Program-made: the position numbers and the translations under genes
Notes under the pieces: model-generated
Told to the model about the DNA's origin: nothing
Databases searched by the model: none
What the model saw: the letters and a program-made list of their open reading frames with translations, nothing else
Virus record (IMG/VR): IMGVR_UViG_3300030943_000055
Length of the DNA: 42,474 nucleotides
Direction: 5' to 3' (one strand)
Origin: a virus
Shown here: positions 1-42,474 of the stretch, in pieces
Layout: each line of letters starts with the position of its first letter
How positions within the stretch are numbered: the stretch's first letter is position 1

Positions 1-127
1 GTGCTGACGCACATGCAACTAATTCTCGACCTGCAACTCCTGTAAAAGTCACTAATGCCTGGATTGAAAATGAGTATGACTCAACAAACCCAGAACACCG
101 TGCGTTACTTGATGCTGCTCTCAAACG
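1..127. repeat. 127-nt terminal overlap identical to 42348-42474 (closure of a circular assembly)
   Basis: Direct comparison: gtgctgacgcacatgcaactaattctc...gatgctgctctcaaacg is present at both window ends, 127/127 identical. Confidence 0.95.
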
Positions 128-131
128 CTAA
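1..131 (+). CDS. 3' end of the scaffolding-protein gene (continues 41708..42474 across the junction)
   Basis: The frame opened at ATG 41708 runs off the window end. The same frame continues in nt 3-131 (...NPEHRALLDAALKR) to TAA at 129-131. Confidence 0.8.
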   Translation, partial: ADAHATNSRPATPVKVTNAWIENEYDSTNPEHRALLDAALKR

Positions 132-151
132 AAAAGAAAGAAATATTTTAA

Positions 152-1060
152 ATGCCTAACTATCTAACCCCTACCATCGGTACTGGTGGTGTGAGCGGTG
201 CTGGTGCTGAATCTCTTAACGTCCCTAAAATCTGGGCTAAAGAACTTCAGGACAACCGTGTTAACAACCTAGTCATGTGGGCACTGATTGATAGCACTTA
301 CTCAAGTGAAATCTCTCAGAAGGGTGATGTTCTTCACCTTAACTTCATGGCTGAAATTACCGACTCAACTGCAGCTAACACAGCTGTCTCTGGTCTAACT
401 GTTGATGGTCTTACGACTACTCAGGTTGACTTGCTGATTGACCGATACATTCGCAAAGTCCTTGGTGTACAGGACGTGCTTAAAGCACAAAGTACATACG
501 ACTACCGCTCACCTCATACGACTCGTCTTGGTCGATACCTTGACCGTGCTCTTGATGAGGAAGTAATGCGTAAAGCCATTGCTGGTGCAGGTTCAACTGT
601 CACTGCAACTGGTAATACTAACACTACTATTGCCTTTAAAGATGTCGTAAAAGCTGCTGCAGCTCTTGACCTCGCTAACGTTCCTGTTGACCAACGATTT
701 ATCGTTATTAACGGTGCTGGCTTGGGAGACCTTCGCCAAGTTGCTGAGTTTACACTCTACAACTCTGTCGGTGAAGCTGGTCTAGTTTCGACTAAGACTG
801 GTCTCGTAGGTTCAATCTACGGTATGCCTGTTTACATCTCTAACGCTGTTACTGAATCTGGTACAGCTGGTAGCAAGGTCTGGAACTTCCTTATGTTCCA
901 CAAGTCTGCTCTTGTCGGTGCAACGCAAAGCGTTCCATCATTCGAGGCTGACCGAGATAAAGTTAACGGTGTCGATTTCATCGCTGGTGCTGAACTCTTT
1001 GGAGTTAAAGTTGTCCGTGCTGACCACATTGTTAAGATTACACGCCCAAGCGGTAACTAA
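152..1060 (+). CDS. major capsid protein (302 aa)
   Basis: Lies directly after the scaffold gene in the order portal-scaffold-capsid. Size fits an HK97-fold coat protein. Followed by a strong terminator hairpin, as expected for the most highly expressed late gene. Confidence 0.75.
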   Translation: MPNYLTPTIGTGGVSGAGAESLNVPKIWAKELQDNRVNNLVMWALIDSTYSSEISQKGDVLHLNFMAEITDSTAANTAVSGLTVDGLTTTQVDLLIDRYIRKVLGVQDVLKAQSTYDYRSPHTTRLGRYLDRALDEEVMRKAIAGAGSTVTATGNTNTTIAFKDVVKAAAALDLANVPVDQRFIVINGAGLGDLRQVAEFTLYNSVGEAGLVSTKTGLVGSIYGMPVYISNAVTESGTAGSKVWNFLMFHKSALVGATQSVPSFEADRDKVNGVDFIAGAELFGVKVVRADHIVKITRPSGN

Positions 1061-1071
1061 TCAAACTAATG

Positions 1072-1104
1072 CCCTCCTCTCTACATGGGAGGGGGGTGTT
1101 TTTT
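1072..1104 (+). terminator. rho-independent terminator after the capsid gene
   Basis: CCCTCC (1072-1077) pairs with GGAGGG (1088-1093). A G-rich tail and T6 (1099-1104) follow. Confidence 0.7.
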
Positions 1105-1190
1105 ATGTATAATATATAAATACATAAGGAAAAATATGAATAAAGATATAATTCTTGAAGTTCAAGATATTGTAATAAATGGAGATACAA

Positions 1191-1556
1191 ATGGCTAAGT
1201 TCGCAGCTCAATCCGTATTAGATGCTCTATTAGATAAAGTCGCCACTGGAACTCGTGTAGATGTTTGTAATGCACAACCTACAACATACGCACAAGCCAC
1301 ATCTACCTACACACTAGCAAATGCTACCTTAACTGGTGGTGATTTCACTAAAGCTGCAGGTTCTCCAACTGGTCGCCAAGTAACTATCGCATCGAAAACT
1401 GGTGTAAGTGTCGCAACAAGCGGTACTGTAACACACCTAGCCGTCACTGATGGCACAAACTTACTGTATGTAACAACAGTAACAAGCCAGGTTCTAACAG
1501 CTGGCAACACTTTGACTATTCCTTCTTGGAAAGTCACTGTATCTGACCCAACTTAA
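1191..1556 (+). CDS. small virion-associated protein (possible decoration or head-tail protein); alternative start at 1179
   Basis: ORF 1179-1556. GGAGA at 1181-1185 favours the ATG at 1191. T/A/V-rich, beta-type composition, located between the capsid and fibre genes. Confidence 0.5.
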   Translation: MAKFAAQSVLDALLDKVATGTRVDVCNAQPTTYAQATSTYTLANATLTGGDFTKAAGSPTGRQVTIASKTGVSVATSGTVTHLAVTDGTNLLYVTTVTSQVLTAGNTLTIPSWKVTVSDPT

Positions 1557-1566
1557 GGAGAAATAA

Positions 1567-2487
1567 ATGGCTAATAAGAAAAACTTAGCAGTCGCAGAAT
1601 TGGCTGCAGACATCACAAACTCTGCAACTACTGCAACAGTGAAATCTGGTCAGGGTGCTAGGCTGCCTGCAACGCCATTCTTCGCAACCTTAACACCACT
1701 TGGTGTATTATCGACACCAGATAACTCTGAAATAATCAGTGTTACTGCAAGGTCTACAGATACATTAACTATCGCTCGTGCTCAAAAGGGTACTACGGCA
1801 TACGCATTCGTAACTAACTCAATTCTTGGTAACGGTATATACAAAGAAGACTTTGATAGCTACCAGTTACTAGACGCAGAACTTACTGCTATCGCTGGAC
1901 TTACTAGTGCGAATAACAAAGTTCCTTACTTTACTGGTTCAGGGACTGCAGCCATGCTCGATAGAGATACCGATACAACATTAGCTGCTAACTCAGATAC
2001 ATCAGTAGCGACACAAAAAGCTGTAAAAACCTATGTAGATAATAAAGCAACTGGTATAGTATCATTTCAGGCATACCCTAACACAACTCTCACTGGTGCT
2101 TCTCCAGGACCAACGTTTACAGAGATAAAGTTTAATACTAAATCTTATGATAATGGTACTTGCTACAGTACTTCTACTGGTAGATTTACACCAAATGTAG
2201 CTGGATGGTATACTTTTAGTGGAGCTGTTGGTCTAACAGGAGTTGGAGACCAAATAACGGCTCACCTTCGTATATGTAAGAATGGAGACCAGACAAATCT
2301 AGGTAACTCATTCTGGGGAAGGGCAAAACAATCTGGTGCTGGAGAAATACAAGTACTAGTTAATTGTGGATTCTACCTCAATGGTACTACTGACTATGTA
2401 TCATTATTTATATGGAACGGTACTGGAACTGTAGATATTACAGCAGTTCCTAACACATGGTTTGAGGGTCACTTAATAACAAGATAA
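1567..2487 (+). CDS. tail fibre protein with a C1q/TNF-like C-terminal receptor-binding domain
   Basis: RBS AAGGAG. Fibre-type motifs are present: LDAELTAIAGL..VPYFTGSGTA and SDTSVATQKAVKTYVD. The C-terminus (GRFTPNVAGWYTFSGAVG...) resembles a C1q-like jelly roll. Confidence 0.6.
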   Translation: MANKKNLAVAELAADITNSATTATVKSGQGARLPATPFFATLTPLGVLSTPDNSEIISVTARSTDTLTIARAQKGTTAYAFVTNSILGNGIYKEDFDSYQLLDAELTAIAGLTSANNKVPYFTGSGTAAMLDRDTDTTLAANSDTSVATQKAVKTYVDNKATGIVSFQAYPNTTLTGASPGPTFTEIKFNTKSYDNGTCYSTSTGRFTPNVAGWYTFSGAVGLTGVGDQITAHLRICKNGDQTNLGNSFWGRAKQSGAGEIQVLVNCGFYLNGTTDYVSLFIWNGTGTVDITAVPNTWFEGHLITR

Positions 2488-2501
2488 TACTGGAGAGATA
2501 A

Positions 2502-3605
2502 ATGGCAGATATTATAGCTATCGGCGGTAGTTTCGGTTCTGCCAACTCCTTCGGTGGTACTTACTACGGTGTTATCGAACAACAAGTACTTAAAAACTAT
2601 CTACTAGTTGTCGATAACGCACTTCATGGTCATACGGCTGACTCAGTTTCAGTAACTCAACAACATACTCTGGTAGTATCTGATGCGTTACATGCTCATA
2701 CAGTCAATAATGTTACTATAGTACAACAGCATACACTAGCTGTAGCTGATGCATTACATAGTTTAACATTCGATAATGTCAATGTTATCTACAACATCCC
2801 ACTGATTGTTGCGGATTCACTGCACGGACATACTACAGACAGCGTTACAATTACACAACAGCATACTATCGCAGTTGATAATGCACTTCACTATCATACT
2901 ATAGATAATGTGACAGTCGTTCAGCAACATTCACTTGTTGTAAACGATACAACACATGGATTAACATTTGATGGTAGCCTAGTTTTAAATCAGTTCTTAT
3001 TGATGAACAAACCAGATGACGCATATCATGGTACAAAATCAGACAACGTAGCGATATCTGCAAACCAGATTATTCTCGTTGACAATGCAAGTCACAGATT
3101 CCTTATTTATTCTCCTGGAATCATTAACTGGAGTGACCTTGATTTCTACTTTGGTGGATATATTCCTGGTTACGGAAACTATGGCAGTCTAACTGCTGCT
3201 CAACTTGCAGAATTGAGGGTACTTTACAGTAACTTGCTCATCCAAAACGGCTCTTTAGATGCTGTTGAGGTAGAACTAGGCATACATCGTGCTAAGTACG
3301 GAGAAACAGGGGAACTATTAGCGGCAAGTCTGCTAACTGGAATCCTAATACCCGATATTCATAACGATGGATTACTTGTTCCTGGAGATATATTTACTGG
3401 CAATATAACAGGTTCTATCACAGACGGTGGATTATTACTATCTAACCGACCTAATAGAATACTGATGTTCGAGGATGGCTTCTTATGGCTATCTGAAAAC
3501 GGATTAAACTTTATCATCGAAGAAGATGGTAATAAAGATAAAATAAATACGGTATCGAATAAAGGTATCTTTAAGCAAGGATTTATAGAATATGGACAGT
3601 TCTAA
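2502..3605 (+). CDS. fibre/spike protein with 22-aa HxH repeats
   Basis: Six to eight tandem units of the type VVDNALHGHTADSVSVTQQHTL. Located in the late fibre module. Confidence 0.6.
   Translation: MADIIAIGGSFGSANSFGGTYYGVIEQQVLKNYLLVVDNALHGHTADSVSVTQQHTLVVSDALHAHTVNNVTIVQQHTLAVADALHSLTFDNVNVIYNIPLIVADSLHGHTTDSVTITQQHTIAVDNALHYHTIDNVTVVQQHSLVVNDTTHGLTFDGSLVLNQFLLMNKPDDAYHGTKSDNVAISANQIILVDNASHRFLIYSPGIINWSDLDFYFGGYIPGYGNYGSLTAAQLAELRVLYSNLLIQNGSLDAVEVELGIHRAKYGETGELLAASLLTGILIPDIHNDGLLVPGDIFTGNITGSITDGGLLLSNRPNRILMFEDGFLWLSENGLNFIIEEDGNKDKINTVSNKGIFKQGFIEYGQF
2601..3100 (+). repeat. in-frame 66-nt (22-aa) tandem coding repeats inside 2502..3605
   Basis: Repeat units start at LLVVDNALHGHT, VVSDALHAHT, AVADALHSLT, IVADSLHGHT, AVDNALHYHT and VVNDTTHGLT. 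Later units are degenerate. Confidence 0.85.
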
Positions 3606-4311
3606 AAAGTTATCTGAGTACGATATACGAACAGTACTTTCTATGACAGACTTATTCCCGAGTCTAGTAGATAATGGAGATGGCACGTTTACAAACAAAC
3701 TTACTCCGCTATCTGCTATCCGAGCTTATTCTGCAGTACCTTCTGGCGGAACTACCGCACAGGTGTTGCAAAAGACCAATAACTCTGATTATGCTACAAG
3801 TTGGCATAGCTTAGTTAAAGCAGATGTAGGACTTGGAAACGCAGATAACACTTCAGATGTTAACAAACCTGTTAGCACTGCAGTCACGGATGCGATACAA
3901 GGCTTGTATCCAGTAGGTTCAATCTACATTAATGCTACTAACAGCACTAACCCTGGTACATTACTAGGTTTTGGTACTTGGACAGCATTTGGTGTTGGAC
4001 GTGTCCCAGTTGGTAAAAATACTAGTGGTACATTTGCTATTGCAGGTGCTACTGGTGGTGAAGAAACCCATGTGCTTACTACTACAGAGATACCGTCACA
4101 CAGACACTCTATTGCAGCGGAATACGGAGTTGGTCCTGGAAATCCATCGTTTAGCCCTGTTACTGGTAGTGTACTTTCCGTAGGTGGTAGAAACGCTGGT
4201 ACACAAGATAGAAGTGCTAACCCAGACGTTATCGGACTAACTGGTAGCGATGGTGCTCACAACAATTTACAGCCTTATGTAGTCGTATACATGTGGCAGA
4301 GAACAGCATAA
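3592..4311 (+). CDS. tail-fibre protein with a phage tail-collar domain
   Basis: The C-terminal half reads GSIYINATNSTNPGTLLGFGTWTAFGVGRVPVG...GGEETHVLTTTEIPSHRH...GAHNNLQPYVVVYMWQRTA. This is the classical tail-collar signature. Confidence 0.8.
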   Translation: MDSSKKLSEYDIRTVLSMTDLFPSLVDNGDGTFTNKLTPLSAIRAYSAVPSGGTTAQVLQKTNNSDYATSWHSLVKADVGLGNADNTSDVNKPVSTAVTDAIQGLYPVGSIYINATNSTNPGTLLGFGTWTAFGVGRVPVGKNTSGTFAIAGATGGEETHVLTTTEIPSHRHSIAAEYGVGPGNPSFSPVTGSVLSVGGRNAGTQDRSANPDVIGLTGSDGAHNNLQPYVVVYMWQRTA

Positions 4312-4326
4312 TAATAAAGGAAAAAT

Positions 4327-4962
4327 ATGGATTATAATCTTGCAGGACTCCGACAGCGTGTTAGGATTGACAAGCTGGATGATGAAGAGTTCGACTCTGG
4401 TGTTATCGACAATTTCATTAACGATACACAAAGAGACATTTTCAACGAGTATGAACTTCCCTTCCAAGAGAAGATATTCCAGGGTACAATTCCTGGCGGT
4501 TCTACTATGTTCCAATCCCCAACTGATTTGGCACAGCTACAGTCACAGACTATGGTTGATGTACCTGGATTTTCAAACTACAAAATGAAGTGGCGTGATT
4601 TCTTCCAGACTTATCCAGACAATGTAAACTCAACTCCTGGAGCACCAAGTTCTTGGACACTTTATGCGAATAACTTTATCTTTGATAAACCAACCGATAA
4701 AGATTATGTGTTTACAATGTTCTATATTAGAAAAGCTAAATTACTTGAAGGTGATACTGATGTACCTGAAGTGCCAGAAGACTTTGCTGAATTGCTAGTC
4801 CTTGGTGCATACATCCGTGTGCTTAAGCGTAACGAAGACTTTGACCAGGCTGCATTTGTACAGACTGACTATGATAGGTTACTTGACCTTCTTGTTGCTC
4901 GATATGGATTCCGTGAAGCAGATGGTGCAATTAAAATGAAGAATCAACAGATTAGGAGATAA
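4327..4962 (+). CDS. adaptor / tail tubular protein A-like (T7 gp11 position)
   Basis: A 211-aa ORF immediately precedes an 830-aa ORF, mirroring T7 gp11 (196 aa) and gp12 (794 aa). The call rests on synteny and size only. Confidence 0.4.
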   Translation: MDYNLAGLRQRVRIDKLDDEEFDSGVIDNFINDTQRDIFNEYELPFQEKIFQGTIPGGSTMFQSPTDLAQLQSQTMVDVPGFSNYKMKWRDFFQTYPDNVNSTPGAPSSWTLYANNFIFDKPTDKDYVFTMFYIRKAKLLEGDTDVPEVPEDFAELLVLGAYIRVLKRNEDFDQAAFVQTDYDRLLDLLVARYGFREADGAIKMKNQQIRR

Positions 4963-4964
4963 TA

Positions 4965-7457
4965 ATGCCAACATCTAGTTTAAACGGTTCTGCTAAAAGC
5001 ACAAAACCACCTAGTGGAACTAAAATACTAGGTGGGGCTACACTTGGGTTAGGTGGTCTTGACCTGACAACTCCAGTGGATATGCTCAAAGCAGGCAAAT
5101 CTCCTTTTGCAAAAAACTTCCGACTGTATGCACAACAGGCTGATAGCCGTAAAGTTGCAGTTAGTTCTCGCAAGGGTGCTGGTTTCCTTATGGAAGCAGT
5201 TGGACAAGTAAATGAATATCAACAGGTAGCAACTACTGGTGCATCTACACGAACTGCAGGAAAAATCATCAGTGCTCAAGGTGTACGATTCCAGGCTATT
5301 TCTGGTAATCACCTTACTCGTGTAGACTTAAACGTATCAGACCCTGCTAGTAACGTATCTGGTACATTGCTAGTTGAAGTATGGTCAGATAATTCTGGTA
5401 TCCCAGGCAAACGATTAGCAGCATCATCTATTGATTCTGGCTCTATCGGTGTTTCTGCAGCTTATATACCTGCAAGGTTTATGAACGCTGTAAAACTTAC
5501 AACATCTAGTTATTACTGGATTATTGTAAGAATGCAGGATGATGGTGTTGGTGCTTATACACTTTCTACCACGACTGCTTATACAAGTTATCTAACTAAC
5601 TCAACACTTAATTCCATGACCGTTCAAACGTCTGGTATTAATATTAAGATATATAGCACACCAGAGGCAACATTCAAGGGAACTCACAGGTTCTTGCGAG
5701 ACAACGGTACTAATACTACTATGATTGCTTATGGAACTGGTATGTACTACCTAGATGGTAGCAACGTACTACAGAATATTACTACTGGATTAAGTGCTAG
5801 TGCTACTGAATATAGGTTTGCTAATGCAGACAATAAAGTATTCTGGGTAAATGGTTACGATTTGATGACTGCATGGGATGGTACTTTTGAAGCAACCAAC
5901 TCTAACATAATTACTAATGGAACATTTGAGACAGATACTGTCGGATGGGCTACTGATGCAAGCATCAATGGTACAATCGCCAGGACTACTGCTGAACACA
6001 ATACTGGTGTAGCTGCATTAAGTATCACTAACTCATCTGGTTCTCGAGCTGCTAACTATGTTGTACCGATTCAACAAAACCATAGATACCGTATCAAAGT
6101 TTCCGTTAAGGTTACTACCGCAGGTACTGTAGGATTGTATGGAATCACTGCAACATCTGGTACATTTACTAACGGTGCTATTACTCAAATAGGTTCTAAC
6201 ATCTCAGCAACAACATCATGGCAAAATATCGACTTCTATTACACAGGAACTGCTCCATTCATTGGTCTGCAGATTCGTTCTGCAGCTGGTGTTGGTACTA
6301 TCTATGTAGATGATGTCTCGATTGTTGATACTGGTATATCATTCATACAGGATACGGAACTCCGTATTGCTAGTGATATTATATACAACAAAGACCGACT
6401 ATGGACTAAAGCTGCTAATGACCCTAATTTCCTCCAGTGGTGTGAAGCCCCAGGAAATCCAACAGCAAAGACAAACCCAGTTGATGGAACGCAAATTGCT
6501 ACTGCTGCTTCCGAGCAATGGTACAACTCATGGCGTTCTGTTGACTATAGGTATGTTCCACGACCACACAACGGTTCACCTGTTGTTAGGTTCATTGGAT
6601 TCCAAAACGCTATTACAGTATTTACCCAGGACAAGAAATATATTGTCGATGGTTATGATACTGGTAGTTACACGATGCGTGAATCTACAGGTTCTAAGGG
6701 AGCTATAGGTGTAAGAAGTGTAGCAGTTGATGAGAACTTCGTATGGTTCGTAGGTAGCGATGGCTTCTACAAATATGACGGTTCTAATGACGAGAAGATT
6801 AGTCTGCCAATCGCACAAATCTTTGATGCCTGTCCTCGTAAAGCTGATATTCGACCTGTCGCCTGGCAGAATCAAGTACGCTTCTACATGGCAAGTAGTG
6901 GTTCACCATATAATGATATTTGTATGATATATGACAAAGACCTTGGCGAATGGATGATGGATACAGAGGTGTTTGTCAGAGGAGCACTCTGGTTAAGCGA
7001 CCTCAATGATTCTCAAGACTTACTAGAATCAAGCTCTATAGTTCCACAACTATTCTATGCTGATAAACAATATAACAACCTTGGTGCTCCGATTGATTTT
7101 GAGTACAGGTTCACTTATGACAGCATGAAAACACCTGGTCAGAAGAAACGAATCAAACGATTTGTTCCTCTTCTGCAGGGAGTTGATACTACATTCCCTG
7201 TTACACTCGGAATGGATAAGGATTTCGAGGACAGTCCTAAAGAGAAAACTATTGTACTTACCACAAACGGTTCTGTACTTGGTAGTTTTGCACTTGGTGA
7301 CGGTACAATCCTTGGTGGTTCTAAGTCATTCAAACCTCAGCGACAGAGTTACTCTGGATACGCTTACTACTGGCAGTTCCGACTTAAGCGTTATGCAGCG
7401 AATAACCGCATAGCATTTGTTGGTGCTCAGTATACTTATAAAACTAAAAGACTTTAG
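4965..7457 (+). CDS. nozzle / tail tubular protein B-like with an inserted carbohydrate-binding-module-like domain
   Basis: 830 aa, at the gp12 position. Segment about 5904-6330 (NIITNGTFETDTVGWA...IYVDDVSIVD) reads like a CBM4/9-type sugar-binding jelly roll. Confidence 0.45.
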   Translation: MPTSSLNGSAKSTKPPSGTKILGGATLGLGGLDLTTPVDMLKAGKSPFAKNFRLYAQQADSRKVAVSSRKGAGFLMEAVGQVNEYQQVATTGASTRTAGKIISAQGVRFQAISGNHLTRVDLNVSDPASNVSGTLLVEVWSDNSGIPGKRLAASSIDSGSIGVSAAYIPARFMNAVKLTTSSYYWIIVRMQDDGVGAYTLSTTTAYTSYLTNSTLNSMTVQTSGINIKIYSTPEATFKGTHRFLRDNGTNTTMIAYGTGMYYLDGSNVLQNITTGLSASATEYRFANADNKVFWVNGYDLMTAWDGTFEATNSNIITNGTFETDTVGWATDASINGTIARTTAEHNTGVAALSITNSSGSRAANYVVPIQQNHRYRIKVSVKVTTAGTVGLYGITATSGTFTNGAITQIGSNISATTSWQNIDFYYTGTAPFIGLQIRSAAGVGTIYVDDVSIVDTGISFIQDTELRIASDIIYNKDRLWTKAANDPNFLQWCEAPGNPTAKTNPVDGTQIATAASEQWYNSWRSVDYRYVPRPHNGSPVVRFIGFQNAITVFTQDKKYIVDGYDTGSYTMRESTGSKGAIGVRSVAVDENFVWFVGSDGFYKYDGSNDEKISLPIAQIFDACPRKADIRPVAWQNQVRFYMASSGSPYNDICMIYDKDLGEWMMDTEVFVRGALWLSDLNDSQDLLESSSIVPQLFYADKQYNNLGAPIDFEYRFTYDSMKTPGQKKRIKRFVPLLQGVDTTFPVTLGMDKDFEDSPKEKTIVLTTNGSVLGSFALGDGTILGGSKSFKPQRQSYSGYAYYWQFRLKRYAANNRIAFVGAQYTYKTKRL

Positions 7458-7466
7458 GAGAAAATA

Positions 7467-7985
7467 ATGCCACTTTTAAGTTATGACCCTATGGCTGATG
7501 GAAACTCTGCTAGTGCAAACCTTTGGAATGTACGACTCAGCGTTATCCACGACCTATTGAACGGCAACCTTGATGCTGCCAACTTAGCAAATGGAGCTGT
7601 AACAACTCCTAAAATTGCTGATGGTGCTGTAACAAGTGCCAAACTTGGTTTTACCAAGTACACAGATGCCAATGGTTGGCTAATCACAGACCTTGGACTC
7701 GTTAAACTAGCTACGAAAGCACGAAGTTTCACTATACCATCAGTTGGTAATGGTGGGATTGGATTCGTTAGTATAGCTGACAATACTGCTCCAGTTGGAT
7801 TTAACCCTGCTGGTTCTTACAATGCAATGATTGCATGTAATATTACAAATGGTAACGCATACCGATGGAGTCTAGTATTCGAGCAAGGCTCTAAGTTTGC
7901 TCCTACTACACTACCTGTTTACAAGAACGTTGGTGGTGGTACATTTGAGGCAACTGGTACATTAGAGACCTGGGTAATATTCTAA
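7467..7985 (+). CDS. tail-fibre-like protein
   Basis: RBS AGGAG. The N-terminus carries LANGAVTTPKIADGAVTSAKL, a repeat typical of fibre N-termini. Confidence 0.45.
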   Translation: MPLLSYDPMADGNSASANLWNVRLSVIHDLLNGNLDAANLANGAVTTPKIADGAVTSAKLGFTKYTDANGWLITDLGLVKLATKARSFTIPSVGNGGIGFVSIADNTAPVGFNPAGSYNAMIACNITNGNAYRWSLVFEQGSKFAPTTLPVYKNVGGGTFEATGTLETWVIF

Positions 7986-7986
7986 T

Positions 7987-8889
7987 ATGACAGCTCCGCT
8001 TAAACTAACCACATCAATGCCACAAAACGTGATGATAGACGCAATCAATCAGAACTTCCGTCAGATTGAGGGAGAGTCTAGGCGGAAAGTGGTTACTGAT
8101 GAGAATGGTTATGACCGCATAATCATTGGTCGTCAGGAAGATGAAACTTACTCTATTAAGGTATCTGGTATCGGCGTTAATGTCGGTACTGCTACTGATG
8201 ACCAACTAGTTATGAACTCTGACTGGAACATGTGGAAGATTATTTCTTCTGGAAGCACATACTCTCCATTAATGTCTGGCACTATAAAGCGTGGTTCTTC
8301 AATCACAATTAATAGTTCAAATATTGGATATGTAGCAGACCAATGTATCCCACTGAGAAACTTAACAGTTCCTAATGCAAGTTTATTCTCATTTGCTAGT
8401 AAGCCACAAGTATTCGTGCGTGTAGCTGTTAATAAAAAGAATCTTGCTTTCACTACGAACTTCTATAATGACGGTACTAACCAAGTTGATGTACACTATA
8501 ACTATTTTATTAATGGCAAGTATCTTGTTATCAGAACTATACTTCGATGGGTAAAGGGTAGTATTACTATTATGCCTTCTACCGAAGCATTTGAAGATGG
8601 TTATTACTACTGGGAAATCGCTAACTCAACTCGTGCTACTCCTAGTGGCTCGGGTGGTGGTGGTTCTCCTACTGGCAGTTTTGTTTACTACGACTCTGTT
8701 ACAGTAAACCCATATACTAATGATTTGTCTGGTGTAAATCCCAGCTTCACTCGTACTACCGTATCTGCTGGAACTTACAGTTCTGTCTATAGTTACACCT
8801 ATCAGTTCATTGATGGTGCTTCATCGGCTAGATTCCCACATAGCAACTATACATTACCTGTTATACCAGCCGTAGATATAGACAATTAA
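7987..8889 (+). CDS. tail/receptor-binding associated structural protein
   Basis: Translationally coupled to the upstream gene (TAATATG). Motif IDAINQNFRQIE. Lies in the late structural module. Function not resolved. Confidence 0.4.
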   Translation: MTAPLKLTTSMPQNVMIDAINQNFRQIEGESRRKVVTDENGYDRIIIGRQEDETYSIKVSGIGVNVGTATDDQLVMNSDWNMWKIISSGSTYSPLMSGTIKRGSSITINSSNIGYVADQCIPLRNLTVPNASLFSFASKPQVFVRVAVNKKNLAFTTNFYNDGTNQVDVHYNYFINGKYLVIRTILRWVKGSITIMPSTEAFEDGYYYWEIANSTRATPSGSGGGGSPTGSFVYYDSVTVNPYTNDLSGVNPSFTRTTVSAGTYSSVYSYTYQFIDGASSARFPHSNYTLPVIPAVDIDN

Positions 8890-8893
8890 GGTA

Positions 8894-8922
8894 TTGACAA
8901 AATAATCAAAGTGTGATATAAT
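8894..8922 (+). promoter_or_regulatory. sigma70/sigmaA-type consensus promoter
   Basis: TTGACA (8894-8899), 17-nt spacer, TGaTATAAT (-10 at 8917-8922). Precedes the internal-protein genes. Confidence 0.7.
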
Positions 8923-8951
8923 ACACAAAGAATAACAAAAGAGGAAACCTA

Positions 8952-9659
8952 ATGGCTAATGCTCCAACAGTGCAAACGCTCGACCAGATTATGGCGAGTC
9001 TGCAACCTGGTTATCAAGCACAACAGGCTATCATCGGTCAGCAATCTGCTAACACTGATGCCACATACAAAGCCCAGAGCCTTGCACTGGACGCTGCTAA
9101 GACCCAGGGTTTTAATCAAATAAACGACCAAGCTACAGGTAAGGGTAATACTTTCTCTGGGCTACCAACTAACGAACAGGCTAATTACCTTTCTACTACT
9201 TACTTGCCTGGGGTACAACAAGCTCAAGCAAAGCAAAACTCTGATAAGCTAACACTAGCTGGTCAGGCTGCTGCACTTAATACTGATATGCGTACCAAAG
9301 CCCTTGATACTCAGAACAACCAAACACAGGCTGTTAATCAGTGGAACTTAAGCCAAGCACAAATTGATGCTCAGGCTCGTGAAGGTGCTGCAAATCGTGC
9401 CTCTCAAGCTGCTGCGACTAGCTCTGCTGCTGCTGAACAAGCAAAGAATGCAGAACTACTCAAGAGTCTTACTAATAATACTGGTACATTCCTTGAGAGT
9501 AAAAAGGGTTCAGATAATCACGTTGCTCCTGCTACATGGCAGAAAGCACGACAAGCATGGGTTGCTAGTGGTGGTAGTGTTGATACTTTCAACTCGACCT
9601 TCTCTGGATACGTCAACTCAGGATATAAAACTTACGCATCAGATTACGGTCTGTTTTAG
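8952..9659 (+). CDS. internal virion / ejection protein (Q/A/N-rich)
   Basis: 235 aa of low-complexity helical sequence. Position equivalent to the T7 gp13-15 core proteins. Confidence 0.4.
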   Translation: MANAPTVQTLDQIMASLQPGYQAQQAIIGQQSANTDATYKAQSLALDAAKTQGFNQINDQATGKGNTFSGLPTNEQANYLSTTYLPGVQQAQAKQNSDKLTLAGQAAALNTDMRTKALDTQNNQTQAVNQWNLSQAQIDAQAREGAANRASQAAATSSAAAEQAKNAELLKSLTNNTGTFLESKKGSDNHVAPATWQKARQAWVASGGSVDTFNSTFSGYVNSGYKTYASDYGLF

Positions 9660-9668
9660 GAGTAACTA

Positions 9669-12600
9669 ATGGCTAGTAAAGATACAGGATACGGTTGGTT
9701 AACTGGTAGTGCTGCCCCACAATCTGGTGGATACACTAGCCGTTGGGCTAAGTACGCACAAGACCAAGCCAAGGCACAAGCTGAAGCAGATTTTAATGCA
9801 CAGCAAACACAACAGGCTGAACAAACAAAACAAGACAACAAAAACATCTTCCAAAAGAGTGCTGATATTGTAGGTAGTGTAGCAAGTTCTGTCGCTGACT
9901 TATGGAATCATGGTGTTGGTGATGTAGGACGTGTCATACAAGGTTCATTCGCTGCTAACGACAACTTAAAAGCAACCGAAGATTACCGCAAAAAACAAAA
10001 AGAAATTAGCGATAAGTTATATGCCCTCACAGGTGATAAAACTGACCAGGCTACATGGGATAATCCACAGGTAAAAGACCTACAGAATCAACTTAATAAG
10101 TTGGCAATCGAAAATGGTCAAGGTGGTGGTCTTACCGATGCACAGCGACAAGCTGCTGGTGCTGACCAAAATAAAGCTAATGCTGCTACTGCAAAGACTG
10201 ACGCAAATAATAAGACTATTGCTGAATCTCAAGCAGTTGATGCCAAGAAAGCTGCACTTAATACTGCTAGTAACTTCCTAGATGTTGCTACATTAGGTGT
10301 AGGTGGACTTGTTAAAACTGGTGGTAAAGCTGCCATTGAAGCAGGTGTTAGTGCTGCTGCCAAAGCTGGTAGTAAAACCGCTGCAGAACGTATTGCTGCT
10401 AAAGCAACTACTGAAGCTGTAGCTGGTGCTGTCGCTAAAAAGAGTGCTGCTGATTTAAGTAGGACTGTAGTTGGCTCTGCTGCTGAAGGTGCTATTATCA
10501 ATGGTACTTACGGTGGTATACAAGCTGCTGCTAATGGACAAGATGTCGGTACTGGTATTACTCAAGGTGCTGCCGTTGGTGCTGGACTAGGAATAGTTGG
10601 AAACTTAGGTGGAAAACTAATCCGTAAAGCTCTAGGCAAAGATGGTAAACCTGTTGATGCTGCAGTAAATGCTGTAGATAATACAACACCTAGTGCTCCA
10701 ATAGACCCTAATGCTCCTCCAGCTGGACAGAAATTACTCGGTGATGGACAACCTTCTAGCAAGGATATTGCTGCACAGATTCAAGACTTACAGAACGGCA
10801 ACTATTCTCCTGACTTGATGAACACTGTAGACAGTAAACCTGCTGCTATAAAAGACCCTAATTTTGCTAAAGACCAAACTGCTCTATCTACTAGTTATGA
10901 TGCTGAATTAAAGGCACTTGACAAGAATACTGCACTTGATACTACTGCTAAAGCCGATGCTGCTAATAAGATAAATAATAAGTATGAACAGTTAAACGCA
11001 CAACTAGAACAGAAATATACTCCTGCATCTGATGCAGCTGGTGTTAATACTGGTACTGGTTCAAGCACGACTGTAAATGCTGATGCTGTTAAGGCTAAGT
11101 TTACTGAACTCCAGACACAATATAAAGATGCACTCGCAAGAGAAGCAAATGTTGCTCAATCTGCTGCTAACGAACGACTCTCTGCTGCCCCAAAGGTAGC
11201 TGACGTACAACAGGCTGCTGCTGATTATGCTGCTGGTAAGAAACCAGATACGCTTTATACTCCAGACCAACGACCTGCAGACATCTTAGACGTTGTTAAT
11301 AACCCTAAGTTGCCTCAACAAGTCCGTGATTCTGCTAACCAAGTATTACAGCAAGCTAATGATGCTCGATTGAATGCTCCTAACTTTATGGACACTGCTA
11401 CTTATGAGAAATCTAAGCTAGGCTTTGTTGATAGTTATAATGCTGATATTAAGAACCTGAACAGTATGCCAGATTCTCCTTACAAACAGCAAAAAATTGA
11501 CGAACTTACTGCAACCTTAGACCAAAATATGCAAAATCTTGATGGTATGTATAACGATACTGCTGCTGCTCGTCAACATGACCAACAGATAAACGACTTC
11601 GTTAACCAGAAAGAAAGCCAGATTGTCATGGATGCGAATAGAATGATGGATTCAAACCCTAATATCTATCGTACACTTGACCCAGGTGCTGATACTGCAT
11701 ACCAAGCTGAGTTACATACTAAAATGTATGAAGCTAAAACTGCAGAGTTTATGCAACCTACGAAAGTCCCAGATTCAGTTACTGCTACAGATGAACTTGT
11801 TCATGCTGCAGATACATCGCAGAATCCACAAGAGTTTGTTGATAAGCTAAATACAGACCCAGTTGCTCAAAAGGCTTCTGATACTGTTGCTGCTAACGCT
11901 GATACAGCTACTGTTGCAATGAAGCAAAACCCTATGTCTACTAGCATTGTCGGACGTGTACTTGGTATACCTCGTGATGTTATTAAAAGCTGGGGTGAGG
12001 CTGGACAACAGTTTGCAGACAAACTTGACAACGCAATGTTTGACTATACTTCACATCGTGGTACTCAGATTCTACGTGTTCGCCAATGGGATGAACTACT
12101 TGGTAAATCTGACAAGTCTCGAGAAGCTGTATTCAACGCACTAGACAATGGTAACATTGATAAACTAAGTGCCAATGAACTTACTGTTTACAAAGATGCT
12201 CGTGAATACTTTACTGAGATGGCTGATAAATTAGGAATTGACCCAGAAGGTCGAATCACTGATTATGTTCCTCACCTTATTAAAAGTCAGACTGGTAAAG
12301 AGGCAACTGCCCTAGACCAGACAATCCAAATGCTTAAGTATGGTAAAGATGCAAAGGGTAATCCTTTGACTTCTACGGTACGAAGGAACTTAAGTGCTCA
12401 GTTGAGTGGGCTAGACCCAGCAACAATGCGTTACTTAGACCTTAATACCTCTTATCAGTTTAAGAACGGATTCCTTGAACACCGTACTGGTGACACTGGC
12501 TTCCAGAAGAATCTTCTGTCCGTTGTCAACCTATATGATACACTTGGTGCTCGTAAAGTCTACCTTGAGCCAGCTATGCAAGATATTGCAAAAACTGTTT

Positions 12601-14153
12601 CAGACAAGGCTAACGGATTCTCTGCTTCACAGCAACGATATGTTACTGACCTGTTCAACAACCTTCGTGGTACAAACAAATCAGAACTACAAACTGCACT
12701 AGATGGGGTAATCCAAAAGGTTATTCCTATACCTGATGCAAGTGGTAGATTGATTCGTGGATTCAGACGACTCACAAACGCAGGTTTGATGGGTGGTTCT
12801 GTATCAACTGCGTTGAAGAACACTCAGGCATTCGTAAACATTGCTGCAAAGATTCCACCACAAGACTTACCACACGCTATTATGGCTGCAGGTAAATCGC
12901 TTCGTGCAGACAGTTCTGAATGGCGTGAGCTATACCAGGCTGGTGTTATGGATGCTTCGTTCTCGAACTTCATCCGTGATATTTCTCACCAAGGTGGCGG
13001 TAAAGTAACCCAAGCTATCGACAAAGCTGAAGTTCCATTGTGGACTATGATGCGAAATGTTGACCAACTTGGACGTGCTACTGCTTACTTCGCCAAGAGG
13101 GATTCATTCCTTAGAGGTGTAGGTAAGACATTAGACAATGCTTCACCTGAAGAATTACGTGGTGCAATGAAGGCTGGTCGCACTGGTGCTCGAGATACTT
13201 CTTTCGAGTTTACACCATTAGACGTTCCAGTTGCACTTGATGGAGACATGGGTAAACTAGCTCTCCAGATGCAGTCATGGAACTTGCAACAAGCTAACTT
13301 CGTTAAGAACCTATTTCATGGACATGAAGATTCACTGATTAGTAACGGTAAGATAAATGCTAAGGGTGTATACAGCCTTCTAGGATTTGCTGCTGGTACT
13401 GCAGGATTCTACTACTCTGTTGGTTCTGCCGTTGGTATGAAACCTGAAGAATTGATTCCATTTGGAACTGATATTACTCAAGGTCAAATGCCACAGTCTC
13501 CTATTTTCAACTTACTTGGTGTAGGTGGTGATGCACAAAATCCTGGTTTATATCAGGTAGCAACAGCCTCTAACGACCAACGTGGTGCTATCGCATCTAA
13601 GGTTGGAAGTAAGTTCTTGACTAACTTGATTCCTGGTAGTGCTCAGGCACAACGAACCATTAAGGGAATAGATTCTACCACTAGTGGTGTGTCTAAGAAT
13701 AAGAATGGTCAAATCCAGTTCCTACAGAACACTGATGCTACTAGTCAATTACAGGCTGCAGTATTCGGTAAGTACAGTACGCAAGCTGGACACGAGTGGG
13801 TAACAAACGGTTTCCCAACTCTGTCTGATACACAGACAAAAACAGTTGACGGACTTGGCTCGCAAGATGCTAAGAAGAAAACTGCAGAGTTCTTTATTGC
13901 TCTAAACCAAACTGGTGGACGACAGGATACTCTTACTAATGTAAAGGCTGCTATAGATGCAGGTGATACAAATAAGGCAATTCGATTAGCTAATGAGTAC
14001 AACTCAAAAGTGAAAGATAGCCTGAAGAAATACTACGCAGATTATCAAGATATTCCTGCTGTAGTAGGTTATGACCAAAGTGGAAACGAATTAAGTGGAA
14101 GCTCTTATCTAACCGACAAACTGATAAACGTAAGTAAATATGAGAATAAGTAA
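9669..14153 (+). CDS. large internal virion / DNA-ejection protein (1494 aa)
   Basis: Largest ORF, at the position and size of T7 gp16-like ejectosome proteins. The N-terminal third has Gly/Ala-zipper hydrophobic segments (GAAVGAGLGIVGNLGG). Confidence 0.5.
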   Translation: MASKDTGYGWLTGSAAPQSGGYTSRWAKYAQDQAKAQAEADFNAQQTQQAEQTKQDNKNIFQKSADIVGSVASSVADLWNHGVGDVGRVIQGSFAANDNLKATEDYRKKQKEISDKLYALTGDKTDQATWDNPQVKDLQNQLNKLAIENGQGGGLTDAQRQAAGADQNKANAATAKTDANNKTIAESQAVDAKKAALNTASNFLDVATLGVGGLVKTGGKAAIEAGVSAAAKAGSKTAAERIAAKATTEAVAGAVAKKSAADLSRTVVGSAAEGAIINGTYGGIQAAANGQDVGTGITQGAAVGAGLGIVGNLGGKLIRKALGKDGKPVDAAVNAVDNTTPSAPIDPNAPPAGQKLLGDGQPSSKDIAAQIQDLQNGNYSPDLMNTVDSKPAAIKDPNFAKDQTALSTSYDAELKALDKNTALDTTAKADAANKINNKYEQLNAQLEQKYTPASDAAGVNTGTGSSTTVNADAVKAKFTELQTQYKDALAREANVAQSAANERLSAAPKVADVQQAAADYAAGKKPDTLYTPDQRPADILDVVNNPKLPQQVRDSANQVLQQANDARLNAPNFMDTATYEKSKLGFVDSYNADIKNLNSMPDSPYKQQKIDELTATLDQNMQNLDGMYNDTAAARQHDQQINDFVNQKESQIVMDANRMMDSNPNIYRTLDPGADTAYQAELHTKMYEAKTAEFMQPTKVPDSVTATDELVHAADTSQNPQEFVDKLNTDPVAQKASDTVAANADTATVAMKQNPMSTSIVGRVLGIPRDVIKSWGEAGQQFADKLDNAMFDYTSHRGTQILRVRQWDELLGKSDKSREAVFNALDNGNIDKLSANELTVYKDAREYFTEMADKLGIDPEGRITDYVPHLIKSQTGKEATALDQTIQMLKYGKDAKGNPLTSTVRRNLSAQLSGLDPATMRYLDLNTSYQFKNGFLEHRTGDTGFQKNLLSVVNLYDTLGARKVYLEPAMQDIAKTVSDKANGFSASQQRYVTDLFNNLRGTNKSELQTALDGVIQKVIPIPDASGRLIRGFRRLTNAGLMGGSVSTALKNTQAFVNIAAKIPPQDLPHAIMAAGKSLRADSSEWRELYQAGVMDASFSNFIRDISHQGGGKVTQAIDKAEVPLWTMMRNVDQLGRATAYFAKRDSFLRGVGKTLDNASPEELRGAMKAGRTGARDTSFEFTPLDVPVALDGDMGKLALQMQSWNLQQANFVKNLFHGHEDSLISNGKINAKGVYSLLGFAAGTAGFYYSVGSAVGMKPEELIPFGTDITQGQMPQSPIFNLLGVGGDAQNPGLYQVATASNDQRGAIASKVGSKFLTNLIPGSAQAQRTIKGIDSTTSGVSKNKNGQIQFLQNTDATSQLQAAVFGKYSTQAGHEWVTNGFPTLSDTQTKTVDGLGSQDAKKKTAEFFIALNQTGGRQDTLTNVKAAIDAGDTNKAIRLANEYNSKVKDSLKKYYADYQDIPAVVGYDQSGNELSGSSYLTDKLINVSKYENK

Positions 14154-14524
14154 TGTCTAAAACAAATAGTCAACAACCACAAACAGTTAATATTAACCCA
14201 CTAAACGGTAGTACAGAGGACAGTCAACCTGTTCTCGCCTACAGGGTGGGTGAATTAGAAAAAGCAAGCCGTGAGGGATTCAAGTCTCTCAGTGATAAGT
14301 TAGAAAACCTATCTACACACTTCGCTACCCACAAGGATATTGAAGTTGCTAAAGACCAGGCTCAAGCTGAACACAAGGCTATATATGAAGAAATCGAAGA
14401 TGTGAAGGAAGATGTCCAGAAGCTCCAAAAGAAAACCTGGGTACAGAATACATTATCTGCAATATTTGGTGCTATACTAGCCCTACTTACTGCGTATGCT
14501 TTCAACAACATATTGATTCACTAA
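14153..14524 (+). CDS. coiled-coil protein with a C-terminal transmembrane anchor
   Basis: Start is coupled to the previous stop (TAATG). C-terminus TWVQNTLSAIFGAILALLTAYAFNNILIH. Sits at the head of the lysis cassette. Confidence 0.5.
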   Translation: MSKTNSQQPQTVNINPLNGSTEDSQPVLAYRVGELEKASREGFKSLSDKLENLSTHFATHKDIEVAKDQAQAEHKAIYEEIEDVKEDVQKLQKKTWVQNTLSAIFGAILALLTAYAFNNILIH

Positions 14525-14543
14525 TAAAAGGAGAATAAGAAAG

Positions 14544-14678
14544 ATGAACGATTTACTACTCTACTGGTTTTTGTATGTAAGCACAGGTGCGATGATTGGT
14601 ACATTCCTCGGAACACTACTCGCATTTGGGTTTGCTGCATTGACTAAGAAACTAATCAAATGGTATAGGAGCTTATAA
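14544..14678 (+). CDS. 44-aa single-pass membrane protein (holin/antiholin-like)
   Basis: Below the ORF-track cutoff. RBS AAAGGAGA lies 9 nt upstream. Sequence MNDLLLYWFLYVSTGAMIGTFLGTLLAFGFAALTKKLIKWYRSL. Its stop overlaps the endolysin ATG (TAATG). Confidence 0.55.
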   Translation: MNDLLLYWFLYVSTGAMIGTFLGTLLAFGFAALTKKLIKWYRSL

Positions 14679-15751
14679 TGCTTAAAGGCATAGATATAAG
14701 CAAGTGGCAAAATACATCTGCCGTAGACCTCGGGCAAGACTTCGTAATAGTCAAAGCTACTGAGGGTGTCGGATATGTAGACCCTACTTGTGATACTAAA
14801 TACCAATACGCAAAATCAAAAGGCAAACTCCTGGGCATATACGACTTCGCTCGTCCTGACCTGGGTGGTGCTATCGCTGAAGCTGACTTCTTTGTAGATA
14901 ATACTGCAGGATATTGGCAAGCAAAAGAAGCTATTCTAGTACTTGACTGGGAAGCTGGTAACTTAGCTGACGTAAGCTGGGCTATCACTTGGCTACGAAG
15001 GGTTCGTGACCGCACTGGTGTGAAGCCACTTATCTATATGAGTGCATCTACACTTAGCCGTGCAAACTGGCAACCAGTAGTAAACGAAGATTTCGGTCTT
15101 TGGATTGCTGGATACCCTAACCGATACAATGTAACTAACCCACCTACTCCAGCTGAAGGCGAAATGCCTTACGATACGAGTCCTTGGGGATTCGCTGCAC
15201 TATGGCAATATACTAGTTCTGCTGGTACACTTGACCGTAACGTAGCTTACATGAGTCGTGAAGCATGGGGACGCTATGCTGGTGGTGGAACTCCCCCAGT
15301 ACAACCTCCTGCTCCTGTTATAACTACTAAGGATGAACAGACAGTTGATGTCTTGCCATTCACGGTGGTTCGTAACCCTGAATCAGACAAGCCTGTAGGA
15401 TGGGAACAGCAAGTACAATCTGGTACTGAAGGCTCTCACACTGTTATTACTCGTATTACATATACGGATGGCAATGAAACAGGACGTGAAGTTATCAGTG
15501 ATATAACTGTACAACCAGTAGATGAAGTGATTTACTTCGGAACACAGGAAGTCCCAACGACTGTTGAACCGCCTGTAACTGAACCTGAAGTTCCTACTGA
15601 AAATAATCCAAAACTTTCACAACCTACCAATGACACACTTATTGCTTTTAAAGCGTTTATTTTAACTCAAGTTACTAAACTTTGGGCTAATAAAGATAAA
15701 ATAATCGCATGGGTGAAGTCACTAATTAGTAAAATAACCAGAAAGAAATAA
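14678..15751 (+). CDS. endolysin: GH25 muramidase + G5-like domain + cationic amphipathic C-terminal helix
   Basis: GIDISKWQ...FVIVKATEG...GIYDFARP is the GH25 signature. VLPFTVVRNPESDKPVGWEQQVQSGTEGSHTVITRITYTDGNETGREV...VIYFGT is G5-like. The C-terminus reads FILTQVTKLWANKDKIIAWVKSLISKITRKK. Confidence 0.85.
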   Translation: MLKGIDISKWQNTSAVDLGQDFVIVKATEGVGYVDPTCDTKYQYAKSKGKLLGIYDFARPDLGGAIAEADFFVDNTAGYWQAKEAILVLDWEAGNLADVSWAITWLRRVRDRTGVKPLIYMSASTLSRANWQPVVNEDFGLWIAGYPNRYNVTNPPTPAEGEMPYDTSPWGFAALWQYTSSAGTLDRNVAYMSREAWGRYAGGGTPPVQPPAPVITTKDEQTVDVLPFTVVRNPESDKPVGWEQQVQSGTEGSHTVITRITYTDGNETGREVISDITVQPVDEVIYFGTQEVPTTVEPPVTEPEVPTENNPKLSQPTNDTLIAFKAFILTQVTKLWANKDKIIAWVKSLISKITRKK

Positions 15752-15752
15752 T

Positions 15753-16022
15753 ATGGAACTATTTACACAAGCAACAGCCCTCTCCGCAGGTGCTGTATTG
15801 CTCCTAACTGAACTCTTGAAGTTAATCCCTATAACGTTTACTAGCAAGTATCCTGCATGGGTTAACGGCATACTATCAGTTATCGCAGCCGTACTAGTTG
15901 TCGCTCCAACATTCACATTTGTGAGTGTTGCACAGACAGCAGGTACAGCTCTCCTCATCGCTGTTATCGCAGCAATTAGCTACAATCAGTTTACAAGTAA
16001 GCTGAAGGGTAGCTCGGTTTAA
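15753..16022 (+). CDS. holin (89 aa, multi-pass)
   Basis: Two or three hydrophobic helices and a charged C-terminus. Lies directly after the endolysin and is the last gene before the terminator. Confidence 0.6.
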   Translation: MELFTQATALSAGAVLLLTELLKLIPITFTSKYPAWVNGILSVIAAVLVVAPTFTFVSVAQTAGTALLIAVIAAISYNQFTSKLKGSSV

Positions 16023-16033
16023 TTTAAACCAAA

Positions 16034-16067
16034 TAAAAAAGACCTCCAATTAAGGGGTCTTTTTTTA
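16034..16067. terminator. bidirectional rho-independent terminator between the convergent blocks
   Basis: GACCTC (16041-16046) pairs with GGGGTC (16054-16059). An A-run precedes it and T7 follows it. Confidence 0.8.
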
Positions 16068-16071
16068 TTGC

Positions 16072-16662
16072 CTAAAAACTTACTTCTAGTTCATTACCGT
16101 AGTCTGGTTGCACCATTATGCAACAGCCAAACATTTCGCCAACGTATGCTCTGGGGTCTTCAGTATAGCTTCCCCGAATAGCATCTCTCGCATTCTCTCT
16201 ATATCCCATGTAGTATCCAAGGTCGGCACCTCTTTTAAGCTCATTCCAAAATCCTGGACTAAGCCGTATGACTCGATTGGTTCTTGGAAGGTTCTCCATG
16301 TCGAAGACATGAATTGCATCACGGATTCCTCGAGTGCTGATACGCTCAAAGGGCGTACTAACGATGCATCTGCGATTGTAACTATCGACCCTGGTGTTGA
16401 TACGAGGTCTTCCAGATTGAAATCCCCCGATATTTACCACATAGGTGATGTCTGATAGCGAAGAGAATCCAGCATTAAGTTGTTCAAGTTCTGGTACATA
16501 TTCTCGAAAGTAGGCAGAGTTTTGACGCTCTACTACCTTCTCGACTGTATTATCAGAACCGAACTTCTTAATTAGTAATTCATCAGCAATTTTTCTTAGG
16601 TCTTTAGGAAGACTATTTATCTTCCTTGTTTGCAAGACTGGACTTAATTGCTTTTGAGCCAT
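16072..16662 (-). CDS. hypothetical protein (196 aa), last gene of the leftward block
   Basis: Long ORF whose start overlaps the upstream gene by 50 nt. No motif I can assign. Confidence 0.6.
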   Translation of the reverse strand: MAQKQLSPVLQTRKINSLPKDLRKIADELLIKKFGSDNTVEKVVERQNSAYFREYVPELEQLNAGFSSLSDITYVVNIGGFQSGRPRINTRVDSYNRRCIVSTPFERISTRGIRDAIHVFDMENLPRTNRVIRLSPGFWNELKRGADLGYYMGYRENARDAIRGSYTEDPRAYVGEMFGCCIMVQPDYGNELEVSF

Positions 16663-17203
16663 CTAATACCGCCTTTACAGTTTCAGGTTGAGTGTGTGAA
16701 GCTGCAGATACCATTGCGACATCCATAGCGTTCTGACGGTCAACTTGAGTGATTTCACCAATCTTTCGTACACCATCAGCGATACCATCTGCGTAACCTG
16801 ATTTGTACTGCTTGTCTTCTTCACTTACTTCTGAATTGCTAACTGCATCTTCTCGAGTCTGTACTTTGGTTTCACGCTTTGCAACTAACTCTTCACGAGC
16901 CTTAAGGTCTGCAGCAATGTTTTCGTTAGCCAATCGCTTAGTAACAACATCACGAGCATCACTCTTTTGCTTAGTAAGAACTTCAATCTCTACATCTTTA
17001 GCAGCGATTTCACGAGCTTGCTTTTTAATCTTAGTAGATTGCTCATTAGTTTTGATTTGCAATTCTTCTACTGCATATTCTTGTTCACGTTCTGCTTCTT
17101 CGTAACCCTTGTTGTAGGCTTCGTCAATAGCGTCTTGTTTAACTTCCTCAGCCGTAGCTAGAAGTTTCTTTAGTTCACTTGCTTTTACTAATTTGTACTT
17201 CAT
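16613..17203 (-). CDS. coiled-coil protein (E/K-rich)
   Basis: 196-aa ORF with heptad-like charged sequence. Confidence 0.6.
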   Translation of the reverse strand: MKYKLVKASELKKLLATAEEVKQDAIDEAYNKGYEEAEREQEYAVEELQIKTNEQSTKIKKQAREIAAKDVEIEVLTKQKSDARDVVTKRLANENIAADLKAREELVAKRETKVQTREDAVSNSEVSEEDKQYKSGYADGIADGVRKIGEITQVDRQNAMDVAMVSAASHTQPETVKAVLDGSKAIKSSLANKEDK

Positions 17204-17207
17204 ATAT

Positions 17208-17498
17208 CTATCCGTAATATTCCCTTAATAATCGTTTACTTATATCGTGACTAACACGTTTACCTGTTCCCATTGGGTCGTAGGCTATTACTATGTTCTT
17301 GTATGCTATGCTCTTGATTCCGATTGGAGTATGAAACCTACCATATCGACCAGTTGCACTACTCCCTGGAGTACCCCCAGCGTATACACAGATGATTGCA
17401 CCTGCTTTGCTTCCCCAGACACACACATCTCCTGGGTGAATTACTGCTCCATACTTATCTCTTTTATTGAGTGAATACAATAGTCGGTTCTTTTCCAT
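17208..17498 (-). CDS. hypothetical protein (96 aa)
   Basis: ORF with RBS GAAGGAAA, tightly packed next to the Pnkp gene. Confidence 0.6.
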   Translation of the reverse strand: MEKNRLLYSLNKRDKYGAVIHPGDVCVWGSKAGAIICVYAGGTPGSSATGRYGRFHTPIGIKSIAYKNIVIAYDPMGTGKRVSHDISKRLLREYYG

Positions 17499-17500
17499 TA

Positions 17501-18415
17501 TTAGAAGTTTCCTTCAGCTACTTGGAAACACTTGAGACCAATTCTCCTCCACATATCTACTACACGGTTTCGGTCATCAAGTACAAACTTAACATTGAAT
17601 CGTGGTTCTACATGTGTGCGGAATAGTCGTTCTTTAACTATTGAATCTTCGAGTTGTTTACCTTTGTCATCAACATCACTGTTGAGTCGAGTGTAAAGCT
17701 CATCATATTCTACGTTGTTTGCTTTCAACCATTCTTCTGTAACTTCTCGGTGGTCTTCGTTACGTCCAGTAAGGATAATAACTTTGTAGCCGTGGTCATA
17801 CATCATAGCGGTGACTACTGATACTGCATCATCTAGTGAATCGTTCATAGCTCGGCTTGCGTCATAAGGACTGCGACCATCTGCGATGTGTGCTAGTGTG
17901 CCATCAATATCAACAATGATAGCTTCTTCTTTATTGTCATCATATGCGATAACTGCAGGCGGCGGTACTAAATACCTATCGTGCATAGCGTAGATTACCT
18001 TATCAGGTACTGGCTTGTCACGTAATTGGTTACGCCTAATGCATTCTTTAACAGATACATCAAAGAACTTCTCTTCGTAAAACGTTTCAAAAACTATTGC
18101 TAGATTCTTGAATGTCTCACTGTGTTTAGGGTCGAGGTTAGTATCATCTACTACCACGTTCTGACCCTGAGTCAATGCTCGGACGATAACATCATCACGG
18201 AGCTTCAGGACAAACTTCTCGTTATCCTTACTAAACTTACTATTGTGTAACATGGCACGTAAGTCATCTTTGTTCACACGAACCCACCCTTTATTCACCA
18301 GCTCCCTAGCGTATGTGGTCTTACCAGAACCTGGCAGACCTTTTAACACTAGTAGTGTAGGATGCATTTGTGCGACTTGTCGTTTAACCTTTTCAGGTTT
18401 GGTCGCTGTGTCCAT
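17501..18415 (-). CDS. polynucleotide 5'-kinase / 3'-phosphatase (T4 Pnkp-like)
   Basis: N-terminal P-loop LKGLPGSGKTTYAREL. C-terminal HAD motif IIVDIDGTLAH. Same domain order and size as T4 Pnkp. Confidence 0.85.
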   Translation of the reverse strand: MDTATKPEKVKRQVAQMHPTLLVLKGLPGSGKTTYARELVNKGWVRVNKDDLRAMLHNSKFSKDNEKFVLKLRDDVIVRALTQGQNVVVDDTNLDPKHSETFKNLAIVFETFYEEKFFDVSVKECIRRNQLRDKPVPDKVIYAMHDRYLVPPPAVIAYDDNKEEAIIVDIDGTLAHIADGRSPYDASRAMNDSLDDAVSVVTAMMYDHGYKVIILTGRNEDHREVTEEWLKANNVEYDELYTRLNSDVDDKGKQLEDSIVKERLFRTHVEPRFNVKFVLDDRNRVVDMWRRIGLKCFQVAEGNF

Positions 18416-18548
18416 CTAATTTCCCTCTTAATTCTTCAAGTTTTCTTTTATTCTCTCCACTATTAAATGGATAGTGAAACCATGCTGCACCTTTACTCGC
18501 AATGCTGTACACAACATTAGGTATTGGAAACTTCTTCTTCCCCTGCAT
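18393..18548 (-). CDS. hypothetical small protein (51 aa; the track ORF extends to 18578)
   Basis: TAGGAG RBS precedes the internal ATG (MQGKKKFPIP...). Confidence 0.45.
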   Translation of the reverse strand: MQGKKKFPIPNVVYSIASKGAAWFHYPFNSGENKRKLEELRGKLDGHSDQT

Positions 18549-18649
18549 GTAAACTCCTATATATAGCTTGCCGAGCAAAGTGGTCTTCTCTTAAATAAGT
18601 TGACCATCTCTACTCAGATTCTACCGTTAATTGTATTACCGTAACACCG

Positions 18650-19168
18650 TTAGTTTCTTGGCGTTGTTCGTACTGCAATTCTGGTTTCTTCGGACGTTCC
18701 ATCTACTGGCAACCCTCGCAATTCAGCAAGTCCTGTGGGTCGATGATACTCGTCAGTTGTTGTATCTTCTTGGAGTCCCCGATGTCCTTCGGGTCGATTT
18801 GGCTCATCACTTGTTCTATCTGCTTCAACATCTGGTCGGTCTGTTCCTGGGTCATATTCTTTTGCCTCGATTAGCTTTTGATTGTTGTAGTCGTTATCGA
18901 GTCTGTCAGCAACTAATGTAGCGTAACCCGCTATGTCCCTCCATGAGTCAGAGTAATGTGGGTCTCCATTGATGATACGTGCCAACTTATTAACAATCAT
19001 ATTGATTGCTTCAAGTTCGTCAACATAAAAATCGAATCGAGTTTTACCTGTGACTTGCATTCCAAACTCAATTACTTGATGTAACCCCTGAGCTATTCCT
19101 GCTTGGTTTATGAATGCACCGTAGCGTGTGCCACGTTCTTTCAATATTTCGTCTATGCTTTGAACCAT
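18650..19168 (-). CDS. helical phage protein (ERGxxYG...DSWRDIAGYATL type) with a disordered acidic/Pro-rich tail
   Basis: AGGAGG RBS. From memory, the N-terminal 100 aa resemble a widespread MazG-like / DUF-type phage domain. The C-terminal 70 aa are low complexity. Confidence 0.5.
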   Translation of the reverse strand: MVQSIDEILKERGTRYGAFINQAGIAQGLHQVIEFGMQVTGKTRFDFYVDELEAINMIVNKLARIINGDPHYSDSWRDIAGYATLVADRLDNDYNNQKLIEAKEYDPGTDRPDVEADRTSDEPNRPEGHRGLQEDTTTDEYHRPTGLAELRGLPVDGTSEETRIAVRTTPRN

Positions 19169-19467
19169 TCGTGACCTCCTAATTCTAGTGAAATGCGAAC
19201 TGCAACTTCATCTTCAAACTCTTTTACCCATACAGTGAAACGACCTAAAGAAACTTGTGCTTCTCGGTATTCCTCTTCTGAGCCATAAAAGTATTCTAGT
19301 GCTGAACTTGTCAATCGTGAAATACAATCAACTAATTCACCATGTGTCGGAACGTGGTCTTCTCCGTAAGTCCAACCATAAAGGTTAAACAACGGTGCTG
19401 CCTGATTAGCAGCTGCGTCAATGTCTTTGTAAAGACGGTCTGTTGTGATTCTATCAAATACGCTCAT
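19153..19467 (-). CDS. hypothetical protein (104 aa)
   Basis: ORF with AAGGAG RBS. Confidence 0.6.
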   Translation of the reverse strand: MSVFDRITTDRLYKDIDAAANQAAPLFNLYGWTYGEDHVPTHGELVDCISRLTSSALEYFYGSEEEYREAQVSLGRFTVWVKEFEDEVAVRISLELGGHEWFKA

Positions 19468-19468
19468 A

Positions 19469-19642
19469 TTACTCCTTTACTGATTCTACTTCGTAAACAC
19501 CAGTGTTAGTGTGACAAACATCGCCAACCTGGATTAGTGCTGCACCACGAGTAATGATACTCTCATGTGGCTGTCCGTCTACATCTCCATGTAAAATGGT
19601 TTCTGTGATGTATGCGTTACTGATTTTCTGTACTGATTCCAT
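19469..19642 (-). CDS. hypothetical small protein (57 aa)
   Basis: Below the track cutoff. Translated by hand: MESVQKISNAYITETILHGDVDGQPHESIITRGAALIQVGDVCHTNTGVYEVESVKE. Fills the gap between neighbouring genes exactly. Confidence 0.5.
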   Translation of the reverse strand: MESVQKISNAYITETILHGDVDGQPHESIITRGAALIQVGDVCHTNTGVYEVESVKE

Positions 19643-20540
19643 TGATTTTTCCTTCCAATAGTTGTTCTTTATACCACTGGGCTAACCCAAATGTGGCGTA
19701 CTTCATAATATCTGATTTATAGATACTATAAAGTTGTTCTTTGATATTCTCTTGCTCTTCAGTATCTAAGTCAACATAGACCTCCTTAAGTAACAAACCA
19801 ATATCTTTAGGTGTACCAGTCAACTCTCCATTGTCTCGGAGGTGCTGTACTGCCTTATTCCATCGAGCCTCTGTACGATAATTCTCTTTCAAGACATCGA
19901 ACTTACCCTTACCAGTGTTTAGCTTAGACCAATCTTTCTGGTGTACTTCCTTAAATGCCTCTGTGACATATTTACCAGACATAACCGATAACGGAATCTG
20001 TCCAAGGAATAACCAATTCTTGTATGCCTTTACTACAACACCTTCAATCTTTTGTCCACCGAGATAGCTAACTGTGTCTTCTACCATATCTAGTATCGCA
20101 CTCTGGCTAATCTCACCCCTGAACAATAACGGAACTGGGTCAACATCTAGTTTATCTGACCATTCCTTGATTGAATCGTAGTTAAGATACTCATGTGTCT
20201 CGCTAACATATACACCAAACATTGCGAAGAAGTTTTTAGGCGTTCTATCGTATGCTAGTGTCGAGTGGCGTGGAGTTCCCAGTGTTTCACCGTAGAACCA
20301 AATACCCTCTGGAAGCCTGTCTTCTATCGAATGCACATATTCCCATACTGGTCGGAATAGTTTATCTGGCTCTTCAAACTCACGTCCTTTTGAGCGAGTA
20401 ACAACTACTCCATCTATTTTACCAAATGAAAACTGTGAACCGTCAAGTTTCTCAGTAATCTCCACCTCACCTTCAAAAAGGTCAAGGATTTGTTTGTCCC
20501 CGATATGTAGAATCTTAGGGAAAGCTGCTGTTTTACTCAC
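19617..20540 (-). CDS. ATP-dependent RNA ligase (Rnl-type)
   Basis: Nucleotidyl-transferase motif I EITEKLDGSQFSF. 307 aa, with no obvious OB/DNA-ligase extension. GTG start with GAGGA RBS. Neighbours are Pnkp and a ligase-associated NTase. Confidence 0.7.
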   Translation of the reverse strand: MSKTAAFPKILHIGDKQILDLFEGEVEITEKLDGSQFSFGKIDGVVVTRSKGREFEEPDKLFRPVWEYVHSIEDRLPEGIWFYGETLGTPRHSTLAYDRTPKNFFAMFGVYVSETHEYLNYDSIKEWSDKLDVDPVPLLFRGEISQSAILDMVEDTVSYLGGQKIEGVVVKAYKNWLFLGQIPLSVMSGKYVTEAFKEVHQKDWSKLNTGKGKFDVLKENYRTEARWNKAVQHLRDNGELTGTPKDIGLLLKEVYVDLDTEEQENIKEQLYSIYKSDIMKYATFGLAQWYKEQLLEGKINGISTENQ

Positions 20541-21267
20541 TTAAATCCTCATACTTCCATTTATATTCCTGTAACTCTTCAGTGTATGCTCTGTAAATGA
20601 AATCTTCTATCCATTCAATGTCTGGTTTCCAGTCCATAACTGGGCTGATAGACTCTGCGGTTGCAACACGCCTGGACATTTCATCCATAGCTGCTACAAT
20701 TTCTGGTGTGAATGGTCGAATCTCTTCAAGCGTCATAGGCTTAATCTTCTTCAATAGAGGATAGATGTCAGCTTCTGCAATGTTGCATTTGAATTGACCA
20801 GTAAGTAAGAATTGTTCACATTGCCACATGACACGTAAGAATGCTACTGCGAACTTAGCTGTGCGTTGTTGACCAAGAACTCCTACGTCTTCAAAGTTGT
20901 AGAACTTGTTCCATTGATTGTGAGCATAACCTCTACTGGCTGCAACGAATCGTTTCGTATCAATAAACTTTTTCCAGTTGGCTCTAAGTTCAGCGTGTAT
21001 CGGAGTCGTTTCAATGATTTCGTCTGAAAAGAAGACTTCGAGGATTGTTGCGTTCCCATGTACCGCTTGCTTACAGAAATCTGCGAGTTCGTAACTCGTA
21101 TTGTCTTCATCACCCTCTATCCACGTAGTGTTCTTAAGAGTTTTGAAAGGACTAAGTTTATCCTGTAAGCTGTGTATATGTATGCCACGAAAATCGTAAT
21201 CACTAGTGCCCGTATTAAGCCCATGTAATCTACTCCCTACTAGTACTTTAGCTATTTGTGTTGTCAT
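20533..21267 (-). CDS. Pol-beta superfamily nucleotidyltransferase of the RNA-ligase-associated (RlaP-like) type
   Basis: N-terminus VLVGSRLHGLNTGTSDYDFRGIHI is the GS...D.D NTase signature. Overlaps the ligase gene by 8 nt. The family name is from memory and needs HMM confirmation. Confidence 0.6.
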   Translation of the reverse strand: MTTQIAKVLVGSRLHGLNTGTSDYDFRGIHIHSLQDKLSPFKTLKNTTWIEGDEDNTSYELADFCKQAVHGNATILEVFFSDEIIETTPIHAELRANWKKFIDTKRFVAASRGYAHNQWNKFYNFEDVGVLGQQRTAKFAVAFLRVMWQCEQFLLTGQFKCNIAEADIYPLLKKIKPMTLEEIRPFTPEIVAAMDEMSRRVATAESISPVMDWKPDIEWIEDFIYRAYTEELQEYKWKYEDLSE

Positions 21268-21550
21268 AGAACCACCTTAGCATAGCAGGTTCGATTGAAG
21301 GTTGAATCTTAACCAAACAATCAGCTAAACTTTGGAAACTAAAAACCGTTTTGTAATCACCGTCTGGGTCTTTCTGATACACAACTGTAATTGTGCCATC
21401 AGCCCTACCCAATAATGTCGATTTTTGAGACAAAAGTTTAGTAAGTTCGTTGATTAATTTGCGTTCTGTCCACTTCTTCCATACTTTGTACGTCCCATCG
21501 CTAAAACGAACAGAAACAGAAGGAACTTTATTGCCGTATATTTTTGCCAT
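21248..21550 (-). CDS. hypothetical protein (100 aa)
   Basis: ORF in operon context. Confidence 0.6.
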   Translation of the reverse strand: MAKIYGNKVPSVSVRFSDGTYKVWKKWTERKLINELTKLLSQKSTLLGRADGTITVVYQKDPDGDYKTVFSFQSLADCLVKIQPSIEPAMLRWFYDNTNS

Positions 21551-21560
21551 TTGAATACCC

Positions 21561-21821
21561 CTATTCTACAAACTTAATTAGTGTTCCGTCTTTTGGTAAA
21601 CGTCCACTTGTATCAACGCCATATTCTGCGTATCCAAGATAGCCACGTTCCTCAAGTTTCTTTACTGCTGCGTCCATGCTGTCTTCTTCGACCATAGCAG
21701 ATGCGTAGTTCAATAGCCTATAGCCATCCTGTGCATCATCCATGTTCTCTTCAGCCATCTCATCCCAGCCGTAAAACTTGCCTTTGTGTTCTTTTACAAT
21801 CCAAACGTTATTCGCTGACAT
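21561..21821 (-). CDS. hypothetical acidic protein (86 aa from the ATG)
   Basis: The track ORF starts at a GTG at 21827. The ATG at 21821 has a GGAAGGG RBS. Confidence 0.55.
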   Translation of the reverse strand: MSANNVWIVKEHKGKFYGWDEMAEENMDDAQDGYRLLNYASAMVEEDSMDAAVKKLEERGYLGYAEYGVDTSGRLPKDGTLIKFVE

Positions 21822-21975
21822 GACCACCCTTCCTAACTGTATAATTAATCATACTGTAAAGTTTCTGTTTGTCCGTATGTGCAATATCACAATCTCTTAT
21901 GCTATCCATAAATCGTAGACTGGCTACAAAACCAAGGTCTGCGTTCTTTACAATTACTATTGACTCAACTCCCAT
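21808..21975 (-). CDS. hypothetical small protein (55 aa)
   Basis: Hand-translated: MGVESIVIVKNADLGFVASLRFMDSIRDCDIAHTDKQKLYSMINYTVRKGGHVSE. Fills an otherwise empty 150-nt gap. Confidence 0.35.
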   Translation of the reverse strand: MGVESIVIVKNADLGFVASLRFMDSIRDCDIAHTDKQKLYSMINYTVRKGGHVSE

Positions 21976-21979
21976 TGAA

Positions 21980-22216
21980 TTACCCCTTTGCTGCTATAGC
22001 AAGTAATCTACCAGGATTGAAACTGATTGTGAAATCTTCCCAGTCGTTCAACACCGTGATAGGTACTATCATAGCACCCGATTTTTCTATTACTTCTTGA
22101 CGTAGCTTCGGGTTTTCGCTAATGTCAACAAGTTCGTACTTAACACCTTTCATATCAAATAGCTTGGCTACTGCCTTGCAATATGAACATGTTGGTGTCT
22201 TATAAATTGTTATCAT
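21980..22216 (-). CDS. glutaredoxin / NrdH-like redoxin
   Basis: MITIYKTPTCSYCKAVAKL: a CxxC active site after beta1, with the cis-Pro motif IVPIT. 78 aa. Confidence 0.8.
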   Translation of the reverse strand: MITIYKTPTCSYCKAVAKLFDMKGVKYELVDISENPKLRQEVIEKSGAMIVPITVLNDWEDFTISFNPGRLLAIAAKG

Positions 22217-22550
22217 CTTCTTTTTCCTCGTAGGTTACTTTAGTTTCTATTCTCCCTAGAGGATATAATCCATCGTCCTGTAAGTACCGTATGTAATACT
22301 CAGCCTGTAGGAGTTCTTTGAGTAGTGCCGTTTTGTATGCCCTAACTGCTGGTAAAAGCTCTCTAGGATACTTATCTTGACTCCATTTACCATTAGCTTC
22401 TAATGCAAATGTGTCTACTCTATCACCTTGAGTGACAAAAATAGATGGTACAAGTTTAGCTAGGACATATTTCTTATCCTCTTCTTTAGCTGCTTTGATT
22501 TGCTCTTGCAACTGTTCTCTCAACCACTCGATACTAAACTCTTTAGCCAT
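22200..22550 (-). CDS. hypothetical protein (116 aa)
   Basis: ORF with AAGGGGGA RBS. Confidence 0.6.
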   Translation of the reverse strand: MAKEFSIEWLREQLQEQIKAAKEEDKKYVLAKLVPSIFVTQGDRVDTFALEANGKWSQDKYPRELLPAVRAYKTALLKELLQAEYYIRYLQDDGLYPLGRIETKVTYEEKEDDNNL

Positions 22551-22560
22551 CTATCCCCCT

Positions 22561-22749
22561 TTACGCTGCTTCGCCTGGAAGCGCTCCGTAACCGCCTAGT
22601 ATATCATTAACTAGGTGAACTTGTCGTTCTAGGTCTGAGTAACGTTCTAGCAGAAAGCCTTTATATTCTGTTAATTGTTCAGGATTGAATCCTTCTAAAG
22701 TCTCTTGTTCTGTCATTCCTGGCAAAACTTCTTGTGGACTAAACTCCAT
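22561..22749 (-). CDS. hypothetical acidic protein (62 aa)
   Basis: ORF in operon context. Confidence 0.5.
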   Translation of the reverse strand: MEFSPQEVLPGMTEQETLEGFNPEQLTEYKGFLLERYSDLERQVHLVNDILGGYGALPGEAA

Positions 22750-23485
22750 TTACAACCCTTCCTATCTTTTTAAGTGATGCTTCTGAACACCATCCTCCAC
22801 AATTCTGACATTGATAACGTTGTGTTTGACCCGAACGTTTCTTGTTAAAGCCACGCTTATGCAAGTTATCGCTACCACACTTAGGACAAATACCATCAGA
22901 CTGATGAATATCCCCAAGATTAGGGTGACTAGCCATAAAAGGAAGCATCCTAAGATAAATAGCTTCAAGAAGGTTAACATCTTGGTCGTTATATTTCTTA
23001 AGAAGTTTGACCGTTTTCTTGGAAGGATTCCCAGACATGTAATCGTCTTCGAGGTTTGCATATCCTATGCTTTCCTTCCTACCAAGTCCAAGAAAGTACC
23101 CAAGGTCATCCAAGGAGTTGCTGTCGAATCTGAACCAGCGTTTTGCCTCATGTTTAGTATCAACGGTTTTTCGTGGTTTTGGAGGTAAGATACCTTCAGT
23201 GACAAAGAACCTGTTAGACATCTTATCATCAAAGCTGCCACCATTGTGTGCGATAGTAATATCCGCACCATCCAGTAACGCTTGTAAGCTCTGGACAAAA
23301 TCGTGATACGTTTTGAAATCGTACCGTGATACAAAATGGACATTCTTTTCCCCTAACTCTTTCCATGAATAACACATTAATTCTGATTGTTTGGTGAACT
23401 TAACCACCTTGAAGTCCCAGCGATTGCCGTAACCCTCTACTTGTGTACGACTAGTTTCCAGGTCGTATAAGATAATTCTACTCAT
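22739..23485 (-). CDS. DnaQ/PolB-type 3'-5' exonuclease with a C-terminal zinc ribbon
   Basis: ExoI ILYDLETS and ExoII IAHNGGSFDDKM. C-terminal zinc ribbon CPKCGS...CQNCGG. Confidence 0.7.
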   Translation of the reverse strand: MSRIILYDLETSRTQVEGYGNRWDFKVVKFTKQSELMCYSWKELGEKNVHFVSRYDFKTYHDFVQSLQALLDGADITIAHNGGSFDDKMSNRFFVTEGILPPKPRKTVDTKHEAKRWFRFDSNSLDDLGYFLGLGRKESIGYANLEDDYMSGNPSKKTVKLLKKYNDQDVNLLEAIYLRMLPFMASHPNLGDIHQSDGICPKCGSDNLHKRGFNKKRSGQTQRYQCQNCGGWCSEASLKKIGRVVNGV

Positions 23486-23567
23486 TTGCTATCTTCTCAA
23501 TTTCTTCCAGTGTTGCCTCGTTGAGTAGCCAAGTCTCCACATCGTCTGGTTTATTACTATTTGACAT
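23478..23567 (-). CDS. hypothetical 29-aa leader peptide/protein
   Basis: Strong AGGAGA RBS. MSNSNKPDDVETWLLNEATLEEIEKIANE. Overlaps the exonuclease start codon. Confidence 0.4.
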   Translation of the reverse strand: MSNSNKPDDVETWLLNEATLEEIEKIANE

Positions 23568-23654
23568 TTATTCTCCTATTATATTCACAACCCCTTCCGT
23601 AAAATAACTAAGCTCCGTATTACAGTCCGAAGACACTTACGGTTTAATTACTCA

Positions 23655-23683
23655 TTATAGGAAGGGTTTTAAATACAATACAA
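23655..23683 (-). promoter_or_regulatory. sigma70-type promoter for the exonuclease operon
   Basis: Minus-sense TTGTAT (23683-23678), 17-nt spacer, TATAAT (23660-23655). The 80-nt leader contains a CCGTA...TACGG stem capped by GTC-UUCG-GAC. Confidence 0.55.
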
Positions 23684-23874
23684 CTGCTAACCAATTCGCC
23701 TGAATGCAGTACGGTTCGTACCGAAACACCTGGTGATTAAATCCAGTACCATTAAGACAGGACACGAGAGTACTCGTATGGTTAAAGGATAATATACTAC
23801 GGAACTGTCATCAACAGCTCTACGGAAATCTCGTTTGGCTGACTTACGCCTGATTAGCATGTGTATTGTATTTA

Positions 23875-23968
23875 TGGCTGCGATGCCAGGTATCGAACCT
23901 GGGCATTATCGTGTACTTTGATAGTCAAGGTTTATTAGACCTCCGCTCTGCCGCTGAGCTACATCGCA
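23875..23968 (-). tRNA. tRNA, class-II-like (24-nt variable region), anticodon AAT (would read Ile AUU), CCA encoded
   Basis: Hand fold: acceptor TGCGATG/CATCGCA; D arm GCTC-AGCGGCA-GAGC; anticodon arm GAGGT-CTAATAA-ACCTT; variable region GACTATCAAAGTACACGATAATGC; T arm CCAGG-TTCGATA-CCTGG; then G-CCA. Confidence 0.75.
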
Positions 23969-23972
23969 TTAT

Positions 23973-24001
23973 TGGTGGAGAGACTTTTACGGTGTCGCCC
24001 C
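23973..24001 (-). ncRNA. CCA-ended acceptor-like minihelix with G3:U70 and A73
   Basis: GGGGCGAC-ACCGTAAAA-GTCTCTCC-A-CCA. Seven pairs and one C:U mismatch, with a G:U wobble at the third pair. No T arm. Confidence 0.4.
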
Positions 24002-24012
24002 AGTTCATCCAA

Positions 24013-24098
24013 AACGTAATCAGGGATTGAACCTGAAACATGCTCCTATATTTGTGCTCATACATGGAGCTGCGTTACCTTGCACACGCCTTTACGTC
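24013..24098 (-). tRNA. tRNA-like gene with a 19-nt anticodon loop (identity unresolved, no encoded CCA)
   Basis: Acceptor GACGTAA/TTACGTT (G1:U72); D arm GCGT-GTGCAAGGTA-ACGC; anticodon stem GCTCC/GGAGC enclosing ATGTATGAGCACAAATATA; variable loop ATGTT; T arm TCAGG-TTCAATC-CCTGA. Confidence 0.65.
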
Positions 24099-24105
24099 AT
24101 ATATT

Positions 24106-24187
24106 TGGTGGAGTATGAGAGAATCGAACTCTCGTCCCAAGGGTTTCCAACTCGTGGATTTACGCCTGGTCTAACCATTGATACCCC
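24106..24187 (-). ncRNA. tRNA-like domain (acceptor + T arm, alanine identity elements, non-canonical body), CCA encoded
   Basis: GGGGTAT/ATACTCC acceptor with G3:U70, then A73 and CCA. T arm GAGAG-TTCGATT-CTCTC preceded by GGAC. No 5-bp/7-nt anticodon hairpin can be drawn in the 47 nt between them. Confidence 0.55.
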
Positions 24188-24263
24188 AGAAAGGAGGACA
24201 GGGCTGAGGAGTGCGTGCCTCACTTGCGTCAACTACTCCATGTAGCCGAACCCATCTTCCTAT

Positions 24264-24344
24264 CTACAAGTTTATAATTCTTGACTGGTCTGTACCCTGG
24301 TTTCCGAACATTCGGTTGGGCAGATGTGGTAAAATATTTGGCAT
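24264..24344 (-). CDS. possible 26-aa ORF between the secreted-protein gene and the tRNA-like cluster
   Basis: GAAGGAAG RBS lies 5 nt before the ATG. MPNILPHLPNRMFGNQGTDQSRIINL. No other support. Confidence 0.25.
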   Translation of the reverse strand: MPNILPHLPNRMFGNQGTDQSRIINL

Positions 24345-24370
24345 ATTTACTTCCTTCAATAATTATTCAT

Positions 24371-24993
24371 TTAATACCAGTTAACCGCATTGTGGTGCTG
24401 TAGGGCATTTGCCCAAGAGCCGTAACGTCCTATAACATAGGAGTTCATCCAGCGTATTTGACAAGCACCGTCTGCGTTTGGTGGCATTCCGCAACCAGAT
24501 TTGCCACAGGGTAATTCCTGGGCTACTCCACAAGCATTCGAGCCTCCAGTATTGTACAACTGAGGGTTACAAGAGCCGTTCTCACGTCTTTGTAATTCAA
24601 TAGCACTATTGAGTTCCGAACTGCTAACGACAGAAGCAAGCCAAGCCTGACAGTTACCACTGACTGCAACCTGAGTAGATACTCTAATGGTCTGCTGCCG
24701 TGCTGCCTCTAACTTTTCTTGCTTTAGTCTTTTAAAGCGGAGTTTTCCTGTTCTAGTTGTGTAATCTTCGCATCTTTTTCACTAACAGCTGTTGTCAACT
24801 GTTGTTTTTCCGTTTGCACGGTCTTCAGATTCGATTCGATTTTACTAGTCTCTTGCTGTGACTCCTGAAGGGATTGCTCCGCTTTTTGGATTGAGGCTGC
24901 ATGAGCAGTCTGCACAAACACATAAGCAACTAGAAGGACTGTAACAACTGCCAGGATAGCTGCTGTCTTAGACCATTTTACGATTGTACGAAT
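24371..24993 (-). CDS. secreted coiled-coil protein with a Cys-rich C-terminal domain ending RYGSWANALQHHNAVNWY; needs a -1 frameshift at 24730-24736 and probably an ATT start
   Basis: Two ORFs (24724-24921 and 24371-24559; the latter frame is open to 24778) join through a -1 shift. Upstream, in frame, lies a signal peptide KWSKTAAILAVVTVLLVAYVFVQTAHA/AS. It has no ATG/GTG/TTG; an ATT at 24993-24991 sits 5 nt after GAAAGGA. Confidence 0.55.
24730..24736 (-). other. candidate -1 programmed frameshift heptamer T_TTA_AAA
   Basis: Minus-sense gcT TTA AAA Gac TAA. The 0 frame stops 2 codons later. The -1 frame (TTT AAA AGA CTA AAG...) continues for 119 codons. Confidence 0.5.
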
Positions 24994-25102
24994 AAACGTC
25001 CTTTCGTTATTTGATATAGGGTAGTGACTGATAGTCCGTTTTGGTAATTCTTAACCTAAATGGTTCTGAACGGTTCTCTCTAACTGTTCTACTCTACTGG
25101 GT

Positions 25103-25157
25103 ATTATATCAAACTCGAGCCAAAAAGTCAAGGGCTTTTTACAATAAAGTGTTGTAG
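25103..25157 (-). promoter_or_regulatory. consensus promoter P1 with upstream CTACAACAC box
   Basis: Minus-sense CTACAACAC (25157-25149), 17 nt, TTGACT (25131-25126), 17 nt, TGaTATAAT (-10 at 25108-25103). Confidence 0.75.
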
Positions 25158-25160
25158 TCT

Positions 25161-25484
25161 TTACATATTGCTCATCCAGTACATAAAATCGTACTGTGCT
25201 ACCGTGAACTTTGGTTCAAAATATCTGCTACCCTTCCAGTTGTTGCATTTAGCATGTTCTGGATGTAGGTTAGTCGGGTCGAATACACGAGACGGTTCTC
25301 TTGACCTGGAGTAGATATGACCGAGCGTGACTTCCTCGGCAATGATGAACCTTCCGCAATGTCCACAGACGTAACAACCGTTATCGAGTGGTGGATTTTG
25401 TTTCTTCCATTTCTGGATGAACTTGAGCCATTCATGTGTTTTGTCCCCCATTGAGTTTAAACTGCTATTATAGTAACCATTCAT
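25161..25484 (-). CDS. HNH endonuclease (107 aa)
   Basis: CYVCGHCG...LGHIYSRS...NLHPEHAKCNNWKG matches the HNH/zinc-finger pattern. Confidence 0.75.
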   Translation of the reverse strand: MNGYYNSSLNSMGDKTHEWLKFIQKWKKQNPPLDNGCYVCGHCGRFIIAEEVTLGHIYSRSREPSRVFDPTNLHPEHAKCNNWKGSRYFEPKFTVAQYDFMYWMSNM

Positions 25485-33097: not shown

Positions 33098-33273
33098 AAG
33101 TAGTTCTCCCTTACTTTAATTACGTGCTTGACAACTTCGCTGTCTTCCCCTTGGTCTTTAACGAGTTTATTGATTAGCTTGTCCCATGTTGCCAATTCAT
33201 CTAGTGTTAACGTTGCACCGTACCTCCATGCTTTATCAAAATCTTCTAGTGTTGTCTTTTTTACATAGCTCAT
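33094..33273 (-). CDS. hypothetical 59-aa protein
   Basis: Just below the track cutoff. AAGGGAGA RBS. MSYVKKTTLEDFDKAWRYGATLTLDELATWDKLINKLVKDQGEDSEVVKHVIKVRENYL. ATGA overlap with the next gene. Confidence 0.6.
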   Translation of the reverse strand: MSYVKKTTLEDFDKAWRYGATLTLDELATWDKLINKLVKDQGEDSEVVKHVIKVRENYL

Positions 33274-33284
33274 ATCAATCTCCC

Positions 33285-33779
33285 TTATTTAGTCTTTAGT
33301 GGCATTAGTATACCGTAACCCGAGTTGTACCCTGTCTGCTTGTGTACCATTGCTCCGAGTATACCATTCAGCTTGAACGTTAACCCGTCACTCGCAAATA
33401 GTGCTTGAATCTTTTTGGCATAATCAGCGTTGAATCCAATTCTATCAGAATTAGCCCCGACTAGTGCTCTATCAACAGTCGTTGTTATATCTGGAAAGGT
33501 ATTATAACTGTATGTCATACCCTCTAGCAACTCTTCTGTTAAGTAGTCCTTGCCACTTGCCAACTTGTACCATGTCTCGATGTAACTACGGTGTATTGTA
33601 CGTCCCTGCAAGTTGTCATCCTCAACTTCTAGCATAAACATAACATAACCATCTGTTCCTGTTAAGTATAGTTTATCATTATACTTCAAAACTTTTGCAT
33701 TCTCGATTGCTGGTCTAGTATTATCTTTACTGATAATGTCTAGCATAGCCTTGACTTGTTGACGTTTTAGTTGTAGCAT
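33285..33779 (-). CDS. sliding-clamp (DnaN beta) domain-like protein, 164 aa
   Basis: KDNTRPAIENAKVLKYNDKLYLTGTDGYVMFM resembles the conserved clamp-domain pattern (...R..L.G......L.L.ATDG.RLA). Far shorter than a three-domain clamp. Confidence 0.35.
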   Translation of the reverse strand: MLQLKRQQVKAMLDIISKDNTRPAIENAKVLKYNDKLYLTGTDGYVMFMLEVEDDNLQGRTIHRSYIETWYKLASGKDYLTEELLEGMTYSYNTFPDITTTVDRALVGANSDRIGFNADYAKKIQALFASDGLTFKLNGILGAMVHKQTGYNSGYGILMPLKTK

Positions 33780-33948
33780 TATATATCCTCTCGTAAAGTT
33801 AATTCTCTTTCAATCTCTAGCAACTCCGTTAATTCATCCCAGTTGTTGCCATTAGGTGTGAACAAGTCTTTCAACTCCTCCGACCTCTGTATCAAATCTT
33901 CATCGTCCATTGCCACGTACGGTTTAGTTCTTACAAAGCCACCCATTA

Positions 33949-34116
33949 GATTATACCATTTTCCTTTAGTTCGTCAAGTAGTTCACCATCATCATCCACT
34001 GCACTAGCTAGTAGTCCAATAGCATCTTGCCACTGTGATAGTTCACCATAACTCAGACTCTGTGTGCTTGCCCAATCTTGCCAATCAATAGCAAAGTTCT
34101 TTACTGTATCGTACAT
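33949..34116 (-). CDS. 55-aa acidic mini-protein
   Basis: AAGGGAAG RBS. MYDTVKNFAIDWQDWASTQSLSYGELSQWQDAIGLLASAVDDDGELLDELKEKMV. Confidence 0.45.
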
Positions 34117-34137
34117 ATTATACTTCCCTTTCGTAAG

Positions 34138-34242
34138 TTAACTAGTGTATCTTCTACTGTTGTATCAATCTCGTCTTCTTTAAATGGTACTATCACATTC
34201 AAACCGTGATTGCCATCTTGATAAAAATTACCTTTTGCCATT
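34138..34242 (-). CDS. 34-aa mini-protein
   Basis: AAAGG RBS. MAKGNFYQDGNHGLNVIVPFKEDEIDTTVEDTLV. Confidence 0.35.
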
Positions 34243-34324
34243 GCTATTACCTTTCTTATTAGTTGTTTACTCTCTTAGTCTATCACGCCTCAACCCTATT
34301 GTCAAGGCTTTTATGTTGTGCTTT

Positions 34325-34804
34325 TTACAATTCTCTATACTGTATCTGATATTGTTCTGAATACTTGCCACCATTATAATCATTGCAACAAGTACCACAT
34401 GCTTTTGTAGCCCTTCGATAAGTTCTACCCCTGTTACCATGCTCTTGACAAAATGCCTGATATAGTGTACGTGGTTTACGTTCAACTGTATTTGTGTCAT
34501 TGCTACTATAGCATCTCTTGCCATCACCGCCAATCTCTAGCAGTTTAGCCTGCCATACTGTATCATGGTGATGTCCTTCTGTCAAGGCGTGTGCTATCTC
34601 ATGTAGTATAGTCAATCGTACTCTATCCTCATCGTTAATTTCAACGAGTTTAGTTGACAATTCTATCTTTCTACCGTATAGCATACTATGCCCATATCGT
34701 CCGAATGCACTTGTTAAATGAGGGTTCATCACAGCTTGCACTTCTGTTAATTTGTGTTCATCCATCATTTCACGTAGTAACTTATGTGCTTGCAATTTAT
34801 TCAT
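34325..34804 (-). CDS. SprT-like zinc metalloprotease domain protein
   Basis: LTILHEIAHAL is the HExxH motif, preceded by the SprT-type N-terminus (AFGRYGHS...I.LS). C-terminal Cys cluster CGTCCNDYNGG. Confidence 0.75.
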   Translation of the reverse strand: MNKLQAHKLLREMMDEHKLTEVQAVMNPHLTSAFGRYGHSMLYGRKIELSTKLVEINDEDRVRLTILHEIAHALTEGHHHDTVWQAKLLEIGGDGKRCYSSNDTNTVERKPRTLYQAFCQEHGNRGRTYRRATKACGTCCNDYNGGKYSEQYQIQYREL

Positions 34805-34815
34805 TTTATTATCCC

Positions 34816-35127
34816 CTATAGTTCATTGATATATTCAAACGTGCAACCGTTCAACTCTAGTGTATCACCCTCAGATGCTTTTGTCAAGAACTTTTTCAAT
34901 TCTTTTATATCACTATCATACCATCCGAAGCCACGTAGCCATTTACCAAAATACCTATTTGTTGTAGTGCTATAGTTATAATCACCACTGATAGTATATT
35001 TTACCCCTTGTTTTTTAGCAATAGTTGTGTTGTAACTCTGAAAAACTTCCGTGTCTCCGTCTCTGATAGTAAACTGATTATCTACTACATTACCAGAACG
35101 TGGACTAGTTAAATTGTCAACTTTCAT
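34816..35127 (-). CDS. hypothetical protein (103 aa), first sizeable early gene
   Basis: ORF at the head of the leftward block. Confidence 0.55.
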   Translation of the reverse strand: MKVDNLTSPRSGNVVDNQFTIRDGDTEVFQSYNTTIAKKQGVKYTISGDYNYSTTTNRYFGKWLRGFGWYDSDIKELKKFLTKASEGDTLELNGCTFEYINEL

Positions 35128-35190
35128 ATTATACCCTATCCATATTAATTGTCAATTTTAATCGTATCAATTCAAAGCGTAACCAATTCA

Positions 35191-35310
35191 TTATATAAAC
35201 CTCACGCTATTATCTGGACTTGTTAGCATTACAGCATCTTGTTGATATGTATCATCTTGTTTAGTATATTTAGCCTGTTCACATGTTGCATTTATTGTAT
35301 ATAGTTTCAT
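35191..35310 (-). CDS. 39-aa mini-protein
   Basis: MKLYTINATCEQAKYTKQDDTYQQDAVMLTSPDNSVRFI. An AAGG lies upstream, and the ORF sits downstream of the promoter at 35370-35398. Confidence 0.3.
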   Translation of the reverse strand: MKLYTINATCEQAKYTKQDDTYQQDAVMLTSPDNSVRFI

Positions 35311-35369
35311 AGTATATATAGCCTTATGCCTTTCTTGTTATTGTTATACTTGATTACTTAACTGTCTTT

Positions 35370-35398
35370 AGTATATAGGATGGTGTTCAATTTGTCAA
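35370..35398 (-). promoter_or_regulatory. sigma70-type early promoter
   Basis: TTGACA (35398-35393), 17 nt, TATACT (35375-35370). Confidence 0.55.
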
Positions 35399-35504
35399 TG
35401 CTTTTTTGTTGTATTATTTACGTTTGTTCTATGCCATAAGCAAAATGTGTAATATTTACAACAATATCACATAATCCCACAGATGTCAAACTCCGCTATC
35501 CCTG

Positions 35505-35681
35505 TTAGTTTTTGGTTATGTCCCAATATACCATATAGACGTATACACAGTAAACTATAGCTAATAGCATTATAGCACTCTGTATTATATTGAATTGTTC
35601 AACACTAAAGATGTTAACAAGTGTGTAAACACTTAATATCATTGCTATAATATGGTCTAGTATCATTCTCTTATTGTACAT
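35505..35681 (-). CDS. 58-aa hydrophobic (two-helix) mini-protein
   Basis: MYNKRMILDHIIAMILSVYTLVNIFSVEQFNIIQSAIMLLAIVYCVYVYMVYWDITKN. Weak RBS, and the AT-rich context makes a chance ORF possible. Confidence 0.3.
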   Translation of the reverse strand: MYNKRMILDHIIAMILSVYTLVNIFSVEQFNIIQSAIMLLAIVYCVYVYMVYWDITKN

Positions 35682-36280
35682 GTTATTATCTTTTCTCTTA
35701 CTATTTTTATATTCATTTGTTTATATTATCATTACCTTTTACCCTATTTAATTATCGGATAGCCGTTACAGTGATTAATTTATCATCTGTTATACTTTTA
35801 TATTACACCTCCCAATCATTTAATGCAATAGCTAGACGCAATTATGTGTTGTATCATTTACATTACTTGACTTACCTCTGTTATGTGTTCGGGTATGGAT
35901 GTCATATTCACGGGTTTATACTTAATAAGCGACCATATCAATAAGTTAGTTATAACATACTTCTTATGTTTGTCAAACCCCTTATGCTACGGCTTATTGC
36001 CCTAATGCTTATCACAACACACCATTGTGCTTATGTCAATACCATGTATTATTATGCTGTTTATAATGCTTATTGTTTTATTTATTATTTATGTTTTAGT
36101 ATGATGAGGTATAGGTGGGGTGGGGGAGGCTACAATTTGGTGTGGGGCTTTACCCATAATCTCAGAGAATATGTTCAGCCTAAATACACAAACACTGATT
36201 ATTTAAAAGGTATGTACTTCTGTAACAGATACAAAACGTCCCCCCTCAATGAAAGGTATGTATTAATTACAACATTACTA

Positions 36281-36309
36281 TTGACAAATCCACACAACTG
36301 TGATATAAT
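36281..36309 (+). promoter_or_regulatory. consensus late/rightward promoter; the transcript is probably leaderless
   Basis: TTGACA (36281-36286), 17 nt, TGaTATAAT (36304-36309). The ATG at 36317 lies 7 nt after the -10 and has no Shine-Dalgarno sequence. Confidence 0.7.
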
Positions 36310-36316
36310 ACTCTAC

Positions 36317-36685
36317 ATGAACATAGGAATAGATTTCTATGGGACTATAGATACAGCGGAGAACCAGTTTAAACGTCTTATACAGGACGCTAATGATAAT
36401 GGGGATACTGTCTCTATCATTAGTGCCATAGGTTATAATAACACTGACAGGCTGAGAGGCGATGCCAGAAGGTTCTTAGGAGTTGCGAAGCTAGTACCAG
36501 TATATACTAATACATATGCGGAACAGCCAATGGCAAAACTAAGGACGTGTAGCGTGATGGGTATCGACCTTATGATTGATAACCGAGCTGATACATGCCA
36601 GCTATTAAAACAAAAAGGTATAGATGCTATAGTCTATACAAATTGGAAGGACTTCAAAAAGAAATACGATGACTACAATGGATGA
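36317..36685 (+). CDS. HAD-superfamily-like protein (nucleotidase-like; motif I degenerate, DFYGT)
   Basis: MNIGIDFYGTID...LMIDNR. This is the in-frame 3' part of track ORF 35966-36685, whose 5' part contains the promoter. Confidence 0.4.
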   Translation: MNIGIDFYGTIDTAENQFKRLIQDANDNGDTVSIISAIGYNNTDRLRGDARRFLGVAKLVPVYTNTYAEQPMAKLRTCSVMGIDLMIDNRADTCQLLKQKGIDAIVYTNWKDFKKKYDDYNG

Positions 36686-37157
36686 AATAGAACTTAATAT
36701 TGAACCAGCTGAAGAGCCTGTTGTAACTAAAACAACAAAGCTAACTAAGCGTGGTAAAAAGTTCGGAGTCAGGAAGCTAGGGGAACGAGGAGTAACCGCT
36801 AACCAGTGGACTAACTCACCTCAGCAGAATGAGTTCTTACGATTTTACCTAGACCCAGAGCAACCTGAGACCTGGGGTAATGCTTATCTAGCAGCAACAA
36901 AGGCTGGATACTCAGAAAGCTACGCATCTCAGATTATGAGTGTAGCACCAATGTGGGTACAGCAAGCACAGAACATTGTTAAGCTGCAACCAGAGCATCT
37001 CAAACAAGCCCTAGCGAATATAGCTAGTAGTAAGTATGAGAAAGCCTCAGATAGAATACAAGCAATCAAACTACTTGGTATCGACCAGGGTATGTTTGTG
37101 CAGAAACAGCTTGTTGGACACGTCAATATAGAACAAGCCTTAAACGATTTGAGATAA
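36669..37157 (+). CDS. terS: terminase small subunit
   Basis: QQNEFLRFYLDPEQPETWGNAYLAATKAGYSESYA matches the Terminase_2-type motif (F...Y....NA..A...AGYS). Lies 0.5 kb upstream of terL. Confidence 0.8.
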   Translation: MTTMDEIELNIEPAEEPVVTKTTKLTKRGKKFGVRKLGERGVTANQWTNSPQQNEFLRFYLDPEQPETWGNAYLAATKAGYSESYASQIMSVAPMWVQQAQNIVKLQPEHLKQALANIASSKYEKASDRIQAIKLLGIDQGMFVQKQLVGHVNIEQALNDLR

Positions 37158-37158
37158 T

Positions 37159-37425
37159 ATGACCGATACAATAGGATTAATACACGCCCAGGACTATATA
37201 CAACAGCTATGCTTGAGTATTATAGATGACCTGGAAAATAATAACTTCTCATGGTATGGGACTGAACGGGGAGTCTTCTTGACTATTAATAGTCAGACTA
37301 AGTTTATTCCGAATGATGCCGATGAGGAAAAGGAAATAGAAGAGTTATGGAATCGAGTAAAGAAAACAACGTCACAGGCAAGCAGCCGTTCGACTTTAAA
37401 ATCAAAGCCCTCAAGCGAGAGCTAA
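37159..37425 (+). CDS. hypothetical protein (88 aa); possible upstream half of a -1 frameshift fusion
   Basis: The last 10 codons are low complexity and overlap the next ORF by 79 nt. Confidence 0.5.
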   Translation: MTDTIGLIHAQDYIQQLCLSIIDDLENNNFSWYGTERGVFLTINSQTKFIPNDADEEKEIEELWNRVKKTTSQASSRSTLKSKPSSES

Positions 37426-37586
37426 AAGCTGCAGGTATGCCGAAGAAACAACTGAATCAAACGGTTGCTATCTACAAGAAGAAAGTATATACAAAGGTTG
37501 CTGAAGTGAAAGCTAAGATGCAAGCCGAATATGATGAAAAACAAACAATTATGAAAGGAGTAACTGAAGATGCCACAGATAAATAA
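37347..37586 (+). CDS. hypothetical K/E-rich protein (79 aa), in the -1 frame relative to 37159..37425
   Basis: ORF in the -1 frame relative to 37159..37425. Confidence 0.5.
   Translation: MESSKENNVTGKQPFDFKIKALKRELKAAGMPKKQLNQTVAIYKKKVYTKVAEVKAKMQAEYDEKQTIMKGVTEDATDK
37395..37401 (+). other. second T_TTA_AAA heptamer in -1 frameshift register
   Basis: acT TTA AAA tca in the 37159 frame. The -1 reading (TTT AAA ATC AAA...) is the 37347 frame. A small hairpin GCCCTC-AAGC-GAGAGC starts 5 nt downstream. Confidence 0.35.
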
Positions 37587-37695
37587 AGTACAACTGTATA
37601 TCTGGGACGATAACCTATTGTTACTTAAAGACATAAAAAACAAGAGCAAGTTAGTTAACTTACTGCTTCAAAAGTACCGTAGCGAGATTAAGTAA
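37570..37695 (+). CDS. 41-aa protein, possibly ribbon-helix-helix-like
   Basis: AAAGGAG RBS. MPQINKVQLYIWDDNLLLLKDIKNKSKLVNLLLQKYRSEIK. Its stop overlaps the terL ATG. Confidence 0.5.
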   Translation: MPQINKVQLYIWDDNLLLLKDIKNKSKLVNLLLQKYRSEIK

Positions 37696-39428
37696 TGGAT
37701 GAGTTCCAACTGACGGAGGAACAACGACAAAAGATATTGGACATCAGTAAGGACTTCTATAGGTTCTCTGATAATAACCTATGGATTAGGACAAAGACAG
37801 GCGAAATCATCAAGTTTGTGGCTAATAAACCACAGAAAGCATTGATTGATTACGTCATATATTGTCTTTTGCACAACATTCCTATCCGTGTTATCGTTCT
37901 AAAAGCTCGTCAGATGGGGCTATCGACAGCTATTGAGGCACTTGGATACTGGTGGAACTCCACTAATAAGAACCAAACTGCCATCATTATCGGGCACGAA
38001 GACGCTTCTGCTCGCAACCTTTACCGTATGTTCCGTAGGTATTACGACAATAGTAATCCTATTTTTAAGCCAAGTATTAAATACAACACTAAATCTGACT
38101 TGACATTTGAACGATACGATGACCAAGGTAATCAGGTGGGGCTAGGCTCGGTCATTAAGACTGCAACAGCCAAGAACACCAGTGCTGGTAGGTCTGACAC
38201 AGCTCAGTTTCTACACGCCTCGGAGGTTGGTGAATGGGAGAACGGTGAAGAACTTATCGCCTCGCTCATGCAAACTATCCCTTACTTGCCAAGGACATTT
38301 ATATTCCTAGAATCTACAGCTAAAGGTAAGGGAAACTACTTCCACAAAGAGTGGCGTAATGCTGAGAAGGGTTTGAACAACTTCATTCCATTCTTTTTCC
38401 CTTGGTGGTTGATTGATGAGTATGAACACTATGACGATGAAGAAATAGGCGAACTATCAGAGTATGAGAACTTCCTTATTGACTTGTTCAAAAAAGGATT
38501 TGATACATGGTCTGGTGAACACTACGAAGTAACAGAAGAACAATTCATTCCTAAGATTAAGTTCTATAGGAATAAGTCAAAAGACTTTGCATCTGACCCA
38601 GCTCGTATGTTCCAGGAGTATCCTAGCATCGCCAATGAAGCCTTTGTTGCTTCAGGTGCTAACGTATTCCCAGTATTGAAACTATCTGAGATGGAAATAA
38701 AGTGTCTTGAACTAGATGCTTATGAATATTACAATCTACTTACTGGTGAAAGCCATGAAGATTTTGTTCTCGAGAGATTTGATTATGACCCTAATGTTGA
38801 AGACTTCAGCTATGTTGCTCCGCTAAAGATATTTGAGATGCCACTTCCTGGGCACGAATATGCTATTGGTGGTGACGTTGCAGAAGGTTTGAAGCATGGT
38901 GACTATTCAGTAGCCGAAGTTGTAGACCAATCTACAATGAAGACAGTCGCTCGGTGGAGAGGCAAGTGTGACCCTGACAGGTTTGGGGAAATACTCGGTG
39001 CTCTCGGTGCTCTGTATAACTATGCACTTATTGGTGTAGAGGTAAACAACCATGGGCTTACAACAGTCCAGAAGTTGCGAGATACTTTCTATACTAACCT
39101 ATACAAGCGAGACAGAGGATATGATGAAGACTTTGAAGAGCCTACATCTAATCTCGGTTGGAAAACGGATGTCCGTACTAAGCGTCTAGCAATAGATGAT
39201 TTAATTAGACTTATCCGTGAAGAACTCAATGAGGATTTAGACATTGTATTTGTCGAAGAAGCATTTGCTTTCGTTCGTGATGAACGTGGGCGTATGAATG
39301 CTGAAGAAGGCGAACACGATGACACGGTAATGGCTAAGGCTATTACATTCCAACTATTTCCTTGGGGAGACAACGACATTACAAAATTGAAAGTAATAAA
39401 GAAACTAAAGAAAAGTAAGGTAAAATAA
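37695..39428 (+). CDS. terL: terminase large subunit
   Basis: 577 aa. Walker-A-like VLKARQMGLSTA. Acidic nuclease-domain motifs lie near the C-terminus (GEHDDTVMA). Immediately followed by the portal gene. Confidence 0.85.
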   Translation: MDEFQLTEEQRQKILDISKDFYRFSDNNLWIRTKTGEIIKFVANKPQKALIDYVIYCLLHNIPIRVIVLKARQMGLSTAIEALGYWWNSTNKNQTAIIIGHEDASARNLYRMFRRYYDNSNPIFKPSIKYNTKSDLTFERYDDQGNQVGLGSVIKTATAKNTSAGRSDTAQFLHASEVGEWENGEELIASLMQTIPYLPRTFIFLESTAKGKGNYFHKEWRNAEKGLNNFIPFFFPWWLIDEYEHYDDEEIGELSEYENFLIDLFKKGFDTWSGEHYEVTEEQFIPKIKFYRNKSKDFASDPARMFQEYPSIANEAFVASGANVFPVLKLSEMEIKCLELDAYEYYNLLTGESHEDFVLERFDYDPNVEDFSYVAPLKIFEMPLPGHEYAIGGDVAEGLKHGDYSVAEVVDQSTMKTVARWRGKCDPDRFGEILGALGALYNYALIGVEVNNHGLTTVQKLRDTFYTNLYKRDRGYDEDFEEPTSNLGWKTDVRTKRLAIDDLIRLIREELNEDLDIVFVEEAFAFVRDERGRMNAEEGEHDDTVMAKAITFQLFPWGDNDITKLKVIKKLKKSKVK

Positions 39429-41365
39429 TGGCTAAGAAAAGCTATCAAGAAACGCCAAAACTTACAGAAGCTGATATGGGTAAAGACCCAGTATTAGTAT
39501 CTGTCATGGGCGACTTCAATAGTGCCAGAGGCTATGTAAAAGACAACTACCAATCAATTTGGGAAGATTGTTTTAAGGCTTACAATGCTATCCGCACAAG
39601 ACGAGGCTATTCAGGTGTCGCAGATGACTTCATTCCAGAAGTATTCTCTATCGTTGAATCACTCAAGGCTGCCATTGCTGGTAGCAAACCTAAGTTCAAG
39701 TACATGCCACTTGACGAGGAACAAGAACAAGATACTGAGGCGTTGAATGCACTAGTAGAATACTACTGGTCTTGCAATAACATGACAGAAAAGACGCTCA
39801 ACTGGGTAGGTGATATGATTATCTATGGCAATGGTATCTTCATGGTAAACTGGGATACGACTATGCCGTATATCTGCCACATACCACTGTCTGACTTCTT
39901 CGTAGACCCTACTGGTACTCACCTTAACCGTCCAGAGGAACGTGGTTACGCAAAGTTTGCTGGCTATCGTTACCTTACTAGTCTATCTCAGCTTAAAGCT
40001 AAGAAGATGTTTGATGTTAAAACTGGCGAGCTTGTATCTATGTACAAAAACCTCGACCAAGTTGATGGAAGTAAAGTAGCAGATGAATCTGATGATACTG
40101 ATAAGACTCGTAAGGAACAATTACTTGGTTCTACGCTAGGTAAAGATGCCGCTAATAAGCAAGTCGAAATCATTGAATACTACTCAGCTAAGAAAAAGAT
40201 TATCATTGCTAACCGTAGTGTTGTAATCTATGATGGTGAGAATCCGTTCCAACGTGCAGAAAAGAAAGTTACTGATATTATAGTCGTTAACGGTCAACCA
40301 CAGAAATCTACTCATACCATTCCTGGTATCCAAGGATTCCTACCGTTCGCCATCCTACGAAACTATACCGACTCTAACCTGTTCTATGCTCGTGGAGATG
40401 TTGAAGTTCTTATCCCTATGCAGGAAGCACTCAACGATACTAGTTCCCAGAAGCGAGACAACCTTGCTTATGCTCTTAACAACATGTGGCAAATCGACCC
40501 TCGGTTCAAACACCTTGCAGAGCAAATTGAATCAATGCCAGGTGCAGTGTTCCCAATTCCAAAGGGTGCTCTTACTCCGATTGATAAACAAGATGTCAGC
40601 CCAGCTGCAGACACAGAAATCTCACGACTCACTCAGGCTATGCGAACCGCAAGTGCTGCAGATGCTGCCGTACAAGGTGTATCACAGAAGTTCTCACGAA
40701 CAACTGCTACAGAGATTTCAGCACAGCTCAACCAAGCAAGCACACGATTCACAACTAAGATTCAAAACTTAGAAGATGAAGGATTTGCACAGCTTGCTCG
40801 TATTCTATACAAGTGTATCCAGATATTTGTTACCAAGGAGATTGCAGTACGCATCACTGGTAAGACTGGTACAAGTTGGAAAGACTACAACCCAGACCGC
40901 TACACTGGTGAATACCAACCTCGAGTTATCCTAGAAGCAACAGCACACGCTGAAGCGTCACAGATGGCACAGGCGGTACAGGTAGCAGCACAATTCGGTA
41001 TGAATAACCCATTGGTTAACCAAGAAGTTCTATTGCGTAAAATCTTTACCAGTATCTTCCCAGATTCTCCAAAGGATGACATAGATGAATTGCTTACTCC
41101 TCCAGCTCCTCCAGTAATGGGTGGTGATGGTCAGGCAGTAGACCCATCGTTAACACAGAATCCTAACACTCAGGTTATGCCTGGAGGTGCAGATGCTATT
41201 ATTAACGGAACAGGTGCTCCAATGGGTGCAACCGCTCGGGGCAAAGCCACACAAAGTGGTTCGCAAGGTGGTGGAGGTGCAGGTACGTCAGTTGGAAACA
41301 ACCCACGTCCTCGTGCATCGCAACCAAGCACAACACTACAAACTAGGGTAACACCAGGAAAGTAA
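39428..41365 (+). CDS. portal protein (645 aa) with a G/Q/P-rich C-terminal tail
   Basis: Start overlaps the terL stop. Size and position fit a portal. The disordered C-terminus resembles the tails of podovirus portals. Confidence 0.75.
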   Translation: MAKKSYQETPKLTEADMGKDPVLVSVMGDFNSARGYVKDNYQSIWEDCFKAYNAIRTRRGYSGVADDFIPEVFSIVESLKAAIAGSKPKFKYMPLDEEQEQDTEALNALVEYYWSCNNMTEKTLNWVGDMIIYGNGIFMVNWDTTMPYICHIPLSDFFVDPTGTHLNRPEERGYAKFAGYRYLTSLSQLKAKKMFDVKTGELVSMYKNLDQVDGSKVADESDDTDKTRKEQLLGSTLGKDAANKQVEIIEYYSAKKKIIIANRSVVIYDGENPFQRAEKKVTDIIVVNGQPQKSTHTIPGIQGFLPFAILRNYTDSNLFYARGDVEVLIPMQEALNDTSSQKRDNLAYALNNMWQIDPRFKHLAEQIESMPGAVFPIPKGALTPIDKQDVSPAADTEISRLTQAMRTASAADAAVQGVSQKFSRTTATEISAQLNQASTRFTTKIQNLEDEGFAQLARILYKCIQIFVTKEIAVRITGKTGTSWKDYNPDRYTGEYQPRVILEATAHAEASQMAQAVQVAAQFGMNNPLVNQEVLLRKIFTSIFPDSPKDDIDELLTPPAPPVMGGDGQAVDPSLTQNPNTQVMPGGADAIINGTGAPMGATARGKATQSGSQGGGGAGTSVGNNPRPRASQPSTTLQTRVTPGK

Positions 41366-41366
41366 T

Positions 41367-41687
41367 ATGAAACAAGTTGAAGCAAAAGATGTAACGAAAA
41401 TAGAAGGTCTCTCCAAAGCTAATGCGGAGAGGGAGAAGTCCATTGCACGTCAATGGGCTACCTTCTCCAAAACAGATGCGTATGCAGATTTAATGCAATA
41501 TGGGCACTCTACAAGCGAGATGCTCAGTACCTACGCAAAGGAAATGGTAATGCCTTCTCCAGTAGGAGACGGTGAACAAATAATAATTGATGGTGAGAAG
41601 TCGCTTTCTCTCTTGCAAAATGCTAGAGGATGTGATATAATACTATCGTACGTTGAGGAATATGTTTCTTCAGCTACAAATAAATAG
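41367..41687 (+). CDS. hypothetical head-module protein (106 aa)
   Basis: ORF with AGGAAAG RBS, between the portal and scaffold genes. Confidence 0.55.
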   Translation: MKQVEAKDVTKIEGLSKANAEREKSIARQWATFSKTDAYADLMQYGHSTSEMLSTYAKEMVMPSPVGDGEQIIIDGEKSLSLLQNARGCDIILSYVEEYVSSATNK

Positions 41688-41707
41688 AATACAAAGGAGT
41701 ATCCTAA

Positions 41708-42474
41708 ATGAATGAAACCACTACTGGTCAAGTAGTAGATACGTCAGCTGCCGACAACTCGAGTACAGCTAACCCTACAAATCTTCCAGCGGATTCGCAA
41801 GTAAATGGAAACGAGGACGCAAGTTCTCAGGCAACGTCTACCGCATCTGCTGAACAAAATCAATCAACAGAAGCCGATGACAATGCTGCTCTCGCAAGTT
41901 TCGCAAAAGGTCAGGGTATCACCGACCTTGCTGAATTATCAGCTCGTGAAATAAGCCTTCTTAAAATGGCTCGAGACAATAAGTCTGCATTTGATAAAAC
42001 AAGGAATAACCAACCAAAACTTGACGAAACGTCTAAAAACTTGGCAACCCTTGGTGACGATGCAACTGATGTCCAAAAGCTCACCGCTAAAGTAGCAAAC
42101 ATGGAGTTCGCTACCACGAAGACTAATTTCTTCACTGGCAAAGATGCAGCACTAGAACCAGTAATGGCTCAAATTGTTGCTGATAAGCGTTCTCAATTTG
42201 GTGACGACTATGCTCGTTCCTTATTGCAAGATTTGCCTACATTATATGGTCTAGCACAACTACAAAAGCCTGCTGATACCAGTGCTGCTGCACAAGCTGC
42301 TAGAGAAGAAGAGCGTAATTCTATGAATCAGAGTTTAGCTGCTTCAGGTGCTGACGCACATGCAACTAATTCTCGACCTGCAACTCCTGTAAAAGTCACT
42401 AATGCCTGGATTGAAAATGAGTATGACTCAACAAACCCAGAACACCGTGCGTTACTTGATGCTGCTCTCAAACG
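41708..42474 (+). CDS. scaffolding protein, 5' part (runs off the window and ends at nt 131; 298 codons including the stop)
   Basis: Not in the ORF track because no stop falls inside the window. AAGGAG RBS precedes ATG 41708. The sequence is acidic, A/Q/S-rich and helical (MNETTTGQVVDTSAADNS...), and the gene sits directly before the capsid gene. Confidence 0.7.
   Translation, partial: MNETTTGQVVDTSAADNSSTANPTNLPADSQVNGNEDASSQATSTASAEQNQSTEADDNAALASFAKGQGITDLAELSAREISLLKMARDNKSAFDKTRNNQPKLDETSKNLATLGDDATDVQKLTAKVANMEFATTKTNFFTGKDAALEPVMAQIVADKRSQFGDDYARSLLQDLPTLYGLAQLQKPADTSAAAQAAREEERNSMNQSLAASGADAHATNSRPATPVKVTNAWIENEYDSTNPEHRALLDAALK
42348..42474. repeat. second copy of the 127-nt terminal overlap
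   Basis: Identical to nt 1-127. Confidence 0.95.

Follow-up and report, generated by a model that had tools for sequence, protein, structure and literature searches.

A compact phage operon encoding a T4-type Pnkp, an Rnl2-like RNA ligase and an RlaP-family nucleotidyltransferase with a probable role in RNA repair

The window, a 42,474-nucleotide stretch of viral DNA (IMG/VR record IMGVR_UViG_3300030943_000055), contains a cassette that appears to carry three enzymes for mending RNA after cleavage by bacterial defence nucleases, with tRNA as the most likely target. The three proteins belong, with assignments far above threshold, to the T4-type polynucleotide kinase-phosphatase (Pnkp), RNA ligase and RlaP families and have intact catalytic motifs; their genes are tightly packed in one operon, and the ligase and Pnkp are paired across the phage family. 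Families, motifs and an RNA-type ligase all agree with the original prediction of an RNA repair cassette, which is a clear example of a known toolkit and not a new type of system. The open reading frame (ORF) list places the three genes on the minus strand, at the coordinates first claimed for them, as follows:

20533 to 21267, minus strand: RlaP-family Pol-beta nucleotidyltransferase, 244 amino acids (aa), the first transcribed of the trio (PF10127, phrog_388)
19617 to 20540, minus strand: ATP-dependent RNA ligase, 307 aa, GTG start (PF09414, AF2 model, Foldseek)
17501 to 18415, minus strand: T4-type polynucleotide 5'-kinase/3'-phosphatase (Pnkp), 304 aa (Pfam, PHROG and PDB matches)

In this small tailed phage, with a podovirus-like genome of approximately 42 kb, the trio runs in the order RlaP, ligase, Pnkp and forms one leftward operon of 3.8 kb with tight packing. 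The predicted 8-nt overlap of the nucleotidyltransferase and ligase genes is real: the sequence GTGAGTAA holds both the GTG start of the ligase and the TAA stop of RlaP, and a GAGGA Shine-Dalgarno sequence lies 5 nt upstream. The overlap and the ribosome-binding site indicate that translation of the ligase is coupled to that of RlaP. No strong terminator-like site was found inside the close-packed single-strand block, and a candidate promoter may head this leftward block, reading through the tRNA-like region and then the cassette:

25103 to 25131, minus strand: promoter-like candidate site with TTGACT, a 17-nt spacer and a TG-extended TATAAT (11 of 12 matches, consensus scan only)

The Pnkp shows the arrangement originally claimed for it, with an N-terminal P-loop kinase (GLPGSGKT, aa 26 to 33; AAA_33, E 9e-20) and a C-terminal HAD phosphatase (VDIDGT, aa 168 to 173; HAD_PNKP, E 3.8e-45). 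It matches phrog_505 (E 1e-88) and aligns over its full length with two proteins of solved structure, Pnkp1 (4XRP, E 5.6e-45) and T4 Pnk (1LTQ, E 6e-43), the latter sharing its domain order and its catalytic motifs. The P-loop, NKDDLR, DIDGT, GR and DDR motifs are aligned with these matches.

The ligase contains the predicted motif I (EKLDGS, aa 30 to 35) and matches PF09414 (RNA_ligase, E 5e-20), as do all 36 members of its family, none of which matches a DNA-ligase family. Its architecture is Rnl2-like, with a nucleotidyltransferase domain at approximately aa 20 to 200 followed by an all-helical C-domain (aa 214 to 295), modelled by AF2 as five helices (pLDDT 74) and without an OB domain. 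A Foldseek search with this model retrieved T4 Rnl2 (2hvr) as the best match (E 1e-10), with RNA ligases at all of ranks 1 to 40 and DNA ligases starting at E 4e-4. The model, Pfam and Foldseek speak against the candidate reading of this ORF as a DNA ligase with an OB domain, and the claim of an RNA ligase holds; it resembles T4 Rnl2, however, and not the Rnl1 named in the original prediction. The invariant residues K31, R49, E85, E166, K171, K190, R226 and D257 correspond to K35, R55, E99, E204, K209, K225, R266 and D292 of T4 Rnl2, those from E166 to D257 having been paired by hhalign and the first three by motif position; R226 and D257 (R266 and D292) lie in the C-domain. The second lysine of motif V is missing (V192 against K227 of T4 Rnl2), the two proteins share only about 17 to 18% identity, and no sequence-level match to the ligase was found in the PDB. 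Rnl2-type enzymes favour nicks in duplex RNA, and their in vivo role is unsettled. Distant homologues of the ligase (<50% identity) are mostly solitary among replication genes, with no recurrent neighbour and usually with no T4-type Pnkp within 8 kb, so that the ligase clade is not tied to RNA repair.

The 20533 ORF falls in PF10127, the RlaP family (E 3e-17; 63.5 bits, cut-off 23), and not in an unrelated nucleotidyltransferase family; it also matches phrog_388, 'nucleotidyltransferase' (E 6e-30). Its signature, GSRLHG...SDYDFRG, spans aa 11 to 27. In the RlaP alignment (A7), G11, S12, D23 and D25 are invariant and position 55 is acidic, and the predicted catalytic residues are G11-S12, D23, D25 and D55. 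No match to the protein was found among PDB sequences, and its RlaP cluster is probably distinct from that of the Pseudomonas proteins. The name RlaP, correctly given in the original prediction, is attributed to Burroughs and Aravind (2016) where that work is cited in PMC7824862 and PMC12776372; as cited, its comparative genomics predicted a combination of healing, filling and sealing enzymes. The passage on RlaP in PMC7824862 describes a link to phage RNA ligases by comparative genomics and proposes nucleotide refilling after RloC-type damage. Biochemical characterization of RlaP came with a 2025 preprint. Pseudomonas RlaPs add 1 to 2 NMP to RNA 3'-OH ends and are inactive on DNA, act preferentially on the 5' half of cut tRNA, and partially rescue the aminoacylation of tRNA missing one anticodon-loop nucleotide (PMC12776372). 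Their products are, according to the authors, suited to 5'-phosphate ligases (PMC12776372), the type to which the cassette ligase belongs. Of the earlier proposal that the nucleotidyltransferase rebuilds damaged 3' ends, this published biochemistry favours a refill of 1 to 2 nt at the 3' end of the 5' tRNA half before ligation, and not the rebuilding of CCA.

The cassette thus probably serves to heal (Pnkp), fill (RlaP) and seal (ligase) RNA damaged by host ribotoxins, with tRNAs cut by anticodon nucleases as the likeliest targets; we infer the activities, the order of the steps, the tRNA substrate and the counter-defence role. Cleavage by metal-independent RNases produces a 5'-OH together with a 2',3'-cyclic or 3' phosphate. 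Pnkp would take off the 3' phosphate with its HAD domain, leaving a 3'-OH, and would phosphorylate the 5'-OH with its P-loop kinase domain. If the nuclease had trimmed 1 to 2 nt (RloC type), RlaP would add 1 to 2 NMPs onto the 3'-OH of the 5' fragment, and the Rnl2-like ligase would then join the 3'-OH and 5'-phosphate in an ATP-consuming reaction in which K31 carries the lysyl-AMP intermediate. The product of each enzyme would be the substrate of the next.

The ligase and Pnkp occur together in 26 of 26 related loci, within approximately 2.5 kb of each other. RlaP, present in seven of these loci at two different insertion points and absent from the other 19, is optional, and so is the filling step.

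Among known systems, T4 shares the logic by which a 5'-phosphate ligase seals ends healed by Pnkp, and the architecture of T4 Rnl2 matches that of the cassette ligase. In T4, the ligase shown to repair tRNA-Lys is Rnl1, an enzyme with a tRNA-binding C-domain, whereas the sole ligase of the cassette is Rnl2-like and very divergent. The three T4 repair genes are scattered over a 169-kb genome, in contrast to the single 3.8-kb operon of the much smaller genome described here, with its predicted coupling of RlaP to the ligase. T4 also encodes an RlaP homologue, NrdC.11 (PMC12776372). All three families are also encoded by the unrelated podovirus Podoviridae sp. ctuNt529 (GenBank MW202692.1, Manatee Spring, approximately 45 kb), an uncharacterized, machine-annotated record in which RlaP, ligase and Pnkp follow one another in the same order, directly adjacent, in overlapping reading frames and without interleaved small ORFs. 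Identity to the cassette proteins is 59% for RlaP and 43% for Pnkp, whereas its ligase, which matches in length and layout, falls in another clade (24% identity). RlaP biochemistry is limited to proteins from the RtcB-RlaP-RtcA operons of Pseudomonas fluorescens and P. aeruginosa, in which, as in the cassette, the nucleotidyltransferase lies beside an RNA ligase and an enzyme that modifies ends; the role proposed for these operons is the pre-ligation refill of nucleotides removed by 'smart' ribotoxins. RtcB is a 3'-phosphate ligase, and its misfit with the 3'-OH product of RlaP was noted by the authors, whereas the cassette pairs a 5'-phosphate ligase with Pnkp, which makes the proposed steps chemically coherent. 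In the bacterial Pnkp1-Rnl-Hen1 complex (4XRP/4XRU), Pnkp1, the best solved-structure match to the cassette Pnkp, is likewise a T4-type kinase-phosphatase whose ligase partner is a separate polypeptide. That partner is outside the top 50 structural matches to the cassette ligase, and no counterpart of the Hen1 methyltransferase was found among the cassette genes.

It is conceivable, though unlikely, that the same enzymes repair RNA generally (mRNA, rRNA, tmRNA or phage small RNAs) after cleavage by toxin-antitoxin RNases, HEPN nucleases, Cas13 or type III CRISPR accessory RNases. These nucleases generate the same end chemistry, and an Rnl2-like ligase that favours duplex-held nicks and has no Rnl1-type tRNA-binding C-domain would suit such a role. 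RlaP also labelled both rRNA-sized and tRNA-sized species in total E. coli RNA, but on a tRNA mimic it preferred the end created by the break in the anticodon loop (PMC12776372). The repair of tRNA-Lys in T4 is moreover the best-documented phage precedent, and a tRNA island adjoins the cassette in relatives, both of which argue for tRNA as the target.

That the ligase and Pnkp act instead on DNA or RNA-DNA junctions in phage replication or repair, sealing nicks with an RNA 3' end or healing 3'-phosphate/5'-OH breaks from host nucleases, is improbable; the RNA repair reading would then be an artefact of family names. T4 Pnkp works on DNA ends too, and among the window ORFs scanned there is no second ligase and no recognizable DNA polymerase. 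Genes for DNA polymerase, clamp loader, SSB and recombinase surround the distant homologues of the ligase, and the homologue in MW202692.1 is annotated 'ATP-dependent DNA ligase'. Against this stand the lack of an OB domain, DNA-ligase Pfam matches in 0 of 36 members, Foldseek E-values that favour RNA over DNA ligases by six orders of magnitude, and a coupled partner, RlaP, that acts in vitro on RNA and not on DNA. Very improbable is a function in maturing or maintaining the phage's own unusual tRNA-like RNAs, in which the cassette would process RNA rather than repair host RNA damage. The candidate RNAs, a 91-nt tRNA with a 21-nt extra arm and the mimic of the tmRNA tRNA-like domain, lie 2.6 to 2.9 kb upstream on the same strand, and a tmRNA-like element is found alongside ligase and Pnkp in 15 or more of the related loci, but such co-occurrence carries little weight inside a single syntenic phage family. 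The cassette is conserved whereas the aberrant tRNA is confined to this genome, MW202692.1 has the trio without tRNA genes in the 11 kb examined, and neither a splicing endonuclease nor an intron-like structure was found.

Heal-fill-seal repair as proposed here involves three proteins, and the small ORFs interleaved with their genes are the following:

19469 to 19642, minus strand: small ORF, 57 aa, 26-nt overlap with the ligase 3' end (ORF list)
19153 to 19467, minus strand: small ORF, 104 aa, conserved in close relatives
18650 to 19168, minus strand: DUF6378 ORF, 172 aa as read (PF19905, E 4e-6; phrog_16943, E 7e-21)
18703 to 18855, minus strand: sixth small ORF, 50 aa, ending ...IIDPQDLLNCEGCQ, out of frame within the DUF6378 ORF tail
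18393 to 18548, minus strand: small ORF, 51 aa (MQGKKKFPIPNVVYSIASKG...), 23-nt overlap with the Pnkp start, its own start revised to ATG 18548
17208 to 17498, minus strand: small ORF, 96 aa, starting 2 nt past the Pnkp stop and always after Pnkp in the phage family

Five of these had been listed originally, and the conserved ORF at 18703 to 18855 had been overlooked. It occurs in 20 related loci by profile search, between DUF6378 and Pnkp in all but one, and stands free in distant family members because DUF6378 ends at approximately 95 aa there; it has no assignment in Pfam or PHROG. The DUF6378 protein consists of a four-helix-bundle core (aa 1 to approximately 95) and a low-complexity tail. 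Its AF2 model (pLDDT 89, four helices) has no fold match in the PDB, and its matches in BFVD are other DUF6378 proteins and 'Nmad1' proteins. The 104-aa ORF is found in the 10 closest loci (59 to 68% identity), is absent from more distant family members and has no assignment in Pfam, PHROG or NCBIfam, while the 57-aa ORF has a homologue in only one (L010) of the 26 related loci. For the ORF at 18393 the most likely start is ATG 18548, which shortens the product from 61 to 51 aa, as this codon has a GGAG ribosome-binding site and the equivalent Met starts the homologues in 10 close loci. The 96-aa ORF follows Pnkp in 22 related loci, immediately in most. When 1.84 billion representative proteins were searched exhaustively with its profile, only 19 clusters were retrieved, all of approximately 60 to 105 aa barring one spurious repeat protein. 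Apart from DUF6378, the small ORFs are by these searches restricted to the phage family, and in three phage contigs unrelated to the family DUF6378 itself lies among replication/recombination genes, with neither a Pnkp nor a ligase close by. The suggestion that the small ORFs are additional components of the cassette is unsupported by this distribution.

The tRNA-like region lies upstream of the cassette on the same strand, at the 2.6-kb spacing originally given. In relatives, a variable island with 0 to 9 tRNA genes occurs on the same strand, a few kilobases upstream of the cassette. The idea of one tRNA-protection region comes down to this conserved synteny and the shared direction of transcription. 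The upstream island of the window includes a 91-nt tRNA with a 21-nt extra arm, together with a conserved mimic of the tRNA-like domain of tmRNA and a structured non-coding RNA, and the latter two are more unusual than the cassette itself.

An ORF scan placed every gene between 16.0 and 35.1 kb of the window on the minus strand, and the repair cassette is a tightly packed run of minus-strand genes comprising the following features.

Features of the cassette, in order of transcription (window coordinates)
21267-20533, minus strand: RlaP, 244 aa, PF10127 Pol-beta nucleotidyltransferase; first in transcription order
20540-19617, minus strand: ligase, GTG start, PF09414
19642-19469, minus strand: 57-aa ORF (ORF list)
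19467-19153, minus strand: 104-aa ORF (ORF list)
19168-18650, minus strand: DUF6378 ORF, 172 aa (ORF list)
18703-18855, minus strand: conserved 50-aa ORF ending in DPQDLLNCEGCQ, out of frame with the 172-aa DUF6378 ORF, whose low-complexity tail contains it
18548-18393, minus strand: 51-aa ORF, start most likely the ATG at 18548
18415-17501, minus strand: Pnkp, T4-type polynucleotide kinase-phosphatase, AAA_33 and HAD_PNKP
17498-17208, minus strand: 96-aa ORF directly after Pnkp

Neighboring genes overlap or sit a few bases apart, with the exception of a gap of ~100 nt after the DUF6378 ORF. The octamer GTGAGTAA, common to RlaP and the ligase, contains the start codon of the ligase and the stop codon of RlaP, giving an overlap of 8 nt, and a GAGGA Shine-Dalgarno sequence stands 5 nt upstream of it. 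Translation of the window ORFs retrieved all of the enzyme motifs where the original prediction of a three-enzyme RNA (tRNA) repair cassette had placed them.

The kinase half of Pnkp presents the P-loop GLPGSGKT (aa 26 to 33) and matches AAA_33 in Pfam (E 9e-20), and its NKDDLR segment aligns with NRDDYR of T4, a kinase Asp/Arg pair equivalent to D35/R38 of the T4 enzyme. The C-terminal phosphatase matches PF25109 (HAD_PNKP; Pfam E 3.8e-45) over 142 of the 143 profile positions, with its VDIDGT, LTGR, and LDDR motifs collinear with those of the T4 phosphatase. In a search of the PDB, aa 22 to 304 aligned with residues 5 to 301 of T4 Pnk (1LTQ, E 6e-43), bacterial Pnkp1 (4XRP) was a full-length match (E 5.6e-45), and PHROG 505 ("polynucleotide kinase") matched at E 1e-88. 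The full-length alignment of the kinase and HAD motifs with 1LTQ and 4XRP shows that this protein has the T4 arrangement that had been proposed for it.

The ligase matches PF09414 (Pfam E 5e-20), as do all 36 aligned members of its family, none of which matches a DNA-ligase family at E ≤ 0.01. Weak matches to the Rnl1 family, PF09511, occur in 13 of these homologues, and the window ligase itself has no match to PF09511 at E ≤ 0.1. Sequence and profile searches of the PDB returned chance matches only. In an AlphaFold (AF2) model built on the 36 homologues (pLDDT 74), five helices (aa 214 to 295) come after the nucleotidyltransferase domain; an OB barrel is absent from this model, the C terminus being helical and not a beta-barrel. 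Foldseek with this model ranked T4 Rnl2 (2hvr) first, at E 1e-10 and with a full-length alignment of 324 columns, followed by Naegleria Rnl5, Rnl3, Rnl1, and Trl1. Rnl1 structures stand at rank 28 or lower, with E values of 3e-6 or weaker compared with 1e-10 for Rnl2, and the first DNA ligases come at E 4e-4, with the nucleotidyltransferase domain alone covered.

K31-L-D-G (motif I), R49, E85, E166/K171, and K190 are invariant in the 36 homologues, and the second motif V lysine (K227 of T4 Rnl2) is V192 in the window ligase. The equivalents of T4 Rnl2 K35, R55, and E99 were assigned by motif position, and motifs IV and V by hhalign, using a T4 Rnl2 reference sequence that agrees with 2HVQ at E 5e-226. 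This hhalign alignment is weak (E 0.036, probability 1.4%) and places E166, K171, and K190 on E204, K209, and K225; the same alignment puts the invariant C-domain residues R226 and D257 on R266 and D292 of T4 Rnl2, the essential Arg/Asp pair of its helical C-domain. The PF09414 match with no match to DNA ligases, the helical C terminus lacking an OB domain, the order of the Foldseek matches, and the alignment of residues with Rnl2 are the reasons for classing the protein as a putative divergent Rnl2-like RNA ligase, neither Rnl1-like nor a DNA ligase. The proposal of an RNA ligase is thus upheld against that of a DNA ligase with an OB domain, given that none of the 36 homologues matches DNA ligases and that the C terminus is helical.

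The nucleotidyltransferase at 20533 matches PF10127 with 63.5 bits (cutoff, 23; E 3e-17), its aa 8 to 154 falling on positions 24 to 165 of the 249-position profile. All homologues in the alignment keep G11-S12, D23, and D25. At position 55, 8 of the 9 sequences have an acidic residue (D or E), among them 2 of 26 to 27% identity from the 3 that are only 21 to 27% identical. Three strictly conserved aspartates are reported in PMC12776372. A search of the PDB with this protein gave nothing useful. The gene is a member of the RlaP family adjoining an RNA ligase gene, with the 8-nt overlap, as had been anticipated.

Homologues of the ligase number in the thousands and are metagenomic, many of them on contigs of 40 to 46 kb; the window is essentially a whole genome of this same kind. 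Seventy-nine IMG/VR loci, 3 loci obtained through protein look-ups, and 17 MAG contigs were collected, and iterated profiles from every ORF of the region were run on the IMG/VR and look-up loci. Ligase and Pnkp are both present, within ~2.5 kb of each other, in all 26 of the related loci (those with a ligase at least 58% identical to that of the window). DUF6378 is found in 23 of them, nearly always between ligase and Pnkp, and 22 have the 96-aa ORF after Pnkp; only the 10 closest loci carry the 104-aa and 51-aa ORFs, and only one carries the 57-aa ORF. Ligase homologues of less than 50% identity are mostly without a T4-type Pnkp within 8 kb, and no recurrent ligase neighbors were found in 58 more distant phage loci. 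The freshwater-spring podovirus MW202692.1 (Podoviridae sp. ctuNt529) likewise encodes RlaP, ligase, and Pnkp, there as three adjacent overlapping genes. Its 308-aa gene at 6675-7601, between RlaP and Pnkp, shares the length and layout of the window ligase (nucleotidyltransferase domain and helical tail) at 24% identity, and its label "ATP-dependent DNA ligase" is probably a mis-annotation.

The nearest homologues of ligase and RlaP in cultured phages (Bacillus phage Bastille and Gordonia phage Pipp) have uninformative surroundings. A nucleotide search of the window against 50,697 phage records gave no match; the sequenced phages of culture collections include no close relative of it. A whole-genome scan for a host matched only assorted environmental MAG contigs. 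The endolysin of the window combines GH25 and G5 domains, and the portal is of podovirus type.

RlaP is the variable member of the cassette, being present in only 7 of the 26 related loci; in all 7 it is adjacent to the ligase or within ~0.5 kb of it. It is missing from two close relatives (L004 and L006) despite a ligase 88% identical to that of the window, an upstream 100-aa gene abutting the ligase there, and in locus L011 it lies downstream of the ligase and not upstream. Wherever it is found, RlaP is 81 to 88% identical, even where its neighbors are only 35 to 64% identical (L011), and this uniformity suggested a recent lateral transfer. Identity at third codon positions is only slightly higher for RlaP (46%) than for its neighbors (37 to 40%), and recent transfer is not claimed on these values. 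Since the third codon positions barely exceed those of the neighbors, most of the identity of RlaP, an optional gene, would be due to strong purifying selection.

The ORFs interleaved with the enzymes had been put forward as possible additional repair components, a proposal that finds no support for DUF6378. In three of three unrelated phage contigs, the neighbors of DUF6378 encode polymerase, helicase, nuclease, and recombinase functions, and Pnkp and ligase are not nearby; because repair genes do not accompany it there, its position in the cassette is not evidence of a repair role. Its model is a confident four-helix bundle (pLDDT 89) with no fold match in the PDB, on which grounds the idea of a MazG-like pyrophosphatase was set aside. 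The viral structure library BFVD returned further members of DUF6378 and proteins labeled "nucleotide modification associated domain 1", together with matches to phage HAD/Pnkp-phosphatase proteins (probability 0.57 to 0.9) that were judged too weak to use. The 96-aa ORF retrieved only 19 clusters in an exhaustive profile search of 1.84 billion representative proteins, family-restricted small proteins apart from one long match, and a word-indexed search gave the same picture; the long match, P0305, was rejected as spurious, being a repetitive surface protein. The 50-aa ORF, overlooked in the original prediction, is conserved in 20 related loci, and family searches assigned it to no family. In distant loci DUF6378 ends at ~95 aa and the 50-aa ORF stands free, and in the group of locus L001 a glutaredoxin gene comes directly after it. 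From these sequence comparisons, the apparent conservation of the DUF6378 tail is read as a shadow of the 50-aa ORF.

Phage RNA repair is a classic counter to bacterial defenses that cut tRNA, and tRNA- and RNA-cutting defenses (PrrC, RloC, PARIS, retron-PtuAB, Cas13, and HEPN toxins) have proved to be widespread. The activities predicted for Pnkp, RlaP, and the ligase are chemically compatible as one pathway: Pnkp would convert 3′-phosphate and 5′-OH ends to 3′-OH and 5′-phosphate ends, RlaP would lengthen the 3′-OH end by one or two nucleotides, and the ligase, acting on the 5′-phosphate, would seal the break last. We infer these activities, their substrate, and a counter-defense role by analogy and from sequence. 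According to PMC7824862, RlaP owes its name to a linkage with RNA ligases and is predicted to restore nucleotides taken by RloC-type nucleases. Two Pseudomonas RlaPs, the only enzymes for which this has been demonstrated, add 1 to 2 NMP to 3′-OH ends and are specific for RNA (PMC12776372, a 2025 preprint). The same study reports that RlaP prefers the 5′ half of cleaved tRNA and partly rescues aminoacylation, that its products fit 5′-phosphate ligases better than RtcB, and that T4 also encodes RlaP (PMC12776372). The chemistry is less fitting in the RtcB operons where RlaP was first studied, whereas the window pairs RlaP with a 5′-phosphate ligase and a T4-type Pnkp. The observation of a three-enzyme cassette is confirmed, and protein families, motifs, and gene layout lend support to the heal-fill-seal reading at its core. 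The cassette is a tidy new example of an already known type of system and leaves current understanding unchanged. It is a compact operon that would be convenient for in vitro reconstitution of heal-fill-seal, for which close relatives with and without RlaP offer natural controls.

Upstream of the cassette, the leftward block is headed by a strong promoter-like site (25131-25103, minus strand), and between such a site and the cassette the relatives carry 0 to 9 canonical tRNA genes. In their place the window has three unusual RNA features.

Upstream RNA features (window coordinates)
24106-24187, minus strand: mimic of the tmRNA tRNA-like domain, 82 nt; Rfam tmRNA 43 bits, just missing the gathering score of 47
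23878-23968, minus strand: 91-nt tRNA; Rfam 54 bits; tRNA-Ile with anticodon AAU by ARAGORN; 21-nt extra arm
23690-23866, minus strand: structured non-coding element of ~180 nt, directly downstream of the 91-nt tRNA

The 7-bp acceptor stem of the 82-nt RNA includes G3:U70, and the molecule also has a D-loop-like GGUUAGAC and a T-arm; its 3′ end (...CUCCACCA), CCA included, is encoded. G3:U70 is the alanine identity pair, and it is kept in 14 of 16 sequences. A short irregular hairpin takes the place of the entire mRNA-like and pseudoknot part, so that the RNA has no tag reading frame. At least 15 related loci conserve this RNA, with compensatory changes at 13 of the 21 predicted pairs, and a literature search turned up no account of such a phage RNA. 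The 91-nt tRNA has a nucleotide match in no related locus; at its position the relatives present canonical tRNAs (Asp, Met, Pro, Tyr, and Trp), nine of them in L011. The ~180-nt element has no match in Rfam. Its first 70 nt are 93 to 97% identical in loci L004 to L010 and L027, above any protein of the region, and RNAalifold predicted 25 pairs, with compensatory changes at 7. The insert between its hairpins varies in length, which argues against coding, and the 57-aa ORF overlapping it (23687-23860) is probably spurious.

By synteny only, the tRNA, the tmRNA-like RNA, and the ~180-nt element favor a neighborhood of translation protection. A wider reading, which we regard as improbable, makes the cassette one arm of a larger conserved block that keeps translation running in this uncultured podovirus family. 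Such a block would bring together the hypervariable tRNA island, the tmRNA mimic, the ~180-nt RNA, and the divergent Rnl2-like ligase clade without the second motif V lysine, joining tRNA supply and repair to manipulation of ribosome rescue, with RlaP as a swappable add-on against anticodon nucleases that excise nucleotides. The upstream RNAs are worth separate study.

Two protein genes in the interval from the tRNA island to the cassette are conserved throughout the phage family, one for an RNase H-superfamily protein (PF13482) with a C-terminal CxxC...CxxC zinc-ribbon-like tail (22739-23485, minus strand) and one for a glutaredoxin (21980-22216, minus strand), which comes directly before Pnkp in more distant family members. 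Neither a DNA polymerase nor a DNA ligase was recognized among the window ORFs scanned, and the replication-type genes are as follows.

Replication-type genes (window coordinates)
29323-30555: Pif1-like helicase
27400-28701: HIRAN-domain protein
25989-26507: HNH/NUMOD4 homing-type endonuclease
25468-25896: T7-type endonuclease I

Follow-up and report, generated by a model that had tools for sequence, protein, structure and literature searches.

A phage gene for a tmRNA derivative reduced to its tRNA-like domain, with conserved structure and alanine identity

Introduction

Bacteria rescue stalled ribosomes mainly by trans-translation, which is also an antibiotic target, and to our knowledge little is known about how phages handle it. 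A short locus in a viral genome raises this question. We have analyzed a stretch of 42,474 nucleotides (IMG/VR record IMGVR_UViG_3300030943_000055), called here, at its full length, the window, in which an RNA-like element combines the acceptor stem and T arm of an alanine-type tRNA with a body of a different kind. A sequence-only reading of this DNA had proposed a tRNA-like domain of the tmRNA type, perhaps a decoy or an RNA related to ribosome rescue, and had kept a degenerate tRNA-Ala as a fallback. What is this RNA, and what could a phage do with it? Our analysis indicates that the element is a phage-encoded tmRNA derivative consisting of the tRNA-like domain (TLD) only, with alanine identity, a conserved structure and no template.

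Results

Sequence and layout of the element

The minus strand from 24187 to 24106 holds an 82-nt RNA gene that reads GGGGUAU-CAAUGGUUAGA-CCAGG-CGUAAA-UCCA-CGAGU-UGGA-AACC-CUUGG-GAC-GAGAG-UUCGAUU-CUCUC-AUACUCC-A-CCA. A 7-bp acceptor stem, a T arm and an unpaired D-loop analogue can be distinguished in it, with a single capped helix in the place where the anticodon arm would sit. The two strands of the acceptor stem, GGGGUAU (G1 to U7, 24181–24187) and AUACUCC (24110–24116, with U70 at 24112), were read from the letters and are backed by covariation in the family described below. They are followed by the discriminator A73 (24109) and an encoded CCA (24108–24106); both are conserved in most of the family, and A73 also in the wider class. 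The proposed pairing of GGGGTAT with ATACTCC, its G3:U70 pair and the A-CCA after it are thus all confirmed in the letters, and so are the T arm with its preceding GGAC (24137–24134) and the exact count of 47 nt that separate the T stem from the 5' strand of the acceptor.

Within these 47 nt the D-loop analogue CAAUGGUUAGA comes first (24170–24180); it is unpaired, and in the Rfam alignment its GG and GA(C) match the tmRNA consensus UGGaUUCGAC. The 5' strand of the closing helix P2, CCAGG (24165–24169), pairs with CUUGG (24137–24141), and both strands covary, within the family and across the class. This is the short helix CCAGG/CTTGG that the sequence alone had suggested, and relatives show it as CCAGC/GTTGG. 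An A-rich internal loop, CGUAAA (24159–24164), which is the same in 12 of 12 family copies, faces AACC at 24142–24145, and the truncated P2 is capped by an apical hairpin, UCCA-CGAGU-UGGA (24146–24158), also supported by covariation. The GAC linker (24134–24136) lies 5' of the T stem and, together with the G at 24137, makes up the tmRNA-type GGAC that Rfam aligns to the consensus GGAC. The T arm itself (24117–24133) consists of GAGAG (24133–24129), the loop UUCGAUU (24128–24122) and CUCUC (24121–24117), with double compensatory changes at three of the five stem pairs. The folding energy of the element (z = -0.9) is uninformative by itself; the covariation-backed structure lies at most 0.3 kcal/mol from the minimum free energy.

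Comparison with tmRNA and tRNA models

The whole element (24106–24187) scored 43.1 bits with the Rfam tmRNA model RF00023 (E = 3.5e-15 in a 3-kb search), a match obtained under an E-value threshold and below the gathering cut-off of 47 bits. The alignment is global and runs over model positions 1–374, of which about 306, corresponding to the mRNA and pseudoknot body, stand as 15 nt in the element. The consensus residues met along it are GGGG, UGG, GAC, GGAC, GUUCGAUUC and CUCCACCA, with the UGGUUA-GAC and GGAC of the element both placed on the tmRNA consensus; the likeness to the tmRNA 5' end and GGAC that had first been noted is therefore measurable. Two relatives exceeded the gathering cut-off (L004, 51.5 bits; L003, 50.5 bits) and two fell below it (L002, 42.7; L005, 36.3). 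At Rfam gathering thresholds the sole match in the window was the neighbouring tRNA at 23878–23968. At E ≤ 10 the search reported no tRNA match at the element (two weaker overlaps of the same clan were removed by clan competition) and none of the alpha, beta and cyano tmRNA models, so that the best-scoring Rfam family at the element is tmRNA, not tRNA. In its default mode ARAGORN called neither a tRNA nor a tmRNA there. The absence of an anticodon arm, noticed from the letters, agrees with both programs: no standard tRNA-Ala cloverleaf was recovered and the tmRNA model aligned from end to end.

Feature by feature, the tRNA-like domain of tmRNA is present (7-bp acceptor, G3:U70, A73, CCA and T arm), there is no anticodon arm, and a GG...GAC D-loop analogue and GGAC flank P2. 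The 82 nt hold neither a resume codon nor a tag frame with its stop codon, and the pseudoknots PK1–PK4 are missing too, the body being one hairpin.

Several other assignments were considered and rejected. A canonical tRNA-Ala would need the D stem and the 5-bp/7-nt anticodon arm that are missing here, and only forced, low-threshold or intron-allowing ARAGORN settings call anything, inconsistently (Ser in one case, Gly in another). A permuted tmRNA with the tag ALQHHNAVNWY* appeared in ARAGORN only at the 80% threshold, and its "tag" is the C-terminus of a 62-aa ORF (24371–24559), which belongs to a region sharing 81% identity with L004 over 352 nt. This was the lone tag that ARAGORN proposed, and the earlier observation, in which no tag-like frame was found, stands. 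A two-piece, circularly permuted tmRNA does not fit either, with the acceptor 5' and 3' strands contiguous in one 82-nt hairpin-closed unit.

A possible longer form

A second 5' strand had also been noticed upstream, GGAGTAG (24239–24233), which would substitute for GGGGTAT in the acceptor stem of a longer, 134-nt RNA. The strand is indeed there and pairs with the acceptor 3' strand at six of seven positions, and when the 134-nt stretch is folded alone the minimum-energy structure makes use of it, with a z-score of -0.23. However, about two such 7-mers are expected by chance per 154 upstream positions, and none of 11 relatives has the strand at a consistent position (it is absent or found at scattered offsets). 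Four of them (L002, L004, L038 and L045) have a tRNA gene immediately next to G1. In L048, whose leader is homologous to that of the window, GGAGT pairs locally with a downstream ACTCC and is unable to pair with the acceptor 3' strand of that copy. Besides, the 134-nt pairing would turn G3:U70 into A:U and so destroy alanine identity. The longer form, at chance level and not conserved, is in our view extremely improbable. The "Gly with 48-nt intron" that ARAGORN proposes under -i uses the same upstream strand, and we dropped an intron-bearing tRNA on the same grounds.

Conservation and covariation in the family

We retrieved relatives as IMG/VR contigs through the adjacent exonuclease-subunit protein and found an 81–82-nt element in L002–L005. 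A scan of IMG/VR and JGI metagenomes with the invariant core GACCAGSCGTAAATCC brought the family to a total of 12 distinct copies; the exact 3' end of the element had no match in IMG/VR. The covariance model made from this family (R1) gives the element of the window 99.4 bits. When the 12 copies were aligned on an explicit four-helix structure, 99.6% of the cells were paired, versus 35–59% when the 3' partners were slid. Double-sided changes occur at 9 of 20 pairs, distributed across all four helices, and the covariation score was reached by none of 500 shuffles. RNAalifold arrived independently at the same structure, with the additional pairs 19:51, 25:45 and 26:44. As examples, P2 pair 23:47 is G:C in seven copies and C:G in four, and hairpin pair 33:39 is A:U in ten and G:C in two. 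All four helices are thus supported by compensatory changes and the element is far beyond chance. The acceptor and its G:U pair are not free to vary among relatives either: pairs 1:72 and 2:71 are invariant, pairs 4–7 covary, and 3:70 is G:U in 10 of the 12 copies, the same number that keep ACCA.

The unvarying parts of the family are the alanine identity region (G1, G2, G3, U70, C71, C72, A73 and CCA; 10/12 copies) and the body motifs GAC, CGUAAAUCC and GGAA(A/G)CC. G12/G13, G17 and A18 are invariant or nearly so across the 12 copies, A53 and C54 are invariant, and column 52 is G or C. Actually, the non-tRNA body is the most conserved part of the element, and being covarying as well it rules out the fallback of a degenerate tRNA-Ala.

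A broader version of that fallback would make the element functionless, either a tRNA-Ala pseudogene or a remnant of a host ssrA left by integration, that is, a fragment of attP type. The 3' ends of tmRNA genes are frequent phage integration sites (discussion of the Melnitz paper), and in its T arm and CTCCACCA the element looks like any tmRNA 3' end. An attP fragment, however, would hold the 3' portion alone, while here both acceptor strands are present and covary, around a body that is conserved above all the rest. A Pfam scan of 30 window ORFs gave no integrase. With a mean column identity of 86% and compensatory changes, the 12 copies are not recent identical transfers. The core GACCAGSCGTAAATCC had no match in 185,579 representative bacterial and archaeal genomes (GTDB species), which indicates that the element was not copied from a sampled host ssrA or prophage. 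We hold a functionless remnant to be very hard to defend.

Two family members deviate from this pattern. In L001 and L048 the first copy has CATTCCC-T-CTT as its 3' end, with G3:C70 and no CCA. In both, R1 finds a second, divergent and intact element about 200 nt downstream (GGGGCTA...TAGCTCC-A-CCA), followed by an ORF for an HNH endonuclease, with an orphan CATTTCCACCA after it. This arrangement of second copy, HNH ORF and orphan CATTTCCACCA indicates that the first copy was split by a cassette of about 610 bp that brought its own mini-tmRNA. One alanine-type copy is retained in every phage of the family that has the element.

The phage and the neighbourhood of the element

The window belongs to a tailed phage. 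Among its products are a large terminase, an SU10/P22-like portal, an SU10-type adaptor and a capsid protein, along with a Dda/Pif1 helicase, a DNA polymerase exonuclease subunit, endonuclease I, an HNH endonuclease and an endolysin with GH25 and G5. A set of RNA-repair genes, Pnkp (17501–18415), an RNA ligase (19617–20540) and RlaP (20533–21267), lies a few kb from the tRNA cluster and is syntenic across the phage family of the element. No SmpB was found in the 30 window ORFs with Pfam, nor by phmmer with three SmpB query sequences (the top match was a HIRAN-exonuclease protein, not significant at E = 0.35), which points to reliance on host factors. Searches of GenBank phages gave no nucleotide match, either with 1.1 kb in a distant search or with 20 kb in a near search. 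The closest record was the uncultured freshwater podovirus MW202692, with 41% portal identity, which has the same RNA-repair module and lacks the mini-tmRNA. In the same way, no mini-tmRNA was found in the more distant loci L006–L009. The wider phage group can therefore do without the element.

The element sits in a non-coding stretch with two other tRNA-type genes, all on the strand of the flanking genes. One, 8 nt downstream (24012–24098, minus strand), is a non-canonical tRNA-like gene that ARAGORN calls "Thr(UGU)" at the 80% threshold, with A33, a 3-bp D stem and a long variable arm; it had no Rfam tRNA match at E ≤ 10. Its only conserved counterpart is in L052, a contig with 100% identity to the window across the RNA cluster and probably from the same phage. 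The other (23875–23968, minus strand) is a tRNA with anticodon AAU and a 21-nt variable arm, called by ARAGORN and scoring 54 bits with the Rfam tRNA model. Upstream of the cluster and of a 65-aa ORF there is a putative sigma-70-like promoter, TTGACT-17-TATAAT with TG (25103–25131, minus strand), a consensus match at 11 of 12 positions. The tRNA cluster is otherwise variable in the family, and the element is its constant member.

A wider class of similar elements in IMG/VR

We have searched IMG/VR with three generic pattern scans, removing canonical tRNA-Ala genes with ARAGORN. The window's family included, the scans gave at least 204 elements, of which at least 157 were distinct, at no fewer than 203 loci, and by shared body 8-mers they make up at least about 81 sequence lineages. 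R1 scored roughly 22 or more elements of the first set over their full length at 33–68 bits, and at least 49 more in the second set at E ≤ 1e-5. The layout of the class was judged by single-sequence folds and by an alignment based on the model, a MAFFT alignment that mis-registered the 5' ends having been set aside. Among the matches listed, most elements fold singly into the same layout, the (G/A)UAAA(N)CC motif is visible class-wide, and the local GC of the loci goes from 34% to 70%. In 46 distinct sequences aligned to the model, and so biased toward the structure, 95% of the cells pair, versus 46–54% when slid, and double changes occur at 18 of 23 pairs, including all five P2 pairs. These data suggest that the design would be common in uncultured phages, with hundreds of carriers.

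The first two scans forced the pattern GGGG...CTCCAC, and for this reason the third used the D-loop, GGAC and the T loop as its sole anchors. This acceptor-free scan gave at least 91 distinct elements, all with at least six of the seven acceptor pairs. Among the matches listed, A73 and G1:C72 were found in 91 of 91, G3:U70 in 90 and G2:C71 in 89, while CCA is encoded in 21 of the 91. The next pair, 4:69, was G:C in 60, C:G in 17, U:A in 5, A:U in 5 and G:U in 3 of the matches listed, and pairs 5–7 vary freely. The identity pairs are fixed while pairs 4–7 vary, which argues for selection on the AlaRS identity set.

The position of the gene in other lineages is different. In many of these the mini lies between a gene of the head-maturation-protease type (at least 16 lineages) and the major head protein gene (at least 10 lineages), with a portal gene upstream in at least 12 lineages. 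Genomic context thus leaves the function unfixed, with a tRNA cluster here and a head-gene operon elsewhere. A tie of the whole class to RNA repair was considered and rejected: Pnkp, Rnl and RlaP are syntenic only within the window's phage family, MW202692 has the module without a mini, and no RNA-repair genes were found in the 3–15 kb loci of 17 unrelated minis.

Discussion

Relation to known tmRNAs and tRNAs

The nearest precedent is a phage element. Hudson, Lau and Williams (2014) list "Mycobacterium phage DS6A (TLD only)" among tmRNAs, and we located it in JN698994 at 28478–28560. R1, built solely from the window's family, detects it over its full length with 64.9 bits (E = 1e-14). Both elements are phage-borne and nearly of the same size (83 nt in DS6A, 82 here), with RF00023 scores of 43.2 and 43.1 bits. 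They share the GGGG acceptor with G3:U70 and A73, the CAAUGGU...GAC D-loop analogue, a 5-bp P2, an A-rich 5' internal loop (ACGAAA in DS6A, CGUAAA here), a 4-bp capped hairpin, a G(C/G)AC before the T stem (GCAC in DS6A) and the UUCGAUU T loop; DS6A also has CUCCACUA. The carriers differ, DS6A being a temperate actinophage of 69% GC with an integrase, whereas the window is podovirus-like, has 41% GC and gave no integrase. In DS6A the element is solitary, upstream of the DNA polymerase III gene, with CUA in place of the encoded CCA; here CCA is encoded and the gene is inside a tRNA cluster, and the sequences of P2 and of the hairpin are unrelated. The proposal of an alanine-type, tmRNA-type tRNA-like domain without an mRNA module is borne out by this likeness, together with the global RF00023 alignment and the conserved identity residues. 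Under several names, our literature search found no description of phage TLD-only tmRNAs as a class. The kind itself is already known from DS6A, and the window adds a new family to it.

Bacterial tmRNA (SsrA) shares with the element the 7-bp acceptor with G3:U70, the A73-CCA end, the GG...GAC D-loop analogue, GGAC and the T arm, and in both the helix P2 emerges in the place of the anticodon arm. Unlike SsrA, the element has no resume codon, no tag ORF with its stop codon and none of the four pseudoknots (about 306 model positions). Lacking the mRNA body, it could not carry out the mRNA half of trans-translation. With tRNA-Ala it has in common the identity elements of the acceptor, a T arm and a CCA end, but the D stem, anticodon arm and anticodon are missing and the body is a covarying P2 hairpin. 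Full-length phage tmRNAs (mycobacteriophage Bxz1 group, Bacillus phage G and the two-piece genes of Melnitz and pelagimyophages) are likewise phage-encoded ssrA homologues, and their existence indicates that phages manipulate trans-translation. They keep the tag frame and pseudoknots, however, and can complete it, which the element of the window cannot. By description, the CDS-less tmRNAs of organelles (the jakobid-type mitochondrial ones and the ~65-bp ones of Mallomonadaceae plastids) are similar in having the tRNA-like part alone and no tag frame, and their authors argue from the co-occurrence of a targeted SmpB that they still help with incomplete mRNAs (PMC11915505). Those genes, cellular or organellar, work for the translation system of their owner with a dedicated SmpB, whereas a phage RNA must use that of the host.

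A model for the action of the element

In the structure as a whole, the acceptor stem, D-loop analogue, T arm and base of P2 appear to have been kept, with everything distal to P2 swapped for a short capped hairpin. We propose, with a probability of about 0.6, that this mini-tmRNA is charged by the host AlaRS and, aided by SmpB and EF-Tu of the host, rivals the cell's own tmRNA for stalled ribosomes, no tag being added. The RNA would be co-transcribed with the neighbouring tRNA genes and matured in the fashion of tRNAs. Alanine would then be attached by the host AlaRS through G3:U70, A73 and G1–G2:C71–C72, as their strong conservation suggests. The charged RNA would bind host SmpB and EF-Tu, enter ribosomes stalled with an empty A site and rival the host tmRNA there; this step is predicted from the tmRNA-type GAC/GGAC and elbow nucleotides that are retained and from published TLD-only constructs. 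A truncated, TLD-only tmRNA accepts peptidyl transfer in vitro (Shimizu and Ueda, 2006, as cited in PMC3895274), and according to the account in PMC3895274 kirromycin blocks peptidyl transfer to TLD-only tmRNA, unlike to full-length tmRNA. There being no template to switch to, the degradation tag would not be added. The net result would be host trans-translation and tagging blocked or bypassed in infection, with the ribosome either released by a tag-less rescue or trapped.

The main competitor is a pure sponge, an RNA that sequesters host SmpB and switches off trans-translation with no need for charging or ribosome entry. The TLD-only tmRNA of DS6A is reported to inhibit E. coli tmRNA (Mao et al., 2009, as given in papers that cite it, including Hudson et al., 2014), and in the summary by Hudson et al. 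(2014) this inhibition is reportedly independent of chargeability. Such a result fits a sponge, as does the conservation of the tmRNA-type D-loop analogue and GAC/GGAC junction, and it would leave the conservation of alanine identity only indirectly explained. Yet a sponge does not need AlaRS identity, and G3:U70, A73, G1:C72 and G2:C71 are held in 89–91 of 91 elements among the matches listed while the neighbouring pairs drift. In the family, G3:U70 was lost only in copies disrupted by an insertion that supplies an intact second copy, so that charging appears to matter. The near-perfect conservation of the identity set would hence favour an action on the ribosome rather than a mere titration of SmpB, and we consider a sponge alone unlikely. 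A decoy or rescue-related role, as first suggested for the element, is probable and agrees with the published view of the DS6A precedent.

A different proposal would place the element outside trans-translation, as a tRNA-shaped "punctuation" site for RNase P/Z, or as a decoy or substrate for defence nucleases that target tRNA or tmRNA, acting alongside Pnkp, RNA ligase and RlaP. The tRNA cluster is indeed close to the family-syntenic repair module, DS6A also encodes an RtcB-like ligase, and tmRNA is reported as the most frequent repair target of RtcB (cited in PMC11090510). Besides, minis of other lineages are found inside operons, from the head protease to the major capsid gene, where RNA processing would matter. 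This role, however, leaves without explanation the features found only in tmRNA (GAC/GGAC, P2 and the missing anticodon arm) plus the alanine identity set, and the distribution of the repair genes (none found in the 3–15 kb loci of 17 unrelated minis, MW202692 with them and no mini) does not follow the element. We judge it quite improbable, less so than a remnant and more so than a sponge, and maintain competition for stalled ribosomes as the preferred reading.

Implications for phage biology

The searched literature names one phage TLD-only tmRNA, that of DS6A. The window brings to this a family of 12 distinct copies with good support, and beyond it the indication that the kind appears widespread and under selection for alanylation. 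An RNA of 80 nt for which the biochemical prediction is clear (AlaRS, SmpB, EF-Tu and the stalled ribosome) could also be a compact natural inhibitor of trans-translation, or a probe for it.

At the broadest level we can offer a tentative picture, possible and no firmer than that. Mini-tmRNAs might constitute a large and almost undescribed class of phage RNAs, more than a peculiarity of DS6A, directed against host ribosome rescue, charged with alanine and dependent on SmpB, that seize stalled ribosomes without tagging. They would be carried by hundreds of unrelated phages, often within the head-gene operon just upstream of the major capsid gene, and be swapped by HNH homing cassettes in the family of the window. 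If this is true, the nascent proteins of the phage would be shielded from ssrA-directed proteolysis, or translation would be restored after the action of mRNA-cleaving abortive-infection toxins.

Mini-tmRNAs across uncultured phages

We have found by pattern scans of IMG/VR that TLD-only mini-tmRNAs, i.e., tRNA-like domains of about 80 nt that carry no tag reading frame, are common in uncultured phages. At least 157 distinct versions were detected at 203 or more loci (L072, L076, L107, L140, L150, L224 and L236 are examples), falling into at least about 81 sequence lineages. The only phage TLD-only tmRNA named in the searchable literature is that of mycobacteriophage DS6A. Among the matches listed for the IMG/VR loci L056–L376 the length ranged from 77 to 88 nt, and the GC content at the listed loci varied between 34 and 70%. 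The internal-loop motif (G/A)UAAA(N)CC was class-wide among the listed matches.

The position of these genes was also recurrent. In unrelated phages we found the order portal, head-maturation-protease-type protein, mini-tmRNA and major head protein (for example in L329, L358, L235 and L224, which belong to other mini-tmRNA lineages). The gene of the protease type was located on the same strand ca. 230 nt 5' of the mini-tmRNA in at least 16 lineages, and that of the major head protein ca. 120 nt 3' of it in at least 10. An HNH endonuclease or a terminase was a frequent neighbor in unrelated phages among the loci listed.

A disrupted copy in two loci of the family

In L001 (4531–5230), a locus of the window's own phage family, an insertion of ~610 bp interrupts the first mini-tmRNA copy directly after the sequence ending in CTCACCATT. 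The insertion contains a second mini-tmRNA, intact and divergent (4734–4814), together with an HNH endonuclease ORF; behind it stands an orphan 3' end, CATTTCCACCA. The same arrangement was found on the reverse strand of L048. The insertion gave no match to the Rfam intron models, and it looks like a homing cassette that has the mini-tmRNA gene as its target.

Sequences flanking the RNA cluster

The RNA gene that opens the cluster is directly preceded, on its 5' side, by the pyrimidine motif C(Y)CCTTTCT (window 24188–24197, minus strand), which is conserved at the equivalent position in L003, L005, L027, L048, L040 and L045. It resembles the anti-Shine-Dalgarno tail of the 16S rRNA, CCUCCUUUCU. 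In the window and in L048 the motif is preceded by a Shine-Dalgarno sequence and a mini-ORF of 7–8 codons (MGSATWSS* and MGSLTRS*, respectively).

Just 3' of the cluster, a 75-nt stretch, AATCAGGCGTAAGTCAGCCAAACGAGATTTCCGTAGAGCTGTTGATGACAGTTCCGTAG (window ~23793–23869, minus strand), is 90–97% identical in all family loci and is thus more conserved than the flanking proteins (66–88% amino-acid identity). It is probably non-coding, since the ATG of the 57-aa ORF that overlaps it is not kept across the family. A 7-bp hairpin with CCGTAG repeats on its flanks lies within the stretch, which has CAGGCGTAA(A/G)TC in common with the internal loop of the mini-tmRNA.

The two tRNA-type genes that neighbor the mini-tmRNA in the window, both on the minus strand, are odd. 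One (23875–23968), with the anticodon AAU (Ile), has a variable arm of 21 nt containing a UAUC/GAUA stem. The other, "Thr UGU" (24012–24098), was called by ARAGORN at the 80% threshold only and has A33, a D stem of 3 bp, a T stem of 4 bp and a long variable arm. In bacterial Ile or Thr tRNAs a long variable arm is not expected. Within the family, neither gene is conserved beyond L052, a locus with 100% identity to the window in this region. Adjoining the mini-tmRNA of L004, a 136-nt stretch (4718–4853, plus strand) received no ARAGORN call and matched the Rfam tRNA model with 38.9 bits, which implies a tRNA gene enlarged by some 60 inserted nt, either as an intron or as an exceptionally long arm.

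RNA repair and host

An RNA-repair module, composed of polynucleotide kinase/phosphatase, RNA ligase and RlaP-type nucleotidyltransferase (window 17501–21267, minus strand), is syntenic throughout the family. The more distant uncultured freshwater podovirus MW202692 has the module too (39573–42072), in a genome with neither tRNAs nor mini-tmRNA. Finally, the endolysin of the window (14678–15751, plus strand) hints at a Gram positive host, because it joins a GH25 muramidase to a G5 domain.
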